In this document: positions 1 to 64,000 of the stretch, one piece after another
How positions within the stretch are numbered: the first letter of the stretch is position 1
Layout of the letters: each line of letters opens with the position of its first letter
Source of the DNA: an uncultured Acidobacteriota bacterium
GTDB taxonomy: Bacteria > Acidobacteriota > Blastocatellia > RBC074
DNA: 64,000 nt
Assembly: GCA_963796275.1 (NCBI GenBank)
Contig: CAWCKY010000001.1
Location: forward strand, 1,024,001 to 1,088,000
Reading direction: 5' to 3'
The notes under the pieces: model-generated
What the model saw: only the letters and a program-made list of their open reading frames with translations
Told to the model about the DNA's origin: nothing
Databases searched by the model: none
Made by a program: the position numbers and the translations under genes

Positions 1-24
1 CCCCGTTGCCCCGTTGCCCCGTTG
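1..24. repeat. Octamer tandem repeat (CCCCGTTG)x3, cut by the window edge
   Basis: Read directly; same unit as (CGGGGCAA)x6 at 47535-47582 in reverse complement. Confidence 0.9.
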
Positions 25-52
25 CTGTCTCCCGGTTTTTCCTATCCAGGAA

Positions 53-478
53 TTAGCAAAACTCTGTAGCGTTGAAAAAGTAGCTCAATTCTATTCTGGC
101 ATTTTCGGGTGAGTCAGAGCCGTGCGTGGCGTTCTCCTGTACATTCGCGCCGAAATCTCCGCGGATCGTCCCTTTGGGAGCTTTGGTCGAATCGGTCGGT
201 CCCATCAGGTCCCGCCAGGCTTGCACCGCATTCTCTCGCTCGAGTGCGAGAAGAACGCTCGGCCCGCTCGTCATAAAGAGCACCAGTTCACCGAAGAATG
301 GGCGCTCGCGGTGAACGGCATAGAAGCCCTCAGCCACTGGCTTCGTCATATGAAGCATCTTCATCGCGCGAACCTTGAACCCGTTATCGGTGATGCGCTG
401 GATTATATTCCCGATGTTCCCCGCGCGCACCGCGTCCGGCTTGATCATCGCGAAAGTCATTTTGGGTGTGTCTGACAT
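53..478 (-). CDS. ndk: Nucleoside diphosphate kinase
   Basis: IKPDAV, FYAVHRERPFF, GTIRGDFG and NATHGSDS (catalytic His) motifs; 141 aa. Confidence 0.98.
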   Translation of the reverse strand: MSDTPKMTFAMIKPDAVRAGNIGNIIQRITDNGFKVRAMKMLHMTKPVAEGFYAVHRERPFFGELVLFMTSGPSVLLALERENAVQAWRDLMGPTDSTKAPKGTIRGDFGANVQENATHGSDSPENARIELSYFFNATEFC

Positions 479-623
479 AGTTATTCCAGAATGAATTGAT
501 CCTTAAGAAGAATAAAGGAGGATATAGCTCCAGATCATAGCAATTCTATTTTCTTGCCGCAATCAGCATTACTATGGAAAAGAAGAGGGTGAAGCTGAGG
601 AATGCTTCATAACGCGTGGTCGA

Positions 624-663
624 CGATATCTACTACGAGCGCACGCGCTCATAGTAGATATCG
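624..663 (-). terminator. Hairpin downstream of the 683-1102 gene
   Basis: 19-bp inverted repeat 624-642/645-663; its single mismatch is a G-U pair on the minus strand. Confidence 0.55.
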
Positions 664-682
664 AAGGTTACTGCGGTACCGA

Positions 683-1102
683 TCAGCGGCCAAAAAGTCG
701 CAGCTTCGGTTTGCGGGAGCCATATTTTGCCCGGGCATACCATATCTCGACGCTGTCGATCGCCCGATCGCCTCCACGCAGGTCGAGGGGCCGTGTGCTG
801 CCACCGGCGGCTATCCGACTCCTGAACTGAAGCTCCTCGTCCCCGCCGTTTTCGTAATGTACGACCACCCGGTCGAATGTAATAGGCGCTCGTTCGACAC
901 GGATTTGAAGCGCACGAAACCTTCCATCGGAACGCCCAACCTTGATACGGTCGCGATCACTCGATCCGTCGACGTTGGACTCACCCAAATATATCCACGG
1001 GCCGCCGTTTCGGCCGTTGCGATATTTTTGGGCGTTGACGTCATTATAAAAACCTGCGAGCAGCATACCAGCTAGAACAAGTAGCAGAACTTTTCTTGTC
1101 AT
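683..1102 (-). CDS. Secreted small beta-rich protein, DUF2541/YaaI-like
   Basis: Signal peptide; WIYLG...DRDRIKVG...FRALQIRV...VVVHYENG...LDLRGGDRAIDSV pattern. Confidence 0.7.
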   Translation of the reverse strand: MTRKVLLLVLAGMLLAGFYNDVNAQKYRNGRNGGPWIYLGESNVDGSSDRDRIKVGRSDGRFRALQIRVERAPITFDRVVVHYENGGDEELQFRSRIAAGGSTRPLDLRGGDRAIDSVEIWYARAKYGSRKPKLRLFGR

Positions 1103-1338
1103 ATTGAATCTATACTCCGTTTAGAATCCTGTAATACAGGTATCTGATTTGTGAGTAAATCGACAGGGGGTGAAGGGTACATCCCCATCATAATCCGATT
1201 CCCCGGAAAAAGTCGACGGAGTGGGGCGGGGGAATTGTGTCATCCGACCGGTATCCACCGCAAAATTCGCAAAATTCTAAAGTCCAGACGAAAGCCGGCT
1301 TCATCTTATGTGATTGTTGTAATTATTGTTTTCAAGGG

Positions 1339-3300
1339 CTATCTCTTTTCTAGCACGACAGGCGCCTGTTCGATGCCGTAGACCCGGCTGAAGAAACCCT
1401 GCACTGCGCTATATTGCTCGACCGGGATGGTAGTCGACTTCAAGACCAGGGCCCGTTTGAAGATGAGGAGACCCTCTTTAATCTCGATCGCGGCGGAATA
1501 GTTTCCGAACGGTTGTTTGAGTTCGACGGCATCTGGCATTTCATCGACCTGAAATCCTTCGGGCAACTTGATCTTCACTGTCTCATTGTATGCTTCTGAC
1601 TCGATCACGACCGGGTATTTGCGTTTGTCCGAGGCTAAAAAATATTGCGTACGGTGTGAAACCACCGCGGGTTTGAAGACAAGTAGCTTGCCTCGCATAG
1701 ACTGGGCGTATGCCGGGGACTTGAATTCGAGATCGAGCGTAAACTTGCCGGCCTCATCGACCGGTACGATTTTTGTAATTTGAGCTGATGGCGCCCCCCT
1801 CGTGATCCAGCGTTCGATTTGCCTGGTATAGTCGGGCCGTGAGGCGCGTTTGAATATCCGGCGTTCTGCGACTGCGGCCTGGCCGAAAGAGAGTTCTCGG
1901 AGGGCCGCGCTCAACGTGCCTTCAGGACTGAGCTCCGCCTCGATTGTGCGTTCGAGACGGTTGGCTTCGGAAGATGTGACGGGCATTCGCACCAGATCTC
2001 CGGCATCGCCGGCTGAGATCAGGGCGAGGCTGCCCTGAAGATAATCGGGCAGATCGCCAACCGGCGTGTGCTCATCAGTCGGATCGAATATCAGCAGTCG
2101 CCCGAGAGATGAGTGCCTGATCACGGTCGGCGCATCCGTCTCATCGCTGACCTTGACCCCGATAATGCAATGGTTGAATTGATGCGGGGAAGGCCACTCT
2201 TCGCGCACGTAATTCGGGTCGCCGGAATAAATCACGACCGGATATGCTTCGATCTTCAGCGCCTTGAGCAATGCCCGCATGAGGTTTGCTTTATCCTTGC
2301 AGTCGCCATAGTTTTTGTTAAATACCTCCACCGCTGTATGCGGGCGATAACCCCCGCCGCGACCCGTACCGATCTGAATCGAAATGTAATTTACGTCCTG
2401 CGCGTAACGGCCGATGGCTTTTATCCGCTCATATTCCGTCTTCGAATTCGCCGTCAATTCCAGAGCCTTGGCCGCCATCGCCTCGTTGTATCCCGTCTGT
2501 GTATCACTCAATTCACTGGTATATCGCGAGACGTCCTTCCAGTTCGCGAAAGTTCTGAGCGCGCTCGCTTTGCCTGACGGCGGATAGATGCTGATCGCTA
2601 TACGGGGCGCGATGTTGGTCAACTCAGGACCGGCTGGCTCGCTTTCGATGAACGGCAGGTTGCGAAGCTCCCAGGTATAGACCGTTCCGCTCACCGCCGG
2701 CTCGATCTTCGCGTTATTGAAGGTGACGCCGTCGGCGCGCCAACCCTCCGGCAATGTCACTGTCACCCGTGAAAAAAGCACCGGATTGCCGCTCTGGAAG
2801 TACCACACGAATTGCGAGAAGACGGACCGTTCCTCCGTCGTTACCTCATATCCGAAGACGCAACCCGCATCTGCGTCATCGGATGCTGAGATGACCTTGC
2901 TGCGCGCTTCGTTATAGACATCATTTTCGACGAGCGCGATATCGGCCGTCTCCTTCTTCCCATAGGTTTTGACTTCGCCGCCCGGCCGAATCAACCAGGC
3001 GCGCATCTCTTTCACTTTTTCGGAATCGGTGTTGTAGACAGCGCGGGCGGTGGCCGCTCCTCGTCCTTCGCGCGTCAGGATGCGGACGGCGTGGTAAGTC
3101 ACCACCGTAATTCGGCCGTCCTCGTAGACCATTCTGCGCATTTCGTCGTGTAAAACGACGGCGTTGACTTTCTTGTCGTATACGGGGAGATTGGCAGATG
3201 AAGCCTGTTTCAACCACCCCGGAACCTCATCCCCGTTCGCAGTAACGAACCCGCCCATCAGCGCCAGCGTCAGAACGCAGAACACAATTCTCTGCAACAT
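1339..3300 (-). CDS. DUF3857 + transglutaminase-like + DUF3858 secreted protein with intact catalytic triad
   Basis: Signal peptide; GDCKDKA (Cys), FNHCI (His), FDPT (Asp). Confidence 0.9.
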   Translation of the reverse strand: MLQRIVFCVLTLALMGGFVTANGDEVPGWLKQASSANLPVYDKKVNAVVLHDEMRRMVYEDGRITVVTYHAVRILTREGRGAATARAVYNTDSEKVKEMRAWLIRPGGEVKTYGKKETADIALVENDVYNEARSKVISASDDADAGCVFGYEVTTEERSVFSQFVWYFQSGNPVLFSRVTVTLPEGWRADGVTFNNAKIEPAVSGTVYTWELRNLPFIESEPAGPELTNIAPRIAISIYPPSGKASALRTFANWKDVSRYTSELSDTQTGYNEAMAAKALELTANSKTEYERIKAIGRYAQDVNYISIQIGTGRGGGYRPHTAVEVFNKNYGDCKDKANLMRALLKALKIEAYPVVIYSGDPNYVREEWPSPHQFNHCIIGVKVSDETDAPTVIRHSSLGRLLIFDPTDEHTPVGDLPDYLQGSLALISAGDAGDLVRMPVTSSEANRLERTIEAELSPEGTLSAALRELSFGQAAVAERRIFKRASRPDYTRQIERWITRGAPSAQITKIVPVDEAGKFTLDLEFKSPAYAQSMRGKLLVFKPAVVSHRTQYFLASDKRKYPVVIESEAYNETVKIKLPEGFQVDEMPDAVELKQPFGNYSAAIEIKEGLLIFKRALVLKSTTIPVEQYSAVQGFFSRVYGIEQAPVVLEKR

Positions 3301-3384
3301 ATTTCCCCCTTCAGAAGAAGGTTTCAGCTATCCCTCGCATGATCGAGGCCGCTCAAACCGAAACATTAAAACGATAAACTTTCA

Positions 3385-5421
3385 TTATTGCTTCACGGCC
3401 GCCGCCACATCCTGCTTGAGCGTGACAGCATGATTGTCTTGCTGGTGCATTGTGTCGAACGCGCGCTTCAGCGCCTGATAAGTGGTTTTCGGAAAGACCA
3501 AACCGCTGAATTTCAGGTTTCGTTTGTAGACGAGCGTCTTCTTATCCTGTGTGATCGCCAGATTGACCTCGTATCTGCCCACTTCGCCCAGGTTGAAGCT
3601 GGCGGGTGATTCGGCATTGTCGAGCGCGAAACCGTCCGGCAGATCGATAGTGACATTGTCCTCTTCCATCCACGGGAAGTGGAAATATATATCGTGCCTG
3701 CGATCGCTCGTCGGGAAGAGAGGTCCGATGCCTTTCTGAAAGAATGCCGGTTGGAGAAATATTCGCTTGCCCGTGCGTTCGGCAAATCCGGGCACCCGCA
3801 CCTTGTATGAATAGATCAGCGGCTTGAACGGGTCAGTTACCTCCTCGAGCTTGATATCGGTAACGTCTACATTGCCGAGCCGCGATTGAACAGTCTGGCG
3901 GACGTGTTCCTCGCGTTCGCTCGCCGATTCCTCATCATGATTTTCCTTATTGATGGCGGCAAAATGGCCGGTGTATTCGATCCGCACCTCGCCCTCGAGC
4001 GTCCCGTCTTCGCGCAAATGCAATTTGGCAGAGCGCTTTTGTAACGACTTTTCGGCCGGTGATATCGGAGTATTGATGAAGACCGGCTCCTTCGGATCGG
4101 CGACCAACGCCGGCTGCCCTTCCTGCTGCCAACGCAACATCCCCAGCGGCACGTATCGGCTCGATGGATCGAAGAATCTCCATTCTTCTCCGACCTTTAC
4201 CGCGATATCGTAAACATTGAGAAAGTAGTCATCGGCGATGTTCGGATCGAAGAAGATATCGTTGCGATCAGGTAGATTGATGATCCGCGCCTCAAATCCG
4301 GCAGCCATTGCCATTGCGGCGAAGAGCAGGTCGATATCTTTCCCGTGGCCGTATCCGCGTTTGATCGTGTCGGCGGGCGACCGGTTCTCCTTCAGCTTCT
4401 TACGCTCCTCATCGCTCAGAGTCGTCATATCGTCATGAACGTTTTTGATCCGGGTGCGGCAGAAAGCGAGAATGCGCTCGAGCTTTTGTTCGGGAGAAGG
4501 GGCCTCTCCGATCACGTCCGCTGCAGCTTTCCTGATTTCATCATTGACCTTTAACAAACCTTTGTTCGAATCGTAAACAGACTTCCCGTACTCCTTCCAG
4601 AACTTAGCGGGGACGATCTTCTCGTTCTTTGAATAATAGAGCAGCATCCAGGAACGCACTTGATCTTCGGGAGGCATGCGCGGCTCTTCTACGAATGCGG
4701 GGACATTGGTCTGGCCCGTACTCACATATCCGTCCTTCTCTTTGGTGAACGAGGTGGCTTGCGCGTGGAAGGTGACCGAACGCATCGCTAATTCAATGTC
4801 GCTTAGCGGTTTGATGTAGTACTTGACTGATTGGACCGGTATCTCCCTCTGGAATTGGAGACGCGTGTAGAGACTGAACGGCCGTTGTTCATTCCAACGG
4901 TATTCTATGATCGACCCTGGCTCAACCGCAGGCATGGCAAAGGATTTGGACTTGAACTTGAGTCCGCTGAGGCGAACGATCTCGCGGTCGAAGATCGAAT
5001 CCTTCTTCAACTCGACGATCGTTCCGTCCGGTTTAATAGTGCGTGCGGCTATATCGCGAATATTTACCTTGCCGAAATATAGCAGATCGACCTTGCCGTG
5101 CTTCTCGATTCCGCGATCATTGAATATTTTTATCCTCAGATAATGGGAAAGAACCTGGCGCGCGTAACTCCCATCCCATTCGTCTTTCAGATAGACTTCC
5201 CAGAATATAGCCTCGGCATCCGCGTCTTTTTCGACTGCCGGCGCATTGAGTGCGAGATGTGACGGATCGATCGGTTTCCACTGCTGAGCACGGACAGTCG
5301 TCGAACTTATTAACAGACAGGAAAGAAACAGCACAAAAACGAACGGGGTACACGAGGCAAACGCACACACAGCAAACGGGGTAAGCGCCTCCCGTGCGGC
5401 AAATGGGGGATACGGATTCAT
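3385..5421 (-). CDS. DUF3857/transglutaminase-like paralogue with degenerate triad
   Basis: Same architecture (VEPGSIIEY, FDPS, IDLPDGF), but GYGHGKD at the GDCKD position; start may lie downstream. Confidence 0.85.
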   Translation of the reverse strand: MNPYPPFAAREALTPFAVCAFASCTPFVFVLFLSCLLISSTTVRAQQWKPIDPSHLALNAPAVEKDADAEAIFWEVYLKDEWDGSYARQVLSHYLRIKIFNDRGIEKHGKVDLLYFGKVNIRDIAARTIKPDGTIVELKKDSIFDREIVRLSGLKFKSKSFAMPAVEPGSIIEYRWNEQRPFSLYTRLQFQREIPVQSVKYYIKPLSDIELAMRSVTFHAQATSFTKEKDGYVSTGQTNVPAFVEEPRMPPEDQVRSWMLLYYSKNEKIVPAKFWKEYGKSVYDSNKGLLKVNDEIRKAAADVIGEAPSPEQKLERILAFCRTRIKNVHDDMTTLSDEERKKLKENRSPADTIKRGYGHGKDIDLLFAAMAMAAGFEARIINLPDRNDIFFDPNIADDYFLNVYDIAVKVGEEWRFFDPSSRYVPLGMLRWQQEGQPALVADPKEPVFINTPISPAEKSLQKRSAKLHLREDGTLEGEVRIEYTGHFAAINKENHDEESASEREEHVRQTVQSRLGNVDVTDIKLEEVTDPFKPLIYSYKVRVPGFAERTGKRIFLQPAFFQKGIGPLFPTSDRRHDIYFHFPWMEEDNVTIDLPDGFALDNAESPASFNLGEVGRYEVNLAITQDKKTLVYKRNLKFSGLVFPKTTYQALKRAFDTMHQQDNHAVTLKQDVAAAVKQ

Positions 5422-5786
5422 ATTGCCTACCTTTCTTTAATTCATGGTTGCAGGGTCTCGACTAGGTCGACCTTCTTTCTATTTGAAGCCCCATGAAGAT
5501 GAGCATGAGGAATATGTGGTGTTGCTGATGCTGTTGATCTAAAGGCAGATTGGCTCTGATAAGCAGATAGACCGGTAAGGCATGATCTATCTCAAAGCGT
5601 ATTTGCCGGAATTAGCCAGGGAAATGATCATAAAGCTGTATCAGGCGTGACGCAAGAAAAATTTAAGAATACTCGGGAAAATTTTGATTAAATGGAAATG
5701 CGAGGAGAGGGTCGGCAATCTATCGAGAGAATGGTTCGGGTTTTTCAGAATTATCTGCCGTGAAACAGAGAATTTATAATTTGACG

Positions 5787-5862
5787 TTTGTGATTTTAGA
5801 TTTGTTATTTGTAGGAAAAAGAATGCTCCATCAACGACAAATGACAAATCTAAAATCACAAA
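5787..5862. repeat. 26-bp inverted repeat built from heptamer units (ACAAATG-like)
   Basis: 5787-5812 versus 5837-5862, 1 mismatch, 24-nt spacer. Confidence 0.85.
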
Positions 5863-6052
5863 TGTTAATAAATGCCCTCCTGTTCCTGGCTGTTGCGCAC
5901 GAATAAGAGGCTGATAAAACTAAGATTTGATGCAAGACACGATGGTCATCCAGAATCTATCAGCCTACTCCATGTCCAATGTAATTATGGTAGCAGGCAA
6001 ATTCGGTTTGATTGTCACTGAAGAAGGCAGAGCCTGCTATTCCACTAGCGAT

Positions 6053-8964
6053 TCAGTTTATTTTTTCCATTAACGCAACCGGTAAATTTGAAAATACCTC
6101 GGATAACGGCAGGGAAATCTCTCCCTCCGATTTCTGCGCGCATACGCTTTTGCCGTTGAATCGATCTCGATAACATCCGGCAAGTTCCTTCGACAAGGCG
6201 ATCGCGGTATCTCCCCATACCTCGCTCGCAATCGGCAGACTGGAATTTTCCCCCAGTTTGGTGAAAAACCGGGAAGCGGCGACGATCACCACTTTACTGC
6301 CTGATATTCTCGCAAAAGCTATTGCGTGCCTTTCGCGGTCGCCGCTCACTTGAAGCGGTAGGTATGCGCCGAGATCGAATAGGTCGCGCTCTGTGCGGCG
6401 GAGGTTGAGAGCGCGCGCGATTATGAATAGCTTGATCCGGCCGTCTTCCAGATTTCTTAGCATATCCTCGATCAGTTCCGCTACGTCATTCGACTCCAAT
6501 GAATCGAGGAGAGACTGGCGGCGCGCGTAATCGACCGGGCGCCGGTTGTCCGGATCGACCATGCTGAAATCCCAGAGCTCCGTTCCCTGGTAGAAGTCGG
6601 GAATGCCGGGGGAGGTTATTTTCAGCAATGTCTGCGATAAGGAGTTGAACATCCCGGCCCGCGCGATCGCCGATTGGCTCTTCGTGAAATCATGGACGAA
6701 GGCCGACTCAGGAGTGAGTATCTCTCTAATGAAGTTGCGCACGAACCGCTCATACTCTTCGTTTTGATTGAGCCAGCTCGAGTGGATCTTCGCCTCCCTT
6801 ATCGCTTTGATCATGTATTCCTCGATTCGCACGACGAAAGATTGATCGGACTCTTCACCCTCAAACGGGGCAAACGGCCATACTCCGACGAGCGTCTGGT
6901 AGAGCAAATACTCCTCGCTAGCATCAGGAGCGAGCGACCCTTCGAATGGGGTTTTGCGTTCTGAATTGAGTTTTTGCCAGCGCCGCACGGCTCGGTACCA
7001 GTTCACCGGGTTTTCTGAGAGGACATTGATACGCGCCCGCGCATCCTCGCTCCGTTTAGTGTCGTGAGTCGATGTCGCAAGCAGCGTATGGGGCCAGCTT
7101 GCGAGTCGCTTTCGGTTATGTTCGTGGAATGTCTGGGTTGAGATGCCGAAAAGCGAGGGATCGCCGCCGACTTCGCAGAGGGAGGCGAGCGGATAGTAGC
7201 GGTAAAACGCCGTATCCTCGATTCCCTTGGCGGTGACGGGAGGGGTCAATTGCTGGAAACGCATAACGAAATCGTGCCGTTCTGCCCGCTGTTCTTCATT
7301 GATCCCCTGAGGCTCTTCGTGCAGAAGAACCGATGCGATGAATTCAAAAATCGATGAGCTTATCGCCGGGTTGCGTCGACGTGCGCTTCGCACGGCGCTC
7401 AGGATGTGGTGGCGGTCGTCATCCGCAACCTTTCCCTGCTTTGCGCGGATGTAGCTGCGATAGACGGGAAAAGAGGCAATCACCTCTCTGAGCGCATCCT
7501 CCAGGCTGTTGAGCGTGAAATCGCGTGAGTATCTGTGCTGTTCTGAAATCCGATCGAGTTTTCGCGCCAGCACGTGCAGCTCGCTCGACATCGCGGCGCG
7601 CAGGACCAGCTTTCTCCCTTCATACGACACATCGTCGAATCTATCCTGCCTTCCTGTTATCCGCTGCCAAATCTTAAGGAATGCGGTCTCATTCGATCGA
7701 TCGATGAAGACTCCATTCAGCAGATTCAGAAAATCGTAGCCGGTCGTTCCCTGCGTAGCCCAGTTTTCGCGCAGCTCTTCGTTGCGCCCCAGAATCTTTT
7801 CAACTATCACGAAGTGAGAGGGGATCTGATTGTTGATAATTGTCCATCAGTCGATTGCCCTCCACGCACCGCCCTCAGAGCGCCGCGCTGCAGCTCTTTG
7901 AGGTAAAGTTCGGGATCATAAAGCCCATCGATGTGGTCGACCCGCAATCCAGTAACCATGCCCTTTTTCACCATTCGCAGGATAAAATTATGAACGGCGG
8001 AGAAGACCTTTCGCTCCTCAACGCGGATCGCTGCCAGTTCGTTAATGTCGAAGAAGCGGCGAAAGTTTATCTCATCAGCAGCCACCCGCCAGTGCGATAA
8101 GCGGTAGGATTGCGCGCCGAGCAATTCCTCAAGCCGATTAAAACTGGCAGGGTCCCCCTTTACGCCATTGAACTCGCGGATGACCGTTGCGATCGCTCGC
8201 CGCATCTGGCTGTTTGAGGTGACGAGCGACGAAATTCGGCGTTTGACGATCTCCTTCTCGCGGCCGCGTTCCTTCACCTTCTCCGGATCGGTGTCGGTGC
8301 GGGGAGGCAGATGTTCAAGTGCCGTGATTATGCTTTCCAATTCGAGCCGGTGCGGGTGTGACTCTTTGAGGCTGGCGGAGATCATTTCGAGCGCCGGTTT
8401 GAGTATCAGTATCCAAGTGCGCGGTGCAATCGGCAGTTCAGTGTCATAGTATTTGGCAATGAAGGTGCCGCGCTGATATTGTATCTGAATCTCCTTGTTT
8501 TCGAGCACCCTCCCGTATTGGTCCCCTAACACCGGAAGCAGCACCTTATTGCTCATATCCTGCTTCGGCGGCTGCCAGTCGATGTCGAAAAAGCGTGAAT
8601 AGGTAGAACCGGGACCGTTCTCCAGTATGTCCATCCACCATACGTTGTTCGAGTCGGCAATGCACATGTGATTAGGAACAAGGTCCATCATCAATCCCAT
8701 CCCAAGTCCTTTGAGCTTTGCACTAAATTTAACAAGATTCTCATTCGTTCCGATTTCAGGATTGAGTTTCGTGTGGTCTGTCACATCATAACCATGCAGA
8801 CTGCCTGATCGGGCAGCCAATAGTGGAGAAGCATAACAGTCGCTAATCCCCAGCTTGTCTAGATAACCGCTGATCGATTCCGCATCTTTCAATGTGAAAT
8901 TACTATTAAACTGAAGCCTATACGTCGATGACGGTATCCGAATTGTTATGGAATTTTCAGGCAT
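6053..8964 (-). CDS. treY: Malto-oligosyltrehalose synthase, split by a frameshift near 7815-7830 (ORFs 7807-9006 and 6053-7810)
   Basis: [37 protein letters not shown] in ORF1; [47 protein letters not shown] in ORF2; probable start at 8964. Confidence 0.93.
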
Positions 8965-9022
8965 ATCTAAGCAATTTAAATTTCTTGTCGATCGTAACAA
9001 ATTCATTTATTCTTAATTGTTG

Positions 9023-9038
9023 TGCAATCCTCACGCCG
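9023..9038 (-). promoter_or_regulatory. sigma54 promoter for treY
   Basis: CGGCGT-GAGGA-TTGCA on the minus strand, exact GG-N10-GC spacing. Confidence 0.6.
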
Positions 9039-9227
9039 ATCGAACTGATCTACCTAATCTACGTCCTTCCCGTGTAATGTGAAAAAACACTTGTAGCCTG
9101 TTAGTACACGACCGGTTGTATCGAACCTATTCATGATTCAGATATTTTAAGTTCTAATTTGTTATGTGGATTGACAAAATAGGCATAAATAGGGGGGTTG
9201 ACTGCGAAATGAGGGTTGGGGGTGCTC

Positions 9228-9243
9228 TGGCCTCTAACTTGCT
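9228..9243 (+). promoter_or_regulatory. sigma54 promoter for candidate sRNA 1
   Basis: TGGCCT-CTAAC-TTGCT, GG-N10-GC. Confidence 0.7.
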
Positions 9244-9253
9244 TATTTAATAC

Positions 9254-9414
9254 GTGAGCGTTATAGGTTCTTGCAACGCACAACGGCATGAATACTGAAC
9301 ATGCAGGGAGCAGTATAAAGGAGCCAGGTGGGGAGCTGGCTCTTTTCGTGCCGAATTCAAAGCTGTCCTGAGTAGAGTTCTTGAAAGGCTACTTTGCTCT
9401 GGGCAGCTTTTTTT
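9254..9414 (+). ncRNA. Candidate sigma54-dependent sRNA 1
   Basis: Starts 12 nt after the -12 box; 5' hairpin, three-way junction (9284-9353), terminator stem 9359-9410 plus T7; G-U pairs favour the plus strand; no credible ORF. Confidence 0.65.
9359..9414 (+). terminator. Rho-independent terminator
   Basis: AAAGCTGTCCTGAGTAGAGT / ACTTTGCTCTGGGCAGCTTT followed by TTTT. Confidence 0.8.
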
Positions 9415-9594
9415 GTTCGCAATCCATATCCAGTGTAGCGCCAATCAAACACAATCCATACATATTACCAGTACGAATTAGTTCACATTTTTTCATCCAT
9501 TTGCTACGAAAGCGGTCGCTTTACATCCATTCACAAAGCTAAGTAATCTAGACAGAAGTGTTTAGAGTTGATACCCGGGGATCCGTATTTTTAC

Positions 9595-9610
9595 TGGTAT
9601 GGGCCTTGCA
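9595..9610 (+). promoter_or_regulatory. sigma54 promoter for the Clp-like ATPase
   Basis: TGGTAT-GGGCC-TTGCA, GG-N10-GC, about 30 nt before the start codon. Confidence 0.7.
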
Positions 9611-9638
9611 GATTCATTAGATATCTCCCGGAATAAGG

Positions 9639-10796
9639 ATGTCACATATGAAACAGCAATCAGAGATCATGAAGGCAGCAGCTGCTGCCGTGGGTTCAAT
9701 GCAGAATTGGATTCCACTCAACGCCGAAGAGAGGTGCGATGAGGCAGGGGTATTCGAAGAGGGGATATCTTCAAGGATCGTTGCACAGGATGAAGCTATC
9801 CGTGCTATGTCGCAGCTCTATCAACTTTATTTGGCTGATTTGAACATGCCGAACAAACCGATCGGGACGCTCCTCTTCCTGGGTCCTACCGGTTCCGGCA
9901 AAACACGTGTCGTCGAGGCGGCCTCAGAGGTGTTGTTCGACGATCCATATGCGATGGTCAAAATTGACTGTGCCGAGTTTCAACACTCGCACGAAATATC
10001 GAAACTGATCGGCTCGCCGCCCGGATATTTGGGGCATCGTGAAACACATCCGATGTTATCGCAGGAGAACATAGACCGTTTTCAGACGCCAACAAATAAG
10101 CTTACCTTAATTTTATTCGATGAGATAGAGAAGGCGTCCGATGCGCTATGGCAACTCTTGCTTGGCATTCTCGACAAAGCGACGCTCACCCTGGGCGACA
10201 ACAGAAGGGTCGATTTCTCGAACTGCATCATCGTCATGACGTCCAATCTGGGCGCCCGTGAGATGAGCGTTCTGACCGAAGGTCAAATGGGCTTTGCGCC
10301 AACCGAAGCAATTTCCTCGGACCTCGATGCGAGGCTGGTAAAAATCGGAATTGAGGCGGCGCGGCGTAAATTTTCGCCCGAATTCATGAATCGCCTCGAT
10401 AAGATAGTCGTTTTTCAAACCCTAACCCGCGCCGCGATGGAGCGGATTTTGGACCTTGAATTGGATCTTCTGCAACGGAGGATTCTATCGACCGGACGCA
10501 GCGCTTTTATCCTTAAATGTAGCGATGAGGCAAAGGAATTTTTGCTTAAGGAAGGCTTCGATCGCCGCTACGGGGCAAGACCGCTCAAGCGTGCCATTGA
10601 ACGACATATTCTCGTTCCCGTCTCGAATATGATCTCTACCGGACAGCTTTCAACCGGTGACATTATGCTTGTCGATGTCAACGATGTTCGGAAAGGGCTC
10701 TGTTTCGGGAAGGCTTTCCCGTCATTAAGCCTGGATCATTGCGATCAGAGCAGCGGATTTTTCCCCGCACCTCAATTGCAAAGATTGGCTACATAA
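9639..10796 (+). CDS. Stand-alone ClpA/B/C-type second AAA+ module (AAA_2 + D2-small)
   Basis: GPTGSGKT, LIGSPPGYLG, FDEIEKA, MTSNLG, PEFMNRLD, YGARPLKR; no N-domain or D1. Confidence 0.9.
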   Translation: MSHMKQQSEIMKAAAAAVGSMQNWIPLNAEERCDEAGVFEEGISSRIVAQDEAIRAMSQLYQLYLADLNMPNKPIGTLLFLGPTGSGKTRVVEAASEVLFDDPYAMVKIDCAEFQHSHEISKLIGSPPGYLGHRETHPMLSQENIDRFQTPTNKLTLILFDEIEKASDALWQLLLGILDKATLTLGDNRRVDFSNCIIVMTSNLGAREMSVLTEGQMGFAPTEAISSDLDARLVKIGIEAARRKFSPEFMNRLDKIVVFQTLTRAAMERILDLELDLLQRRILSTGRSAFILKCSDEAKEFLLKEGFDRRYGARPLKRAIERHILVPVSNMISTGQLSTGDIMLVDVNDVRKGLCFGKAFPSLSLDHCDQSSGFFPAPQLQRLAT

Positions 10797-10938
10797 CGTA
10801 CGGCAACTGTCGTGCGCACACGGCTCGGCTAAAAGGCCGGTTGATTAGGAAGATGTATAAAGCGAATTAACGTGACGGAGCATTCTTTCGCTTCGCATCC
10901 ACTCCTGCTTATCCGGCCTTGTCTTCCACGGACGATGG

Positions 10939-11088
10939 TTATAATCCCAGGGTCCGTCGCTTAGTTATCAGCTGAAGTGCCAAAACAACCACTGCAATTA
11001 CCAGCAGCAGATGGATGTTACTTCCCACTCCGCCCAAAAAACCAAGCAGCCAAAGAATTAAAATAATCGCAAGGATCGTCCATAACAT
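10939..11088 (-). CDS. lmo0937-family (DUF5670-like) small membrane protein, 49 aa, absent from the ORF track
   Basis: Translated by hand: MLWTILAIILILWLLGFLGGVGSNIHLLLVIAVVVLALQLITKRRTLGL; AAGAAGGA RBS. Confidence 0.88.
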   Translation of the reverse strand: MLWTILAIILILWLLGFLGGVGSNIHLLLVIAVVVLALQLITKRRTLGL

Positions 11089-11117
11089 AATATCCTTCTT
11101 TGCCTGCTTTAATAAAA

Positions 11118-11133
11118 GGCAACTGATATGCCT
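11118..11133 (-). promoter_or_regulatory. sigma54 promoter for the lmo0937-like gene
   Basis: AGGCAT-ATCAG-TTGCC on the minus strand, GG-N10-GC, 30 nt from the ATG. Confidence 0.6.
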
Positions 11134-11282
11134 GTCTCAAACTATCATTACTGTAGCAGCCCGATGCAGCGCGTATCGTAGAAATACAAGTGTCTGTAGT
11201 CAATACATTCAGTTGCATTATTATTATATAAGATTGCGTGGTAATATTGGGTGAAGGGCTGTACTAAAACCGAAACGCGCTA

Positions 11283-11298
11283 TGGTCTGAGCTTTGCA
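11283..11298 (+). promoter_or_regulatory. sigma54 promoter for the DUF883/holin/DUF3618 operon
   Basis: TGGTCT-GAGCT-TTGCA, GG-N10-GC. Confidence 0.6.
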
Positions 11299-11413
11299 AG
11301 AAAGGCTAGGGAGACTCATCGCTAAGATTGAAAAAGACCTGGGGGAGAGCGAGTTACACAAAAATGATTTGAGCTACCTCTGGGGATTAAAGGCATTGAG
11401 TTACTAGGAGGAG

Positions 11414-11806
11414 GTGAACATGGATAGGATGGATAGGACGGAATTCAAGTCTAACCGGGAGTACCAGGATAATTTGCATCAGGATGAAGAAGTGTTGAGG
11501 GAGCAGGGTTATATGGCTGGAGGGGGTATGACTTTTGATCGGGTGAAGGCGGCGGTGGCAGATTTTTTATATGAGGCAGCTGAAGTGATCCATCATAAAA
11601 GTTTAGGGACCGGCAGTTCCGAAATATCGAATTTCGGTGACCGTGCCGCTAACTGGTTGGAGCATTCAGCCGGCTATGTGAGGGAGATGGAGCCGCAGCA
11701 GTTAAAGGCGGATTTCGAAGATAAAGTCCGCCGCCATCCGGGGCGGAGCCTCATAATCGCCGGGGTGGTAGGGCTGGTTATAGGCAGCGTGATTCGCAGG
11801 AGGTAA
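11414..11806 (+). CDS. ElaB/YqjD (DUF883)-like C-tail-anchored protein
   Basis: C-terminal VRRHPGRSLIIAGVVGLVIG-RRR; strong AGGAGGAGG RBS. Confidence 0.75.
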   Translation: MNMDRMDRTEFKSNREYQDNLHQDEEVLREQGYMAGGGMTFDRVKAAVADFLYEAAEVIHHKSLGTGSSEISNFGDRAANWLEHSAGYVREMEPQQLKADFEDKVRRHPGRSLIIAGVVGLVIGSVIRRR

Positions 11807-11810
11807 TTAT

Positions 11811-12230
11811 ATGTTCGAGCGGCACGGACAGGAGAGGATTTTATATTCATCATTGCAGCGCGAATCGATTGGAGATCTGCTCAGCAACCTGGCGGCTCAA
11901 TCGACCACTCTCGTGCGCGACGAGATCGCGTTGGTCGGGCGCGAATATTATGAAAAGGGAAAGCATGTTCGGCCGGCGTTGATCGTGCTGGCCGTTGGCG
12001 CCTTTCTCGCTATGCTCGCATCGGTGACCCTCTGCGCGGCGATTGTCCTTTTCATAAGTCAATATATTGACATCTGGATTTCTGCTGCGATCACAGGAAT
12101 CAGTTTAGGGATTATCGCCCTGTTGATGATTTTGGTCGGCGTCAGCCGAATGAAGCAGACAAGCCTCAGGCCTGAGCAAACTTTAAAGTCGCTGGAGGAG
12201 AACAAAGAATGGCTGAAAGAAATTACCTAA
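11811..12230 (+). CDS. Phage-holin-like (Phage_holin_3_6 type) membrane protein
   Basis: SIGDLL...LVRDEIAL, two TM helices, PEQTLKSLEENKEWLK tail. Confidence 0.8.
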   Translation: MFERHGQERILYSSLQRESIGDLLSNLAAQSTTLVRDEIALVGREYYEKGKHVRPALIVLAVGAFLAMLASVTLCAAIVLFISQYIDIWISAAITGISLGIIALLMILVGVSRMKQTSLRPEQTLKSLEENKEWLKEIT

Positions 12231-12670
12231 CTGAGGGCCGCCCAGCTTCTGCTTCGGCTCATGCTCCGGAACGTAGTGCTGAAGAGATTCGGAAGGACAT
12301 CGCATCGACGCGCGAGTCGATCACCGAAACGGTGGATCAGTTGAGTGATCGTTTCGGGCAGACTTTAGATTGGCGCACGTACGTATCGGATCATCCGCTG
12401 GCTGCTTTGGGGGTGGCGGCAGGGATCGGATTTTTGGCAGCGGGATTATTCAGGCATCGCGCTTCGGCGAAAGATCGCTTTACGGATGCTTTGGCCGATG
12501 CAGTCGAAGATATGTCGGAACGATTTCGTAATCACCTCGATGGGCTGGGTTTGAAAAGACCCGGCCTGGCGATGACGATGAGAGCGGCGGCAGCCGGTGC
12601 GATTGCCAGAGCTGCAACCGCCTATTTGAGTAGCCGTGTCGTTGGTGGCGACAACTACAAGAACTCATAA
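12209..12670 (+). CDS. DUF3618-domain protein
   Basis: RSAEEIRKDIASTRESITETVDQL; HPLAALGVAAGIGFL; overlaps the upstream gene. Confidence 0.8.
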   Translation: MAERNYLTEGRPASASAHAPERSAEEIRKDIASTRESITETVDQLSDRFGQTLDWRTYVSDHPLAALGVAAGIGFLAAGLFRHRASAKDRFTDALADAVEDMSERFRNHLDGLGLKRPGLAMTMRAAAAGAIARAATAYLSSRVVGGDNYKNS

Positions 12671-12690
12671 AACGGAATGAAGGAGGAAGT

Positions 12691-13155
12691 ATGGCAGACA
12701 CACCAAGAAGCGAACAGAATCAAGCGAAACAGGCCACACCGGGAGGCCAGACTGCCGAACAGATAGCCAGCGCGGCGCGGCAGGCTCGCGGATATATGTC
12801 AGACACAGAGCGCCAAACGGGGCAAACAGGGCAAACGGGGCAGGCTGGGCAAGCGGGACAGGCCGCTCAGAAGGCGAAAGAGAGAGTATCCGATATGGCC
12901 GGCCAGGCACGGGAGACTATAAATCATGCCTATTCTCGCGCTAGTCGTGGGATGAACGAGACCTGGGACCAGGCGATGGTTTACAGCAAAGACCATCCGG
13001 CAACGGCTACCCTGGTGGCTTTCGGAGCGGGGCTCGGGATCGGCCTCTGCATCGCAGGGACTTTCGGCGGCCTACAGTCCCGCAGCCGCGCACGCCGTAT
13101 AGTACCTCCGATAATGAACGCGCTTTCGGATATTGCCCGGGAATTTTTCCGTTGA
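12691..13155 (+). CDS. DUF883/YtxH-like stress protein with GQT/GQA repeats
   Basis: GAGGAAG RBS; HPATATLVAFGAGLGIG anchor; nonamer-coded repeat near 12813-12866. Confidence 0.7.
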   Translation: MADTPRSEQNQAKQATPGGQTAEQIASAARQARGYMSDTERQTGQTGQTGQAGQAGQAAQKAKERVSDMAGQARETINHAYSRASRGMNETWDQAMVYSKDHPATATLVAFGAGLGIGLCIAGTFGGLQSRSRARRIVPPIMNALSDIAREFFR

Positions 13156-13190
13156 TAACGGTTCAGGAACGAATAAATGATACCGAAACC

Positions 13191-13258
13191 GTCCCAGTTG
13201 CCCCAGTCGCCCCCATTGTCCTTGTTGTCCCAGTCACCCCGGTCGCCTCGGTCGCCCC
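13191..13258. repeat. Degenerate nonamer tandem repeat (GYCCCAGTY-like), intergenic
   Basis: gtcccagtt gccccagtc gcccccatt gtccttgtt gtcccagtc accccggtc gcctcggtc. Confidence 0.75.
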
Positions 13259-13284
13259 TTTCCGAGGTTGAAGGAGAAGAATCG

Positions 13285-14934
13285 ATGCCCAAAGAGAAGC
13301 GGACCATTCTCCTCGTCAGTAAAAATAATACGGATCCTCAGCCCTGGCGGGAGTATCTGGAGACCGACGACGCAATCGACTGGTCATTCATCGAGGAAGA
13401 GTCGGCCGCGAAAGCTGCGACGAGCTGTCTGCTGATCAGACCCGATTGTCTTCTGGTCAGCGGAACCCCATCGGGGATCAATGATGTGCTGGCGGCTCTG
13501 CAGGAATCGATAGACCAGATTCCGGTGATCGTGATCACCGATTCGGGCGGGGATGAATCTTTGGGACCAATTGGAAGAGAAGTGGGAGAGTGTCTGAATC
13601 GTGAGGCTGTCTCGTCCGGCGTTCTCCGCCGGACTGTCAGCCGAGCGATAGAGATGACCAGGATGCAGTGTCTGGTTGAACAACAGGCGCGGCAGATCGA
13701 TGAACTCAATCTGCGGTTGGAGACCGAACGGGGCCAGATGATGGAGCGCGAAAGGCGGGCGCGCGATCTGGCCGAAGCGGTCAACCGGGATAAGGATGAA
13801 TTCATTGCGGTCGTCTCACACGAATTGCGAGCCCCCCTCAATGCCATACTCGGTTGGGCGCGCATTCTCAAAATCGGGAAATACAACGCAAAAACATTCG
13901 AGCATGCGGTCGATGTGATCGAACGCAGCGCCCGTACCCAGCAGCGATTGATCGAAGACCTGCTCGACACCGCGCGGGTCATCAGGGGGAAGCTCCGATT
14001 GGAGACCAAACCCGTCGATCTCGCCCGGGTCATCGAGGCTTCCGCCGATTCCGTTCACCCGGCCGTCGAGGCTAAGGGCATAGATTTAAAATTGAAACTG
14101 AAGGGTAAGAACAATGTCATTACGGGTGATGCGGACCGGCTGCAGCAGGTAGTCTGGAATCTGTTATCGAATGCCGTCAAATTCACGCCCGAGGGGGGGC
14201 AGGTAGAGGCTCAACTCGAACGGGCGGACCCTTATTTACAAATTATCGTGAGAGATTCGGGCAAAGGCATCAGCCGCGATTTTCTGCCCTATATCTTCGA
14301 TCGATTTCAGCAGGCCGATCTGGCCAGCAGGCGCCGCCACAGCGGGTTGGGGCTCGGCCTGGCGCTCGTACGGCATCTCGTCGAGCTGCACGGCGGAACA
14401 GTCGAGGCCGATAGCGCGGGTGAAGGGCAAGGATCTACCTTTATTGTGAGGCTCCCGCTTCCGGCTATTCGGCAGCGAGTCGATGAAAAGAAGCAAAGTG
14501 CCCGCGATAAATCGGTTGCCATCAGCTCCTACTCGCTCGACGGCATACGCACGCTGGTGGTGGATGATGATCCGGATGCGCGCGATCTCGTGGCCACCTT
14601 GCTGCGGCAATATGGCGCCCATGTCACTACAGCGGCTTCCGCCTCGGAGGCGCTCGTATGCATAACATCCAGCGATTCATCCAATCGAGCCGAGATTCTG
14701 GTCTCTGACATCGGGATGCCGGAAGAAGATGGATACTCCTTGATCGAGTCGATACGGCGACTCGCCCCCGAAGATGGAGGTTCCATTCCTGCCATCGCGC
14801 TCACCGCGTATGGGCGCGCGAGCGATCGCATCAGGGCGCTTTCAGCGGGTTTCCAAACGCATATGCCGAAACCCGTCGAACCCGCAGAGCTTGTCATGGT
14901 GATATACAGTTTGACGGGCCGCGCCAGTTATTGA
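13285..14934 (+). CDS. Hybrid sensor histidine kinase (degenerate REC - HisKA - HATPase - REC)
   Basis: SHELRAPL, NLLSNAVKF, DSGKG, GLGLGL, VSDIGMP; GAAGGAG RBS supports a start at 13285 rather than 13177. Confidence 0.93.
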   Translation: MPKEKRTILLVSKNNTDPQPWREYLETDDAIDWSFIEEESAAKAATSCLLIRPDCLLVSGTPSGINDVLAALQESIDQIPVIVITDSGGDESLGPIGREVGECLNREAVSSGVLRRTVSRAIEMTRMQCLVEQQARQIDELNLRLETERGQMMERERRARDLAEAVNRDKDEFIAVVSHELRAPLNAILGWARILKIGKYNAKTFEHAVDVIERSARTQQRLIEDLLDTARVIRGKLRLETKPVDLARVIEASADSVHPAVEAKGIDLKLKLKGKNNVITGDADRLQQVVWNLLSNAVKFTPEGGQVEAQLERADPYLQIIVRDSGKGISRDFLPYIFDRFQQADLASRRRHSGLGLGLALVRHLVELHGGTVEADSAGEGQGSTFIVRLPLPAIRQRVDEKKQSARDKSVAISSYSLDGIRTLVVDDDPDARDLVATLLRQYGAHVTTAASASEALVCITSSDSSNRAEILVSDIGMPEEDGYSLIESIRRLAPEDGGSIPAIALTAYGRASDRIRALSAGFQTHMPKPVEPAELVMVIYSLTGRASY

Positions 14935-15033
14935 TTGCTTTAGGCGTATTGAATGTTCAGAAACAAATTTCCGGAATCCGCAATCTATGCGCATCCGTCA
15001 ATAAACAGTCCGCAATCAAGAAAGAGGGAAGTC

Positions 15034-16635
15034 ATGAACAGAGCAAAGGTGCTTGTTATCGACGATGATCCTGAAATGCTCGATCTGACCCAGTATGAGC
15101 TGCAGACCCGTGGTTATGAGGTGATTACGGCGAAGAATGGCGAGGAAGGGTTGAAAATTATTGGCGAACACGGCGTCGACGTCGCGCTCACGGACCTCCA
15201 GCTTCCTGATATTCACGGAATTGAACTGGTCGGGATGTTGAAGGAGATTTCGCCGCGCACGGAAATAATCATGGTGACCGGCTACAGCTCGCTCAACGAT
15301 GCTATCGGCGCGATCAAGGCCGGCGCATTTTATTTCATCGAAAAGCCGGTCGAATTCGAGGAACTGTCTCTCCTGCTCGAGAAGGCTATCGAACGCGGCA
15401 GCCAGGCCGAGGAGATCAAGAACCTGCTGGGACGATTGAGCGAGCGAACCTCGTATTACAATCTGATCGGCAGCAGCAAGGCCATGCAGGATATCTATGA
15501 GATTATCGAAGGCGTCGCCGAATCGGACGCCAACATAATGATCTTCGGCGAATCGGGGACCGGCAAGGAGTTGATCGCAAATGCTATCCATTATAAGAGT
15601 CTGCGCGCCAAGAAACCGTTCGTTAAGATCAACTGCTCGGCGCTGCCGAAAGAGCTGATCGAGTCGGAGCTATTCGGTCATACCAAAGGCGCATTCACCG
15701 GCGCGGCGACCGAGAAGACCGGATTGATCGGGCAGGCGAAGGGGGGCAGCCTCTTGCTTGATGAGATCGGTGAGATGCCCGTTGAATTGCAGCCCAAGCT
15801 TCTGCGCGTACTGCAAGAGCGCGTCTACTATCGGTTAGGGAGTGAAAAAGCGCTCGAAGCCGACTTCCGGTTGATCTCGTCGACCAATCGCGATCCGCTG
15901 GTGGCGATCCGCGATGGGCATTTGCGTGAAGACCTTTACTACCGCATCAACACCATCGAAATTCACGTACCGCCTCTGCGCGACCGCGCGGAAGATATCC
16001 AGCATCTGGCCGAATATTTCCTGAAAATATATGCTGAAAAGTACCATCGCCAGGTGCACTCGATATCACAGCACGTCTATGAACGAATGTTCGAGTATTC
16101 TTGGCCCGGCAACGTGCGCGAGCTGCAGAATGTCATCGAGCGTGCGGTCCTACTCAGCAAGGGAGATATGATCGAAGAGAGCATCCTGCCCACGGCTATC
16201 TCGGTACAGCCGGAGGCAGCCAGTGTCCCGGTGCCGGAATCATCACTGCCTGCGACCGGCAGCAAATCTGAAGCAGGGGTGTCAAATGCACAGGATTTGA
16301 CGCTGGAGCAGATGGCCTGGTTGATAGTTAACCGAATCCCGGATTCGAAGGACGGGAGGCATCGAACCGACACGATCAAACAGTTTGAAGGCGCCATCGT
16401 CAACGCCGCTCTCGAGCGCACGAGAGGCAACAAGCAGGCGGCTGCCAACCTGCTCGGCCTCTACCGCCCCCGCCTTTACACGCTGCTGAGAAAACACAAC
16501 CTGGGCAAGACGATCCGTGAAGTCGACCGGTCTATCACAGATGCCGAGCTGGAAGAACAAGAAATGGCTGAGATGGATTCTCACGCTATGGTAGATAATG
16601 GGCTTACTCACACGATGCGTTCGGCGGGAGACTGA
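15034..16635 (+). CDS. NtrC-family sigma54-dependent response regulator (REC-AAA-HTH)
   Basis: TDLQLP, GESGTGKE, ESELFGH, GAFTGA, WPGNVRELQN, Fis-type HTH GNKQAAANLLG; acidic C-terminal extension. Confidence 0.96.
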   Translation: MNRAKVLVIDDDPEMLDLTQYELQTRGYEVITAKNGEEGLKIIGEHGVDVALTDLQLPDIHGIELVGMLKEISPRTEIIMVTGYSSLNDAIGAIKAGAFYFIEKPVEFEELSLLLEKAIERGSQAEEIKNLLGRLSERTSYYNLIGSSKAMQDIYEIIEGVAESDANIMIFGESGTGKELIANAIHYKSLRAKKPFVKINCSALPKELIESELFGHTKGAFTGAATEKTGLIGQAKGGSLLLDEIGEMPVELQPKLLRVLQERVYYRLGSEKALEADFRLISSTNRDPLVAIRDGHLREDLYYRINTIEIHVPPLRDRAEDIQHLAEYFLKIYAEKYHRQVHSISQHVYERMFEYSWPGNVRELQNVIERAVLLSKGDMIEESILPTAISVQPEAASVPVPESSLPATGSKSEAGVSNAQDLTLEQMAWLIVNRIPDSKDGRHRTDTIKQFEGAIVNAALERTRGNKQAAANLLGLYRPRLYTLLRKHNLGKTIREVDRSITDAELEEQEMAEMDSHAMVDNGLTHTMRSAGD

Positions 16636-16667
16636 ACTAACTTGAAGAGGGAAGGGAATATGAGTGT

Positions 16668-16889
16668 ATGAACAAGGAAAGAAAAGATGACCCGAAGCCT
16701 AAACCTCCACCCGCCCCCCAACTGCCCAACCTCCCATGGAGCCCTGACGATCCTTTCCAACTGGATCCGGAGCGAAAAGAGCCAGTTACTACAAGTCTGC
16801 CAGAAACAGAAAAAGAAAATGATGGGGCAACGCCGCCGGCGCGACCAAAACGCGAGAGACGAGAAAATGAAGAAAGTAATGAGCAATAA
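16668..16889 (+). CDS. Small Pro/Glu-rich hypothetical protein
   Basis: Follows the regulator on the same strand with purine-rich upstream sequence; low complexity. Confidence 0.45.
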   Translation: MNKERKDDPKPKPPPAPQLPNLPWSPDDPFQLDPERKEPVTTSLPETEKENDGATPPARPKRERRENEESNEQ

Positions 16890-17052
16890 CTATAATAGAA
16901 CACACACAGGTATTTTTTTAGTACATAGACATGACTTTCTTCAATCCATTTTAGTTATTATGTACACATAAAATTCCTATTTCTCGCATCGAAATATCTC
17001 CAAGCATACAGAATATAACAAGTTGAGTATTTTAGAAAAATCGCAATGTTAA

Positions 17053-17068
17053 TGGCATTGAGGTTGCT
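17053..17068 (+). promoter_or_regulatory. sigma54 promoter for candidate sRNA 2
   Basis: TGGCAT-TGAGG-TTGCT, near-consensus, with AT-rich upstream DNA. Confidence 0.8.
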
Positions 17069-17078
17069 AGGCAGTTGA

Positions 17079-17219
17079 TGACCATTTTAACGAATGGTCA
17101 GCTCAAGTACAGGCGAGGGACTTTCGGGGGAGTGAGTTCCTCGCCGTCATGAGTTGGGATGGCTGCTTGCGAATAGCTGTCACACGAGGGAAAGCTATTC
17201 TCAAGCAGCCATTTCTTTT
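17079..17219 (+). ncRNA. Candidate sigma54-dependent sRNA 2 (three stem-loops)
   Basis: TGACCATT/AATGGTCA at the predicted +1; long stem 17100-17155; terminator stem 17160-17211 plus TTTCTTTT; G-U pairs on the plus strand. Confidence 0.7.
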
Positions 17220-17357
17220 GACATCGATACCGAACAGCGCCGGAGGTTAGTCAAACTTATGCTTGGCAGCCATAAGTTACCTTCTGGCGCTCGTCCTAGC
17301 TATTCTGGCGATACCAAGGCGTATTTCCTCTACCTTGTCGTGGTATCGATGTATGAA

Positions 17358-17876
17358 TTATCGAACTGTCGTATACTCGCGCGTATAGACCGGCCGGAGG
17401 TCTCTCTCCTCAACAACCACCTCAGTCAGCGATAGTGACCGAACACCTATTTGGAGTCCCTCATTGAGTTGTTGAATCAAGATGACCCGTCCATTATTGA
17501 ACCGGAGCGCGTCTCGGTAGACGTACGGCTTATCAGTTATCTGAGTGAAGGTAGCTTCCTCTCTTTCGTTTAGGCCGTGCTCTTTCTGAAGACGCGCCGG
17601 GATGCCCTGAACATCCAGCCGTGCACCCGGCGGAATACAGACCGCGGGCAGCGCTCTCTCGATCTGTCCGTTGGCTGATTCCATCCCACGATCCATCCAC
17701 GTTTTGAATCTCATCCATAAACTGGATTCCGCTGTGACCTGATATTGTTTCTTTATCTTATCGAGGTCAGTCGGCGATGCCAGCCCTTTCGAACCAGAGA
17801 GGAATCTGTGGACGAAAAGCGTTTCGCCTTCAACGGCCAGACGGTTTTTAAAGCTATGCAATGAATAGTCGCACAT
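17358..17876 (-). CDS. Conserved hypothetical protein of the MCDYSL...AVC(I/L)xPG type
   Basis: AGGAGG RBS; MCDYSLH, AVCIPPGARL and YRDALRFNNG motifs. Confidence 0.8.
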   Translation of the reverse strand: MCDYSLHSFKNRLAVEGETLFVHRFLSGSKGLASPTDLDKIKKQYQVTAESSLWMRFKTWMDRGMESANGQIERALPAVCIPPGARLDVQGIPARLQKEHGLNEREEATFTQITDKPYVYRDALRFNNGRVILIQQLNEGLQIGVRSLSLTEVVVEERDLRPVYTREYTTVR

Positions 17877-18241
17877 ATTCTACCTCCTAAATATCCTGGG
17901 CGATGCCCTGCTTGAATGACGATTACTGAATCTACTCTCTTTACTGCTTCTTCGTTGAGTATTAAGTCTTCAACAGTTTATCCGGTCGTCTTCTATTATT
18001 CCGGGTTCATACCAGGCGATTCGAATGGGAGGATTTCAACATAGCCTTACCCGGTAATCATTTCGTTTTGGAGGATTCTTTTTCTTAGCTGAAACCGCTT
18101 GCTGTAAGTTTACCTCATTTCTATGGGTTTGAGAACCGAATAGAGGCATACAGCTAATTTTCGTGGAATATCATTGATATGAGATTGCTTTTCTATAGTT
18201 TAAAGAGGGACCGAGCATCACAATGTCGCGCACCTTCGCAA

Positions 18242-18333
18242 CGCGGCGGCCCGAGACGACTGCTTTCTCCTGAATTTCTGTGAAAGTTGTATAACAGAAA
18301 TTCAGGAGAAAGCGGTCGTCTCGGGCCGCCGCG
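18242..18333. repeat. 40-bp near-perfect palindrome with a 12-nt loop
   Basis: 18242-18281 versus 18294-18333, 39/40 complementary. Confidence 0.92.
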
Positions 18334-18412
18334 CTCGAGCGTCTCACTATTCATCTATTCATTTCATAAGGGTAATAAGAAGCAATTTGATTTTTCCTCT
18401 GCTCCCCACCAC

Positions 18413-19603
18413 TCACCGTCTCGTAGCACTGTTGCGAGGCGAGCTGGATCGAACAGTTATTTCCGTTCCGCTCGGGAGATCGAGGTTATCGCGGCCTTGG
18501 ATCAGAACAGTCCCGGCGCCTGCGCCGGCCCCAACCGCGGCTCCGATGGCAGCGCCCGATCCGCCACTGGCTACTGCGCCGATTATCGCGCCGAGGGCCG
18601 CTCCGATGCCTGATCGTGTGATCGTGCGGGTCGATTGACTGTCGTCATCCTTAATAGTGCCTTCACTCTCTATCTTGACCTCTTTCCCGTCAGGCGTGCG
18701 GATGTTTTCGAGTGTGCCTCTGAAATCGTATGTGCTGCCGTCGCGCATCCGAATGCGGTCGAAATTGAGCGTCAGCTCTGCGCTCCCGGTTACACGTCCC
18801 GAACTCTCGATGTTGGAAACGATTCCTTCAATCACGGCACCTCTGTATTGGGAAGGCGATCGCACCTCCATGCTGAAACGATTCGTGGAACTGTCTTCCT
18901 TCGTGGACAGGTTTGTGGTCAGAACGGCTGTAAGCCTGGTGTTATTGGGCACGATAAATCGCCCTTGAACCGGTCGATTGGGGCCGTTGTTATCACGCGG
19001 ACCCGTATAGAGATTCAATTGCGCGATGTCGGACGTCTTTTCATATAGGCTCGTGACGACTATCGGCTGGGAGAAGCGTTCCGCATAAATGCTGCGCGTG
19101 ATCCGCATCCGCTGGCCTCTCTCGGTCGGGTCGAATGTAACGTTGTAATCGCTGCCCTGTGAGCCGGTCCTGTTGACGATCAACTGGTCGCCATTGAGTG
19201 ATGCTTTGATGCGCACCGTCCGCCCACGTTCCGTTGTCTCCGTACGAGTCCGCCCGTCCGCGTCGAAGGTGGTTTTCGGCGCACGTGTGGAGGCCATCGT
19301 GAAGCGGCGTCCGCTCTGCTCAATTGCGATCACATCCGGAGCATCAAGTCTTCGCGTAACGCGCTCGCGCGCCCGTTGTTGCTCGCCCGACGGCAATCCG
19401 CGGATTGCCCGCTCAACTATATCGTCCGCGTTGTCGCTGCGTGAAACATCAAGCCGCCATGTCCCCGTCAATTGGCCGGGATTCCGTTGAGAACGCCGTT
19501 GATTTGCTTGCTGTGCGCTCACGGAAGTATCAGCCTGCACAAGCAGCATTAACAGAAGCGCAAGCATCATGAAATAGTTGATGAATTTTATTTTTACTGA
19601 CAT
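18413..19603 (-). CDS. Secreted protein with TrbI/VirB10-like C-terminal domain and glycine zipper
   Basis: Signal peptide; VPNNTRLTAVLTTNLST...GAVIEG...LNFDRI; GAALGAIIGAVASGGSGAAIGAAVG. Confidence 0.75.
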   Translation of the reverse strand: MSVKIKFINYFMMLALLLMLLVQADTSVSAQQANQRRSQRNPGQLTGTWRLDVSRSDNADDIVERAIRGLPSGEQQRARERVTRRLDAPDVIAIEQSGRRFTMASTRAPKTTFDADGRTRTETTERGRTVRIKASLNGDQLIVNRTGSQGSDYNVTFDPTERGQRMRITRSIYAERFSQPIVVTSLYEKTSDIAQLNLYTGPRDNNGPNRPVQGRFIVPNNTRLTAVLTTNLSTKEDSSTNRFSMEVRSPSQYRGAVIEGIVSNIESSGRVTGSAELTLNFDRIRMRDGSTYDFRGTLENIRTPDGKEVKIESEGTIKDDDSQSTRTITRSGIGAALGAIIGAVASGGSGAAIGAAVGAGAGAGTVLIQGRDNLDLPSGTEITVRSSSPRNSATRR

Positions 19604-19661
19604 TTTCTGGCCCCTCTCTGTTTTGAAATAACCAATCTACAAGCTACATCTTCTAATTGTC

Positions 19662-19677
19662 AGCAAGAATAGTGCCA
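19662..19677 (-). promoter_or_regulatory. sigma54 promoter for 18413-19603
   Basis: TGGCAC-TATTC-TTGCT, a perfect consensus. Confidence 0.85.
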
Positions 19678-19966
19678 GCATTTTGGTTGGGAATGATTAT
19701 CGCCGAGTTGATAAAACTTTAACTATTGAAACTTCACCTTTGAAATATTGAGCGTATTAGGTTAAAATATAGGTTGGGTTAACCTTCTAAATCTTAAATC
19801 AATATAGTCACTCATGTGAATGGGGTACTTGCCTCTGAAGTTTTGAAGGGTTTCCAATAGGGTGCTTCAGACGCAAGAAATTTATCAGGCTGGGTAGTCA
19901 GCTTAAGCTCAGCCGATAGGGGACATTAGCCGCCTCACCTCCAGCAACCGATTTTGTAGAATTATT

Positions 19967-21652
19967 ATGAACGCCAATCATAAATCGCTTAGGTATTCGA
20001 TAGCGCTCTTCCTGGGGTGGCCGTTATTCTGGCTTTCGATGACCTGTTTACTCCTCAGTCCACAGGTCTTAAGCGGAACATCTGTGGAACAGAAGCGAGA
20101 AATATTTATCCTGGCCAGTCTCGCGGTGATTGCAATTCTTGGGGTGTTCATAATTTACATGATTGTGGAACTGAATAGGCGCCAGCGCGCGAAAGAGGCG
20201 CTCCGTCATAGCGAGGAGCGGTTCAGGCAGCTCGCCGAGAACATTGGCGCGGTCTTCCATATGACTGAGCTTCTGGGCGACTCGGACCCCGGTCGAATCA
20301 TTTACGTCAGCCCCGCGTATGAGAAGATTTGGGGAAGCCCGCGTGAGAGTTTGTATACCGATAGTCGCTCCTGGGTAGAGTCGATCCATCCGCATGACAG
20401 GTCGCGCATAGAAGCGGCGATACCCCAAATCGCAACAGTGAAGTTCGATATGGAATATCGCATAGTGCGGCCCGACGGGGGAGTCCGGTGGGTACACGAC
20501 CGTATCTTTCCGATCTACGATGAAAAGGGGAAGCTTTACCGCATCGCCGGAATTGCCGAGGACATAACTGAACGAAAAAAAGCCGAGGAAAGTTTGGCGC
20601 GGGAGAAGAGTTTCTCCGACACCGCGATCGACAGCCTGCCCGGGATATTTTACCTTTTTGATATTCGGGGCCGTTACCTCAGGTGGAATAAAAACTTTGA
20701 ACGAGTCACCGGCTACTCGCACCTGGAGATCGCGGGTATGCATCCGCTGGACTTCATCACCGGCAAAGACAGGCAATCGCTTGCCGAAAAAATCGGCAAG
20801 GTCTTCACTGCGGGCGAGGCGGCCGTGGAGGCCGAGCTCGCCTCGAAGGACGGGCGGGAGACCGCCTACTTTTTCACGGGCAGGAGGATCTATTTCGACG
20901 GCAGGCCGTGTCTCGTTGGGATGGCTATCGATATTACCGAGCGAAGGCAGGCCGAGCAGGCGTTGCAGCAGTTAACGGGCAGGCTCCTCCAATTGCAGGA
21001 TGAGGAGCGCTGGCGGATCGCTGCCGAATTACACGACAGCCTGGGCCAAAGTCTCGCGATTATCAAGAACCGGGCGATGATCTGCCTGCGCGCCTCCTTC
21101 GATGAAGAGAGGCTCAAAGAGCAGCTTGAAGAGATATCGTCCACCGTCACTTCGGCTATCGATGAGGTGAGGGAGATCACTCACAACCTGCGGCCATACG
21201 AACTGGACCGGCTCGGGCTCGTCTCAGCAATCAAATCGATGATCAGAAAGGTCTCCGATTCAAGCTCGATCCGGCTCTTGTCAGACCTCGAACAGATCGA
21301 CGGTCTGCTCTCGAAAGAGGCTGAGACCAGCGTATATCGGATTGTGCAGGAAGGGCTCAACAACGTAATCAAGCACGCCGATGCAACCGAGGCGGGCGTG
21401 ACAATCAAAAAGGACGGACGCCAGGTCATTGTCACGGTGCGGGATAACGGGAAAGGAATTATACCGCGCACTACTCGCAGCAACGGAAAGAATGGCAGCG
21501 GTTTCGGTCTGGCCGGCATTGCGGAGCGGGCGCGGATGTTGGGAGGAGTACAGCAGCTTATTTCAGAGCCGGGTCGAGGAACTACTCTTACTGTTCGACT
21601 GGCACTGGAAGGAGAAAAGGATGAACGGAAACGCGCGCATAGTCATCGCTGA
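19967..21652 (+). CDS. Membrane PAS-PAS sensor histidine kinase, NarX/UhpB (HisKA_3) type
   Basis: Two TM segments, two PAS/PAC domains, ERWRIAAELHDSLGQ, QEGLNNVIKHA, DNGKG. Confidence 0.93.
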   Translation: MNANHKSLRYSIALFLGWPLFWLSMTCLLLSPQVLSGTSVEQKREIFILASLAVIAILGVFIIYMIVELNRRQRAKEALRHSEERFRQLAENIGAVFHMTELLGDSDPGRIIYVSPAYEKIWGSPRESLYTDSRSWVESIHPHDRSRIEAAIPQIATVKFDMEYRIVRPDGGVRWVHDRIFPIYDEKGKLYRIAGIAEDITERKKAEESLAREKSFSDTAIDSLPGIFYLFDIRGRYLRWNKNFERVTGYSHLEIAGMHPLDFITGKDRQSLAEKIGKVFTAGEAAVEAELASKDGRETAYFFTGRRIYFDGRPCLVGMAIDITERRQAEQALQQLTGRLLQLQDEERWRIAAELHDSLGQSLAIIKNRAMICLRASFDEERLKEQLEEISSTVTSAIDEVREITHNLRPYELDRLGLVSAIKSMIRKVSDSSSIRLLSDLEQIDGLLSKEAETSVYRIVQEGLNNVIKHADATEAGVTIKKDGRQVIVTVRDNGKGIIPRTTRSNGKNGSGFGLAGIAERARMLGGVQQLISEPGRGTTLTVRLALEGEKDERKRAHSHR

Positions 21653-22277
21653 TGATCATCCCGTGTTCCTGCAGGGCCTAAGGCAAATCATCGAATTGGA
21701 GCCGGGCCTGGAGGTCGTGGGTGAAGCGAGCGACGGCAATAACGCCCTGGAGGCAATACGAGTTTTCAAACCGGGGATTGTTATCCTGGATATAGAGATG
21801 CCGCGGCTGGACGGGTTGGCGGTGACGCGACGGCTGCGCGAACAAAAGATTCCCATCGAGGTTATTTTGCTGACGGTGCACCGGGAGGAAAGCCTCCTGA
21901 ATTTCGCGCTCGAGCTCGGCGTCAAGGGCTACGTGCTCAAAGACAGCGCAGCGGTCGACATTGTGAGTTGCATAAATGCGGTGGCAAAGGGCGAGTACTA
22001 CACCAGTCCCGCTCTGACGACCTATCTGGTCAACCGCGGCCGCCCGGCCGAACGATCTCGAGGGGCGCGGCCAGGGCCGCTGGACTTAACGCCCACTGAG
22101 CGCCACGTCCTCAGACTGATCGCGGATTACAAGACGAGCAAAGAGATCGCCGAAGAGCTGGGCATCAGCCGGCGAACGGTCGAAACTCACCGCACGAATA
22201 TATGTCAGAAGCTCGAGATACACGGCAGCCACGCATTGATGAAATTCGCTCTCGAGCACAAATCCAGACTCACCTAA
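21621..22277 (+). CDS. NarL/LuxR-family response regulator
   Basis: IADDHP, LDIEMP, LTPTERHVL...SRRTVETHRTNI; GGAG RBS before ATG 21621. Confidence 0.94.
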   Translation: MNGNARIVIADDHPVFLQGLRQIIELEPGLEVVGEASDGNNALEAIRVFKPGIVILDIEMPRLDGLAVTRRLREQKIPIEVILLTVHREESLLNFALELGVKGYVLKDSAAVDIVSCINAVAKGEYYTSPALTTYLVNRGRPAERSRGARPGPLDLTPTERHVLRLIADYKTSKEIAEELGISRRTVETHRTNICQKLEIHGSHALMKFALEHKSRLT

Positions 22278-22582
22278 GAAAAACCGCTATAATACCGGCT
22301 GGACACTTTCCGAAAACGATCTTTTACGGGAGAAGAAGAGGTTTTACGCTCAGTGGCGATTGGTAATTGTGTGTACTGAGAGCGTTTTAAAAGCGGGTAG
22401 TTGGAGCCCTTATTCGGATGGAGCGAAGCGGAATCACTACGTCGCCATTCCTGAACAGCCATGCAAAGGGCCGATAAAATTGGACGGTTGTCACAAGCAT
22501 AAATTGCTATGTGCCTGGGGCTCCACCCTTGGCTTCAGCCAATCTTTTAAAACAATCTCTGACATTTGGAGTAAGTATAAAA

Positions 22583-24073
22583 ATGCTGGAGATGAAGGGA
22601 AAGAGGATCAACAGAAAGATCATAGTTCTGGTCGTTATTGGATTGGCGAGTATCGATTTTATCAGCGCAAGAAATGGAATTGCGATGCAGCGCGCCAATA
22701 CGGCACGGACGGGCATAGATCTTAAATCTTGTCGAGTGAATGATGTTGCTGGCGAATTGCGGTGCGGCACCTATGAGGTTTACGAAGACCGCACAGCGAT
22801 GAGGGGCCGCAGGATCGGTCTTAAAGTCTTAGTTCTCCCGGCATTGAATGGCAGGCGTGCACCGGATGCTCTGTTTATCCTCGCCGGCGGACCGGGTCAG
22901 GCCGCCACGAACCTGGCGGGTTTCGTTTCCCGCACCTTCGCGAGGGTTCGCCAGGAACGCGACATCGTCTTGGTCGATCAGCGAGGTACGGGTGGATCGA
23001 ATGGGTTGGAATGCAATCTTTACGGTAATAGTTTACCGGGGCACCTCGGCGATCTGTTCCCCCTGGAGGCAATCAAAGCCTGCTACGCGCAATGGGATCA
23101 ACGGGCCGATCTGCGCTTTTACACGACGTCCCTCGCTATGGATGATCTCGATGATGTGCGGGCCGCGCTCGGATACGAGACGATCAACCTCTTCGGTACG
23201 TCCTATGGGACTCGTGCGGCGCAGGTCTATATGCGCCAATTTCCCGAACGCGTCCGCACCGTCATTTTGAAGGGAGTTACGCCGATCAGCGAAACCATCC
23301 CGCCCAACATCGCGCGCGATGCGCAGCGATCGTTGCAACTGGTGATTGAGGATTGCGAGAAGAGCGCAACCTGCCGCAAGTCCTTCCCGAACTTCAGACG
23401 GGAATTCGCCGATGTGCTGGCTCGCCTGGAAAAGGGCAGCGTGGGAGTGCAGCTGTCCAATGGCGAAAGCAGCAAGGTGGAACGGGGCGAGCTTTCGCAT
23501 GGAGCTTTCATCACTACCCTTCGCAGCATGCTGCAATCGACAGCCACGATTGCCCAGCTGCCGATGTTGATTCACGAGGCATATAAAGGCAACTACTCGC
23601 CTTACGCGCGCGAAGTCCTCGCTATCCGCCGGGGATTCTCGCAAAGCGTCAGCATCGGGACATTTCTTTCGGTCATCAACAGCGAAGACATGAGGTTGAT
23701 CGATCCCGGTCAATCGGATGGGACTTTTATGGGTGACTACTACTATCGGCAACTGCGCCAGGCGTGCGAACTCCTGCCGCGAGGCGAGATACCGCCCGGT
23801 TACCGGGAACCCGCTCTTTCAACCATGCCGGTATTGCTCATTTCCGGACATTTCGATCCGGCGACTCCACCACAGTATGGCGATGTTATCGCACAGAACC
23901 TGCGCAACGGCCGACACATCGTGGTCCGAAATGGAAGCCATTCCTACACGGGCCTCTCACCCTGCATCGATAACATCATGGCTGATTTCATTATTCGCGC
24001 CGGTGTCAGGGACCTGGATGCATCCTGTGCGGATCGCATCCCGCCCATCGCTTATCTGGTAGGACGCGCGTAA
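22583..24073 (+). CDS. Secreted alpha/beta hydrolase, TAP-like peptidase
   Basis: GGPG, DQRGTG, GTSYG nucleophile, DPATP, GSH; start uncertain (22511-22592). Confidence 0.87.
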   Translation: MLEMKGKRINRKIIVLVVIGLASIDFISARNGIAMQRANTARTGIDLKSCRVNDVAGELRCGTYEVYEDRTAMRGRRIGLKVLVLPALNGRRAPDALFILAGGPGQAATNLAGFVSRTFARVRQERDIVLVDQRGTGGSNGLECNLYGNSLPGHLGDLFPLEAIKACYAQWDQRADLRFYTTSLAMDDLDDVRAALGYETINLFGTSYGTRAAQVYMRQFPERVRTVILKGVTPISETIPPNIARDAQRSLQLVIEDCEKSATCRKSFPNFRREFADVLARLEKGSVGVQLSNGESSKVERGELSHGAFITTLRSMLQSTATIAQLPMLIHEAYKGNYSPYAREVLAIRRGFSQSVSIGTFLSVINSEDMRLIDPGQSDGTFMGDYYYRQLRQACELLPRGEIPPGYREPALSTMPVLLISGHFDPATPPQYGDVIAQNLRNGRHIVVRNGSHSYTGLSPCIDNIMADFIIRAGVRDLDASCADRIPPIAYLVGRA

Positions 24074-25092
24074 TATCCTTCTCTCGTGCGAGCTATTAGT
24101 TTGCGGTGGTTTTTGGGATTGACTGCGATGCGCACTTCTCGATAAGTGCCATCGCGTTTTTCATTACTCGGATAATAATTGACCACATATTGCGTACGCA
24201 GATCCTTAGATATCTGCGTCGCTATGTCGTTCATCTCCTCAGCGGCTTTCGGGTAGAAGGCGCGGCCGCCCGAGTCTTCTGCGAGACGTCCGATCAAGCT
24301 CTTGGCTCTGGCCTCCGGAGACCTGGCGAATAGGTTGAACTTCCCTTTATCGACGAAGCCGACCAGATAAATCTGTACTTCATTCTCTCTGATCGCATTC
24401 TTCACCATTCTCTCTTTGGCAGCGCTGTTGTTCTCCAAACCGTCGCTGATTACGACGAGCGCTTTTCGCCGGCGTTGAGCTTTAGATCTGGCGTAATCGG
24501 AAGTTGCGATGATGGCATCCAGCATCGCCGTACTGCCGCTGATGAAGAGTTCATCTAAGGCCGCTTCCAGTTCGCTTTTATCGCTGGTGAACCCTTTGAC
24601 GAGCTTCGCTTCGGTCTTGAATTGTGAGATGAAGCACTCGTCGTTTGGCCGCATATCTTTGATCAGATAGCGGGCGGCGTCGGATACCGCATAGAGCTTG
24701 GATCGCATACTGCCAGATGTGTCTATGACAAGGCCGAAGCTGAGAGGTATCTCCTCACGGTTAACTGATATGATCTGTTGTGGGACATTGTCCTCAAAGA
24801 CCGTGAAGTCTTCCTTGTCCAAAAAATAGACGGGCATGTTGTTCTGGTCGATGACTGTTACGTCAAGTGAGACCATTTCCGTGCTGATTTTTATTGCATC
24901 GGGGCTTTGCGCTTGGTTGTCAGGCTGATCAGTTGGGCGACGATCGGTCTTTTGTTCTTGGTCGTTCCTCTCTTGTGTTGATATATTAGATTGTTCTTGA
25001 TCCTGGGCAACGATCCGGTCCAGTCTAAAATTCATCACAACACACGAGAGCAAAATCAAGGTAAGTCCTCGTAGGTGTCTCTGGTGCTGCAT
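24052..25092 (-). CDS. Acidobacterial-type VWA domain protein
   Basis: Signal peptide; DTSGS MIDAS, TAMLDAI, ISDG, SGGRAF, RTREGYY. Confidence 0.9.
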   Translation of the reverse strand: MQHQRHLRGLTLILLSCVVMNFRLDRIVAQDQEQSNISTQERNDQEQKTDRRPTDQPDNQAQSPDAIKISTEMVSLDVTVIDQNNMPVYFLDKEDFTVFEDNVPQQIISVNREEIPLSFGLVIDTSGSMRSKLYAVSDAARYLIKDMRPNDECFISQFKTEAKLVKGFTSDKSELEAALDELFISGSTAMLDAIIATSDYARSKAQRRRKALVVISDGLENNSAAKERMVKNAIRENEVQIYLVGFVDKGKFNLFARSPEARAKSLIGRLAEDSGGRAFYPKAAEEMNDIATQISKDLRTQYVVNYYPSNEKRDGTYREVRIAVNPKNHRKLIARTREGYYARPTR

Positions 25093-25251
25093 ATGAAATC
25101 CTCTTTTCTTGGAGCCGATGAACCATCCGGCTCTTCGATTAGGGGGGCAGATTGTGGGGGCATTATACACCTGGAGGCGGCTTGTGTTTGAAGGGCTTCG
25201 GGTTGTTTGAATGCAATTTCTACAAATTAAAACGGGTTGAGAAGTCGGCCG

Positions 25252-26220
25252 CTATAACCAGTCAATCCCGCGAAAATATAGGTAGATTGCCATCGCGACG
25301 ATGAGCATTGAACCGAGCGTTCCGACATATCCATATCGCCAGTCCAATTCCGGCATATATCTGAAATTCATCCCATAAATGCCGGCGATGAGCGTTACCG
25401 ACATCAGAATCGCGGAGATCGCGGTCAGGCGCTTCATCACCATATTCATTCTATTGCTCGAGACGGAGAGATAGGCATCCATAGTGGAACCGAGCATGTC
25501 GCGCATCGTATCTATCGTATCGACTACCCGGATCAAGTGGTCGAAGACATCCTGGAAATAGATGGAGGTCTCGCGCGAGAAGAGCGGTTGTTCTCGCCGC
25601 AGGAGCGTGTTGAAGACATCGCGGAGCGGCGCCACTACGCGCCGCAGGAAGAGCAATTGCTTCTTGATGCGGAAGATCTGCTGGATAGTATCTGGCTGAA
25701 AATTTTCGAAGATTTGATCCTCCAGATCGTCGATCCGGTCTGAGAGCGTATCGAGCAGTGGAAGGTAATCGTCAACAATCGAATCGATCAACAGGTAAGT
25801 CAGCAGGCCTGGCCCGCGGTGAGCCATGTCCGCCCATCCGCGCCAGAGCCGCTCGGCCTGTTCGGTGGCGCGGATCGGCTGACTATGAACCGTGACGAGA
25901 TAGTTTTTTCCGAGAAAAATGCTAAGTTCGCGCAACTCGAGCCCCTGATCATCTTTCAGCAGCGCTTCGTAGAGAACGATGAAGTAGTAACCTTCGTACT
26001 CCTCGATCTTGGGCCTTTGATGCGCGCTTCGGCAATCCTCGATCGAGAGCGGGTGGAAGCCAAATTCTTTGGCCAGTTCGTGGAAGTCCTGGCCGGTCGG
26101 ATCGGACACGTCCACCCAGACGATGTTCGGGGACTCGGCGCACAGATCGCTGATCCTCTCGGGATCGACGCATCTGTTGAAAGTCTTGGTATCGCTGTTC
26201 AGAACCAAAGTGTTGATCAT
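25252..26220 (-). CDS. corA: Mg2+/Co2+ transporter CorA
   Basis: HPLSIED, QRPKIE, GIYGMNF, MPELDW; two C-terminal TMs. Confidence 0.95.
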
Positions 26221-26266
26221 AATCCACTATTATCTTCCGAACAGGATGTCAAAGAAATATGAAATA

Positions 26267-26355
26267 AGGGGCAAACAAAAAAGGCAAAGAGGGGCAAAAA
26301 AAGAGGGGCAAAAAAGACAAAGTCTGGCATTTTTTGCCTTTTTTGCTCCTCTTTG
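26267..26355. repeat. Inverted arrangement of degenerate GGCAAAAA repeats
   Basis: ggggcaaac/aaggcaaag/ggggcaaaa...tttttgcct/ttttgctcc between the TBDR and corA. Confidence 0.65.
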
Positions 26356-26386
26356 ATTTTTTAGCTCCGTCAGATCGAACGTCTAC

Positions 26387-29300
26387 TTAAAAGTTGAACC
26401 TCAATTGAAATTCTATCAACCGTCCACCCGGATCGTTCGTGCCCGACACCGTGAAATCACGGAAGGCGTTGGTGGTCTGTCCGAACGCCTCGCCGATTGT
26501 GGTGGTAGATGAATCCGTGCCCGCGCCGCGGATCGTGATATTCGATTGATTGAACGCATTGAGGAATTGGACGCGGAATTCGACGTTGGTCTTCTCCGTG
26601 ATCCTGGTGCGTTTCATCAGGTTAAGGTCGAAACGCGAGGTCCACGGCCCGTAAAGCGGAAGGGTCGAGCCGAGCACTCCGGGCGTGGTCGGCGGCCCGA
26701 TATAGGGTTTGCTCGGATCGAGGTCGGCCAGCGTCTTGCCGCCCTCCTCGAATGCCGCCAGGGTGTTGTCGATAATCTCCTGCGGCAGCCAGTAGACCAC
26801 GCCGTGGCAGAGGGGATCGCAGACGGATGTCTTGCGAATTTTGACCAGAGCCTGGAGTTGATCTCGTGTGATGTTATGAAGCACCACTCCCGCATCATTG
26901 TTGTTGAAGGTCTGGCGCCCGCTGAGGAAGAGTGTGGGCGTGCCGGACTGAATGCGCGCCACACCCCCGATTTGCCATCCTTCAGATACTTTCTTCAAGA
27001 ATGTTGGCCCCCCATTCAAGAAAGAGCGACCGGGACCGATGGGAAGCTCATACAGATAATCGAACTTGAGGCCATGCCTGAGGTCGCGCGGTGCGACGGA
27101 TCGATCGAAGTCTAAATTTCGGAAGGTTGTGGGCGTGGATGCTGCTGCGCTGCTGGTGTCATACACGTTGCCGAGCGACTTCGACCATGCGTAACTGCCC
27201 TGCAGGAGCAGCCCCTTGCTGAATCGGTGGCGAAGCTCGACCTGTAATGCGTGGTGGCTGCTGTCCCCACCATTGGTCATGATCCAGGCATCCTCGGGCG
27301 AGCGGGGATTGGCGACGAAGTAGTTCGAGAGATGGGCGGGGAATTGTTCGGATCAAGCATCGATGTCGAATGGATGAGCCCGTTGGTGATCAGTCTATTC
27401 ATGCGAGTCAAATTGGTGGCGATGCTGTTGGCCACTCGTCCTGCCTCGCCGCGATCAAGCGATGTGATCGTGTTCGAGTCATTCGGACTGTTGATCGCAG
27501 TCTGGATTATATCGACCAGGACTTGGCCGGGAAGACCCGAGAAGCCGTAACTGCAGTCGTCATCGCATCCGGGATTATTCTCCCGATATATTCTCAGGTT
27601 ATTCTGAGCATTCTTAAATTCATTGATGAAGCCATTTTCAAAGATATTGACCTCGTTGACCTCAGACTGACGCCAGAGCCGTGTTCCGTGGTTTCCGACG
27701 TAGCGGACTTCAAGCGCCATATCTTTAGTCAATTCGCGCTGGATACCAAATGTCCAGGACTGTACATAACCCGGCCTTAGTTTGGGATCGAAATCGTTGA
27801 TAGATGCGCCCTGTACCGCAGTGAACGGGAATTTCGGCGTGCTGAGATCCAGAAACGGAAAAGATCCATTCGCGCAGCAACCGGCTGCCTGGCGTGCCGA
27901 ACACGTCCGGATTACTGGCGGGATTGACACCATTGGTGAACGAAACGCCCTCATTCGATCCGAACATGCTGTTGAACGCATTGAAGCCTTCGCGGATGAA
28001 TGCGATCGAATAGCCGCCGCGCAGAACGGTCCGGCCAGAACTGCCGAAGATGCGGCCGAGCAGGCTCGATTTGAAGTCCGGTGACCACGCAAAGCCGATG
28101 CTCGGAGCAATGTCTCTGTAATTATTCCTGAACGCTTTTTCTCCGGGTTCCAACAAAAAGTATTGCGTGGGTTTCCCGGTATATACACCCGGCTTGAAGA
28201 GATTGTTCATACCCGAGACGCCAAAAACTCCTTCAGGAGTGGTCCTGGTGTAGACCTGGTTATCGTTGACCGGCGACGGGTCGAACTCCCATCGAAGGCC
28301 GCCCGTGATGGTCAATTGCTGTGATACCTTCCAGCGGTCCTGCGCATAGATGCCGAATTGATTCTGGTGATTGCGCTGTACGACGTCGTTGTACTCGAAC
28401 TGGCGCGTCTCCTCGTTAAATGCGGAATCCCTCACTGTCGCGGAGATGCGGCCAGTCAACAGGGCATATAGATTCCAGGCATCCGTCCGCTGTGCGAGGG
28501 TGCTGCCGGGAAAATTGCGTCTCTCGGTCGTAAAAATGCTGGTGGGGCCTGTGTTGATGGGATCGCCGGTCGCGATGCCGATACTGATCTGCGGCACCAA
28601 TGCGGTGCTGATATCGCTGTTCCAAACGGCGATCCGGGTATAACTGCCGCCGAAGTTGAGCTCATGCGACCCCTTCAGCCAGGTCAGATTGTCGGTCAGC
28701 GTTTTGACCGGCGTATTACGCCGCGAGTTCGAGGTGTAGGACCTGTAAGCGGAAGTAAATGGATTGGTGACGTTGTAGCCATTGAATAACCGGAATTGAC
28801 CGGGCCCGAACTCACGCCGGAAATTTGAAGTGCCGTTGCCTGAAGAAGTAGCCCGGATTTCGTTGACGAGGTTATTCCGGATTGTCCATCGCTCTGCCAG
28901 CGTGAATGTAAACGCATTGCGATAGATGCTGCCGGTGGTGCCATCGCCGCCCAGAACTGAACCAGTGCCGGGATAGGCCGAAAAGATGCTGTTAACGCCG
29001 TCCGGCTGGGAGAAATAATGCTGATAATTGTGGACAAACTCCAGATGATGTTTATCAGTCACGTTGAAGTCCAGGCGGATAGTCGGGAATCGCCGTATAT
29101 TTCGGGCCGGATCGACGAAATTGAGATTGAGCCGGTTGTAATCGTTATTGGTTTCGACGCGGCTCAGAAGCGGCAGGCCATTCTTTGATGCATCGTTGAT
29201 CATGTTTAGCGCATTGGCCGTCATCTGATCGGGTTCGTCGGGATAAGTTAGGGTAGTCCCATCAGGGAGTTTCGCATCCCGGGCTATTTTGTAGAGATCG

Positions 29301-30337
29301 ACTTCGCGCGGCTCCGTACTCCCCGAAGGCCGATATGTGAAGAAGCCCTGGCGTGCCCTCTCAGTCAGAACCTGGCGCGTGACGGAGAAGGTCTGCGGCA
29401 GCCGGAACTCCTCCAAATTGACGAAGAAGAATGCCTTGTCGCGTGTCTTCAACAGCTTGGGGATCAGAATCGGCCCGCCGATGTTGCCGCCGAATTGATT
29501 GAAGTTGATCCGGTCGCGCGGCAATCCGTTAAGACCGTTGAAGTAATAGTTGGAGTTGAAGAAATCATTGCGATTCTGCCAGAACAATCCCCCGTGAAAT
29601 TCGCTGGAGCCTTGCTTGGTTATGAATCTGATCTGGACTGCGCCTCCCCCAGCGCTCTCAGCGCCCGGCGTCGCGGTCGATATGGACACCTCCTCGACGG
29701 CGTCCGATTTCGGCTGTGTAGTGGTGAAGAAGCCGTCGCTCGACTTGAGGAAGTTGTCCTGAACGTTCGCGCCATCGATCGTGATATTGAGGGAACTCTT
29801 CGGTAAGCCATTTACCGAAGATGTGCGGGAAGTCCCAGGAGTCTGTACGCCCGGCATCGCCAGGATAAGCTGCATTGCTTCACGCGTGCTGAAGGGCAGT
29901 TCGAGAATCTGTTTGCCAGTAATAGTCGAACTGATAGTGGCGCTCGCCGTTTGTAGGACCTCGCCGCCGCCCGTGATGACGACCTGATCGCCGACGGCTC
30001 CCACCTCTAACGTGGCTTTGACCGTCGCGGGCTGTCCGACCTCTACCGTCACTTCCTGTACGACCGTCGTCTTGAATCCGGGAGCCGTGATCGTCACGGC
30101 GTAGCTGCCCGATGGGATCGAAGGGAGCGTCCAGTTGCCGTCCTTGTTGGTCGTTACGGTGTATTGTGCTTTCGTCTGGATGTTCTTTACGGTCAATTGC
30201 GCGTTGGGTACGACCGCGCCCTGCGTATCGATGACCGTACCGGACATCTGTCCGGTCGTCGTCACTTGCGCCAAAATCAGCGGCGCCGCAGCAAACACTA
30301 AGCCCAGGATGAAACCTCGGAGGATGAGTCGATTCAT
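26387..30337 (-). CDS. TonB-dependent receptor (carboxypeptidase-regulatory-like N-domain, Oar-like), with two frameshifts near 27871 and 27335
   Basis: Reading switches between ORFs 27725-30337, 27277-28188 and 26387-27280; QFGGNIGGP, LRGGYSI, VQSWTFGIQREL, C-terminal RLIEFQLRFNF. Confidence 0.88.
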
Positions 30338-30522
30338 TGATTTCTCCTTTTGAATAGAAAATCGGTTAACGAATTCCGGGAGGAATATCGCAAAGAGAAC
30401 CTGGTACTTCTTCTGAACTCGTTTATTTAGTTTTATTTGGTATTGCTTCGGTGCTCGTGCTTCGGATGCTCGTTGATTTGTTGTATGACGAAATACTGCA
30501 CTTTTAAAATCAGTAAATTTTT

Positions 30523-30538
30523 AGCAAAATCCATTCCA
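30523..30538 (-). promoter_or_regulatory. sigma54 promoter for the TBDR
   Basis: TGGAAT-GGATT-TTGCT, GG-N10-GC, about 185 nt upstream of the ATG. Confidence 0.6.
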
Positions 30539-30834
30539 GATGAAAAGCAGATACTGGAGGCATATATTTCCTTGATAATAGGTGGTTTATTAGATCACCG
30601 CGTACCCTGATGGACTCCTCTACAAAAATTTCTTACATAATTTTGAATAATTTCAAAATTATGCATGCATTTTTGAGATGAGCAAACGGAATAAAAAATA
30701 AAAGAATATGAGTCGAACGAAAAAAGACGGAGGCATGCATAAAGCGGATTCCGAACCTGGGCGGGGAAGCAGTGCTGCCATTGCGGAGCATCGGTCGTCG
30801 ACGCAGCGAAACTATGGGAATACAGAAGTGTCCG

Positions 30835-32139
30835 TCATTTCACTGTTCCGAACGTCCGTAACTCCATCTCGTCAGTCTTCTTTTCGTCGAAGCGATACTT
30901 GCGCAGGAACTCATCGGTGATATTGATACCCAGGCCCGGAGCTGTCACGGGAAAGACCGCCTCCTGGTCTCTACGTAATCCTCCTGCGACAATTTCACGG
31001 AAGACCGTTTCGTCTGGCTCGAAGAACTCAAGGATGAGGAAATTGGGGATTGTCAGACACGCATGTATCGAGGCTATTGTGCAAATGGGGCCGTTCGGGT
31101 TGTGCGGAGCCACCGGGACGTAATAGGTGTCGGCCATAGCCGCGATCTTCTTAAACTCCGTAATGCCGCCGGTGCGGGCGATATCGGGTTGTATAATGCG
31201 CACGGCCTGCCGCTCCAGTAATTCGCGAAAACCGTGGCGGCTAAAGATTCGTTCTCCGGTGGCCAGGGGGACATTCACTGAGCGCTGTACTTCCGCCATA
31301 GCCGCGATGTTCTCAGGTGGGACCGCTTCCTCGTAGAAGAACAGCCGGTAGGGTTCGAGCGCCCGGATGATCTCGATCGTTGATTTGGTATTCCAGCGTC
31401 CATGAACATCGATGGCGATGTCATAGTCGGGTCCGCCGGCCTCGCGGATGGCTTTGACCTGGGCGACCGCGCTGCGCAGGTCTTGTTGTGTCACTTCGCG
31501 GTTCATCGGCGTGGTCGTGAATGGATCGAACTTGCAGCCCGTGTAGCCTTTGGCGACCAAGTCTTTGGTCTTCTTTGCCATGGCTTCAGGCGTCCTGGGA
31601 ATTCCTTCGATCCATCCGTTGGCATAAATCCTGAGCTTCTCGTGCGTCTGGCCTCCCAGAAGCTTGTAGACTGGTATCCCGAGTTTTTTTCCGACGATGT
31701 CATAAAGTGCCGTGTCAATACCGCTGATAGCTGCCAGCACCACACCGCCCATTCCGTTGTAGTAGAGGAACCGGTACATCCTGTTCCAAAGCCGCTCGAT
31801 ATCCCAAGCGCTCTCTCCGACGACCACGTTACTCAGACTGCGGACGGCGGCAGCGATAGGTTGGACGCCCGGAAAATTCGTCCCCTCGCCCCACCCGACA
31901 ATCCCTTCTTGCGTTTCTACGCGAACGAAGAGCCAGGGGCCATAACCTCTGACTCCTGTTAATAAGTGAGGCTCGACCTTAACAATCTTTAGCGCGGCAT
32001 CCTGTTGGCCAATAACTGCGGCCCTGAGTTGTTCGGTCATGGCTCCGGATGCCATAAGTCCTCCGGTAATCCCGATAGAGAAATTTTTGAGAAAAGTACG
32101 GCGCGGATTTACATCACTGCTGTGTATATGTTTAGACAT
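30835..32139 (-). CDS. Mandelate racemase/enolase-superfamily sugar-acid dehydratase (DgoD-like) with Tat-like leader
   Basis: GWGE, SGIDTALYD, KxDP, DVHG, EEA, TGE, QPD, APHNP; N-terminal PRRTFLK. Confidence 0.9.
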   Translation of the reverse strand: MSKHIHSSDVNPRRTFLKNFSIGITGGLMASGAMTEQLRAAVIGQQDAALKIVKVEPHLLTGVRGYGPWLFVRVETQEGIVGWGEGTNFPGVQPIAAAVRSLSNVVVGESAWDIERLWNRMYRFLYYNGMGGVVLAAISGIDTALYDIVGKKLGIPVYKLLGGQTHEKLRIYANGWIEGIPRTPEAMAKKTKDLVAKGYTGCKFDPFTTTPMNREVTQQDLRSAVAQVKAIREAGGPDYDIAIDVHGRWNTKSTIEIIRALEPYRLFFYEEAVPPENIAAMAEVQRSVNVPLATGERIFSRHGFRELLERQAVRIIQPDIARTGGITEFKKIAAMADTYYVPVAPHNPNGPICTIASIHACLTIPNFLILEFFEPDETVFREIVAGGLRRDQEAVFPVTAPGLGINITDEFLRKYRFDEKKTDEMELRTFGTVK

Positions 32140-32240
32140 AGAGTTCTCAATTAGCGGAACCAAGAGATAGAAACTTGAAAGTTGTTTATTTTTCCGAAGC
32201 CGGTGTGGAGCGCATCCACCGGGGGGCATAAGTCATTCTA

Positions 32241-32594
32241 TCCTATGTGCCGGAAGACGCTATGGAAATCGGCCGGCAGTGAAGCCAGCTTACCCTCCGG
32301 AGATTTAACGCTATTTTATGCTTAGGCGCTTGTGGAACGCAGCCACCGGGGTCATTTTTCCTATGTGCCGGAAGACGCTATGGAAATCGGCCGGCAGTGA
32401 AGCCAGCTTACCCTCCGGAGATTTAACGCTATTTTATGCTTAGGCGCTTGTGGAACGCAGCCACCGGGGTCATTTTTCCTATGTGCCGGAAGACGCTATG
32501 GAAATCGGCCGGCAGTGAAGCCAGCTTACCCTCCGGAGATTTAACGCTATTTTATGCTTAGGCGCTTGTGGAACGCAGCCACCGGGGTCATTTT
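32241..32594. repeat. Three identical 118-bp tandem copies of a REP-derived unit
   Basis: TCCTATGTGCCGGAAGACGC recurs at 32241, 32359 and 32477; a fourth diverged start at 32596. Confidence 0.95.
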
Positions 32595-32690
32595 ATCCTA
32601 TGCGCCGGAGGCGCTATGGAAGTTAGCCGGTGGTGGAGCGTAGCGAAACCACCGGAAACATTCGGCATTCGCCCGCGCCCTGGAGGGGCG
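32568..32690. repeat. REP-like element left of tnpA
   Basis: 32568-32634 is the near reverse complement of 33418-33484; hairpin CCGGTGGT-N13-ACCACCGG. Confidence 0.85.
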
Positions 32691-32702
32691 CAAGAAGCAT
32701 AT

Positions 32703-33149
32703 TCACCAGAGATGCTTTTCACTGTAATCAACACCGCACGATTTCAGAAATAATAGATATTCTTCCTGAAATGTCTTGTGTTGATGATGTATTTCCTGTC
32801 TTGCGATGTAATCCCTTACGGTTTGGCGTTGTGATGGGCTGACTGTGAAAGCTCCGTATCCTTCCTGCCATGAGAAGAGCGGTTGCTTCAGTTCCTGATG
32901 CACCCATTTTGATGATGAAGCCTTGATCTCTTTCAGGACCTCCGATAACTGATGTGTGGCGCGCAATCCTGCCAGCATATGAACATGATCCTCAACACCG
33001 CCCACGGCTTCTGGGATGCCTCCCAGATCGCGCATTATCCCACCCAGATAGGAGTGCAACCTGTCACGCCAGTCTCGGTGAATATATGCGATGCGGTCTT
33101 TGGTGCTGAATATTAGATGATAATGTAGGCTGAGATGTGTCGATGGCAC
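32703..33149 (-). mobile_element. tnpA: IS200/IS605-family Y1 (HUH) transposase, REP-associated (RAYT-like)
   Basis: HLIFSTK, DHVH (HUH), WQEGY, YIARQ; flanked on both sides by inverted REP-like arrays; no tnpB. Confidence 0.92.
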
Positions 33150-33354
33150 TGCTTAAACTCCTTTCGAGCGCTACCTCAAAGTGCAGAATAATAATAAAGA
33201 GTTCCGGTGTATTATAAAATCGGGAAAATGAGTTCTCTAAAGCTTTCTCTATGGGCGACGAGAGATTATCTGATGATTCTAACCGCTAGAAACGTCCCCA
33301 ATCGATTGCCTCTAGACATGAATGCCGGGCAAGGATGCGAAATTATCAGTACCG

Positions 33355-33723
33355 CTCCAGCGCCCTTTCAGGGCGCGAGGCGTATATCGGACGGTACCGG
33401 TGGTTACGCTGCGCTTCACCACCGGCTAACTTCCATAGCGCCTCCGGCGCATAGGCTAAAATGACCCCGGTGGCTGCGCTCCACCACTGACTAACTTCCA
33501 TTGCACCTCCGGCGCATAGGATCGAATGGCCCTAGGATTCCGCTGGCTGTGCTCCTTAACCGGCTACTCCAGCGCCCTTTCAGTGCGCGAGGCGTATATC
33601 GGAAGGTACCGGTGGTGAAGCGCAACGTAACCACCGGCTAACTTCGGGTAGCACCTCCGGCGCATAGGATCGAATGGCTCCCAGGTCTCCGCTGGCTGTG
33701 CTGGTCGCACCTCCGGCGCATAA
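33355..33723. repeat. REP-like array right of tnpA (212-bp period duplication plus partial copies)
   Basis: CTCCAGCGCCCTTTCAG at 33355 and 33567; CCTCCGGCGCATA four times. Confidence 0.88.
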
Positions 33724-33774
33724 CATAAATGGCTCCAGCTCTCCGGTGCCCGGGACGGCGTAATCATATTCGTT

Positions 33775-35133
33775 TCATTTGAGGTTAATTTGCACCTGCC
33801 CGGTTGGTTGAATTGCCACCTCAGTCTTACCAACATCAGCCTCGGCCGTAATATCAGTGTGCGCAGTCTCGCTGGCCAGCAAAACTGCAATCATCGTTAT
33901 ACTTGCCGCCCCGATGATGTAAAGCGCGACTGGCCACGATTTGCCCGTTCGCCTCAAAAGTTCAGTTGCGATGAGCGGTGAGAGCCCCCCCGCCAAAACC
34001 GATGAAAGCTGGTAGCCGAGCGAAGCCCCGGTGTATCGAACCCGCGTCCCGAATAGTTCGGAGAAGAAGCTCGCCTGTGGTCCATACATTGCCGAGTGAC
34101 CGATTACCAGCGCTATTACGACCGACAGAATCAATAGTCCGGTATTCGCCGTTTCGATCAGCCAGAAGAATGGAAATGCGAAAGCACCTGTGAAAATCGC
34201 ACCAAACAGATAGACAGGTCTTCGTCCCAGCCGGTCGGAGAGCGAACCATATGCGGGAAGCGCGAACATTTGAAAGATGGCGGCAATCGAGACGGCATTT
34301 AAGACCGCCGAGCGCGAAAAGCCGATCTGTGATTGTGTCGCATAAGTGAGGATGAAGACCGTGTAGAGATAAAAGACGGCATTATCCGCGACCCGCGCGC
34401 CCATGGCCAGAATCAGGTTTCTGGGATGATTACGCACCGTATCGAGTAGCGGCATTCGGGCCTCAGCGCGGTTTTTCTTGATCTCCGTGAAGACTGGAGG
34501 CTCGACGACCGCCAGCCGGATGAACAGTCCCACAACTACCAATAAGATGCTCCCCAGAAACGCCACTCGCCAACCCCACGAGAGCAGCGCCTCATCCGGC
34601 AGCTGCGAGATTTGTCCGAAGATGAAGGTTGAGAGCAGGAGCCCTGCGGGCACTCCGATCTGCGGCCAGCTTCCATAAAATCCCCGTTTCCCTTTGGGAG
34701 AATGTTCCACGGCCATCAATACGGCGCCGCCCCATTCTCCGCCGACCGCGAACCCTTGTGCGAGCCGCAAAATCACCAGCAAGATCGGGGCCCAGATACC
34801 GATGCTGTTATAAGTCGGTAGGAGCCCGATCAAAAAAGTCGCAACCCCCATAATGAGAAGCGTGAGAACCAGCATCGACCTGCGGCCTATCCTATCGCCA
34901 AAGTGGCCGCATACTATGGCTCCGATGGGACGGGCGGCGAAACCGGCGGCGTAAGTCCCAAATGAAGCGAGAGTGCCGGTCAGTGGATCGAAGTTCGGGA
35001 AGAAGAGCTTTCCGAAGACCAGCGCGCTGGCTGTTCCATAGAGAAAAAAGTCATACCATTCGATGGTCGTGCCGACGAAACTGGCAATCGCCACTCTGTG
35101 TATTGAGTTATTTTTGGGTGGTGAGGGGTTCAA
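33775..35133 (-). CDS. MFS transporter, MHS (shikimate/metabolite:H+) family
   Basis: GTTIEWYDF, GHFGDRIGRR, GGEWGGA, ELFGTRVRYTG. Confidence 0.93.
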   Translation of the reverse strand: MNPSPPKNNSIHRVAIASFVGTTIEWYDFFLYGTASALVFGKLFFPNFDPLTGTLASFGTYAAGFAARPIGAIVCGHFGDRIGRRSMLVLTLLIMGVATFLIGLLPTYNSIGIWAPILLVILRLAQGFAVGGEWGGAVLMAVEHSPKGKRGFYGSWPQIGVPAGLLLSTFIFGQISQLPDEALLSWGWRVAFLGSILLVVVGLFIRLAVVEPPVFTEIKKNRAEARMPLLDTVRNHPRNLILAMGARVADNAVFYLYTVFILTYATQSQIGFSRSAVLNAVSIAAIFQMFALPAYGSLSDRLGRRPVYLFGAIFTGAFAFPFFWLIETANTGLLILSVVIALVIGHSAMYGPQASFFSELFGTRVRYTGASLGYQLSSVLAGGLSPLIATELLRRTGKSWPVALYIIGAASITMIAVLLASETAHTDITAEADVGKTEVAIQPTGQVQINLK

Positions 35134-35426
35134 ATTTGGTTCTCCTCTGGAGATACTACAACACTCAAAGATGAGTTTGGTTTCTCGCCCCCGAGGGGTG
35201 GGAGAAGATAACCAGGGGCTAGGCCGATTGGAGATCGGCGAAAACCCCTGGATAACGATTCGGTATTTTGTCGTATCCTAAATGATGCGAATCCGGTGCG
35301 GGGATGTGACAGTAATTGATTCGCGCATCCCGTTGGAATGCATCGATTTTTTTGTCCCAGGTATTTTCGCTGCGCTCCAACACTGGGTACTTTTTGCTTG
35401 GGCCTTCGGAGCTAAGACGCTCCATT

Positions 35427-36665
<1,239 letters not shown>

Positions 36666-36932
36666 AGAACAACCTCCTTTTTTTCCCTTTGATAACTACG
36701 ATAACTCTTTTTCGTGACAGATTAAATATGCTCGATCCAAAATAATTTGCGAGATATTCGGGGGCGGTAGGTCAAAAAAGTGGAACAGAAGGTAAGATTC
36801 CGAGCTTCTTGTCTTTTTTACCTTTTTGCTTCCCTTCGCGTTGCGCTGTCTGACCTGACATCAAACAGGTTTTCTGACATAGTTGTTTATGACGGGAGTT
36901 CCATTCAACATACACATCGATAGGAGGCAACC

Positions 36933-38105
36933 TTGAATCCAGAGACAGATTTTTTCAAGCTCGACGCGCTGTTAACCGATGAGGAGAGGCTCGTGCGCGA
37001 TTCGGTCAGAGCCTTCGTGCGCGACCGCGTCAATCCGATCATCGCCGATTGTTTTGAAGAGGGACGGTTCCCGAGGGAGCTGATCCCTGAAATGGCTAAA
37101 CTCGGGCTGTATGGTTCAACTTTACCCGAAAAATACGGGTGCGCCGGCGTCAACAGTGTCAGTTATGGGCTGATTTGCCAGGAGCTGGAGGCTGGCGATT
37201 CCGGCATCCGCAGTTTCGTGTCGGTGCAGAGCTCATTATGCATGTATCCGATCTTCCAGTTCGGCAGCGAAGCGCAGAGAGAGAAATATCTGCCGCAGAT
37301 GGCCTTAGGAGAAATCATCGGTTGTTTCGGTTTGACTGAGCCCAACTCCGGTTCTGATCCCAGCAGTATGAGCACGCGGGCTGTACGAACGCGTGACGGC
37401 TGGTTGCTCAACGGCGGTAAAACCTGGATCACCAATGGCACGCTGGCCGACATCGCCGTCGTCTGGGCAAAGACCGATGATAACGACACAATCCGCGGAT
37501 TTATCGTAGAGAAAGGGACGAAAGGATTCACCGCCTCCGATATAAAACACAAGATGAGCCTTCGCGCTTCGGTAACATCCCAACTCTTCTTTCAGGATTG
37601 CCTCATCCCCGAAGATAATGTGCTTCCGGCGAGCAAAGGTCTGAAAAGCCCGCTGATGTGCCTGTCGCAGGCGCGCTTTGGAATCGCATGGGGCGCAGTC
37701 GGTGCAGCGGCTTCGTGCTACAAGACCGCGCTCGATTATGCGAAACAGCGCGTCCAGTTCAACCGCCCGATCGCAGGTTTTCAGCTCACGCAGGAGAAAC
37801 TGGTGAAGATGTTCACCCAAATCAGCATGGCGCAACTCCTCTGTCTGAGACTGGGGCGATTGAAGGAAGCCGGTGAACTCGAACCGGCGCACGTCTCTAT
37901 GGGTAAACTGAATAATGTAGCGATGGCCCGCGAATGTGCTCAGATCGCGCGTGCGATCCTCGGCGGTAACGGTATCGTGGGCGAATACCCGATAATGCGC
38001 CATATGTGCAACCTGGAATCAGTCTACACCTACGAGGGTACGAACGAAATTCATATGCTCGTGCTCGGGAAACACATCACGGGCCTGGATGCTTTTTCAA
38101 ACTAA
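36933..38105 (+). CDS. gcdH: Acyl-CoA dehydrogenase, glutaryl-CoA dehydrogenase-like
   Basis: DSGIRSFVSVQSSL, GCFGLTEP, KTWITN, LGGNG, TYEGT; GGAGG RBS with TTG start. Confidence 0.85.
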   Translation: MNPETDFFKLDALLTDEERLVRDSVRAFVRDRVNPIIADCFEEGRFPRELIPEMAKLGLYGSTLPEKYGCAGVNSVSYGLICQELEAGDSGIRSFVSVQSSLCMYPIFQFGSEAQREKYLPQMALGEIIGCFGLTEPNSGSDPSSMSTRAVRTRDGWLLNGGKTWITNGTLADIAVVWAKTDDNDTIRGFIVEKGTKGFTASDIKHKMSLRASVTSQLFFQDCLIPEDNVLPASKGLKSPLMCLSQARFGIAWGAVGAAASCYKTALDYAKQRVQFNRPIAGFQLTQEKLVKMFTQISMAQLLCLRLGRLKEAGELEPAHVSMGKLNNVAMARECAQIARAILGGNGIVGEYPIMRHMCNLESVYTYEGTNEIHMLVLGKHITGLDAFSN

Positions 38106-38157
38106 ATTTCCAAACTGCATGCAATTACAACATTGAGAAATTTGTTTCACCACCAGA

Positions 38158-38463
38158 ATGCAGAAGCGAGCCCAGGCAGAGGAGGAGTCCATCATTTACG
38201 ATGATGGATTCGTGCGAAGAGTGAAAGCCGATGCGCCGGTTCACAATGACGGCTGCCGGCTCCCTAACGGTGGAGGCGGATGGCTCCCAGACGGACGAAC
38301 GCGTAATCCCTTGTTGCCGGTGCTGGCTGCTTTTGCTCCGGGCCGTGATGTCGATGTTTGGGAGGATGGGGCGGTCAAACAGAATCCTGCGGGAGCAAAA
38401 ATTGTTTTACAGGTTCATTACTCGAAGGCCGAATGTACGAGACCTACCTTAAATCTATTCTGA
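38158..38463 (+). pseudogene. Internal fragment of a PHM-like monooxygenase paralogue
   Basis: LAAFAPG...PAGAKIVLQVHY resembles GITP...[12 protein letters not shown] of 35427-36665; both termini missing. Confidence 0.6.
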
Positions 38464-38541
38464 ATTGGTTTTAACTGTGCATCGATAGCTGTGTAGGCAC
38501 TCAAACAAAGTTATATCGAGCGGTCTTTTGTTGAACTGATT

Positions 38542-39099
38542 TTATTGCTTCGCCAGTCTCGGAAGACGCGGAGTAAATTCTGCAGAAGCAGTGCCGGTTT
38601 CGACGAGCTCAAATCGGCTGTCTCCATCCTCGTCGTAATAGTGTAACCCCTCCATAGTGTAAGTAGCGCGGTATTTGACCACGTAGCAGAACGGGCGGTC
38701 GCCCAGGTCATATTTAACTATCGTCATCACGCGAAGCTTTTTCGCGGTTATACCCAATCCTTTAAGTTCTTGTTCAGACAAGAAGTCCCTGAGAGTTACT
38801 GGGATGTCAGTTCCGGTTTGAGGGCTAAGCCAGCTCGAGTAAACTTTTACTGTTTCATTACTGACGGCCTGAAGTAAACTGGCTGGTCTATATTCTTTAG
38901 CCACCGCAAGGCCCGGAATCTTCCACCCTTCTTCTTTGATCAATCTTTTGCCGGTTACAGGCACTGGGCTCGGTTTTGCTGCGATCGCCAGTTGAGTATC
39001 ATTTTGATAACCACTGCTCTTGCAACTCGCGCCAGTGAAAAGCATTGTTAACAAAACGAAAGAGATCGTATGCTGGAGTTGATACCTTTTACATTTCAT
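38542..39099 (-). CDS. Hypothetical lipoprotein
   Basis: Hydrophobic leader ending in GASC; C-terminal YYDEDGDSRFE. Confidence 0.7.
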   Translation of the reverse strand: MKCKRYQLQHTISFVLLTMLFTGASCKSSGYQNDTQLAIAAKPSPVPVTGKRLIKEEGWKIPGLAVAKEYRPASLLQAVSNETVKVYSSWLSPQTGTDIPVTLRDFLSEQELKGLGITAKKLRVMTIVKYDLGDRPFCYVVKYRATYTMEGLHYYDEDGDSRFELVETGTASAEFTPRLPRLAKQ

Positions 39100-39102
39100 A
39101 TA

Positions 39103-39315
39103 TCAGTCCTTAATCACAATTCGATATGAGGAGAGCAGGAGAAACTGAATGTCGAACCCTTTCCAGGGTTTCGCTAGTGAATCGAGATCGGTGGGGCAGA
39201 CCATCTGGGCCGGCTGGGTCAAATCGAGTTGTTGAGCCGAGACGAACGAATGTGAAGAAACAAGAATTGTGACACGAGTAAGTAGACCAACTGCCACCTT
39301 CATTTTCCGTAGCAC
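39103..39315 (-). CDS. Short hypothetical ORF with signal-peptide-like N-terminus, possibly a remnant
   Basis: AGGAAAAGGAAG upstream; ends 4 nt before the next gene. Confidence 0.35.
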   Translation of the reverse strand: MLRKMKVAVGLLTRVTILVSSHSFVSAQQLDLTQPAQMVCPTDLDSLAKPWKGFDIQFLLLSSYRIVIKD

Positions 39316-39355
39316 TTCCTTTTCCTATCGCGAAAATTACGAGGCAAGTTTGCAA

Positions 39356-39402
39356 GGAACAGAGGCGAGACGATCTCCGTCAATCGCCTCCGCCTATGTT
39401 CC
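39356..39402 (-). terminator. Hairpin after the TBDR stop
   Basis: GGAACAGAGGCG...CGCCTATGTTCC imperfect stem. Confidence 0.5.
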
Positions 39403-39432
39403 CTGTTTGTATGGTTGAATTGAACCCCGACG

Positions 39433-42400
39433 CTAAAACTTCACCTTCAATCCGAATTGCATCGTCCGCGGGCCGCCCACCGAGCGTGTGATCTGTCCGA
39501 AGTCCGTCTCATCACCCAGATCCGCATTCGGGTTGGCGAAGTTAGCGAAGTTGAAGAGGTTGAACACGTCCCACCGCAGTTCCAGTCCCACTCGCTCGGT
39601 CAGTTGCGTGGTCTTCGACAGGCTCAGGCTAGCCAGCCTCTGCGACGGCCCCCGCAAGACGTTCCGTCCCAGGTTGCCGAATTGGCCCAGGCTCGGGAGC
39701 AATGCCCGATTCGCATCGAACGGATTCTGATTGGTGTTGAAGTAACAGCGAGTAATGTCCTCGCAGTTGCGCTGCTTGAGTAGCTCGAGGCTGCTCACGC
39801 TCGGACGAGCGAAGGCGGGACCATAGAAGGTGCCCGTGCTCGGCCCGACATTGAAAGTGGCATAATTGAGAGTTACACCCTGACTGTTCGTTCGAAACGA
39901 CCGAATGTTGAGGCCTGCCAATTGTGGGGGAAGACCTTCTGCACTCGCGGCATCTCCCGCAAGAACCTGAGGATCTGTAACGAATATAGAGAAGGGTATG
40001 CCGCTCTGCCACTGCCCGAAACCTGACAATTGCCACCCTTTGATCAAGTTCGACTTGGAGCCGAAGGTCGGCAACTCCCAGTTGAAACTCGCCGCAAAAC
40101 GATGCGGACGGTCGAAGTCTGAGAGCGCGTAGTTGGAGTTGATGTCCCTCTGGTCTCCCATCACGACTAAGCCCAGGTTCGGTTGGTCAGGGTTGCCCGA
40201 AGCCGTCGTGCTGCCCGGATCGATCGAACCGATGTCCATCGATTTCGAGAAGTTGTAGGAGAGGGTGAAGCCATAGCCCTTTGAGAAACGCCGGCTGAGA
40301 TTGAACTGAGCCGAGTGGTAAATCGAGTAACCGCGAGACTGGAGAATGATGCTGTCAGTCGGATCAAATCCGAGATACGGAGCGCGCAGTGCCGGATTGA
40401 GCAAAGCCCCAAAACTAGCAGATTGTTGATCGACATTCCCGTTCCCGAGGAAGATAGGACCATATCCCAGTGCATCTAACAAACCATTCACCTGCAATAG
40501 TCTGAACATGTTCTCAGTGTCATCACCAAATGTTATTCCACGCCCCCGTTCTCGTGCCGTGGCGCCTGGATTCAGGGGTTCGTAACTAGGAGCACCATTT
40601 ACACCGCCAGGAACGCTTGGAACCCTGGCTAAGTCGGCGCCTAGCTTACTCCGCTCCCATGGGTCGTTAAGGCGTTTGTAGATGTAGTCAGGAGTGTTCG
40701 GATCGTTGAGGTCATAAGGTTGGTTAAAACCGACTGCGGTTAGCAGTTTGAGTCCTCGCGTGCCGACATACCGCGCTTCTACCACCCAGTCATTGCCAAT
40801 CTGCTGCTGTATGCCAAAATTCCATTGTTGGATGTAAGGTGTTTCAAGATCGCGGTCAACCGCGCGAAACTCGATAGGCTCAGCTATGTTACCTGTGAGC
40901 GGTATCTCCGCTTTCAAGAGATCAGCACGCCTAACCCCCCTGGGTTGGCCCGGTAAGCTCGTTATTTCCCGCACCCGTCTTAGCAGGTCCGGGTCATCAG
41001 CCAGTTTAGCCCAATCGATGCCGGTGATTTGAGGATTCGCACCTGTCACGGGCGTTCCGTCATAAAGCCTGGTTGTTTCATTGGGGATGTAATATACGCC
41101 AAATGGCAGGTAGTCAAGGAACGGGTATGATGGGAGTTGCGCCTGAAACGCCGTGTCATATGGAACAAGCGAAAAGCTCCCGGTCGTCACCTCGATCTCT
41201 CGTAGGAATGGCAGATTCGTGTAGAGCGTGTTCATATATGCTGCCGATGGCCGGTCATAGAAAATCCCATACCCGCCTCGGATCACCGTCTTCCCGCTCG
41301 CAAATGGCGTCCAGGCAAATCCGACGCGCGGACCAAAGTTGTTGAGGTCCTGCCCGTTGAGCGTGTGCTTGTTGTCCACCTGAGCCATTCGATTAATTGA
41401 ATTGTCAATCGCATCGAAGCCCGTGCGCCGGACATTGCTGGGCAGGATGAATCCCGGTCTGATATCTTCGGTCGAAGTCAATCGCGAAAAATCGAAGTTG
41501 GCGATGCGGCCGAACTGCTCCTCCGGCCAGGCATACCAATCCCAGCGCAGACCGATGTTCAGCGTTAGCTTTCTGTTTACCTTCCATTCATCCGAGACGT
41601 ACCAGCTCAGATCGTTAAAACGAAACTGCTTGTCGGTAATTCCAAATTGCGTATCGGCTTCCGTCGCATTGCCGGTAACCAGCTGGTTGAATGCGAGTGC
41701 TCTCTCGAACTGTACCCCCTGCTCTTCGGGCAGGTTGGTGTCGAAGTAATTGCGTTTCGCCTCGACTCCGAAGCGGAATGAGTGTGAGCCGCGCACGTAG
41801 GTCAGGTTGTCGGCCAACGTCATGGTGACCTGTTTGCGCCGGTTATAGATGTCATTCGGCGGACAGATCGATAAGTCCTGGAGGTTGTTGCGAAAGGCGA
41901 AGTTGGCGCAGCGCTGCGTCTGCAGCCCCGGCTCGAAGAACCTGGCAGGGTTGAAGATGCCCAACCCTTCGTTGGTCAACTCGGGCACAAGGAACCGCTC
42001 GTCGAGCTGGCGGCTGTTATCGAGCCAAAAATAACCGAATCGCGCCTCGTTGATGAAGTTTTGCGAGAAGACGTGGGTGTCTGTGAACGAGAGGGTGCGG
42101 TTGCGATCGTTCTTGACCAGCGGGGTCGGGGAAGCGAGGGTGGAGTTGGGAAAAGGGTTGGTACTGGGGAAATTGGCGAAGAAGAAGGTCCAGGCCAAAG
42201 TGTTCGAGCCGGTATTGCCCTGAAACAGGTTGTAGTCGAGACGCGTGGTGAACTGATCCTGTATAAAATCGGCGGGCGACACGTTGCGCTGCCGGACGAG
42301 TGGAAGCGCGCCGATTGAACCAGCGCCCCCTGAGCCCAGATCTTCTAAACGGCAGGGCACAAAAGTCGTATTCTGCTTCCAATTTTGTGGTGTACCGCTT

Positions 42401-43677
42401 TGAGGATTGTCCGGAAGATTTAGACAGTTCCCGAAGAGACGTTCGGCATTCGGCCGAGGGGTTGGCACGATGTAGTCGCCCGTCAACGGATTGCGCGTCA
42501 TCAGGAGCCGTGTTCCCGGCGAGGTCGGGTCAACGCGCCGGCTTCGAGTAAGTTGATCATCGCAATTAGCTTGGCCCCGAATGCAGACGACATAATCTAT
42601 GTTATTAGGACCGAGGTTAAGATCAATGGCACGATTGATCGCGTTCGACAGCGCCTGGGGCGTCCGCTCCCCTTGCACCATACTGAGATACTCCGGCAAT
42701 ACCACCAGACTCTGCGCCGAGGGCACATAGGCCGTGCTCGCATCCGTCCTCTGATAGCTCCCGAAGAAAAACAATTTCTCCTTGATCATCGGTCCGCCCA
42801 GTGTGAACCCGCCCTCCAACCTCCTCGCCTTCTGCCGGTCGATCCCATCCCGATTGAAGAAGAAGTCGTTGGCATTGAACTTCTCATTTTGTCCGTAGAA
42901 GTATCCAGTACCCGAGAACCGGTTGCCTCCGCTTTTAGTCACGATCTGGATGTTGCCGCCGCCGCTTCTGCCGATCGATGAGTCATATAAGCTGCTCTGC
43001 AGTTTGAGTTCCTGAATCGTCTCGGGAGCTGGCGAGATGTTCTCGGTCAGAGTGCCTTCGCCCGAGAGGTTGGTGGCATCGATCCCGTTGAAGAAGACGC
43101 TGCTGCTGGTGGTCCGTGTGCCATTGATGGCTGCGGAGATGTTGCCCGTATCGTTGGTGTTTGCCTGGGGCAGATCGGCGCCTGCCGAGGTATCGGTCAG
43201 GATGCCGGTGGTGATGCTTCTGGTCGGTGAAGGTAAAGCATTTATTTGCCTGGCATCGAGAGTGGTCGAGGTTGCCGGCGTGGTGGTGGGAGGCAACGGC
43301 GCATTCTCGGCTGTGATCTCTAAAGCGAGAGCGATCTCGCCGATTTTGAGTTGGACATCGACAACCGATGTACCGGTCTGTAACTGCGCGGGTTGCTTAA
43401 GCGTCGAGAAGCTGGAAGCTTCAAATGTTATTTCATAGCGACCGATAGGGAGAACCGGAATAGTCCATCTACCGTTTTCATCGGTTGTGGTCTCGCGGGT
43501 AACATTCCGATCAAGGTTTAAAGCCTTTACCTTAACGCCGGTAATAACTGCATTGTTGGTATCGCGAACTGTTCCGGTGAAGTTTCCATTGTCCGAGTTC
43601 TGAGCCAAAACACTTGTTGACAACAGGAGACATAGGCAAATTGAAGCTGCCAAGCTAATGATCCGATGCTTTTTCAC
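39433..43677 (-). CDS. Large TonB-dependent receptor (Oar-like), 1414 aa, intact
   Basis: Signal peptide, carboxypeptidase-like N-domain, GFTLGGP, NFGPRVGFAW, IRGGYGIFYD, QWNFGIQQQ, PRTMQFGLKVKF. Confidence 0.93.
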   Translation of the reverse strand: MKKHRIISLAASICLCLLLSTSVLAQNSDNGNFTGTVRDTNNAVITGVKVKALNLDRNVTRETTTDENGRWTIPVLPIGRYEITFEASSFSTLKQPAQLQTGTSVVDVQLKIGEIALALEITAENAPLPPTTTPATSTTLDARQINALPSPTRSITTGILTDTSAGADLPQANTNDTGNISAAINGTRTTSSSVFFNGIDATNLSGEGTLTENISPAPETIQELKLQSSLYDSSIGRSGGGNIQIVTKSGGNRFSGTGYFYGQNEKFNANDFFFNRDGIDRQKARRLEGGFTLGGPMIKEKLFFFGSYQRTDASTAYVPSAQSLVVLPEYLSMVQGERTPQALSNAINRAIDLNLGPNNIDYVVCIRGQANCDDQLTRSRRVDPTSPGTRLLMTRNPLTGDYIVPTPRPNAERLFGNCLNLPDNPQSGTPQNWKQNTTFVPCRLEDLGSGGAGSIGALPLVRQRNVSPADFIQDQFTTRLDYNLFQGNTGSNTLAWTFFFANFPSTNPFPNSTLASPTPLVKNDRNRTLSFTDTHVFSQNFINEARFGYFWLDNSRQLDERFLVPELTNEGLGIFNPARFFEPGLQTQRCANFAFRNNLQDLSICPPNDIYNRRKQVTMTLADNLTYVRGSHSFRFGVEAKRNYFDTNLPEEQGVQFERALAFNQLVTGNATEADTQFGITDKQFRFNDLSWYVSDEWKVNRKLTLNIGLRWDWYAWPEEQFGRIANFDFSRLTSTEDIRPGFILPSNVRRTGFDAIDNSINRMAQVDNKHTLNGQDLNNFGPRVGFAWTPFASGKTVIRGGYGIFYDRPSAAYMNTLYTNLPFLREIEVTTGSFSLVPYDTAFQAQLPSYPFLDYLPFGVYYIPNETTRLYDGTPVTGANPQITGIDWAKLADDPDLLRRVREITSLPGQPRGVRRADLLKAEIPLTGNIAEPIEFRAVDRDLETPYIQQWNFGIQQQIGNDWVVEARYVGTRGLKLLTAVGFNQPYDLNDPNTPDYIYKRLNDPWERSKLGADLARVPSVPGGVNGAPSYEPLNPGATARERGRGITFGDDTENMFRLLQVNGLLDALGYGPIFLGNGNVDQQSASFGALLNPALRAPYLGFDPTDSIILQSRGYSIYHSAQFNLSRRFSKGYGFTLSYNFSKSMDIGSIDPGSTTASGNPDQPNLGLVVMGDQRDINSNYALSDFDRPHRFAASFNWELPTFGSKSNLIKGWQLSGFGQWQSGIPFSIFVTDPQVLAGDAASAEGLPPQLAGLNIRSFRTNSQGVTLNYATFNVGPSTGTFYGPAFARPSVSSLELLKQRNCEDITRCYFNTNQNPFDANRALLPSLGQFGNLGRNVLRGPSQRLASLSLSKTTQLTERVGLELRWDVFNLFNFANFANPNADLGDETDFGQITRSVGGPRTMQFGLKVKF

Positions 43678-43787
43678 TGTACTTTATCTCCATTAAGGGG
43701 GGTTAGAAGCCATCTCTAATAGCTTAGAGATAGGTTGAAAGGGCTTAACATAGCCATTCTAGTATGTGCCCCATCACTTACAGGCGT

Positions 43788-43817
43788 GTGAGCCGCAAAG
43801 GTTACTTTGCGGCTCAC
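43788..43817 (-). terminator. Intercistronic 13-bp perfect hairpin
   Basis: GTGAGCCGCAAAG-GTTA-CTTTGCGGCTCAC. Confidence 0.65.
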
Positions 43818-43893
43818 GCAGGTTATTCTTCGAGCTTATTTCTGCTCGAATACCGTCGTTTATTTGGTTGTTACTCGCTGGCGGATTCCGCAA

Positions 43894-44772
43894 TTAATTG
43901 GACGCAAGCTGACGCCAAGGAATGTCAAACCCTTCCAGATCCTCGGGAACTTCGAGACCGCTACCGGCCAAACGAAGCTCTCCGATAAGCGTGATTGATC
44001 CGCTAACAGAGACTGACCAGAGTCTTCCCAGATTCGCACCATCGCCTTCGGTGATCATGTAGAGATTGGTTCCAGTTCCATTAGCTCCTCTGAAGTTAGC
44101 CAAGCCCGTGTCTTCGTTGAGGCTCACACCGAATGAGCCGACGGGTTCGAACACCTGGTCGTCAAAGTTATATTGATAGAGCGAATCGGTGAGGCGACCG
44201 TCAGTGGCAAACAATTCGCCGTTGCCGCCAACTGCCAAACCATCAAGAGCAACGCCTGGTGTGGTTGAAAGCAGGGTTCCCATACCCGTCGACGGGTCAA
44301 TCATATAGAGGCGGGTGCCCGCGGCCGGGTTTAGATCATCGGTGTGTATTGAATAGGCTGTAAGAGTGGTATGGTCCCAGGCAGCGCCGGCTTCAGTACC
44401 AAAGTTAATATTGGTTAGACCAACGAGAACGCCGAGTCCTGTCGGGTTAGCTGCTGCAGCGGTGAGGTCAACCAAAACGCTCGGGGCTCCCGTGCTAGTA
44501 GCGTCAGGAGTTTCCGCCACGCCGAACAATCTTGAGTTGGTAGGACCGTCAATCGAGAAGAAACCTTCGAGTTCCTGTGCGACATTGGTAAGGCCCACTG
44601 GGACAGTGGCGCCTGGGTTGTTTAAATCGATCCGATAAATTCTATTACCACCGCCACCCGGGTTATCGAGATCGGTGGCTGTGTAGCCGACCATCGCGCC
44701 TTGCGCCAAGGCGAACGATTGTGCAGAAGCAAGAATTGCTGCAAATGCAACTAAGCGAACAAATGTTTTCAC
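43894..44772 (-). CDS. Secreted Gly/Thr/Asp-rich protein, probable beta-propeller
   Basis: GGAGG RBS, signal peptide (ALA-Q); repeated LYxID/VG/xGLA blade-like units. Confidence 0.75.
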   Translation of the reverse strand: MKTFVRLVAFAAILASAQSFALAQGAMVGYTATDLDNPGGGGNRIYRIDLNNPGATVPVGLTNVAQELEGFFSIDGPTNSRLFGVAETPDATSTGAPSVLVDLTAAAANPTGLGVLVGLTNINFGTEAGAAWDHTTLTAYSIHTDDLNPAAGTRLYMIDPSTGMGTLLSTTPGVALDGLAVGGNGELFATDGRLTDSLYQYNFDDQVFEPVGSFGVSLNEDTGLANFRGANGTGTNLYMITEGDGANLGRLWSVSVSGSITLIGELRLAGSGLEVPEDLEGFDIPWRQLASN

Positions 44773-45306
44773 TATTTTCCTCCAGAGTTAGCAACCAAGC
44801 TTGCCCATAAAAGCTCAGTTGCCGGTTAAGGGTAAGTAAGTCTTTCGCTATAAGGCAATTGACTCGTGCGACAAGTAACTCTTAAATAACTTTTTCTCGC
44901 TTCATAAGCGCATTACCACACAGTAAGGCCAAACATCCCAAAAGATGATCGAAGTCGCTGTTCACCGTGTGAGCAGGTGCGCCACAAGCCTGGATCAGCT
45001 GCTAAGCCTCTGACATAGCCTCTGGACACACTACTCCCCGCTCGCGCATAAGGTATCCACGAATAGGTACTCTGCTTTGTTAGAGGAGTATTGGGTAACC
45101 ACTCGCTGGCTTTAGAGCATTCATTTAGAAAGGTTAACTAGACCGGCACCTGGCGATATTATCTCATTGTAATAACCGCCCTACCACAAATGTTGCATCA
45201 CCGTTACTTTCTGGAAACCTGTGAGTAGTTACGTTTTAATGACTCTGCTACACAACCACAGATCATTTATGACTATTTAGACACATTCTCTTACAAGGCT
45301 GATAGT

Positions 45307-45562
45307 TAGTTGATGAGTGCGCAAATAAAAGATCATTGAACCAACGTTATCAGTCCTGAGCGCCAGCGGCGCGGGATGTTTTTAGAACTCGTTCTCCCGC
45401 ATCTCACAAGCTCTCCGGAGGAGAGACATATTGAATGCCTGAATGTCGCTCCTCCGGAGCTTGTGAGACTTAGTGAATCGAATGCTATATGCATCGGGCT
45501 CCTCCGGAGCCAATCAGAAGCTGTTGATAATAACCACCTTTAATTTGCACAATCCTCAGTTA
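45307..45562. mobile_element. MITE-like element: REP doublet core (45358-45510) inside 25-bp imperfect terminal IRs
   Basis: IRs 45307-45331/45538-45562 (19/25); core homologous to 54440-54590. Confidence 0.6.
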
Positions 45563-46029
45563 GTTGCCTATGTTGGAGAATTATTTATGGCCGATATTAC
45601 ATAAAAGTAACTGCTGCAGTTACTAATGGCCGAAATCAGATCGATATGCTCATTGAATGTTGATACTGTGCTTTACCGGAGTTTCAAACAATTGAAACTA
45701 ATAAATATCACGGCTGATAGATCGTTGCCAATGCAAAAAGATGTTAAATTATTGGTGTGAAATTGTTGAAGTGTAACGGTTCAATGCAATGGATGATGTG
45801 GTTGCGCAGGTGCATGAATACTTACTCAAACGCTTTCAATGGAAGCACGGCTTATTAGTCTCGGAAGAAGAAGTAAACATTGAGTAACGGTCGAGTAATC
45901 ATCGATAAGAGTGGCTTATGAGTATTATGATAGATTGAAATTGAAAACCTGTCTGATCTAACTTTCTATGTCAGGAAACAAACAGGTTCGTTGAAAAAAT
46001 CAAAATAGAAAGATCAAACACAATAGTGT

Positions 46030-46758
46030 TTATTGGTTTTCTTCCACATCGGGGCGCAAATAGTCCGGGCCTCTCTTCCAACCAGTCAGCATCGAATTGA
46101 GATTGTTCCATCCGTGAAGTGCGACCATCACCAAATGGCCCGGGATGAAGGAGAGGAAACCGATCATTGTGGCAAAATGGTAGATGCGGATCATCCCGTA
46201 TCCGCCGAGCAACCATATAACAAACGCGAGTTGTGTGGGCTGGTAAAGCAATAGCCCGGTTATTACCGCAAGAACTCCGAGGAGGATCGTCGATGTATAC
46301 GCGAGCTTCTGCAGCGGATTGTACGGCTCGGTCTGTTCCGGTTTAGGTTTAAAAAAGAAATAATGCCGCACCATCGGCAGGAGACCGGAAAAGTCTTTCG
46401 GTAGGAAGATGACCTGACGCCAATGACCGCCGGACCACAAGTAGATGAAATAGGCGATTCCTGAAAGCGCGAATAACCAGGCGAAACTGAAATGCCATTG
46501 CAGCGCCCCGCCCAACCATCCGCCGAGTCTCATCAGATCGGGGAAGTGCAGAAAATCTTCCTGCGGAATCTTTGAGCCGAAGCTCGGAAACGCCATATAG
46601 ATTTGCAGCCCGCTCATGATCATCACCAGCAGCGAGATGGCATTGAGCCAGTGAGTGAAACGCACCAGCCATGGATGCTCGCTCGCGAATACTTCCCGCC
46701 GGCCGTCGATTTCTGCAGCTATTGTCCGGATATTCAATCCTGATTTGGTAGTCGCCAT
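46030..46758 (-). CDS. Cytochrome b subunit (Ni-hydrogenase/thiosulfate reductase cyt b family)
   Basis: RFTHWLNA, SGLQI, WHF, YNPLQKLAY, His ligands. Confidence 0.88.
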   Translation of the reverse strand: MATTKSGLNIRTIAAEIDGRREVFASEHPWLVRFTHWLNAISLLVMIMSGLQIYMAFPSFGSKIPQEDFLHFPDLMRLGGWLGGALQWHFSFAWLFALSGIAYFIYLWSGGHWRQVIFLPKDFSGLLPMVRHYFFFKPKPEQTEPYNPLQKLAYTSTILLGVLAVITGLLLYQPTQLAFVIWLLGGYGMIRIYHFATMIGFLSFIPGHLVMVALHGWNNLNSMLTGWKRGPDYLRPDVEENQ

Positions 46759-46774
46759 ATCTTCACCTCGATCA

Positions 46775-47512
46775 TCAAATCCCGCCATACCAGGAATAGC
46801 CTATGTCTTCCCAAAACCCTTTATCTTTGCGCAGCACGCTGCTCACGCGCAGGGAGTAAAGATGCTTGGCCGACTTATATCCGAGTTTGATCGGCATATG
46901 AATGCGCAACGGGGCGCCGTGAGCGGCCGCCAGCGGCTGCCCGTACATCTCGTAACAGAGCAGGGATTGGGGATGCAGGCAACTCGCCATGTCGTAAGAC
47001 GTGTAATAATCATCGAGGCACGCGACTTCGACGAACCGCGCGCCTTCGTCTGCGCCCACCAATTTCAGGAAGTCTGCCATTCGTGCTCCGCCGAAATTTC
47101 CGATCACGTCCCATCCTTCGATACAAAGATGCCTGACGTTCTGCATCTGTTTGGGTAAAGATTTGATCTGCTCAAGCGTATATTCGCCTGGTCGTTTAAC
47201 CATCCCTTCGACAGAGAGCGTCCATTTGGCGAGATCGTTCGCGGGGTCATATTCGGAATAGCTGTTGATGGGAAATCTTTCGAGCGGCGTAACCTTTCGA
47301 TCGCTGAATGTCTGTGCCATCCGCCGGCTGCTGAAGAACTGCTCCGTCGCACGATCGGTCAGATCGAGACCGCGTTTGATGATTTTTTCGTTAAATCCGG
47401 GGAGGGCAAACGCTCCCATAACCATTATCGGCGTTAGTTTGAGCAATTCGCGCCGGTTCATACGGCGTAACGCTTTCTCGGTTAACAACTCCGTTTTTGT
47501 TTCATCTTTCAT
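46775..47512 (-). CDS. Sulfite-oxidase-family molybdopterin oxidoreductase (MsrP/YedY-like) with Tat-like motif
   Basis: NRRELLK, HLCIEGW, HGAPLR, KLGYKSAK, GFWED. Confidence 0.9.
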   Translation of the reverse strand: MKDETKTELLTEKALRRMNRRELLKLTPIMVMGAFALPGFNEKIIKRGLDLTDRATEQFFSSRRMAQTFSDRKVTPLERFPINSYSEYDPANDLAKWTLSVEGMVKRPGEYTLEQIKSLPKQMQNVRHLCIEGWDVIGNFGGARMADFLKLVGADEGARFVEVACLDDYYTSYDMASCLHPQSLLCYEMYGQPLAAAHGAPLRIHMPIKLGYKSAKHLYSLRVSSVLRKDKGFWEDIGYSWYGGI

Positions 47513-47534
47513 CGTCTTTCACTGATCTTTCTCC

Positions 47535-47598
47535 CGGGGCAACGGGGCAACGGGGCAACGGGGCAACGGGGCAACGGGGCAACGAGATAACATGGCAA
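47535..47598. repeat. (CGGGGCAA)x6 perfect plus two degenerate units
   Basis: Read directly. Confidence 0.95.
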
Positions 47599-47616
47599 CC
47601 GCAGTGCGCACGGGGC

Positions 47617-47659
47617 AAAAAGAAAGGGTGCACAGGTTACAACCTGTAACACCCTTCTC
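47617..47659 (-). terminator. Terminator of the fasciclin gene
   Basis: AAGGGTG(C)ACAGGTT / AACCTGT(AA)CACCCTT stem with a T-tract on the minus strand. Confidence 0.65.
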
Positions 47660-47705
47660 TTCATTCCCAGCAATTATATGGAGTATGAATTTGCTGGATT
47701 TATAA

Positions 47706-48257
47706 TTACGGCAACAAAACTTTATCGACTACGTGGATCACGCCATTCGACTGATTGACGTTGCTGATCGTAACCTTCGACGCGCCGCCCTTGGTATCGG
47801 TGACGGTGATCGTTTCGCCGCTGGCTGTCGCTGTTAACTCGCCGCCTTGGACGGTCTTGAGCTTTGCCTTACCGCCGCCCTGCTTGATCATTCGCTGCAG
47901 AGCCGCCGCGTTGTAACGGCCCGCGACAACGTGATAGGTCAGAACCGCCGTCAGCTTGGCTTTGTTCTCCGGCTTGAGCAGTGTTTCCACGGTGCCAGCA
48001 GGAAGCGCGCTGAATGCGGCGTTGACGGGAGCGAAGACCGTGAACGGGCCCGCGCCCTGTAGCGTTTGGACAAGACCCGCGGCCTTGACTGCGGCGACGA
48101 GCGTGGTGTGATCCTTTGAATTGACTGCGTTCTCAATAATGTTTTTGTCCGGATACATCGGTGCGCCACCAACCGTCACAGGTTTCTGTGCCAGGGCCGC
48201 GCCAGTCATCACCAGCGAAGCAAACAAACTAAGTGCAAAAGTCTTTAACATTTTCAT
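47706..48257 (-). CDS. Fasciclin (FAS1) domain protein, secreted
   Basis: TLVAAVKAAGLV, GPFTVFAP, LTYHVV, SNGVIHVVDKVLLP; start 48257 or 48266. Confidence 0.95.
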   Translation of the reverse strand: MKMLKTFALSLFASLVMTGAALAQKPVTVGGAPMYPDKNIIENAVNSKDHTTLVAAVKAAGLVQTLQGAGPFTVFAPVNAAFSALPAGTVETLLKPENKAKLTAVLTYHVVAGRYNAAALQRMIKQGGGKAKLKTVQGGELTATASGETITVTDTKGGASKVTISNVNQSNGVIHVVDKVLLP

Positions 48258-48796
48258 TCCCTTCATTAAGTTCAGGTTAAGGTATAGTAGATTCATCGTA
48301 CTACTTCATACCACTTCCGGGCTGGTTGCCCATCAATCTAACAAAGAAGATTACGTGGGTGTGATGTTGGCAGATCTCTCGGGTGAGACAATTTTACATA
48401 TATATAAACCTAAGCAATAAAAGCTCTTTAAAATCAAGCGGATGAGAGTACACGAGGACGCCAAATACCACTCGAGTACAACTGCCGGCGCCAGTGTACA
48501 GTCACTCTGGAGGCGGCGTGCGACGGGGAGATTCCAGTTTGTTTCATCCAATCTTAGCCGAAAAACCGATCGGGGCCTTCGAGTATGATTGGAAGCAACT
48601 TACTCAGCTCTGAGCATCGAGGCAGGATCGGTCCGCGCGATTCTCCTGGCCGGGATCAGTGCTGCTTATAGGATCGCTGTAATCAAGATTACGACCGCGG
48701 CACTGCGGTGACCCAGTCTCGGGGGGGACTCCGTACAAGTATGTCTCGATGGGATCCTTTCTCGTATTTTCTACATCAGCACGCGCGCGGGGTAAT

Positions 48797-49336
48797 TTAA
48801 TTCTCTGAGATTTCTTTTGAAGCTATCTCCACCCGCTCATTTTCGATGTAGTAGTGCGGCTCACCATCGTAGGGCTCATCCTGCAACTCGGTGGCTGGCG
48901 CCGTCTGGAACGAGATGACGCACCAGCCCCCAGCTCCTGCGACCGCTTGATGAAAGGTGCCAGTCGGAATCACTATCCATTCCCGCTCCGTTACGCCCTC
49001 ATCCAATGATGATGGGAGCTGCACTTCATTTGGATGTTCGGGCTCGCCGATTCTCAAAGATCCTTTCCCGCGCCAGGTGTGCGTGTATTGCGTCGAGTTG
49101 GAGTGCTTATGGATATCGCTTTCTCCGCCGGGCGCAAAGGCAAAGACCCACAATGAACGAAGCGCGGCCATCTCGCCGGGCATTTTCAACTCCGGCATGA
49201 CGACGCGATAGGTCATTTCAAGCCCGGGCCGGGCGCGCAGTTCGGCTTCGCATTCATCGCAGGCACGCTCGATCGCGGCACGGTACTGCGGTTCATCGGC
49301 CAATTTCTGTATTGCCGGGAGAATCGATGTATTCAT
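48797..49336 (-). CDS. Cupin-like hypothetical protein
   Basis: HKHSNSTQY...IPTGTFHQ cupin motifs; AGAGG RBS. Confidence 0.7.
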   Translation of the reverse strand: MNTSILPAIQKLADEPQYRAAIERACDECEAELRARPGLEMTYRVVMPELKMPGEMAALRSLWVFAFAPGGESDIHKHSNSTQYTHTWRGKGSLRIGEPEHPNEVQLPSSLDEGVTEREWIVIPTGTFHQAVAGAGGWCVISFQTAPATELQDEPYDGEPHYYIENERVEIASKEISEN

Positions 49337-49579
49337 TTAAACCTCTAAAATTCAGAGTTGGAAATTCGCCACAAAAAACACAAAGAACATAGAATATAAA
49401 GAGACACGGAGTAACGTAATAAGGCGTCTCTGACAGCACTCCATTAAATCATGTAATTATTGTTGGTAGGCGAGCCAATAATCATGGTTCGTAGGCGAGC
49501 CAATCGTGAATTGTCGATAAATAATGCGACGATCTGACAATCGTTTGATGTTCATAACTTCCAACTTCCGTCACAGTTT

Positions 49580-52212
49580 TCACTCGTGTCGAAGCGACAA
49601 TAGGGGGTCGACCTTTGTTGCCCTGCGCGCAGGAATCCAGCAAGCGAGCAAAGCCATGACGATCAATAACAACGCGATGACGGCAAACGTGAGTGGGTCG
49701 GTCGTACTCACCTCGAACAACAAAGACTTGATCAACCGTGTTAATCCGAAGGCGGTAATTAAACCTATCGCTACGCCGGTTAACGCCAAGGACACGCCCT
49801 GGCTGACGACGAGTTTGAGCACATCGCGTGTTTGCGCGCCCAATGCCATCCGAATGCCGATCTCGTGCGTACGCTCGGCGACCAGATACGACATCACCCC
49901 GTAAATCCCGATCGCTGCCAGCAATAGTGCAATGCCGGCGAAGATCGCCAGGAGTATGAGATTGAAATGAGGTTGCGAAACTGTTCTCGCCAACAGCTCA
50001 TCCATCGTACGAATGTTGGAGATCGGCTGATCTTTGTCTATCGCCTGAACCTGATTGCGGACGGCGCCGACGAAGTTCAGCGGCTCACCGTTCGTCCGCA
50101 CTACCAGCGTCAGATTCGGCCAGGGAAATTGCGCGACCGGGAAATAGATCTCCGGATGCAGTCCATCGTCGAGCCCCATGTGTCTGACGCTTTTAACAAC
50201 GCCGATGATCTCGCGCCATTCCGGTCCGAGGGTGACGACCATGCGCTTGCCGATCGGGTCTTGATTTGGCAAGATATTGGCGCGCCAGGATTTCGTTGAT
50301 GATCAACACCGGCGGCGCATCGATGCCATCACTCTCCCTGAAAACGCGGCCTTTTTGCAATTGAATATTCAGAGTTTTGAAATAGTCCGTGCTGACACAG
50401 CGGGGTCTGGCAATATTCCGTTGAACGGAAGTAGGAGGTGGTCCACCTTCGATGTCGAACCCGATCCCTTCCTCCGCTCCGCTCAAGGGCAGCGGAAAGG
50501 CCGCGCTGGCTGCCTGTACACCTGGTGTCATGCGCAAACGCTCGAGCAATTGTCTGTAGAAGCTTGCTTGTTGAGGCGGCGTATATCTGCTGCGCGGCAA
50601 CCTGATGTCCGCGGTCAGGATATTTTTGGTATCGAGACCGGGATCAACACTCGTCAACCGCATGAAGCTTCTTAGCATCAGTCCTGCTCCGATAAGCAGC
50701 ACCAACGCCAGCGCCACTTCAGAAACCACCAGCAAGTTGCGCAAATGATGGTGGCCGATTCCCGCCGGAACTGCGCCCGCCCTCCTTAAGCACATCGCTC
50801 AAACTCAATCTCGAAGCTTGTATCGCCGGAACCAAACCGAAAAGGACTCCCGTAAACAGCGAGATCAGGAGCGTGAAGCCGAAGACCTTGCCGTCAATGC
50901 CGATCTCATCGGCGCGCGGTAGATCTCCAGGAATCACCAGATGTAACAAGTCGATGCCCCAGAACGCCACCAATAGCGCCAGCGACCCGCTCACGACCGC
51001 CAGCAGTATACTTTCCGTAAGTAACTGTCTGACCACGCGTCCGCGGCCCGCGCCCAGTGCGGAGCGAACCGCCATCTCTTTCCGTCGCGCCGTGGCACGA
51101 ACCAGCATCAAATTGGTGACATTCACGCAGGCGATCAACAGCACAAATCCGACTGCACCCAGCAATACCAGGAGCGCGAGCTTCACTCTCCCGACTACAT
51201 GTTGATGTAAAGTCACAAGACGTATTTCCTGATTCGGCCTGTTATCAGAGGACTGCTGCTGAAGCATCCGAGCAAAGCCGTTCATCTCAGCCTGGGCTTG
51301 CTCAAGGCTGACCTGCGGTTTGAGGCGCGCGATGACACCGACGGAAACGGCCTTGCGATTATTCCACTGATCAGGGGCGAAGGCGGTAGGAAGATAGATA
51401 TCTACTACACTTGGGATATAAGCGTGCAAGTGGTATGTCAGATCGCCTTTGCGTGGGAATTGAAAACCCTGCGGCATGACTCCGACGACCGTATAAGGTT
51501 CATGGTTGAGCGTGATCGTCTGACCGACGATCTTCAGGTCGGAGCCGAAGCGACGCTCCCACAGGCCATAACTGATAATCACGACGCGATGGTTGCCGGA
51601 TTGCTCTTCTTCGGAAAGGAAGAGGCGACCGCGTAATGCCCCGACGCCGAGTAAGCTGAAAAGATTGGCCGAAGCGAACACACTACCGGGTAGTTCAGGA
51701 TCTCCGCGACCGGTGAGGTTGAGTGGCTGCGAACCAAAAGCGGCAACCTGTTCAAAGACCTGATTATGATTACGTAAGTCGATGAAGTTTGTCGATGAAA
51801 ATGAAAAGCCCATGACCAGGCGCTCCGGATCTTTGTAGGGAAGTGGCCGCAGCAATATGCCGTTGATGATGCTGAAGATGGCGGTGTTGGCCCCGATCCC
51901 CAGCGACAGCGTGATCAAGGTTACCAAAGTGACACCGGGATTCTTCAACAGCATCCGGGCGCCGTATCGTAAGTCCTGCCATATCTCTTCCAACCATCGG
52001 AATCGGCTGGCGTCGCGATAAATCTCTTTCGTCTGTTCGATGCCACCGAAACTGCGCTGCGCGGCCATCCGCGCTTCTTCCTCGCTCATCCCTTTGCGGA
52101 TGTTCTCTTGTGTCTCCATCTCGAGATGAAAACGCAGCTCAATCTCCATCTCGCGTTCGCTCTTCTCTTTCTGCAATTGCTTGAGTAAACGATGAAACAG
52201 CTTGTGGAGCAT
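49580..52212 (-). CDS. ADOP-type duplicated ABC permease with permease-prefix-1 N-terminus; two +1 frameshifts (near 50762 and 50273)
   Basis: ELRFHLE...EARMAA..FG prefix; [44 protein letters not shown] across three ORFs. Confidence 0.88.
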
Positions 52213-52230
52213 GAATTTCCTCGCAGGAAA

Positions 52231-52293
52231 TAGTTTTCAGTTTTCAGGCTGGGCGGTCTCGACAGACAACTAAAAACTAAAAACTAAAAACTA
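52231..52293. repeat. Inverted heptamer repeats (AAAACTA / TAGTTTT)
   Basis: tagttttcagttttcag ... aactaaaaactaaaaactaaaaacta between padR and the permease. Confidence 0.75.
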
Positions 52294-52295
52294 TT

Positions 52296-52628
52296 TCAGG
52301 ATGCAGCCAGAATCTGCTCGATTGCGGTCGAGACCCGCTTCCAGCTCTCTGTCTCCTGGTCGAGCTGCTTGCGGCCCGTTCGCGTCAGCTTGTAATACTT
52401 TGCCTGGCGGTTGTTCTCCGAGGTTCCCCATTCGGACGAAATCCATCCCTGCTGCTCCAGTCGAACGAGCGCCGGATAGAGCGATCCCTGGTTGACCTGT
52501 AATACGCCTTCCGAAATCTGCTGGATGCGCTGCGTGATCCCCCATCCGTGCATCGGCTCAAGCGCCAGCGTCTTGAGAATGAGCAGGTCTAGCGTGCCCT
52601 GCAAAAGTTCCGATCTTTGTTTGCTCAT
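52296..52628 (-). CDS. PadR-family regulator, acidobacterial ADOP-associated type
   Basis: LLQGTLDLLILKTL, MHGWGI, GSLYPAL, SENNRQAKYY. Confidence 0.95.
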   Translation of the reverse strand: MSKQRSELLQGTLDLLILKTLALEPMHGWGITQRIQQISEGVLQVNQGSLYPALVRLEQQGWISSEWGTSENNRQAKYYKLTRTGRKQLDQETESWKRVSTAIEQILAAS

Positions 52629-52638
52629 AGTTGCTCCT

Positions 52639-52686
52639 CTTGATTATCTACAAGACAAGCTATCATCGTTCTTGTAGATAATCAAG
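52639..52686 (-). promoter_or_regulatory. sigma70-like promoter overlapped by a 17-bp perfect inverted repeat (probable PadR operator)
   Basis: TTGATT-17-TAGCTT; arms CTTGATTATCTACAAGA 52639-52655 / 52670-52686. Confidence 0.8.
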
Positions 52687-52802
52687 TGGAATCGCTTTAA
52701 CGTCCGGGATGCAGGAAGGGCGAGCCTGCGGCCACACGCCTTGAGAAGCTGGATGAAGATTGATAATGAAGATGTAAAAAAATATGCGATGAGGTACGTT
52801 AA

Positions 52803-53224
52803 TCGGATTCACGCACAGGACGGAGAAATAATTGCCGGAGACTAGATGGGCGTTGATCTGTTCCAATTCGCCTTCGGGACTGTTTCCATTGACGACGCCG
52901 TAGACGCGGTTCGGATAGCTGTTCAGGGCAGCGGCATCGGAAAAGGATTGATTAGGCCGGCGGAATTCTTGATAGCGGATAGGAGAAGAATCGCCAGTCG
53001 CCGTGTGGAAGACCGCTCTCAATGCCCGCCGGCGCATCGTTATTGCCGAAGAAGACGAGGCGCTCGGGTTGTCGTACCGGAATCTCCCGCACAAGCAATG
53101 CGTCGAGCAGGCTGAAGATTGCGGTGTTGGCCCCGATGCCCAGCGCGAGCGAGAGGACCGCTACTATCGTGAGGACTTTATTCTTGATCAGCATCCGCAA
53201 ACCGAAACGCAAATCTTGAAACAT
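52803..53224 (-). pseudogene. Truncated, frameshifted ADOP permease 5' fragment
   Basis: MFQDLRFGLRML...[11 protein letters not shown]...FSYP, then frameshift, YQEFR...VSGNYFSVL; ends abruptly. Confidence 0.85.
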
Positions 53225-53243
53225 ATATTTCTCCTGTCCAGGC

Positions 53244-53339
53244 GCCCCAAAGGGGCACAAATATAATAGCCAGGGGTAAGCGAAGCGCAGCCCCTGGTAC
53301 CGTAGCCATTTGTGAGACAAGCCCTGAAAGGGTGAAATA
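53244..53339. repeat. REP-like element (GCCCTGAAAGGG family) beside the second tnpA
   Basis: GCCCCAAAGGGGC, CCAGGGG..CCCCTGG, GCCCTGAAAGGGTGAAATA; the inverted partner starts at 53809-53820 and is cut off. Confidence 0.8.
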
Positions 53340-53343
53340 TTCT

Positions 53344-53796
53344 TCAATCCCACACAAATCGCTCATCTATCTCGAACTGGTATCTTCGGCATAGCTCACG
53401 GTAATCATCCTGAAACGATAATCGATGATGACGCTCCTTTTGATGTGCTATGTAATGCTTGAGGTCTTCAACACCTGATTGTCCAACGGAAAATACCCCG
53501 TATCCCGATTGCCACTGGAAGTTATCCAATTCATCGCTTTTCTCTTTGATCTACTTCGATGATGAGCTTTTGAGCTCTTCCACGAGTTTGGCTACCGAGC
53601 AGACACGCGACAAGGAAAAAAGTGCGTGGATATGGTCTTGGTCTCCGCCGATCAGCAACGAAGGAGATTGATGGTTACGAAAAACTCCACCCAGATACTT
53701 GTACAACTCGAGTTCAATGGATTCGGTGATCAATTTTCGTCTGTTCTTCGTGCTAAAGACGAGATGTAGCAAGATCGAAGAGAGTGATTGCGGCAT
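53344..53796 (-). pseudogene. tnpA: Second IS200-like/RAYT Y1 transposase with an in-frame TAG at a Trp position (53551-53553)
   Basis: HLVFSTK, DHIH, SSSK*IKE (paralogue has SSSKW), WQSGYG, YIAHQ all in one frame. Confidence 0.9.
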
Positions 53797-53883
53797 AAAA
53801 AGCCCCTTTATTTCGCCCTTACCATCTTGCCATATGGCACACCGGTTATACTGACCGTAAAGCCATCGGCAAGGAGGTAAGTG

Positions 53884-54285
53884 ATGGGCGTACGCAATCC
53901 ACGCTATGAAGAACTTTTGCGCCTAGAATCTAAGACTCTTGACGCGCAATTTTTGACGACCGTTGAACAAGGTCTCAATTGTTCTCCCTTTGAGTCACAG
54001 GCCGTGCTCGAAGTCGTCAAAGAAGTCTATTTCCCATTCCTCGCTCAGGCACAGACTTCTGTACCTTTACCAGGGAGGATTACATTGGTTGCCGTGTGTG
54101 CTGACGAACCAGCCGGTAAACCAATTGCCAAATGTTCAAAGCGGACCATTTGCCTGACACTGCATCGAGGTGGAGAAGATGACCGCCTCTTGCAGAAAGA
54201 AGGCCCGGACCGCTTTCGTCAAGCGCGCATTCCCGATCTTTGTCAAGAAGCCTTAAGTCAGGGCGCCTTACTGACACGCGAAGAT
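53884..54285 (+). pseudogene. Truncated DUF1670-like gene (mobile-element-associated)
   Basis: AAGGAGG RBS; PGRI..AV..EPAGKP...LTL...EALSQGALLTRED, cut before the expected HTH. Confidence 0.7.
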
Positions 54286-54333
54286 CGGCACGATGATGCC
54301 GATGAATTTGATCAACCAGAGATGCGGTCTCAC
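54286..54333 (-). pseudogene. First 16 codons of a deleted ADOP permease
   Basis: GTG start with GAGGAG RBS; MRPHLWLIKFIGIIVP versus [16 protein letters not shown] of the 57481 gene. Confidence 0.85.
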
Positions 54334-54348
54334 TGTTACTCCTCTGAA

Positions 54349-54765
54349 GCGCTTGGGTACGCACGCTTCCAGATTTTGCTGGCGAATTCGTTTCAGCCCA
54401 GCGCCCGGCAGCGCGAGTCTGCTCATCACCAATATCCGGGAGCGCCAGAGGCGCGTTATGTTTATAGAAATTTTCGTAATAGTGCCCCAACTCCGGAGGA
54501 GCGGCATATAAACGGCATCATATGTCGCTCCTTCTTCGGAGCTGGAGATAATTGCTTGCCATGTTCTATAAACATAACGCCCTCCGGAGCGAAGAGCCGA
54601 TAATTTCATTTTCTGAATTCGCCAGCAGAATCGTCCAGCATGCTGAGTCTCCTCTAGGGGCCCTTCGATCGAAGTTCGGCACGCTGGAAGCTTGCGTACC
54701 AAGGCGCTTCTGCCGGAATTTCTCGGCTACCGAGCCCTTCCGCCTGAAGGCGGTACTCCGAACTT
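54349..54765. repeat. Composite intergenic repeat: REPIN-like GGGTACGCACGCTTCCAG element with a nested IR-bounded insert (54373-54633), followed by CCGCCTGAAGGCGG
   Basis: Homologous to 57498-57645 apart from the insert of about 260 bp. Confidence 0.8.
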
Positions 54766-54780
54766 CCTTCAAAACTTTCT

Positions 54781-57481
54781 TCATTCGTGTCGAAGTGCGA
54801 CCAGCGGATCGACCTTCATCGCCCGCCGTGCCGGTATCCAGCAGGCCGTTAAGGCCGCCAGCGCCAGAAACGCAGAAATGCCGATGAAGGTCAACGGATC
54901 AGCCGGCTTCACTCCAAACAGCAGGCTCTCCATCAGTCGCGTCAGCGCAAATGCCCCGGCCAGTCCTAATGCGACGCCGGTTGCCGCCAGCATCATTCCT
55001 TTCTTGAGCACGAGCCGCACCACATCTGAGCCCTGCGCGCCGAGGGCCAGGCGGATGCCGATTTCGCGGGTGCGCTGCGAGACGAGATAAGACATCACGC
55101 CGTAAATCCCGATGGCCGCGAGCGCGAGCGCCGTCAGGGCGAACAGGCCAGTGATCAGCAGCGTGAAGCGCTGGCCAGCGAGAGCCGATGATGCGATCGT
55201 TTCGAGCGTCTTCACCTCGGTGACCGCTACATCCTGGTTGAGCGAGCGGACTTCGCGGCGAACTGCTCCCATCAGAGCTCAGCGGATCGCTGCTGTTGTG
55301 AATGGCCAGAAACAGCTCCGGGGATGGTTGTTGTGTGATCGGCCAATAGAACGAGGGCTCGGCCCGTGGTGAATTGGGAAAGTCCTTTATATCGCCGACG
55401 ACTCCGACGACTCGCATCCAGTCTTCGTCTGTTGGCGGTTTGTCTCCGCTGGAGGCGATGCGCTTCCCGACCGCGTCTTCGCCGGGCCAGTATTTACGGG
55501 CCATGCTCTGATTGATCAGGATGGTAGGTTCCGTTCCCTTCGTGTCCCGCGCATCGAACCATCGTCCGGCGAGGAGCGGCACGCCGATCGTGCGCATATA
55601 ATCGGCGCCGATGAAATGATAGTCGGCTTGCGGCATCTGATTCGGCGGGAAGGTTTTGCCTTCCACCGGAAAGACAGCCTTATTTTCATAGCCGGTCCAC
55701 GGCAGGTCTGAAGTCACACCCGCTGAGAGCACGCCGGGCAGAGCAGAAACGCGCTCGACCAGTCGTTGGTAAAAGGCGGTCTGTTCCTCGGTCTCCATCA
55801 ATATCGCGGTGGGGAGAAAGACGCCCATCGTCAATACGCCTTCCGGTCTGAAGCCCGGATCGACCTGTAACAGCTTCACGAAGCTCCGCATCAGCAGGCC
55901 TGCGCCCACCAGCAGCATGAGAGCCAGCGCCACTTCGGCTATCACCATCCCGTCGCGCAACCTGCGCTGCCGTTTGCCGCCGGATGCCCCGCGCGCACCC
56001 TCCTTGAGTAGCTCGTTGATATCCGGTTTCAAGCTTTGTAGCGCTGGAGCCAGGCCGAACAGCAATCCGGTCAACAGACTGAGGCCGAGCGTGAAGACGA
56101 GCATGCGGCCGTCAATGTAGATCATATCCAGACGCGGTAGCTCCGCAGGACCGAGCCTGATGAGCACATTGACCGCCAACTTTGCCAGCAGAAACCCTGC
56201 CAGGCCGCCCAGCGTGGCAAGCAGCAGGCTTTCGGTTAACAACTGCCGGATGATGCGCGCGCGGCCGGCTCCCAGCGCGGCGCGCACCGCGATCTCACGC
56301 TCTCGTGAGGAGGCGCGCGCCAGCATCAGATTGGCGGTGTTCACGCACGCAATCAACAGGACGCAGAAGACTGCGGCCATCAGCACCATCAGCGTCGTGC
56401 GCGGACGTTCGGTGATCTCTTCGTGGAGCGATCGAGCCTCGATCCGCCGATCAGAACCGAGGAACTCTTTCTTTACTAACTCCCCGGCTATCGCGTTGAA
56501 TTCCGCTTCGGCATGTTCTCGGCTGATGCCGGGTTTAAGCCTGCCGATAGAGTTCATGATCAGCGCATCTGCACCCCAAGCCCTTTTGCGTGTTAGCCAC
56601 AGCGGCCACCAGATGTCGACACTATGGCCGTGTGGTAGTGGGCGATATCCACCGCCGACGTGCTGCAATCCGGCAGGCGCGACGCCGACGATCGTGAACG
56701 TCCTACCTGCCAGCCTTATCTTCTTTCCGATGATATTTGGATCGCTCCTGAAACGGCGCTGCCACAAACCGTGACTGAGCACGACGACCGATTTCTCATA
56801 TGATAGCTCTTCATCGACGGTGAATTCGCGGCCCAACATCGGCGGGATGCCGAGCGTCCGGAAGAAACCCGATGATATGCGCATCCCGAAGAGCCGTTCT
56901 GCCCCTGCTGCCCCCGCTGCCCTGTGTGCTCCGTTTGCCTTGTTTGCCCCGTCCTCCTGTGAAAGTTGCAAATCCTGTCGCAAGTAACACGCGAGAGATT
57001 CAAATACGGTGTTGTGTTCGCGGAAATCTATGAAGTTGACGGGAGACATCGGGGCCATGGGGAAGTGACTGGTGCTTGTATAGACGCGCACCAATCGTTC
57101 GGGCTCGGGGTAGGGCAGCGGTTTGAGCAAGACTCCATTGACGACGCTGAAAATGGCGGTGTTTGCGCCGATGCCGAGCGCCAGCGTGAGGGCGGCGACG
57201 AGAGTGAAGCCTGGATTCTTCAACAGCATTCGCGCGCCGTAACGCAAGTCCTGAAACATCTCTTCCTCCATTCTTTTCGGTTGCAGCCAGAGCGCATCCG
57301 CAAACGCGCCCAAGCTGTGCCATAGCAAAGAGAGTTTGTTTTGCCAGTCGAGCTTGTCCCATGCGACCAGCAGCGTTTCGCGGTAACGCAATTCAGCTTC
57401 CCATTCCTGCCGCCAGCCGGCGCGCAGCCGGCGAGGCACGATGACGCCGATGAATCTGACGAGCCAGAGATGATGTCTCAC
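54781..57481 (-). CDS. ADOP permease with WxQEWEAE-type prefix; +1 frameshift near 55276
   Basis: ORFs 54899-57481 and 54781-55272 join at [11 protein letters not shown]; full set of ADOP motifs. Confidence 0.9.
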
Positions 57482-57497
57482 TATTACACCTCGGTAA

Positions 57498-57645
57498 CGC
57501 CTGGGTACGCACGCTTCCAGCGTGCCGAGCTTCGATCGATGGGCCTCTAGAGATGACCTAGCACGCTGGAAGCTGCGTACCCAGGCGCTTCAGGCGGAAT
57601 GTCTCGGCACCGAACCCTTCCTTCTGAAGGCGGTACTATGAACTT
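57498..57645. repeat. REPIN-like palindrome plus CTGAAGGCGGTACT element
   Basis: CCTGGGTACGCACGCTTCCAGCGTGC ... GCACGCTGGAAGCTGCGTACCCAGG. Confidence 0.85.
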
Positions 57646-57647
57646 TT

Positions 57648-60368
57648 TCATTCGTGCCGTAACGCAGCCAATGGATCAATCTTAGTAGCGCGCCGCGCCG
57701 GAACGTAACAGGCAAGCAATGCCACCGCAGACAGCGCCAGCGGCACTACCACAAAAGTGATCGGATCGTGCGCACTCACTTCGTAGAACAGATTTCTCAC
57801 CACCCGCATAACCGCCAGAGCCGCTACCAGTCCGAATGCCAAGCCTGCGAGTGTCAGCCGCATGCCATGTCTGATGATCATCTTGAGCACGTCAGGCGCC
57901 CGCGCTCCCAGGGACATTCGTATACCGATTTCGCGTGTCCGCTGTGCCACGGCATAACTCATGACGCCATACAATCCGATGGCGGCGAGCAGCAGGCCCA
58001 AGCCTCCGAGCGAAGTCAGCAGTCCTGCCAACATCTTGGGGCCGAAATACTGAGGGTCGACGTGCTCGCGCAAGGTAATGATTTTTATTGGCAGGTTCGG
58101 GTCCAGCGCCGCGACTTCGCGCCGGAGGGCGGAGACTGTGGATGTCTCTTTTGCGTCAGTTCGCACCAGTGCCTGAAATGCCGGAGAAAAATTTTGAGAG
58201 ATCGGCGTCCATATCCCCTCGCGTTTCTCGCCTATCAGCCAGGCGGTTTTACTGTCGGCCGCCACGCCGACGATTGCCGTCAACTGAGCATTCTGGTCGG
58301 AGCCGATGCGAATATGCTGTCCGATGACCTCGCCGATGTCTTTGAGGTTGGGCCAGTGACGGCGCGCCATCGTCTCGTTGATTATCACAACGCGCTCCGA
58401 CGAAGCAGTATCCTGGCCCGTGAAATCGCGGCCGCGCAGTAATGGAATGCCCATCGTCCCGAAATACTGCAGGCCGATGTTTTGCTGCACGGCGTTCATT
58501 GGCCGTCCATCTGCTGGCGGAGGCTGGCCCTCGATGCTGATGTTCGTGAACCCCCATCCCCAATCTACCGGGATGTGATTAGCGATCGTGATTGAACGGA
58601 CGCCAGGCGTCGTGGCGAGCCGTTCGACAAGCTGAGTGTAAAACAGCTGCCCGCGCTCTTTATCGTACTTCAGCATGCCGAGATCGAGCGTCATCACCAG
58701 ACCATTGTCGGTGTCGAAGCCGAGATCCATCGACTGAGTATTGCGCAAGCTGCGAGTGGACAAGCCGGCGCCGATCAGTAGCGTGAGCGACGTGGCGATC
58801 TGTGCGACGACCAGCGAATTGCGCAACGAGAACCATTTCCGCCTGCCGCTCATCCCCGGCTCGTCCTTCAGCGCCGAAACCACGTCAGGTTTGGTCGCCG
58901 CCCATGCCGGAGCCAGGCCGAATATCACGCTGGTCAATATCGACAGCATCAGCGTCAAGCCGAACACACGCCCGTCCAGCCGCAATTCCACTTCGAGCGC
59001 CACAGATGCTCCTGGAAGCGGCATTTGAATCGACATCAATAGTTGATTGAGCCAGAAGGCGAGCAGCAACCCGCCGGCAGCGGCAAGGAGCGAAAGCAAC
59101 AGGCTCTCCGTCAACAACTGGCGAATGAGGCGCAGGCGGCCCGCGCCTACAGCCAGTCGGAGCGCAATCTCTTTTTGCCGGGCGGCGCCGCGCGCCAGAA
59201 GCAAATTCGCCACATTTGCGCACCCGATCAATAAGACCATCCCAGCAAGGACCATAGCCAGTATTATCCCCACCGCCATCCTTTTCCGGAGGCCCGAGAA
59301 TAACGTTCCTTGCGCGGGTGCGAGAGACAGCGGGAGTGCACGCCAGGAGTCTTCTTTTTCATCGGATGACGGAGGGTAATCCTGCAGCAATTGGTGATTG
59401 ATCGTGTTCAACTCGGCTTCGCCTTGCGCGCGCGAAAAGTTCTCTTTGAGGCGCCCGATTACAAAGAACCCCACATTGCGGGAGGTTAATGTTGGCGGCT
59501 GGTTTGGCTTCGCCGCCGCTTGCATCATCATTGGAATCCAGAGATCGGCGCGTAGCGGGTTCGAAATCCCCACGAAGCCCGGCGCCGCAACGCCGATCAC
59601 GGTGAAGCTTTGATTGTTCAACGTTACTGTTCTTCCGATCAATTGCGGGTCGCTGCCGAACTCGCTGACCCAGAAATCGTGGCTCACAACAACGACCGGA
59701 TGCGCGCCTGGCGTTCGGTCTTCATCGGGGAGGAACGCGCGACCATGCGACATAGGCACGCCCAATACTTCGAAGAAATTCCCCGTGACCAGTTCTCCCG
59801 ACATCAGCCGGCTTCGCTCCCCATTGCCGAACGCAAGAAAGGCCGGCTCAAATGCCGCTAATCCGGACAATGACTGGCTGCGATCGCGGTAAACGATATA
59901 GTCCGGATAGGAACTCGGCCAGATCATTCCGTCGCCGCGCACCAGCGTGAAGAGCCTGTCGTTATCAACCCCCGGCAGTGCGCGCCACAGAAACGCATCG
60001 GCCAAACTGAAGAGGGCCGTATACACGCCAATGCCCAATGCCAACGACAACACCGCTATCGCCGTGGATCCTTTGTGCTTCAGCAGCATTCGGGCGCCAT
60101 AACGCAAATCTTGAAACATTTCGTCCTCCAGTCTTTTCGGTTGTAAACAGAGCGCATCCGCAAACGCGCCCATGCTGTACCTCAGCAACGAGAGTTTGGT
60201 TTGCCAGCCGAGCCTGTCCCATTCGGCCAGCAGCATTTCGCGGTAACACAATTCCGCTTCCCACTCCTGCCGCCAACTGGAGCGCAGCTTTCGCGGTATG
60301 ATCACGCCGATCAAAGCGATTAGTCGGATGTGGATTCGCACGCTTCGTTTTAAAGTCTGGTCAGCCAT
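57648..60368 (-). CDS. ADOP permease, intact, 906 aa
   Basis: WRQEWEAE prefix, two MacB_PCD/FtsX halves, [17 protein letters not shown]. Confidence 0.95.
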
Positions 60369-60401
60369 TGGTCTTAGTTCGGCTTTAGTCGCGTAGGGCC
60401 T

Positions 60402-60431
60402 CTACTCACGGCGCAATGCCACCAGCGGATC
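60402..60431 (-). pseudogene. Relict 3' end of a deleted ADOP permease
   Basis: Reads DPLVALRRE*, the family C-terminal signature; next to a remnant of the 57590-type repeat (about 60438-60475). Confidence 0.75.
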
Positions 60432-60566
60432 CGTCAGCCGGAATGTCTCGGTTACCGGGCTCTTCCACCTGATGGTGCAGCGAAGATCGTGATGGTTATT
60501 CTCGGCACAATAACCTCCGTTCAGCTTTCCATAGCAAACGCGGTAGGCGCGATTGCCCCGTTGCCC

Positions 60567-63338
60567 CTACTCATAACGTAAGGCCACAAGCGGATCCACG
60601 CGCGTTGCCCGGCGCGCCGGCAGGTAGCCTGCTACAACAGCGACAGCCAACAGCGCTAGCGTAGCCAGACAAATGGTGAAGGGATCGGCTGCGCCGATTC
60701 CGAAGAGTTGACTGGAAACTAGCCGCGCCGCCGCCAAAGCGGCTGGAATCCCGAGGGCGGCGCCGATCAAGGTCAGCCGCAGCGCGTCGCGCAGCACCAG
60801 CCACAGCAGGTCACTACGCTCGGCGCCCAGGGCCATGCGAATGCCGATCTCGTTCGTGCGGCGCGCTACGGCATAAGACAAAATGCCGTACAAGCCGAGG
60901 CACGAGAGAAATAATGCCAGCAAACCAAAGACGCTCGACAGAGTCGCGACGAGGCGTTCCTGCGTGAGCGAAGCAGCGACCTGTCCCTCCAGCGTCTCGA
61001 CTTCAAACATCGGCATGATTGGGTCGAGCGCCCGCGCCTCGCTCTGTACAGCTGCGGCGAGCGGCGTAGGATCGGCAACGGTTCGAACGATCAGCGTCAT
61101 CTGTCCCCGGCCGGTGTTTGCCTGATTGAAGGGAAGGTAGTACATCGGGCGATCCTCTTCGCGAAGACTCTTGTACTTGGCGTCCTTAACCACCCCGATG
61201 ATTTCGATCTCACCGCTTCGTTCGGGAATCCCAATGCCGAAGCGCCGCCCGAGTGGGTTCTCGTTCCCCCAGAAATGGTGTGCCATGCTTTCGTTGATCA
61301 CCGCTACTTTCTGCGCTTCCCAGTCGTCCTGTTCGGTGAAATCGCGCCCGGATACGAGCGGGATGCCAAGAGTGCCAAATGAGTTTGGGTAGACTTGCAT
61401 CCAATGAACTCTCGTCTCTTCGCCGGACTGCGGCGTATAGCCGCGCACATATATCACCTGGTTGAGGTCAGCATCTTGACCCATCACTGCCCATTCGCGT
61501 CGGCTGATCGGGCTGTACCCGACTAGACTTGCCTGTCGCACGCCCGGCAACTTTTCCACGCGGCTCACCAATTCTTCGTAGAGAGCATTGAGCCGAGGTA
61601 AGACGTGCGCGCGCGTCTTTCTATCACTCTCCACCGGTTCGAGCCTCAACACCAATATGTTTTCACGGGCAAAACCGGCATCAACCTGCTTCAACTTCTG
61701 CAGGCTCCGCATAAACAGGCCGGCACCGACAAGGAGCATCAATGACAATGCGACCTGTGCAATGACGAAGACCTGGCCGAAGGTTAAGTGTGCGCCGCGT
61801 CTGCCATACCACTGCGAATCGTTCTTGAGGGTGGCTTGCAGGTCGACGCGCGTCGCCCAGAATGCCGGCGCGAGGCCAAACAACAATCCAGTCAGCGTAG
61901 CCACCGCCGCCGTAAAGCCGAGCACACGGGTGTCAGGGCTGAGGTCGAGATGGAGTGGAAACTCTCCCTGAGACAGTAGGGGCAACAGCAGCCTGGTTCC
62001 CCAATAGGTGAAGAGCAGACCGAGCAGGCCGCCCAGAACGGCAAGCAGAACGCTTTCGGTAAGCAGTTGCCGGATCAGCCGCAGGCGGCCGGCGCCCAGA
62101 GCCAACCGAACCGCGATCTCTTTCCGCCTCGCCGTCGCGCGCGTCAACATCAGGCCTGCCACGTTTGCGCAGACGATCAACAGCACTAAAGCTACGGCGC
62201 TCATCAGGACAAACAGCGATTGTGAGAACTGCCGCCGTAATTCAGACAAGCCTCTGCTGCCCGATACCAAGGTTAATCGCGGTTCGAGCATGGATTGACT
62301 GGGCTGTTTTTTCCCCTTCGGCGAATCTGATAAGCGTGCGAACCGGTCGGCGAGAAACTGCTGATAGACCAGTTTCAAACCGGCTTGAGCCTGATCGATC
62401 GTGACCCCGGGCTGCAACCTTCCCATGACACTGAATCGGTCTCCACCGTACTGCATAAATGATGGAATCCCCGGAGTCACTTGCTCCTGCATCGTCACCG
62501 GGATCGAGATGTCCAATGAACTCCCGACTTCCAACCCGTAGAATTCAGGTGGCGTCACACCGATGATGGTGAATGGCGCACCGCTGAGATGAATCGTCTT
62601 CCCCACGATAGCAGGGTCGCGCGCGAAGCGCTGCTGCCAGTAGTTATGACTGATGACGCAAACAGGCGATGCTCCGGGCGCCCGGTCATCGTCTGGGATA
62701 ATCGTGCGGCCCAGCGCCGCGTTGACGCCCAGAACTGCATAATAATTTCCTGTCACGATCTGACCGGAGACCGCCGGCTCTGGCCGGCCGTCCACGCTCA
62801 CGGTCATCCGCAGCGGGTAGTATCCCAATATCCCGGATAAGACATCATTGTGATCATGGAACCTTTGATAGGCGCTATAAGAGAATCTACTGCTTACCGT
62901 ACGGCTGTTGGTATGACTTAGCAGGACTAGTTGCTCCGGATTTTTGACCGGGAGCATTTTCAAGAGCACCGCATCGATCAGGCTGAAGATCGCCGTGTTG
63001 GCGCCGATGCCCAACGCCAGGGTGAGAACGGCCATACAAGTGAAACCGGGATTCTTCAGCAACATTCGTATGCCGTAACGCAAGTCTTGAATCATCTCAT
63101 CCTCCCATCTTTTCGGTTGCAACCAGAGCGCGTCCATCAATGCTCCCAGGCTGTGCCGCACAAGATCGAGTTTGTTGCGTGCGTTGAGATTGTCCCAATC
63201 GGCCAGCAGCGTTTCGCGGTAATGCAATTCGGCTTCCCATTCTTGATGCCAATCGGCGCGCAAGCGGCTCGGTACGATCACACCGATGATGCGTATCAGC
63301 CGGATCCAGGGCCGCCAGTTACTTCTACGCCACCGCAT
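60567..63338 (-). CDS. ADOP permease, intact, 923 aa
   Basis: WHQEWEAE prefix; [11 protein letters not shown]; CANVAGL; GLYGILSY; [17 protein letters not shown]. Confidence 0.95.
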   Translation of the reverse strand: MRWRRSNWRPWIRLIRIIGVIVPSRLRADWHQEWEAELHYRETLLADWDNLNARNKLDLVRHSLGALMDALWLQPKRWEDEMIQDLRYGIRMLLKNPGFTCMAVLTLALGIGANTAIFSLIDAVLLKMLPVKNPEQLVLLSHTNSRTVSSRFSYSAYQRFHDHNDVLSGILGYYPLRMTVSVDGRPEPAVSGQIVTGNYYAVLGVNAALGRTIIPDDDRAPGASPVCVISHNYWQQRFARDPAIVGKTIHLSGAPFTIIGVTPPEFYGLEVGSSLDISIPVTMQEQVTPGIPSFMQYGGDRFSVMGRLQPGVTIDQAQAGLKLVYQQFLADRFARLSDSPKGKKQPSQSMLEPRLTLVSGSRGLSELRRQFSQSLFVLMSAVALVLLIVCANVAGLMLTRATARRKEIAVRLALGAGRLRLIRQLLTESVLLAVLGGLLGLLFTYWGTRLLLPLLSQGEFPLHLDLSPDTRVLGFTAAVATLTGLLFGLAPAFWATRVDLQATLKNDSQWYGRRGAHLTFGQVFVIAQVALSLMLLVGAGLFMRSLQKLKQVDAGFARENILVLRLEPVESDRKTRAHVLPRLNALYEELVSRVEKLPGVRQASLVGYSPISRREWAVMGQDADLNQVIYVRGYTPQSGEETRVHWMQVYPNSFGTLGIPLVSGRDFTEQDDWEAQKVAVINESMAHHFWGNENPLGRRFGIGIPERSGEIEIIGVVKDAKYKSLREEDRPMYYLPFNQANTGRGQMTLIVRTVADPTPLAAAVQSEARALDPIMPMFEVETLEGQVAASLTQERLVATLSSVFGLLALFLSCLGLYGILSYAVARRTNEIGIRMALGAERSDLLWLVLRDALRLTLIGAALGIPAALAAARLVSSQLFGIGAADPFTICLATLALLAVAVVAGYLPARRATRVDPLVALRYE

Positions 63339-63347
63339 GACTTCACC

Positions 63348-63683
63348 TCAGCTTTTCTCGCCCGCCGGCTTGAGATCACTCGTAGACGTCGGCTCTTCGA
63401 GTCGTTCGAGCAGCCGGAACCGCTTGCGCGCGGCCTCGAGGGCCTCGCTTCCGGTCTTCGTCACTTCGTAATACTTGCGCGCCGGTCGCTGCTCCGCCTG
63501 CGCGACGCTCTGCCGCTCCCACTTCGATGTCACGTATGCCGCATCCTCCAGCCGCCGCAGCGCCGGATAGACCGTGCCGCTCGCCAGCCCCGTCACCGTC
63601 ATCACCTCGAACCCGTACCGGTAACCGTTCTCGATCGCCTGCAGGATCAGCGCCATCGTGTAGGAAAAATATACTTTCCCCAT
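63348..63683 (-). CDS. PadR-family regulator (second subtype)
   Basis: GGAGGAG RBS; [22 protein letters not shown]...[10 protein letters not shown]. Confidence 0.93.
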
Positions 63684-63714
63684 CCTTCACTCCTCCGATT
63701 CACTAAAAAGTGTT

Positions 63715-63756
63715 TATAGACACCTATACATATAATCATCTACATAGTGCTGTCAA
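63715..63756 (-). promoter_or_regulatory. Probable promoter/operator of the second padR
   Basis: TTGACA at 63756-63751; palindrome TATAG-ACAC-CTATA 63715-63728; -10 not clear. Confidence 0.5.
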
Positions 63757-63853
63757 GGATTGAGAGAATTAGGGGTAAATTTTTTATGGCTTCTATTATG
63801 GAAGGTTGCGAGGAATTTGCGAGGGGGGATGAAAGGGCCAGTTGAGAAGGCCT

Positions 63854-63959
63854 GATTCACTGCGGAGGCGCAGGGAGCGTTGGGAGACATAGAGGTTAGC
63901 TGGATTTTCAGTTATCGCTCTATGTTTTCTCATCGTCCTTCGCGCCTGCGCGGTGAATC
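63854..63959. repeat. REP-like imperfect inverted repeat
   Basis: GATTCACTGCGGAGGCGC...ACATAGAG / CTCTATGT...GCGCCTGCGCGGTGAATC. Confidence 0.7.
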
Positions 63960-64000
63960 TGCTCACAACGGAGCTGAACCATTGAAATCGAGAAGACGAA

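Follow-up and report, generated by a model that had tools for sequence, protein, structure and literature searches.

A candidate sigma-54-dependent, structured small RNA gene divergent from treY in an uncultured Acidobacteriota bacterium, and its putative new RNA family in Blastocatellia

The window, i.e., the whole 64,000-nucleotide stretch of DNA analysed here, harbors an island whose genes follow one another in the order treY, an RNA gene, an ATPase gene, four small genes, a kinase gene, an activator gene, a second RNA gene and a glycine-zipper gene. The first of these, treY, encodes malto-oligosyltrehalose synthase, occupies positions 9006-6053, and is divergent from the first RNA, which is the main subject here and is referred to as the sRNA. 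On the same strand as the sRNA, and 225-234 nt downstream of it, starts the gene of a ClpB-D2-like single-ring AAA ATPase, which extends from 9639, or more likely 9648, to 10796. The four small genes, of which one is holin-X-like and one belongs to DUF3618/DUF883, are preceded by a further sigma-54 box at 11283, and are followed by the genes of a hybrid histidine kinase (13177-14934) and of an NtrC-family response regulator (14953-16635, identified by Pfam). The glycine-zipper protein is encoded on the minus strand, with a sigma-54 box at 19677-19662; behind this gene, where one locus of a relative (L155) has an RNA of the same family, the window shows only a long inverted-repeat terminator. 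The entire island is syntenic in the congeneric genome G002. The host genome measures 9.46 Mb, with a G+C content of 53% and a completeness of 94.7%, and encodes rpoN (Sigma54_DBD match, 198 bits). The features on which the analysis is built are the following, in window positions.

9023-9038, minus strand: CGGCGTGAGGATTGCA, the sigma-54-like box in front of the divergent treY, matching at least 9/12 consensus positions in 9/10 loci
9092-9108, no strand assigned: dyad TGTAGCCTGTTAGTACA, a putative sigma-54 activator site (enhancer/UAS), unique in the window and kept in orthologues
9228-9243, plus strand: predicted sigma-54 (-24/-12) box TGGCCTCTAACTTGCT of the sRNA, kept in 17/17 subfamily-A orthologues, with RpoN encoded in the genome
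9254-9414, plus strand: predicted sRNA transcript of subfamily A, about 161 nt, with both ends predicted (fold, covariance models)
9258-9279, plus strand: 5' hairpin P1, with a semi-conserved GUUnnUG in the loop (covariation, alignment)
9284-9353, plus strand: three-way junction, consisting of the stem 9284-9291/9346-9353, P2a (9292-9316) and P2b (9318-9345) (fold)
9303-9310, plus strand: P2a loop motif GCAGGGAG, unpaired in the minimum-energy fold
9329-9335, plus strand: P2b loop motif UGGGGAG, each position identical in 16-17 of 17 orthologues
9362-9414, plus strand: intrinsic terminator, an interrupted 20-pair hairpin (core 9362-9407) followed by U7 (9408-9414)
9595-9610, plus strand: the ATPase gene's own sigma-54 box TGGTATGGGCCTTGCA (pattern match)
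17053-17219, plus strand: paralogous sRNA of subfamily C (box 17053-17068, RNA 17079-17219)

The sRNA box, which had been noticed as TGGCCT-N5-TTGCT, was read directly at 9228-9243, with its GG at 9229-30 and its GC at 9241-42. These two elements are 12 bases apart, as in sigma-54 promoters, and the start of transcription is therefore predicted near 9254. A box was called when at least 8/12 positions of the sigma-54 consensus, TGGCAC-N5-TTGCW, were matched together with GG-N10-GC. By this measure the window box matches 8/12 positions and its orthologues 9-11/12, the usual form among the 17 A-type loci being TGGCGCG-N4-TTGCA. In random 110-nt windows of the genome, the chance of a box with at least 8/12 matches is 4.9%, and with at least 9 it is 1.2%. 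The pattern TGGYN7TTGCW occurs six times in the 64-kb window, compared to 2.0 expected, and five of the six matches fall within the 10-kb stretch of this island; since 4 of 100 shuffles also reach six copies, the motif alone is weakly significant. It is the conservation in orthologues, with a box at every one of the 17 subfamily-A loci, that makes the predicted sigma-54 box of the sRNA convincing. A simple scan found no plus-strand sigma-70-like promoter upstream of the sRNA.

When the spacer upstream of the RNA was aligned for five genomes of the related group g5, a conserved inverted repeat surfaced, and this was searched for as TGTA-N8-11-TACA. The single match in the 64-kb window, against 0.83 expected, is the dyad at 9092-9108, which sits between the divergent treY box and the sRNA box, 119 nt before the latter and with its center at about -154 from the predicted start. 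Among the 16 A-type loci with 400 nt of upstream sequence (L015, with only 40 nt, was left out), TGTA-N9/10-TACA lies 135-215 nt before the RNA in 14, the dyad not being found upstream of L029 and L121; in eight A-type loci a second dyad is located about 21 nt further upstream. The spacing is 9 in the window, and both 9 and 10 in the other genera. As a background, the 9.46-Mb genome has 94 matches, or 0.004 per 400 nt, and upstream of the other subfamilies the dyad was found in 0/13 (B), 1/11 (C), 2/4 (D) and 0/3 (E) loci. Activators of the NtrC type use paired dyads that are two helical turns apart and about 150 nt before the -24/-12 box; we infer that the dyad described here is a putative binding site of an activator. 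Its position also falls in the range in which sigma-54 enhancers lie, some 80-200 nt ahead of the promoter. The other sigma-54 boxes of the island, that of the sibling RNA included, have no such dyad, and the histidine kinase/activator pair of the window may thus not regulate the sRNA. A search for a shared enhancer among the island's six sigma-54 boxes returned only short common k-mers, which were not significant. Elsewhere in the genome, nine further dyads lie near sigma-54-like boxes, and inspection of the three best revealed nothing related.

The plus strand of 9254-9416 folds with -64.8 kcal/mol (z -4.23), and none of 200 shuffles was as stable, whereas the fold of the minus strand is much weaker (-41.9 kcal/mol, z -2.0). 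According to the pair table, the 5' hairpin, the stem of the junction and the terminator all include U-G or G-U pairs, in agreement with the argument of the original prediction that such pairs favor the plus strand in three stems. The 5' hairpin, expected from about 9254 onward, was indeed found at 9258-9279; it is weak by energy (-5 kcal/mol, z -0.17), and as it would be unstable on that count, its support comes from covariation, 7/8 pairs of this helix (helix 1) covarying and 89% of the cells being paired in the 17 sequences. The three-way junction, likewise anticipated at 9284-9353, is closed by CGGCAUGA(A)/(U)UCGUGCCG and by itself reaches -31.4 kcal/mol (z -4.75). Its inner loops, AACAUGCAGGGAG (9298-9310) and GUGGGGAG (9328-9335), carry the AGGGAG and UGGGGAG that had been pointed out; in the former, the positions of GCAGGG (9303-9308) are each shared by 15-17 of 17 orthologues, and no unpaired block of the RNA is better conserved than the UGGGGAG of the latter. 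The terminator has the 20 pairs (8+9+3) and the run of seven T residues that had been counted in it, and its core reaches -25.2 kcal/mol (z -4.1). A simple scanner missed it, owing to the interruption of the stem and to a top that exceeds the loop limit of that scanner.

In the 17 A-type sequences, compensatory changes on both sides were found in 42/50 pairs, and 86.8% of the pair cells were standard, compared to 32-45% when the 3' partners were slid by 1-3 columns; none of 500 shuffles reached any of five covariation measures. It is to be noted that the alignment behind these values was model-guided and fitted to the structure, which favors the pairing score. An independent MAFFT alignment, subjected to RNAalifold, recovered P2b and the terminator, with 20/26 pairs covarying. 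Helices 2, 3 and 4, which make up the three-way junction, are 83.7%, 63.1% and 97.1% paired, with 8/9, 3/5 and 5/6 covarying pairs, respectively, and 19/22 pairs covary in helices 5 and 6, which form the terminator. P2a is the weakest helix (63% paired), owing to its varying length. Overall, all six predicted helices are supported by the comparison of orthologues.

By BLAST, the RNA was found in two congeners only, namely G002 (87% identity) and G001 (72%). In the three-way alignment, conservation extends from the sigma-54 box to the T-tract, and the flanks are unalignable. A covariance model built from the window and the two congeners (R1) found full-length matches in other genera. Thirteen sequences then went into a second model, R2, which had matches at E <= 0.01 in 31 of the 87 genomes of the same family, representing 11 of 17 genera. 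At E <= 0.001, R2 had no match in 112 genomes drawn from nine further families of the class, though in draft genomes and diverged lineages a missing match is no proof of absence. Many genomes have 2-4 family matches, and at least five subfamilies, A to E, have a plan in common, with the main differences lying in the 5' part; the sRNA beside treY is of subfamily A. The 63 matches were reduced to 54 entries by dropping nine that were either opposite-strand echoes of a terminator or second, overlapping matches. A sigma-54 box (at least 8/12) lies just upstream of 46 of these 54, the eight without it being L122, L123, L126, L128, L130, L133, L142 and L146. The UGGGG(G)A motif occurs in hairpin loops of all the other subfamilies, and about two loop-exposed G-rich copies per RNA were counted among 46 members, with 2-5 motifs in the relatives.

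The RNA at 17079 had been proposed as a functional sibling of the sRNA. Family membership is upheld: the segment 17054-17221 scores 33.3 bits with R2 (E 1.7e-7, filters off), and its fold follows the common plan, showing a hairpin at the 5' end, a UCGGGGGAGU loop on a junction stem, and a terminator. The sigma-54 box and a GGGGGAG junction loop belong to the likeness as well; there is no A-type dyad, and at 56% identity to the subfamily-A RNA of the window the sequence is well diverged; its orthologues form subfamily C. The gene is located 417 nt after the stop of the NtrC-family gene, and, since it lacks the A-type dyad, the two RNAs are probably switched on by different activators. A genome-wide scan for the combination of sigma-54 box, G-rich motifs and run of T, of the kind that the original prediction had put forward as a check, returned both window RNAs and three B-type copies (C1:737462, C6:1783081 and C7:896137), so that there are at least five members in the genome. 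The three B-type copies have unrelated neighbor genes, none of them RNA-binding. The same prediction had considered a match to a known riboswitch family; a search of Rfam 15 returned no match in the window to any family at the gathering threshold, riboswitches, Qrr, Pxr, CsrB/Rsm and CrcZ included, the best score being 19.7 bits against a threshold of 40, and in 14 loci with relatives it returned only an unrelated cobalamin riboswitch and sub-threshold hairpin noise. On this comparison, the RNAs make up a new RNA family, of which the sRNA represents one subfamily, and which is restricted to a single family of Blastocatellia (Acidobacteriota).

On the treY side, the gene is divergent from the RNA in the window, at 7/7 loci of g5, at the g3 locus, and in two of three g6 genomes, i.e., in G021 and G053 and not in G007; the contigs of G002 and G001 break off before this synteny could be read. 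The g3 locus (L021) and one E-type locus (L155) are from the unpublished genome G004, and no conclusion depends on G004 alone. Upstream of treY, a box of the form CGGCGCG-N4-TTGCA, with at least 9/12 matches, was found in 9 of the 10 loci examined. The predicted sigma-54 control region of the sRNA is shared with treY. In g5 and g6, the kinase, activator and ATPase genes are all missing from the 10 kb on either side of the RNA.

The best explanation of the locus as a whole, to which we assign a probability of roughly 0.6, is a separate structured sRNA gene of about 160 nt that is coupled to treY and acts in trans via its G-rich loops. That the RNA is the product of an independent sigma-54 sRNA gene is, taken by itself, very probable. 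In the proposed mechanism, an NtrC-type activator at the dyad would let sigma-54 RNA polymerase fire both ways, producing the sRNA as well as the treY mRNA, and the sRNA would take part in a stress response or a storage-carbohydrate response. Released at the terminator, it would act in trans by its two invariant exposed loops, GCAGGGAG and UGGGGAG. In the version that we prefer, and hold weakly, the loops would pair with C/U-rich sites in mRNAs with the help of Hfq on the terminator U-tail, and the subfamily-specific loop of the 5' hairpin might provide an added or separate choice of targets. Base-pairing as the mode of action is accordingly offered as a tentative proposal with somewhat less than even odds. 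Hfq is encoded in the genome, and ProQ was not found in it. With gene starts taken from rough ORF calls, the loop complements CTCCCCAA and TCCCCCAA were near gene starts in 12 of 193 and 23 of 204 instances, respectively; permuted words did as well in 25/60 cases for CTCCCCAA and in 4/60 for TCCCCCAA, so that enrichment was not clear, and the 35 instances near gene starts showed no preference for a position or a gene. For the treY leader, the duplexes calculated by RNAduplex were no better than shuffles at 6/6 loci. Pairing with the ATPase leader, looked for by eye, came to only five pairs (CUCCC with GGGAG), and this candidate was dropped.

An alternative that dispenses with a separate gene would have the RNA act in cis, as a 5' leader or attenuator in front of the ClpB-like ATPase gene (9639/9648), with read-through in certain conditions. 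The shared strand and the short distance to the ATPase start are in keeping with it, as is the fact that the pairing of the two genes is kept in the congener G002; however, the strong terminator with its U7 would end the transcript before the gene, and the ATPase has a sigma-54 box of its own, both in the window, at 9595 as the original prediction had noted, and in G002, where the box TGGCATTTCGATTGCT is found 59 nt before the start codon. Moreover, the RNA is upstream in 1 of 80 ATPase loci of relatives, and is thus missing from 79; the ATPase follows the RNA in this genus only, other genes follow it in other genera, and the conserved neighbor is treY, on the other strand. The earlier view that the RNA is not just the leader of the ATPase is therefore sustained, and we regard the leader as very improbable. 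Hardly any more credit can be given to the idea that there is no functional RNA at all, the region being instead an intergenic element that is repeated or mobile, a structure formed at the DNA level, or the gene of a small protein. The presence of several copies per genome would suit such an element, and stop-free stretches of 54-77 codons, mostly on the C-rich minus strand, do span the region; but the copies are diverged subfamilies (A and C being 56% identical) in syntenic positions in different genera, both the G-U pairs and the fold energies favor one strand, and the frame of the stop-free stretches varies between orthologues, the 26-codon plus-strand frame of the window ending after two codons in G001. 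The segment 9254-9414 is very probably a non-coding RNA gene: it has a predicted promoter and terminator of its own, a covarying structure, and no conserved reading frame. Its independence, as originally claimed, is supported by conservation that reaches from the box to the T-tract and no further, and by the recurrence of the box (17/17) and the dyad (14/16) among orthologues.

The mode of action leaves more room for debate. The RNA may be the same independent sigma-54 sRNA and yet serve as a protein sponge, its UGGGG(G)A loops mimicking the Shine-Dalgarno-like sites of a translational repressor; the paralogues, each under a separate activator, would in that case channel different signals to a single protein, in analogy to CsrB/RsmZ for CsrA and CrcZ for Hfq/Crc, with two or three hairpin loops per RNA. 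The G-rich loop motif is the only element common to all subfamilies, the loops are invariant where the stems covary, and identical loops repeated in all paralogues fit titration at least as well as they fit pairing. As the dyad is specific to subfamily A, the paralogues would differ in their input rather than in their loops. Possible partners are encoded, namely eight RRM-domain proteins and Hfq, and CrcZ offers a precedent of a sponge driven by sigma-54 (PMC5113210). Nonetheless, the window copy has only two motifs, the copy in the terminator loop having been lost in this genus; G-run counts are modestly above those of shuffles (2.9 vs 1.8); and no candidate protein gene, the RRM genes included, is linked to any copy. 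To our knowledge, CsrA is the only protein for which recognition of GGA loops has been described, and it was not found in the host genome by its domain, PF02599, so that a CsrA sponge was rejected. The domain is present in 21/87 genomes of the family, and in 0/8 genomes of g5 and 0/3 of g14, and the RNA itself is present in 8/8 and 3/3 of these, respectively. CsrA is thus mostly missing where the RNA is present, and the titrated protein would not be CsrA. All in all, we consider the sponge unlikely, though a serious competitor of base-pairing. A bolder extension would view the whole family as a CsrA-independent counterpart of the Csr/Rsm system, in which at least five paralogues, with their own activators and UGGGG(G)A octaloops, titrate one RNA-binding translational regulator; this we hold to be more doubtful still. 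The formation of a G-quadruplex was dismissed, there being too few G-tracts in the window copy. In a separate observation, the gene at 11414 has G-rich motifs in its leader, which were considered as protein sites and rejected, as they are paired in the fold and not conserved in G002.

Acidobacteria rank with the most abundant bacteria of soils, and next to nothing is known about their RNA regulators. Trehalose synthesis is a classic pathway for protection against desiccation and osmotic stress. The independent sRNA proposed here, together with its enhancer dyad, sigma-54 box, covarying structure, terminator and link to treY, makes up a complete regulatory module supported by comparison, and provides a testable entry point into the stress regulation of hard-to-grow Acidobacteria. 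It also raises the question as to what reads the UGGGGA loops where CsrA is missing. If the reading as a counterpart of Csr/Rsm were true, many stress inputs, trehalose and desiccation included, would be integrated in Acidobacteria in this manner, and the eight RRM proteins would be among the candidates for the regulator. A full-text search of the literature returned no description of sigma-54 sRNAs in Acidobacteria, and a table in a 2022 review lists four annotated sRNAs for Acidobacteriota (PMC9029176).

The family is a new one of a known kind, and is a member of none of the Pxr, Qrr and CrcZ families. Pxr of Myxococcus xanthus has a predicted sigma-54 promoter with an upstream enhancer-binding region, as well as stem-loops, and its gene adjoins a two-component NtrC-like regulator (PMC5684412). 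The sRNA resembles it in the predicted sigma-54 promoter with an enhancer region, and the placement by an NtrC-like gene is matched by the 17079 sibling, in this genus only; the sRNA itself is without that arrangement, its nearest activator gene being 5.5 kb away in the window and absent from +/-10 kb in other genera. The subfamily-A RNA differs from Pxr in its location beside treY, its three-way junction, its G-rich loops, the phylum, and the lack of an Rfam match. The Qrr sRNAs of Vibrio are paralogous and sigma-54-dependent, are activated by LuxO, which is of the NtrC family, and have intrinsic terminators and Hfq-assisted pairing. The present family is similar in having at least five paralogues, sigma-54 boxes in 46/54 members, and Hfq encoded in the genome; however, it is non-homologous, its paralogues apparently have different enhancers, and it repeats a short loop motif within each RNA in contrast to the one long seed of Qrr. 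CrcZ and CrcY of Pseudomonas are driven by sigma-54 and the activator CbrB, and titrate an RNA-binding protein by a repeated short motif (PMC5113210). Their motif is A-rich, AAnAAnAA, and no copy of it was found in the sRNA or in the 17079 sibling. CrcZ and CrcY are, moreover, about twice the length of the sRNA. In CsrB, RsmY and RsmZ, GGA motifs in the loops of a terminated sRNA titrate CsrA, with a link to storage-carbohydrate genes. The family described here shares with them the GGA-containing motifs in hairpin loops, the terminator and the storage-carbohydrate link, but has 2-4 motifs, of the form UGGGG(G)A and not A(N)GGA, a sigma-54 promoter, and no match in Rfam. The window RNA itself contains three GGA, two of them in apical loops.

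A group of sigma-54 promoter boxes was found clustered between 9228 and 19677, around the hybrid histidine kinase gene and the gene of the NtrC-family activator, as listed here.

9228: sigma-54 box
9595: sigma-54 box
11283: sigma-54 box
17053: sigma-54 box
19677-19662, minus strand: sigma-54 box
9038-9023, minus strand: additional box, of the CGGC type

Stress-like genes occur within this cluster, namely treY, the ClpB-like ATPase gene, a holin-X-like gene, a DUF883 gene and a glycine-zipper gene, and the synteny of the cluster is kept in the congener G002. Taken as a whole, the 9228-19677 stretch looks like a sigma-54 stress island.

Several genes and elements in this part of the window deserve individual mention. 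The ATPase probably starts at its second ATG, at 9648 (MKQQSEIM...), rather than at 9639; the sequence AAGGA lies 9 nucleotides before the 9648 codon. Given the predicted transcript start near 9621, the ATPase leader would then be only about 27 nucleotides long. The treY gene (6053-9006, minus strand) is broken up into two reading frames that overlap. One (7807-9006) matches the N-terminal part of TreY models and the other (6053-7810) the C-terminal part, and the two are out of register by a single base close to a CCCC run (about 7820). Both parts are found adjacent and on the same strand in four other genomes (G021, G020, G053 and G006). The split of treY in the window comes from either a frameshift or a sequencing error, or else marks a pseudogene. 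Lastly, a long perfect inverted repeat (18250-18330), situated between the convergent genes 17358-17876 and 18413-19603, gave weak matches to the sRNA-family models on both strands, and is probably a two-way terminator.

Outside the window, the same genome (G000) encodes three subfamily B RNAs that hardly differ in sequence, each about 175 nucleotides long (loci L171-L173), at the following positions.

C1:737462: subfamily B RNA
C6:1783081: subfamily B RNA
C7:896137: subfamily B RNA

The promoter box of the three copies is TGGTACGGTC-N-TTGCA; their 5' single strand, ACAAGCAAUGCUUCAGCAGUU, is very conserved, and their loops read UUGGGGGA. The genes that flank the three copies bear no relation to one another. 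In the same genome, C4:701113 (L174) carries another sigma-54 box, TGGCATCAGGTTTGCA. Behind it lies a 126-nucleotide structured stretch that has a terminator, with an ECF-type sigma factor region downstream; this stretch could be an additional, unrelated sigma-54 sRNA.

CsrA was patchily distributed across f1, the family of Blastocatellia to which this genome belongs (21 of 87 genomes), being common in genera g15 and g16 and found in none of the g5, g12 and g14 genomes searched; its presence across the f1 genomes does not track that of the sRNA family.

The subfamily E RNAs (L144, L147 and L155, the last from the unpublished genome G004; about 430-600) expose a CCCCC run in a 5' hairpin loop. 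This run is complementary to the G-rich loops that the remaining subfamilies display; RNA-RNA pairing among family members is conceivable. Four model matches (L123, L126, L128 and L130), at which no sigma-54 box was found, are shorter elements with the terminator loop GGGGGA, lying directly 3' of a gene, and may be relatives derived from 3' ends or just terminators that look alike. In G063, a cobalamin riboswitch (L131, 1971-2186; 92 bits) lies about 300 nucleotides from an A-like member, a proximity that is probably coincidental.

Follow-up and report, generated by a model that had tools for sequence, protein, structure and literature searches.

Two sRNA genes beside a stress operon and a two-component pair

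The window analyzed here, a stretch of 64,000 nucleotides, lies in a genome (G000; 9.46 Mb, 94.7% complete, 7 contigs) from a soil family of the Blastocatellia (Acidobacteriota). For comparison we used 87 genomes of this family, from 17 genera, and a class-wide sample of 38 genomes of the same family and 112 from nine sister families. Two small RNA genes, sRNA1 and sRNA2, lie on either side of a block made up of a DUF883/holin-X/DUF3618 operon and the genes of a histidine kinase and an NtrC-type activator (Table 1). The first operon gene, whose ATG at 11420 follows the ribosome-binding site AGGAGGAGG (11406-11414), encodes an ElaB-like protein of 129 amino acids with no Pfam hit and a C-terminal transmembrane segment like that of DUF883; the remaining genes encode a holin-X family protein (PF07332), a protein with DUF3618 and DUF883_C, and a weak DUF883 match.

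Table 1. Features of the locus, in window coordinates
Feature	Position	Strand	Basis or remark
sRNA1 promoter, sigma-54-type -24/-12 (TGGCC-N6-TTGCT)	9228..9243	+	pattern match
sRNA1, ~160 nt	9253..9413	+	fold, homologues, models R1 and R2
Sigma-54-like promoter ahead of short ClpB-D2-like AAA+ gene (9639-10796)	9595..9610	+	pattern match
Stress operon promoter, sigma-54-like	11283..11298	+	pattern match; kept in G002 and G001
Operon leader, ~110 nt	11309..11419	+	motifs TGGGGGAG 11340-11347, TGGGGA 11381-11386
Four small membrane/stress genes	11420..13155	+	syntenic in G002 and G001
Hybrid histidine kinase (HisKA, HATPase_c, receiver)	13177..14934	+	domain hits
NtrC-type sigma-54 enhancer-binding response regulator (receiver, Sigma54_activat, HTH_8)	14953..16635	+	domain hits
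sRNA2 promoter, sigma-54-type (TGGCAT-N5-GTTGCT)	17053..17068	+	pattern match
sRNA2, ~144 nt	17077..17220	+	fold, R1 distribution, covariation
Sigma-54-like promoter ahead of Gly-zipper protein gene (18413-19603, minus)	19662..19677	-	pattern match

The predicted fold of sRNA1 (9252-9416; MFE -64.8 kcal/mol, z -4.75) comprises a 5' hairpin, two G-rich apical loops, a long terminator hairpin, and a U-run, with the motifs AGGGAG (9305-9310) and TGGGGAG (9329-9335, containing GGGGAG at 9330-9335) in the loops. That of sRNA2 (17077-17220; MFE -76.0 kcal/mol, z -9.45) has a 5' hairpin, a central hairpin with the loop CGGGGGAG (17125-17132), and a terminator hairpin followed by a U-run, the terminator loop being GAGGGAA (17186-17192), which contains AGGGAA (17187-17192). 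A preliminary description of this DNA had located six motif instances, four in the sRNAs and two in the operon leader, and every one lies exactly where it was placed; the four in the sRNAs are all apical in the MFE folds, in agreement with their description as hairpin loops.

The TGGC-N7-TTGC of the sRNA1 promoter is retained in the homologues in two relatives (G002 and G001), and the TGGCAT..TTGC of the ClpB-like gene's promoter is present in G002 too. G000 encodes rpoN and about 44 full-length enhancer-binding proteins (EBPs), and we infer that transcription of the sRNA genes would depend on sigma-54.

A multi-copy sRNA family with G-rich loops

The model R1, built on sRNA2, matches 38 of the 87 family genomes, in 10 of the 17 genera, and R2, the model hitting sRNA1-type loci, matches seven of the 87. 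In the class-wide sample, R1 has matches in 13 of the 38 genomes of the same family versus none of the 112 from the nine others. R1 also scores sRNA1 (23.7 bits, E ~1e-5) and three extra copies in G000, the four spanning 23.7-39.8 bits, and three loci in relatives are matched by both models. Because R1 scores the paralogues and the two models share loci in relatives, sRNA1 and sRNA2 are placed in one family, with at least five paralogues in G000: the two in the window and three near-identical ones elsewhere.

The promoter motif TGG[CT]-N7-TTGC lies at a fixed distance upstream of 36 of the 38 family members. A strong terminator is found at the 3' end of all copies, and its sequence, GGCUGC...GCAGCC then AUUUCUUUU, is conserved. 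In a model-fitted alignment, pairing cells reach 91.5%, compared with 29-47% in slid controls, and 36 of the 58 stem pairs carry double changes. At gathering score the window has no Rfam match, and for 8800-17700 relaxing the cut-off to E 10 still brought none; our literature search found no paper describing this sRNA family. By sequence comparison, both RNAs are members of a previously undescribed multi-copy sRNA family of one Blastocatellia family. Since Rfam holds no match, we count the family as new within the class of sigma-54-dependent regulatory sRNAs (Qrr, GlmY, CrcZ, Pxr).

When G000 is taken alone, the motif instances are barely above chance. Its background, per kb and strand, is 0.17 for GGGGAG, 0.74 for GGGGA, and 2.34 for the relaxed GGG(G)A[AG], so two relaxed hits in a stretch of 105-160 nt would arise by chance in a few percent of cases and carry little weight. 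What is decisive is the conservation of the loop motifs. The loops are invariant in the sRNA homologues while the stems change with compensation, as in the sRNA1 homologues of G002 and G001. Apical loops were tabulated for 32 members, and each RNA shows the motif two or three times. In 26 of 30 members the central loop shows GGGGAG or GGGGGA; the terminator loop, for which G000 is a degenerate outlier, likewise shows one of the two in 26 of 30. Flanks vary around an invariant core of merely 5-6 nt, and the mean unpaired probability is 0.65 for the motif versus 0.29 for the remaining RNA. In genus g5 the motif is unchanged in all eight genomes, none of which has csrA. The proposal of two sRNA genes with a shared loop motif has thus held up, the motif being conserved and single-stranded in the homologues, and both appear to be genuine sigma-54-type genes. 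As the functional element we infer the G-rich apical loop GGGGA(G/U), present two or three times per RNA, terminator loop included.

The operon leader and the candidate activator

The preliminary description also read the G-rich motifs in the stress operon leader as binding sites in the same circuit. This part does not survive. Neither of the two homologous leaders (G002 and G001) keeps the motifs, despite the conserved sigma-54 promoter. Rather than being looped, the motifs are predicted to pair with each other's surroundings, with an unpaired probability of about 0 at 11342-11347 and 0-0.8 at 11382-11387. Nor are the leaders of other sigma-54 genes enriched in the motif: five of 94 intergenic sigma-54-like promoter hits in G000 are followed within 170 nt by two or more GGGGA, and these are the three further sRNA genes, the stress operon leader, and one hit running into a coding region. 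Among sigma-54 mRNA leaders of G000, the frequency of two or more GGGGA is about the chance expectation. We rejected the leader motif as a fellow binding site on these three grounds; GGGGGAG and TGGGGA in the leader look like chance occurrences outside the sRNA circuit.

Orthologues of the activator, with 70-81% identity, lie upstream of an sRNA2-type gene in 12 genomes of three genera. Both genes are present in 14 genomes of g1, g5, and g6, and in 12 of these the EBP precedes the sRNA on one contig and in the same orientation, at 0.4-12.6 kb in 11 genomes and 90 kb in one; in g15 the orthologous EBP and the sRNA are on different contigs. The adjoining histidine kinase/NtrC-type activator pair is most likely what switches on sRNA2, as a candidate regulator. 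Control of the five local promoters by a single activator found no support in a crude shared-k-mer scan of the regions upstream of them, which detected no shared element and did no better than shuffles.

Possible partners of the loops

Our preferred explanation as a whole is that paralogous sigma-54 sRNAs present G-rich loop seeds to C/U-rich RNA sites, the leader motifs being coincidental; we hold it tentatively, at somewhat less than an even chance. The adjoining kinase/activator pair would turn on sRNA2, and the loops would act as redundant seeds for short stretches rich in C and U (UCCCC, CUCCCC) on RNAs encoded in trans. The seed is similar to a Shine-Dalgarno (SD) sequence, so one possible route is displacement of a C-rich anti-SD element, by which translation would be activated. 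Pairing with C-rich targets had been offered in the preliminary description as a bracketed alternative, and it is now our best guess. It is favored over CsrA titration by the gene content of G000, in which csrA, fliW, flagellin, and proQ were not found and hfq is present; hfq, the Rho-independent terminator, and the 3' U-run are features expected of an Hfq-dependent sRNA.

Scans for targets identified none. When duplex energies were computed for 9129 5' regions, crudely called, no target stood out, and an exact-complement search on one strand found no site of at least 12 nt at any ribosome-binding site. The leaders of the downstream DUF4383 and DUF1800 genes contain no conserved C-rich site, and G002 does not keep the CUCCC seen at 9625 in the leader of the ClpB-like gene. 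The 5-6 nt invariant core would suit a protein-binding site equally.

Several known systems share parts of this arrangement. Qrr1-5 of Vibrio are LuxO/sigma-54-dependent, multi-copy base-pairing sRNAs; like the acidobacterial family they combine sigma-54 with an NtrC-type activator, have one copy adjoining the activator gene, and are encoded by a set of paralogous genes whose RNAs each form a number of stem-loops and end in a terminator. They differ in having no sequence or Rfam similarity to it and a 30-nt single-stranded region in place of a 5-6 nt loop motif repeated in each RNA. LhrC of Listeria, RsaE/RoxS, and 6C carry redundant C-rich loop motifs (UCCC/CCCC); the repeated-loop sRNAs known so far have such motifs since it is the SD that they target. 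The likeness lies in a short motif repeated in several loops, the terminator loop included; the polarity is mirrored, such that the acidobacterial G-runs would pair with C-rich sites and not with the SD, and promoter type and phylum differ. To our knowledge, G-rich seeds have little precedent. LhrC is also multi-copy and under two-component control, and 6C is a C-rich-loop sRNA (PMC4132741, PMC6486639); the acidobacterial family mirrors this architecture, which speaks for base-pairing.

The main rival is that the GGGGA(G) loops are a decoy for a protein other than CsrA, sequestering Hfq or an unrecognized RNA-binding protein, with the mRNA targets of that protein relieved when the two-component system fires, in the way that CrcZ takes up Hfq or GlmY serves as a decoy for RapZ. 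A short invariant motif with variable flanks, two to three times per RNA and in five gene copies per genome, speaks for this reading, as do the presence of hfq and the failure of base-pairing scans. The gene order kinase, sigma-54 activator, sRNA also matches cbrA-cbrB-crcZ, CrcZ/CrcY being CbrAB- and RpoN-dependent sRNAs that sequester Hfq/Crc. CbrB/RpoN-dependent CrcZ antagonizes Hfq (PMC4063720, PMC5113210). The likeness to CrcZ/CrcY of Pseudomonas extends to the sigma-54 promoter, to an sRNA gene that directly follows those of the kinase and the NtrC-type activator, to a short motif that recurs where the RNA is unpaired, and to the presence of several copies in a genome. CrcZ differs in phylum and in its A-rich motif with about six sites, compared with GGGGAG at two to three sites here, and the acidobacterial sRNAs have no Rfam match to it. 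Against a protein decoy, GGGGAG is unlike the A-R-N or A-rich motifs of Hfq, the two or three sites per RNA are far below CsrB-type sponges, and mRNA leaders behind sigma-54 promoters show no excess of the motif. No candidate protein emerges either: ProQ is absent, and no RNA-binding gene is conserved beside the sRNA genes, where the conserved neighbors are DUF4383 or DUF1800. On balance we consider this reading rather unlikely.

A broader version would have at least five sigma-54/two-component-controlled sRNAs, in a CsrA-less, non-flagellated host, using SD-like GGGGAG loops as decoys for either a GGGGA-binding translational regulator or the 30S anti-SD; we regard it as unlikely. If true, this battery would add a new kind of RNA sponge, a counterpart of Csr/Rsm but independent of it, gating translation in stress.

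It is improbable that the RNAs work in cis, as a 5' leader or attenuator for the gene that follows, and not as trans-acting sRNAs. In g5 and g6 the terminator does lie about 25-60 nt before the ribosome-binding site of a same-strand DUF4383 membrane-protein gene. However, sRNA2 of G000 faces a convergent gene (17358-17876, minus), the gene after sRNA1 has its own sigma-54 promoter, and between each of the three extra G000 copies and the ORF that comes next on its strand there are 298 to 7676 nt. A different gene follows in g15 and g7 (DUF1800, 200-390 nt away), and the strong terminator closes every copy.

We give similarly little weight to an SD mimic, in which GGAG/GGAGG loops would bind the 16S anti-SD tail and so, under stress, decoy or park 30S subunits; this is quite improbable. 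The 16S 3' end, ...GGAUCACCUCCUUUCU, forms loop:anti-SD duplexes of -7 to -11.5 kcal/mol, whereas a good SD reaches -17.7 to -18.1 kcal/mol and so pairs much more strongly. GGGGAG stands at SD distance before 84 crudely called genes, a count biased by the start-picking rule, and among the products of the regulon are DUF883/ElaB-like proteins, which have relatives in E. coli that associate with ribosomes. The invariant core is nevertheless GGGGA and not GGAGG, GGAG is missing from the many loops with the sequence GGGGGAU, and we know of no precedent for sRNA loops acting in this way.

The weakest reading is the circuit first proposed, in which the sRNAs titrate CsrA/RsmA or an equivalent off leader GGA motifs in a feed-forward loop; in G000 it is largely refuted, and we consider it very improbable. 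Of the two RNA-binding proteins named at the outset, hfq is encoded (G000:C3:803873) and csrA is not, with no match to PF02599, FliW, or flagellin in G000. Among the 38 sRNA-bearing family genomes, 25 lack csrA, nine of them at least 95% complete, and in g5 the sRNA is found in 8/8 genomes and csrA in 0/8. The RNAs resemble CsrB and RsmX/Y/Z in being structured, terminator-ended, and furnished with repeated, conserved GGA-bearing hairpin loops; they differ in having only two to three of these, a GGGGA core versus ANGGA, no Rfam match, and a sigma-54 promoter, not one of GacA/UvrY type. CsrB itself carries far more GGA sites. With no cognate CsrA, no Rfam match, and leader motifs that are unconserved and predicted to be paired, a CsrB/Rsm-type sponge was rejected. 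In G007, csrA sits in a flagellin-fliW-csrA-motAB cluster, FliW being a known protein antagonist of CsrA. On the side of the circuit, GGA occurs in all loops, those of some relatives (GGGGGAUGU) are similar to the consensus from CsrA SELEX, csrA is somewhat commoner in sRNA-bearing genomes (13/38, versus 8/49 of the other family genomes), and in three g15 genomes csrA and the sRNA share a contig, some 36 kb apart.

RNA structure, family membership and loop sequence

Both candidate RNAs of the window, sRNA1 and sRNA2, are predicted to fold much more stably than shuffled sequence, with a z score of -4.75 for sRNA1 (9252-9416) and -9.45 for sRNA2 (17077-17220), and the apical loops of the predicted folds hold all four of their motif instances. 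The preliminary description had placed these four, two more in the leader of the DUF883/holin-X/DUF3618 operon and that operon's RBS; all coordinates proved exact on checking the sequence, and gene calls and domain matches confirm the operon make-up it gave. Against Rfam 15, the whole window gave zero matches that reach gathering score, and 8800-17700 none credible at E<=10; the lone match there with E<0.01, of the terminator hairpin to a eukaryotic miRNA model, we did not take as an identity. A 24-codon ORF within sRNA2 (start 17079) was rejected as a coding gene, as its homologues have no ATG at the corresponding position.

Features of the sRNA genes, the operon and their surroundings (window coordinates)
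Feature	Position	Strand	Remark
sRNA1	9253-9413	+	~160 nt
AGGGAG	9305-9310		sRNA1 loop
TGGGGAG	9329-9335		sRNA1 loop
sRNA2	17077-17220	+	~144 nt
CGGGGGAG	17125-17132		sRNA2 loop
AGGGAA	17187-17192		sRNA2 loop
Operon leader	11309-11419	+	
TGGGGGAG	11340-11347		operon leader
TGGGGA	11381-11386		operon leader
RBS AGGAGGAGG	11406-11414		precedes ATG at 11420
Sigma-54-type box	9228		ahead of sRNA1
Sigma-54-type box	9595		ahead of ClpB-D2-like AAA+ gene
Sigma-54-type box	11283		ahead of operon
Sigma-54-type box	17053		ahead of sRNA2
Sigma-54-type box	19662	-	ahead of Gly-zipper gene
Short AAA_2/ClpB_D2-small ATPase	9639-10796		
DUF5670	10939-11088	-	
129-aa protein	11420-11806		no Pfam match; C terminus resembles DUF883 membrane anchor
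Holin-X family protein	11811-12230		
DUF3618 + DUF883_C protein	12209-12670		
DUF883 (weak match)	12691-13155		
Hybrid histidine kinase	13177-14934		
Receiver-Sigma54_activat-HTH_8 activator	14953-16635		sRNA2 next

BLAST located sRNA1 in G002 and G001, the other two genomes of the genus, and sRNA2 in one of these two and in a second genus. In the alignments, promoter boxes and loop motifs are invariant and stem changes are compensated, for example GCCAGG/CTGGC to GCCTGG/CAGGC around the sRNA1 GGGGAG loop. A covariance model built on sRNA2 (R1) matched 38 of the 87 genomes of the bacterial family, in 10 of 17 genera and frequently as 2-4 copies each; in genomes sampled across the class, it matched 13/38 in this family versus 0/112 across nine others. 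In the alignment of 35 matches, which is itself fitted to the model, 91.5% of cells pair versus 29-47% with partners slid, and both partners have changed in 36 of 58 pairs. The sRNA1 model (R2) matched 7/87 genomes. Because the two models overlap (R1 scores sRNA1 at 23.7 bits, E ~1e-5, and three loci in relatives are matched by both), we regard sRNA1 and sRNA2 as distant paralogues of one family, and the candidates as real members of a well-defined, covariation-supported group.

Three near-identical further copies lie in the genome carrying the window (G000), with promoters starting at C1:737462, C6:1783081 and C7:896137 on the + strand. They surfaced only through a scan of G000 for a sigma-54 box plus GGGGA and through the covariance model (R1 scores 27-39.8 bits); blastn for sRNA paralogues within G000 found none. 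Their promoters read TGGTACGGTC[A/C]TTGCA and their loops UUGGGGGAC and CUUGGGGGAGG, and ~170 nt of conserved sequence upstream of all three may house an activator site. Together with sRNA1 and sRNA2, they put the predicted copy number in G000 at five at least. Beyond these genomes, a pattern scan of all species genomes with 16 specified bases gave at least 119 matching stretches. Among the 80 loci listed, R1 matched 13, 12 of them with Acidobacteria- or Blastocatellia-type titles (Acidobacteria, Blastocatellia and Pyrinomonadaceae appear in the titles of R1-matching loci); the other listed loci are chance matches, as expected for 16 specified bases.

Judged from G000 alone, the G-rich motif is weak evidence, with a background per kb per strand of 0.17 for GGGGAG, 0.74 for GGGGA and 2.34 for the relaxed GGG(G)A[AG]. 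Across 30 full R1 matches, the central loop is [U/C]GGGGGAG or UUGGGGAG in 26, the rest being one GGGAGAG, one GGGGUG and two doubtful loci of genus g2. Genera g1, g5 and g6 have one and the same central loop. The terminator loop carries GGGGAG in 14 and GGGGGA in 12, the GAGGGAA of sRNA2 in G000 being a single degenerate outlier; members from genus g15 form an additional, third hairpin whose loop is UGGGGGA. Mean unpaired probability over 32 members is 0.65 at motif positions, a figure pulled down by one stem-located GGGGA in g15, versus 0.29 elsewhere. For the sRNAs, then, the motif is both conserved and predicted to be single-stranded in homologues, so that they withstand the refuting test set in the preliminary description.

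Promoters, a linked activator and novelty

Sigma-54-type -24/-12 boxes (TGGY-N7-TTGCW) number 6 in the window versus 2.0 expected, and at least 6 occurred in 4 of 100 shuffles. TGG[CT]-N7-TTGC stands at a fixed upstream distance in 36 of 38 family members examined. The two exceptions (g2 loci L042 and L044) have no central G-loop hairpin either, and their membership is doubtful. One unpublished genome, G004 (the sole genome of genus g3), belongs to the R1-positive and R2-positive sets and, through locus L174, to the promoter and folded-member sets; without it the counts are R1 37/86, R2 6/86, promoters 35/37 and 31 folded members, and the conclusions are unaffected.

In genera g1, g5 and g6, 14 genomes have both sRNA2 and an orthologue of the activator encoded next to it; in 12 of these the orthologue (70-81% identity) precedes sRNA2 on one contig and in the same orientation. 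The distance is 0.4-1.5 kb in G000, G002 and G001, 4.3-5.4 kb in five g5 genomes, 4.9 kb in G054, ~12.5 kb in G007 and G021, and 90 kb in G053; in g15, orthologue and sRNA are on separate contigs. This conserved linkage supports, short of proof, the neighboring activator as the driver of sRNA2. G000 encodes ~44 full-length enhancer-binding proteins, and when the five local and three distant promoters were crudely searched for a common upstream activator site, the outcome was no better than for shuffles.

Among the papers listed by full-text literature searches, none dealt with sRNAs of Blastocatellia or sigma-54 sRNAs of Acidobacteria. Since there is no Rfam match and no relevant paper among those listed, we consider this a new family, unusual for the G-rich signature of its loops, within the known class of sigma-54/two-component-controlled sRNAs. 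Acidobacteria are a dominant, hard-to-grow soil phylum, and post-transcriptional control in them is, to our knowledge, essentially uncharted. With an obvious input (a sigma-54 promoter and the kinase/activator pair linked to it), invariant G-rich loops as a sharply defined candidate active site and multiple copies, the family would be directly testable in any cultured member.

What the loops may bind

What the loops bind we infer, and we tentatively favor, at somewhat less than even confidence, base-pairing with C/U-rich sites in target RNAs, because the architecture mirrors that of C-rich-loop sRNAs, the genome encodes hfq and there is no obvious partner protein. Like the C-rich-loop sRNAs LhrC, RsaE and 6C, the family repeats one short motif from loop to loop, the terminator loop among them, and it combines this with multiple copies and probable two-component control. 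For LhrC and 6C, the architecture comparison draws on two papers (PMC4132741, PMC6486639). In one version, attractive to us because GGGGAG resembles a Shine-Dalgarno (SD) sequence, the loop would pair with a C-rich anti-SD element and so free the SD. C-rich anti-SD seeds are common among sRNAs, and this G-rich polarity is their mirror image. A duplex-energy target scan of 9129 crudely called 5' regions had no standout, many of the best scorers being spurious short ORFs; a search for exact complements of loop regions of 20-23 nt, in one strand orientation, found nothing of >=12 nt at an RBS, and no C-rich site proved conserved, whether in the local leaders or in those of the downstream DUF4383 and DUF1800 genes.

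It is possible, but rather unlikely, that the loops are instead a decoy for Hfq or for another RNA-binding protein as yet without name. The gene order kinase, activator, sRNA2 resembles cbrA-cbrB-crcZ of Pseudomonas. CrcZ is described as dependent on CbrB and RpoN and as antagonizing Hfq (PMC4063720, PMC5113210). A search beside the sRNA genes for conserved neighbors encoding an RNA-binding protein found none, and ProQ is absent from G000. Whichever holds, pairing with unusual targets (C-rich sites, anti-antisense activation) or action as a decoy for a partner other than CsrA, the repertoire of known sRNA mechanisms would gain a variant. We think it quite improbable that the RNAs act in cis as leaders of a downstream gene, and very improbable that they are decoys for the 30S subunit through its anti-SD. 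Separately, a DUF4383 membrane-protein gene with a strong RBS lies ~25-60 nt 3' of sRNA2 on the same strand at L015, L017, L024 and L025 (genera g6 and g5), where terminator read-through could co-express it.

Least credible is the CsrA form of the circuit first proposed, in which the sRNAs would titrate CsrA away from the operon leader. G000 (9.46 Mb, 7 contigs, 94.7% complete) encodes hfq, one of the regulators suggested, and rpoN, and has zero matches to CsrA, FliW or flagellin. CsrA occurs in 21/87 family genomes and in only 13 of the 38 that are R1-positive; the other 25 include 9 that are >=95% complete, and genus g5 has the sRNA in 8/8 genomes and CsrA in 0/8, its loops invariant nonetheless. 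Because of this distribution, CsrA binding cannot, on comparative grounds, be the conserved function of the loops. CsrA frequency is 13/38 in sRNA-bearing versus 8/49 in other genomes, counts that are phylogenetically non-independent, and a secondary link in flagellated relatives is possible. Genera g6 and g15 include CsrA-bearing relatives. In G007, csrA sits within a flagellar module, flagellin-fliW-csrA-motA-motB, FliW being the known antagonist there. In three g15 genomes, csrA is ~36 kb from an sRNA gene on one contig (G073:C9, G074:C25, G064:C87), probably through plain within-genus synteny.

The leader half of the circuit fared no better. The predicted leader fold is only slightly more stable than those of shuffled sequence (z -1.96), with both G-runs paired (unpaired probability near 0 at 11342-11347), and the homologous leaders of G002 and G001 keep the promoter but neither of the G-runs. 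Of the 94 intergenic sigma-54-like boxes in this genome, two or more GGGGA follow within 170 nt in only five, namely the three new sRNA genes, the operon leader and one box running into a coding region. At an expectation of ~0.13 GGGGA in each 170 nt, chance would give one such mRNA leader in ~85; we therefore treat the leader motifs as probable coincidence, and the suggested enrichment in other sigma-54 leaders does not exceed chance.

Other repeats and hairpins

A 66-nt repeat (G000:C6 ~1783358-1783423) lies just 3' of one extra sRNA copy, with at least four other copies, 91-97% identical, at C6:2821455, C2:50506, C2:56879 and C2:40805. In the window, a perfect inverted repeat of ~35-40 bp (GGCGGCCCGAGACGAC...GTCGTCTCGGGCCGCC) at 18240-18335 lies between convergent/tandem genes, 17358-17876(-) on one side and 18413-19603(-) on the other, and resembles a very strong terminator acting in both directions; its weak R1 match (18164-18335), explained by its strong-hairpin nature alone, was rejected as a family member. 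So was the match at 5712-5869, also a long hairpin; an AT-rich long hairpin (...GATTTTAGATTTGT...ACAAATCTAAAATC...) occupies 5785-5870, within an intergenic region of 32% GC that lies upstream of gene 6053-7810(-). The 3' UTR of the Gly-zipper gene (18401-18410, minus strand) reads GGUGGGGAGC on its own strand, a 10-mer identical to the sRNA1 loop at 9327-9336, which may be chance. Between sRNA1 and the ClpB-like gene of G002 (L011, contig C332) is a ~290 nt insertion consisting of a long inverted repeat (...CTCCTTAGTGGGTGAGTTTCATGCATGCGCC ... GGCGCATGCATGAAACTCACCCACTAAGGAG...), which looks like a MITE-type mobile element and is absent from G000; a related end sequence occupies the same place in the 3' flank of sRNA1 in G001 (L005).

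Follow-up and report, generated by a model that had tools for sequence, protein, structure and literature searches.

A candidate sigma-54-dependent small RNA gene downstream of an NtrC-type activator gene in an uncultured member of the Acidobacteriota

A candidate RNA gene behind a kinase-activator pair

Positions 17079 to about 17219 (plus strand) of the window, that is, of the whole 64-kb stretch of DNA analysed here, probably represent a stand-alone gene for a sigma-54-dependent, non-coding regulatory RNA of about 140 nt, as judged from the sequence and its comparison with relatives. We infer that the element is transcribed under the control of an activator, that the RNA acts in trans and that its loops form the active site. 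The activator encoded at 14953-16635 would be the one that drives it, the pointer to this being its adjacency. The genes and sites that define the locus are as follows.

13177 to 14934, plus strand: soluble hybrid histidine kinase with HisKA, HATPase_c and receiver domains (Pfam)
14953 to 16635, plus strand: NtrC-family sigma-54 activator with receiver, AAA+, AAA lid and HTH_8 domains; presumed activator of the RNA
17053 to 17068, plus strand: predicted sigma-54 (-24/-12) promoter TGGCATTGAGGTTGCT, composed of TGGCAT (17053-17058), N5 and TTGCT (17064-17068)
17876 to 17358, minus strand: convergent downstream gene for a 172-aa protein of no known family, with a good ribosome binding site (AGGAGG, 5 nt, ATG)

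Judged by its domains and motifs, ORF 14953-16635 encodes a genuine sigma-54 activator. It matches the Pfam family Sigma54_activat with E = 2.2e-67, in addition to Response_reg and HTH_8, and carries GESGTGK (Walker A, residue 199), GAFTGA (residue 246) and DEI. The true start of the kinase is probably ATG 13285, since its orthologue in the related locus L001 (see below) aligns from residue 32 onward. Neither the kinase nor the activator matched an NCBIfam equivalog at cut-off that would point to the signal sensed by the pair.

The activator gene ends 417 nt before the promoter, and 139 nt separate the end of the predicted RNA from the stop codon of the convergent 172-aa gene. Between the activator gene and the promoter lies a 73-aa ORF, possibly a gene (16668-16889, plus strand), of low complexity and rich in Lys, Pro and Glu; neither Pfam nor NCBIfam gave a match for it, and L001 lacks a counterpart. 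Further downstream, just past the stop of a glycine-zipper protein gene (see below), a 40-bp inverted repeat with 98% complementarity and a 12-nt loop occupies nt 18242-18333. It could be an unusually long terminator or else a palindromic element, and a search against Rfam gave only sub-threshold eukaryotic miRNA models. Elsewhere, the window harbors a gene for an IS200/IS605-type Y1 transposase (nt 32703-33149, minus strand; PF01797, E = 9.5e-23). No rpoN, hfq or csrA gene was found among the 56 ORFs of the 64-kb window that were scanned against Pfam.

Promoter and predicted transcription start

The sequence-only reading of this DNA had proposed a near-consensus sigma-54 promoter at 17053-17068, and the present analysis agrees. 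Its GG and GC elements are 10 bases apart, the same spacing as in the TGGCAC-N5-TTGCW consensus quoted in PMC4253122. The strict pattern TGGCAYNNNNNTTGCW matches twice in the 64-kb window, counting both strands, against an expectation of 0.12, and two or more matches were reached in only 1 of 100 shuffles. The other match lies 3 kb away:

19677 to 19662, minus strand: strict sigma-54 promoter TGGCACTATTCTTGCT, preceding the glycine-zipper protein gene (19603 to 18413, minus strand)

Taking the C of the GC element as -12, the -24/-12 rule places the predicted +1 at nt 17079, which is also the first paired base of the first hairpin, SL1 (U17079-A17100). A start at about 17079, on the first base of a hairpin, had been proposed before and agrees with both the rule and the minimum free energy (MFE) fold. 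In L001 the promoter, TGGCACTGGGGTTGCT (11862-11877), occupies the same place relative to the RNA. Of the promoter stretch ATGGCAYTGRGGTTGCT, 15 of 17 bases are identical between the two genomes, while the DNA upstream of the promoter is unalignable. When the regions upstream of 10 promoters were searched for shared perfect dyads that might serve as an enhancer, none stood out; nor did the best shared 8-mer (one mismatch allowed), which was present in 9 of the 10 regions compared with 7-8 of 10 in shuffled sequences.

Predicted fold and terminator

The plus strand of nt 17079-17222 (144 nt) is predicted to fold with -76.0 kcal/mol (z = -8.25), and none of 200 shuffled sequences folded as well. 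The structure has three hairpins:

17079 to 17100, plus strand: SL1, 5' hairpin starting at the predicted +1, with 9 pairs in the MFE fold
17101 to 17154, plus strand: SL2, long interrupted stem with the exposed loop UUCGGGGGAGUG at 17123-17134 (MFE fold)
17126 to 17133, plus strand: conserved core GGGGGAGU of the SL2 loop, kept in L001
17156 to 17215, plus strand: SL3, intrinsic-terminator-like hairpin with core arms 17159-17181 and 17190-17212 and a loop containing GAGGGAA
17212 to 17219, plus strand: T-tract TTTCTTTT following SL3, read in the sequence

The long stem that had been described at 17100-17155 was recovered, together with its loop, as SL2, and the terminator stem with T-tract (17160-17219) and GAGGGAA loop as SL3 and TTTCTTTT. 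The GGA of the SL2 loop has a mean unpaired probability of 0.83. SL3 is absent from the list produced by a simple terminator scan, which allows loops of at most 8 bases, in our opinion because a mismatch in the inner stem lengthens its loop past that limit. Both strands are unusually structured, the opposite strand having a predicted energy of -61.7 kcal/mol (z = -8.49), so that the plus strand folds about 14 kcal/mol better. This is the direction of difference to be expected from the G-U pairs noted earlier, which work on the plus strand only. The T-tract also follows a hairpin on the plus strand only.

No known RNA family could be recognised. Rfam 15 (4227 models), run at gathering thresholds over the whole window and L001, returned no match, and with E values of up to 10 the element and its L001 homologue gave only hairpin noise (eukaryotic miRNA and snoRNA models). 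A comparison with known families had been suggested along with the original proposal, and it leaves the RNA without a namesake among the Rfam models searched.

Conservation in related genomes

Relatives were collected by one scan of a genome collection with the activator protein as query, which gave 22 loci. Seventeen of these are MAG contigs of Acidobacteriota, Blastocatellia or Pyrinomonadaceae, with identities of 52-78%. A homologue of the RNA was found in one of the 22, L001, whose activator is 78% identical. The support comes from blastn (E = 2.4e-5), a covariance model (28.7 bits, E = 1.4e-4) and two diagnostic motifs. Across the window and all 22 loci, GGGGGAGTRAGTTCC and CCGTCATGAGT occur only in the window element and in L001. 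The covariance model was built from the window sequence alone, and the alignment it imposed on L001 was poor in SL1 and at the base of SL2; run with default filters, it had no hit in the remaining 21 loci.

The layout in L001 is an orthologous kinase-activator pair, then the promoter, then the RNA (about nt 11889-12056). The L001 RNA starts with a UGACC...GGUCA hairpin at +2 of its own promoter, keeps the base, middle and apical helices of SL2 with the loop CCUGGGGGAGUA, and ends in a terminator with T-tract. It folds into the same architecture (z = -5.17). The 5-bp base of SL1 (UGACC/GGUCA) is identical in both genomes, and its top is longer and of different sequence in L001 but paired in both. 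SL2 of L001 carries an inserted, self-contained extra hairpin of about 21 nt, and the size changes between the two RNAs are made up of whole extra helices. In the stretch from the activator stop to the glycine-zipper gene, alignment with L001 is confined to two segments, the promoter (17052-17068) and the 3' part of the RNA (17117-17226, 72% identity), and the gene downstream of the RNA differs between the two genomes. Base pairs compare as follows.

SL3 (MAFFT/RNAalifold): 20 pairs, of which 16 unchanged, 3 with one-sided change, 1 with double change (U-A to C-G), 0 broken
SL1 base and SL2 (register set manually by us, guided by structure and biased towards it): 22 pairs, of which 18 unchanged, 3 one-sided, 1 double, 0 broken
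SL2 alone (same manual register): 17 pairs, of which 13 unchanged, 3 one-sided, 1 double, 0 broken
Total (two sequences only, window and L001): 42 pairs, of which 34 unchanged, 6 one-sided, 2 double, 0 broken

MAFFT with RNAalifold gave a good alignment for SL3 and for the second RNA described below (sRNA-B) only. Applied to the whole RNA, SL1 or SL2, it misaligned the length-variable helices and yielded no useful consensus.

Nine further loci, L002-L010, preserve the synteny of the kinase-activator pair (62-68% identity), and in none of them was an RNA homologue found by blastn, a relaxed -24/-12 scan, motif search, the covariance model or reading of the gap downstream of the activator. Other sigma-54-like promoters were seen there downstream of the activator, without a homologous RNA. 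Since these loci keep the synteny and show no homologue, the RNA family is either narrow or quickly diverging. Conservation of the whole unit behind an orthologous activator, which the original proposal had listed as something to check, therefore stood in L001, with promoter, three hairpins and terminator, but did not extend to the nine syntenic loci. Likewise, structural conservation is seen in L001 (0 of 42 pairs broken), but the other 21 of the 22 loci are without a homologue.

Two other promoter arrangements were observed around the activator relatives. In L003 a strong sigma-54-type promoter, TGGCACTCTGCTTGCC, at nt 3600 (minus strand) is directed towards the 3' end of the activator gene and is followed by no long ORF; it may belong to another small RNA, or to a gene for a small protein, in the corresponding position. 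In the Pyrinomonadaceae loci L011-L014 and L017, a divergent pair of strict sigma-54 promoters (in L011, at 3093 on the minus and 3257 on the plus strand) precedes the activator relative and another pair follows it, which suggests autoregulated sigma-54 circuits of another layout, with no homologous sRNA.

A second candidate RNA and the local promoter cluster

A second candidate sigma-54-dependent sRNA (sRNA-B) and several sigma-54-like sites lie upstream of the kinase gene:

9228 to 9243, plus strand: promoter-like sequence TGGCCTCTAACTTGCT
about 9254 to 9413, plus strand: sRNA-B, ending in a terminator
9595, plus strand: sigma-54-like site before a ClpB-D2-like AAA+ gene (relaxed scan)
11133, minus strand: sigma-54-like site before a DUF5670 gene (relaxed scan)
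11283 to 11298, plus strand: sigma-54-like promoter TGGTCTGAGCTTTGCA ahead of the operon 11414-13155, which encodes an unknown protein, a holin-X-like protein and DUF3618/DUF883 proteins

No other DNA segment is as well conserved between the window and L001 as sRNA-B. Nucleotides 9256-9413 are 87% identical over 158 nt to L001 734-890, the first ~60 nt being identical, compared with 66-75% for the genes. In L001 it is preceded by a sigma-54-like site, TGGCCCGCAAGTTGCA, at nt 706. Its fold has z = -4.23, and of 52 consensus pairs (MAFFT and RNAalifold) 3 show double and 7 one-sided changes between the two genomes, with none broken. sRNA-B has no Rfam match. An ORF of 27 aa (23 aa in L001) overlaps it.

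Sigma-54-type promoters were found in both genomes before the glycine-zipper gene, the DUF883 operon, the ClpB-like gene and sRNA-B. The members of this cluster in L001 are at 1339, 5881, 15052 (minus strand) and 15391. Among them, TGGTCTATACCTTGCA at 5881 precedes the operon orthologous to 11414-13155, and TGGCATTAACTTTGCT is found upstream of the glycine-zipper orthologue (70% identity; the window gene encodes 396 aa). The cluster around the kinase-activator pair has the look of a local regulon for stress or envelope functions.

L001 also contains long, near-perfect palindromes of similar 'cgaaacaagcgaaaa'-type units, at about nt 905-1080 and 12083-12170, which have no equivalent in the window. 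They are situated right after the terminators of both candidate RNAs and have the appearance of a MITE or REP-type element with terminators as its target.

Alternative explanations

Several ORFs overlie the element, namely 25 aa (TTG 17075; 24 aa from ATG 17078), 33 aa, 33 aa on the minus strand, and 93 aa (TTG). The last has no Pfam match. The 33-aa ORF starting at ATG 17149 was considered and rejected, as only 6 codons are left in L001. More serious is the 24-aa ORF (ATG 17078 to TGA 17150-17152), which the sequence-only reading had itself offered as an alternative, and which would be translated from a leaderless mRNA, with the transcript being either a messenger or a dual-function RNA. This frame is open in the window (MTILTNGQLKYRRGTFGGVSSSPS), and the L001 frame ending at the same conserved TGA is also open, giving 33 aa from a GTG at its +1. 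The two peptides agree in the two residues that follow the start and in a C-terminal GGVSS.PS, and the net difference in length is 27 nt, i.e. in frame. Their middle parts, however, are unrelated, and the conserved 5' block of SL2 (17101-17113, corresponding to L001 11918-11929) is read in different frames. The added length in L001 consists of a hairpin complete in itself. A Shine-Dalgarno sequence is lacking, and the -24/-12 rule puts the first base of ATG 17078 at -1, outside the transcript; the L001 counterpart would need a leaderless GTG, which is a poor start codon for leaderless translation. Open frames of 24-33 codons are not rare by chance. What survives of this proposal is an open frame in both genomes; the evidence leans against its translation, which we regard as quite improbable, and the RNA is apparently non-coding.

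If the RNA is non-coding, the hairpins could still be mere terminators or insulators between the kinase-activator operon and the convergent gene 17876..17358, with the promoter-like site silent or incidental. SL3 does sit between convergent genes, and no obvious terminator was seen from the activator stop (16635) to the element, so that read-through from the operon would end at SL3. Read-through from cbrB into crcZ provides a precedent (PMC5113210), and non-productive sigma-54 sites are reported for E. coli (PMC4591121). In L001, however, a strong hairpin terminator (about nt 11729-11790) belongs to the activator gene itself, and the promoter-RNA unit nevertheless persists downstream of it, with a downstream neighbour that is not the same as in the window. 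Moreover, a terminator would require neither the promoter, nor SL1 placed at +1/+2, nor an unpaired SL2 loop, yet all three are conserved. An insulator role without an RNA product appears rather unlikely. A related view, that the RNA regulates the 172-aa gene in cis, by antisense or convergent transcription, draws on the closeness of this opposite-strand gene, whose stop codon is 139 nt from the RNA end, and on its good ribosome binding site. The gene has no tblastn match in L001, where the RNA is conserved, and the RNA's own terminator precedes it, making such a role very unlikely. Least credible of all, and close to negligible, is that the element is a copy of a REP or MITE-like repeated palindrome with promoter-like bases by chance. 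Long hairpins outside the unit do occur nearby (18242-18333), and L001 has the palindromic repeats right behind both candidate RNAs (about 905-1080 and 12083-12170). Against this, covariance model and motif searches detected a single copy in each of the two, the 64-kb window and L001, at syntenic places, the three hairpins are mutually different and without terminal repeats, and there was no Rfam match. A REP-like nature had been named at the outset as something that would speak against an sRNA; the single copy in the 64-kb window and the lack of an Rfam match are not what such an element would show.

G-rich loops and a possible mode of action

The preferred reading, a stand-alone sigma-54-dependent regulatory RNA, directs attention to the loops. 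These contain GGGGGAGU in SL2 and, in SL3, AGGGAA in the window or GUGGGGAG in L001. The loops of sRNA-B carry CAGGGAG and GUGGGGAG (GAGGGGAG in L001). In either genome, each of the two candidate RNAs thus has about two copies of the common Shine-Dalgarno-like motif, RGGGAR. Of the GGA triplets in the window RNA, that at position 51 of the RNA has an unpaired probability of 0.83 and that at position 111 one of 0.37, the other two being paired; the L001 RNA has one clearly exposed GGA (0.98). Sites complementary to the loops (ACTCCCC or CTCCCCC) were sought in the window and L001, and none was found at orthologous positions near gene starts. The SL2 loop also resembles GGGGGAGAGCGAGTTAC (nt 11343, in the leader of the 11414 operon; 3 mismatches), but the likeness is not kept in L001 and was judged to be due to chance.

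The following sequence of events would account for the locus. The hybrid kinase (13177/13285-14934) would phosphorylate the NtrC-type activator (14953-16635), whose AAA+ domain, with its GAFTGA motif, would then open the sigma-54 closed complex at 17053-17068. Transcription would begin at the first base of SL1, a hairpin that may shield the 5' end, and SL3 with its U-tract would end transcription and make the 3' end. The working surface may be the exposed, conserved, G-rich loop of SL2, GGGGGAGU, probably aided by the GGGA-type loop of SL3. Acting in trans, the RNA could either pair with C/U-rich stretches of target RNAs or mimic a Shine-Dalgarno sequence and so hold a binding factor. It may be part of a local sigma-54 regulon, made up of small stress and envelope proteins, to which sRNA-B (9254-9413) would also belong.

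A more specific version would be that the kinase-activator pair controls a sigma-54 stress regulon in which two unrelated RNAs (17079-17219 and 9254-9413) serve as decoys, each displaying two RGGGAR/GGGGAG loops and titrating a motif-binding translational repressor, either of the CsrA type or other. We put this forward as speculation that is, on the whole, unlikely to be right in this full form. If true, it would mean a sigma-54-driven, Csr-like post-transcriptional switch in the Acidobacteriota. No useful information on how widely CsrA occurs in Acidobacteria came out of a literature search.

Comparison with known systems

Acidobacteriota are abundant soil bacteria, and to our knowledge almost none of their RNA regulators has been studied experimentally. 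We found no characterised sRNA regulon in this phylum. The statement in the sequence-only reading that no such system was known there is in line with our literature searches, which, within the parts of the publications that were accessible, found no sigma-54 (RpoN) sRNA in Acidobacteria or Acidobacteriota. The locus would form a compact circuit of kinase, activator, one or two candidate sigma-54 sRNAs and co-regulated stress/envelope genes, and the G-rich, Shine-Dalgarno-like loops common to two unrelated RNAs offer a handle for finding the partner, whether mRNA or protein. Known sigma-54 sRNAs include both types of partner, as shown by NrsZ (acting on rhlA) and CrcZ (acting against Hfq/Crc).

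The likeness of the layout to cbrAB-crcZ and nla19-pxr, pointed out in the original proposal, is borne out by PMC5568312 and PMC5113210, and nrsZ, which follows ntrC (PMC4253122), can be added. One close parallel is Pxr of Myxococcus xanthus, an intergenic RNA encoded after nla19, a gene for a sigma-54-dependent response regulator, and transcribed from its own sigma-54 promoter; it is 108 nt long and predicted to form a triple stem-loop with a terminator, the last stem-loop being the most variable (PMC5568312). The present RNA resembles it in gene order, sigma-54 promoter and three hairpins with terminator, and the loop and upper stem of SL3 are likewise what varies most. Unlike Pxr, it comes from another phylum, is longer (about 140 nt), has G-rich loops and shows no similarity at the sequence or Rfam level. 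Rfam does hold a Pxr model.

In Pseudomonas, the promoter of CrcZ needs RpoN and the adjacently encoded activator CbrB, read-through from the activator gene being possible, and the RNA, which is much longer, binds Hfq/Crc through A-rich motifs and antagonises them (PMC5113210). The series of kinase, NtrC-type activator and sigma-54 sRNA on the same strand is shared with the present locus, whereas the A-rich motifs are absent here, with G-rich loops in their stead and no Rfam match. NrsZ of Pseudomonas aeruginosa lies between ntrC and PA5126, has a promoter of the TGGCAC-N5-TTGCW type, and was found through an RpoN box in an intergenic region; it consists of repeated stem-loop modules, is processed, and controls rhlA post-transcriptionally (PMC4253122). 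The present element also lies between an activator gene and a tail-to-tail neighbour, has the same type of promoter and came to light by the same logic, but no repeat modules were seen in it and it has no sequence similarity to NrsZ.

A further comparison is with the protein-sequestering RNAs of the CsrB, RsmY and RsmZ type, where hairpin loops likewise show GGA-containing, Shine-Dalgarno-like motifs (here RGGGAR). The known CsrB/Rsm-type families have many exposed motifs per RNA, compared with 1-3 here, and the promoter in the present case is of the sigma-54 type instead of a GacA/UvrY-dependent sigma-70 promoter; again there is no Rfam match. The design of an activator gene followed by a sigma-54-dependent sRNA gene is itself well known, and its occurrence here will seem plausible rather than surprising to the specialist. 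What the locus would add is the extension of this design from Proteobacteria and Myxococcota to a distant phylum.
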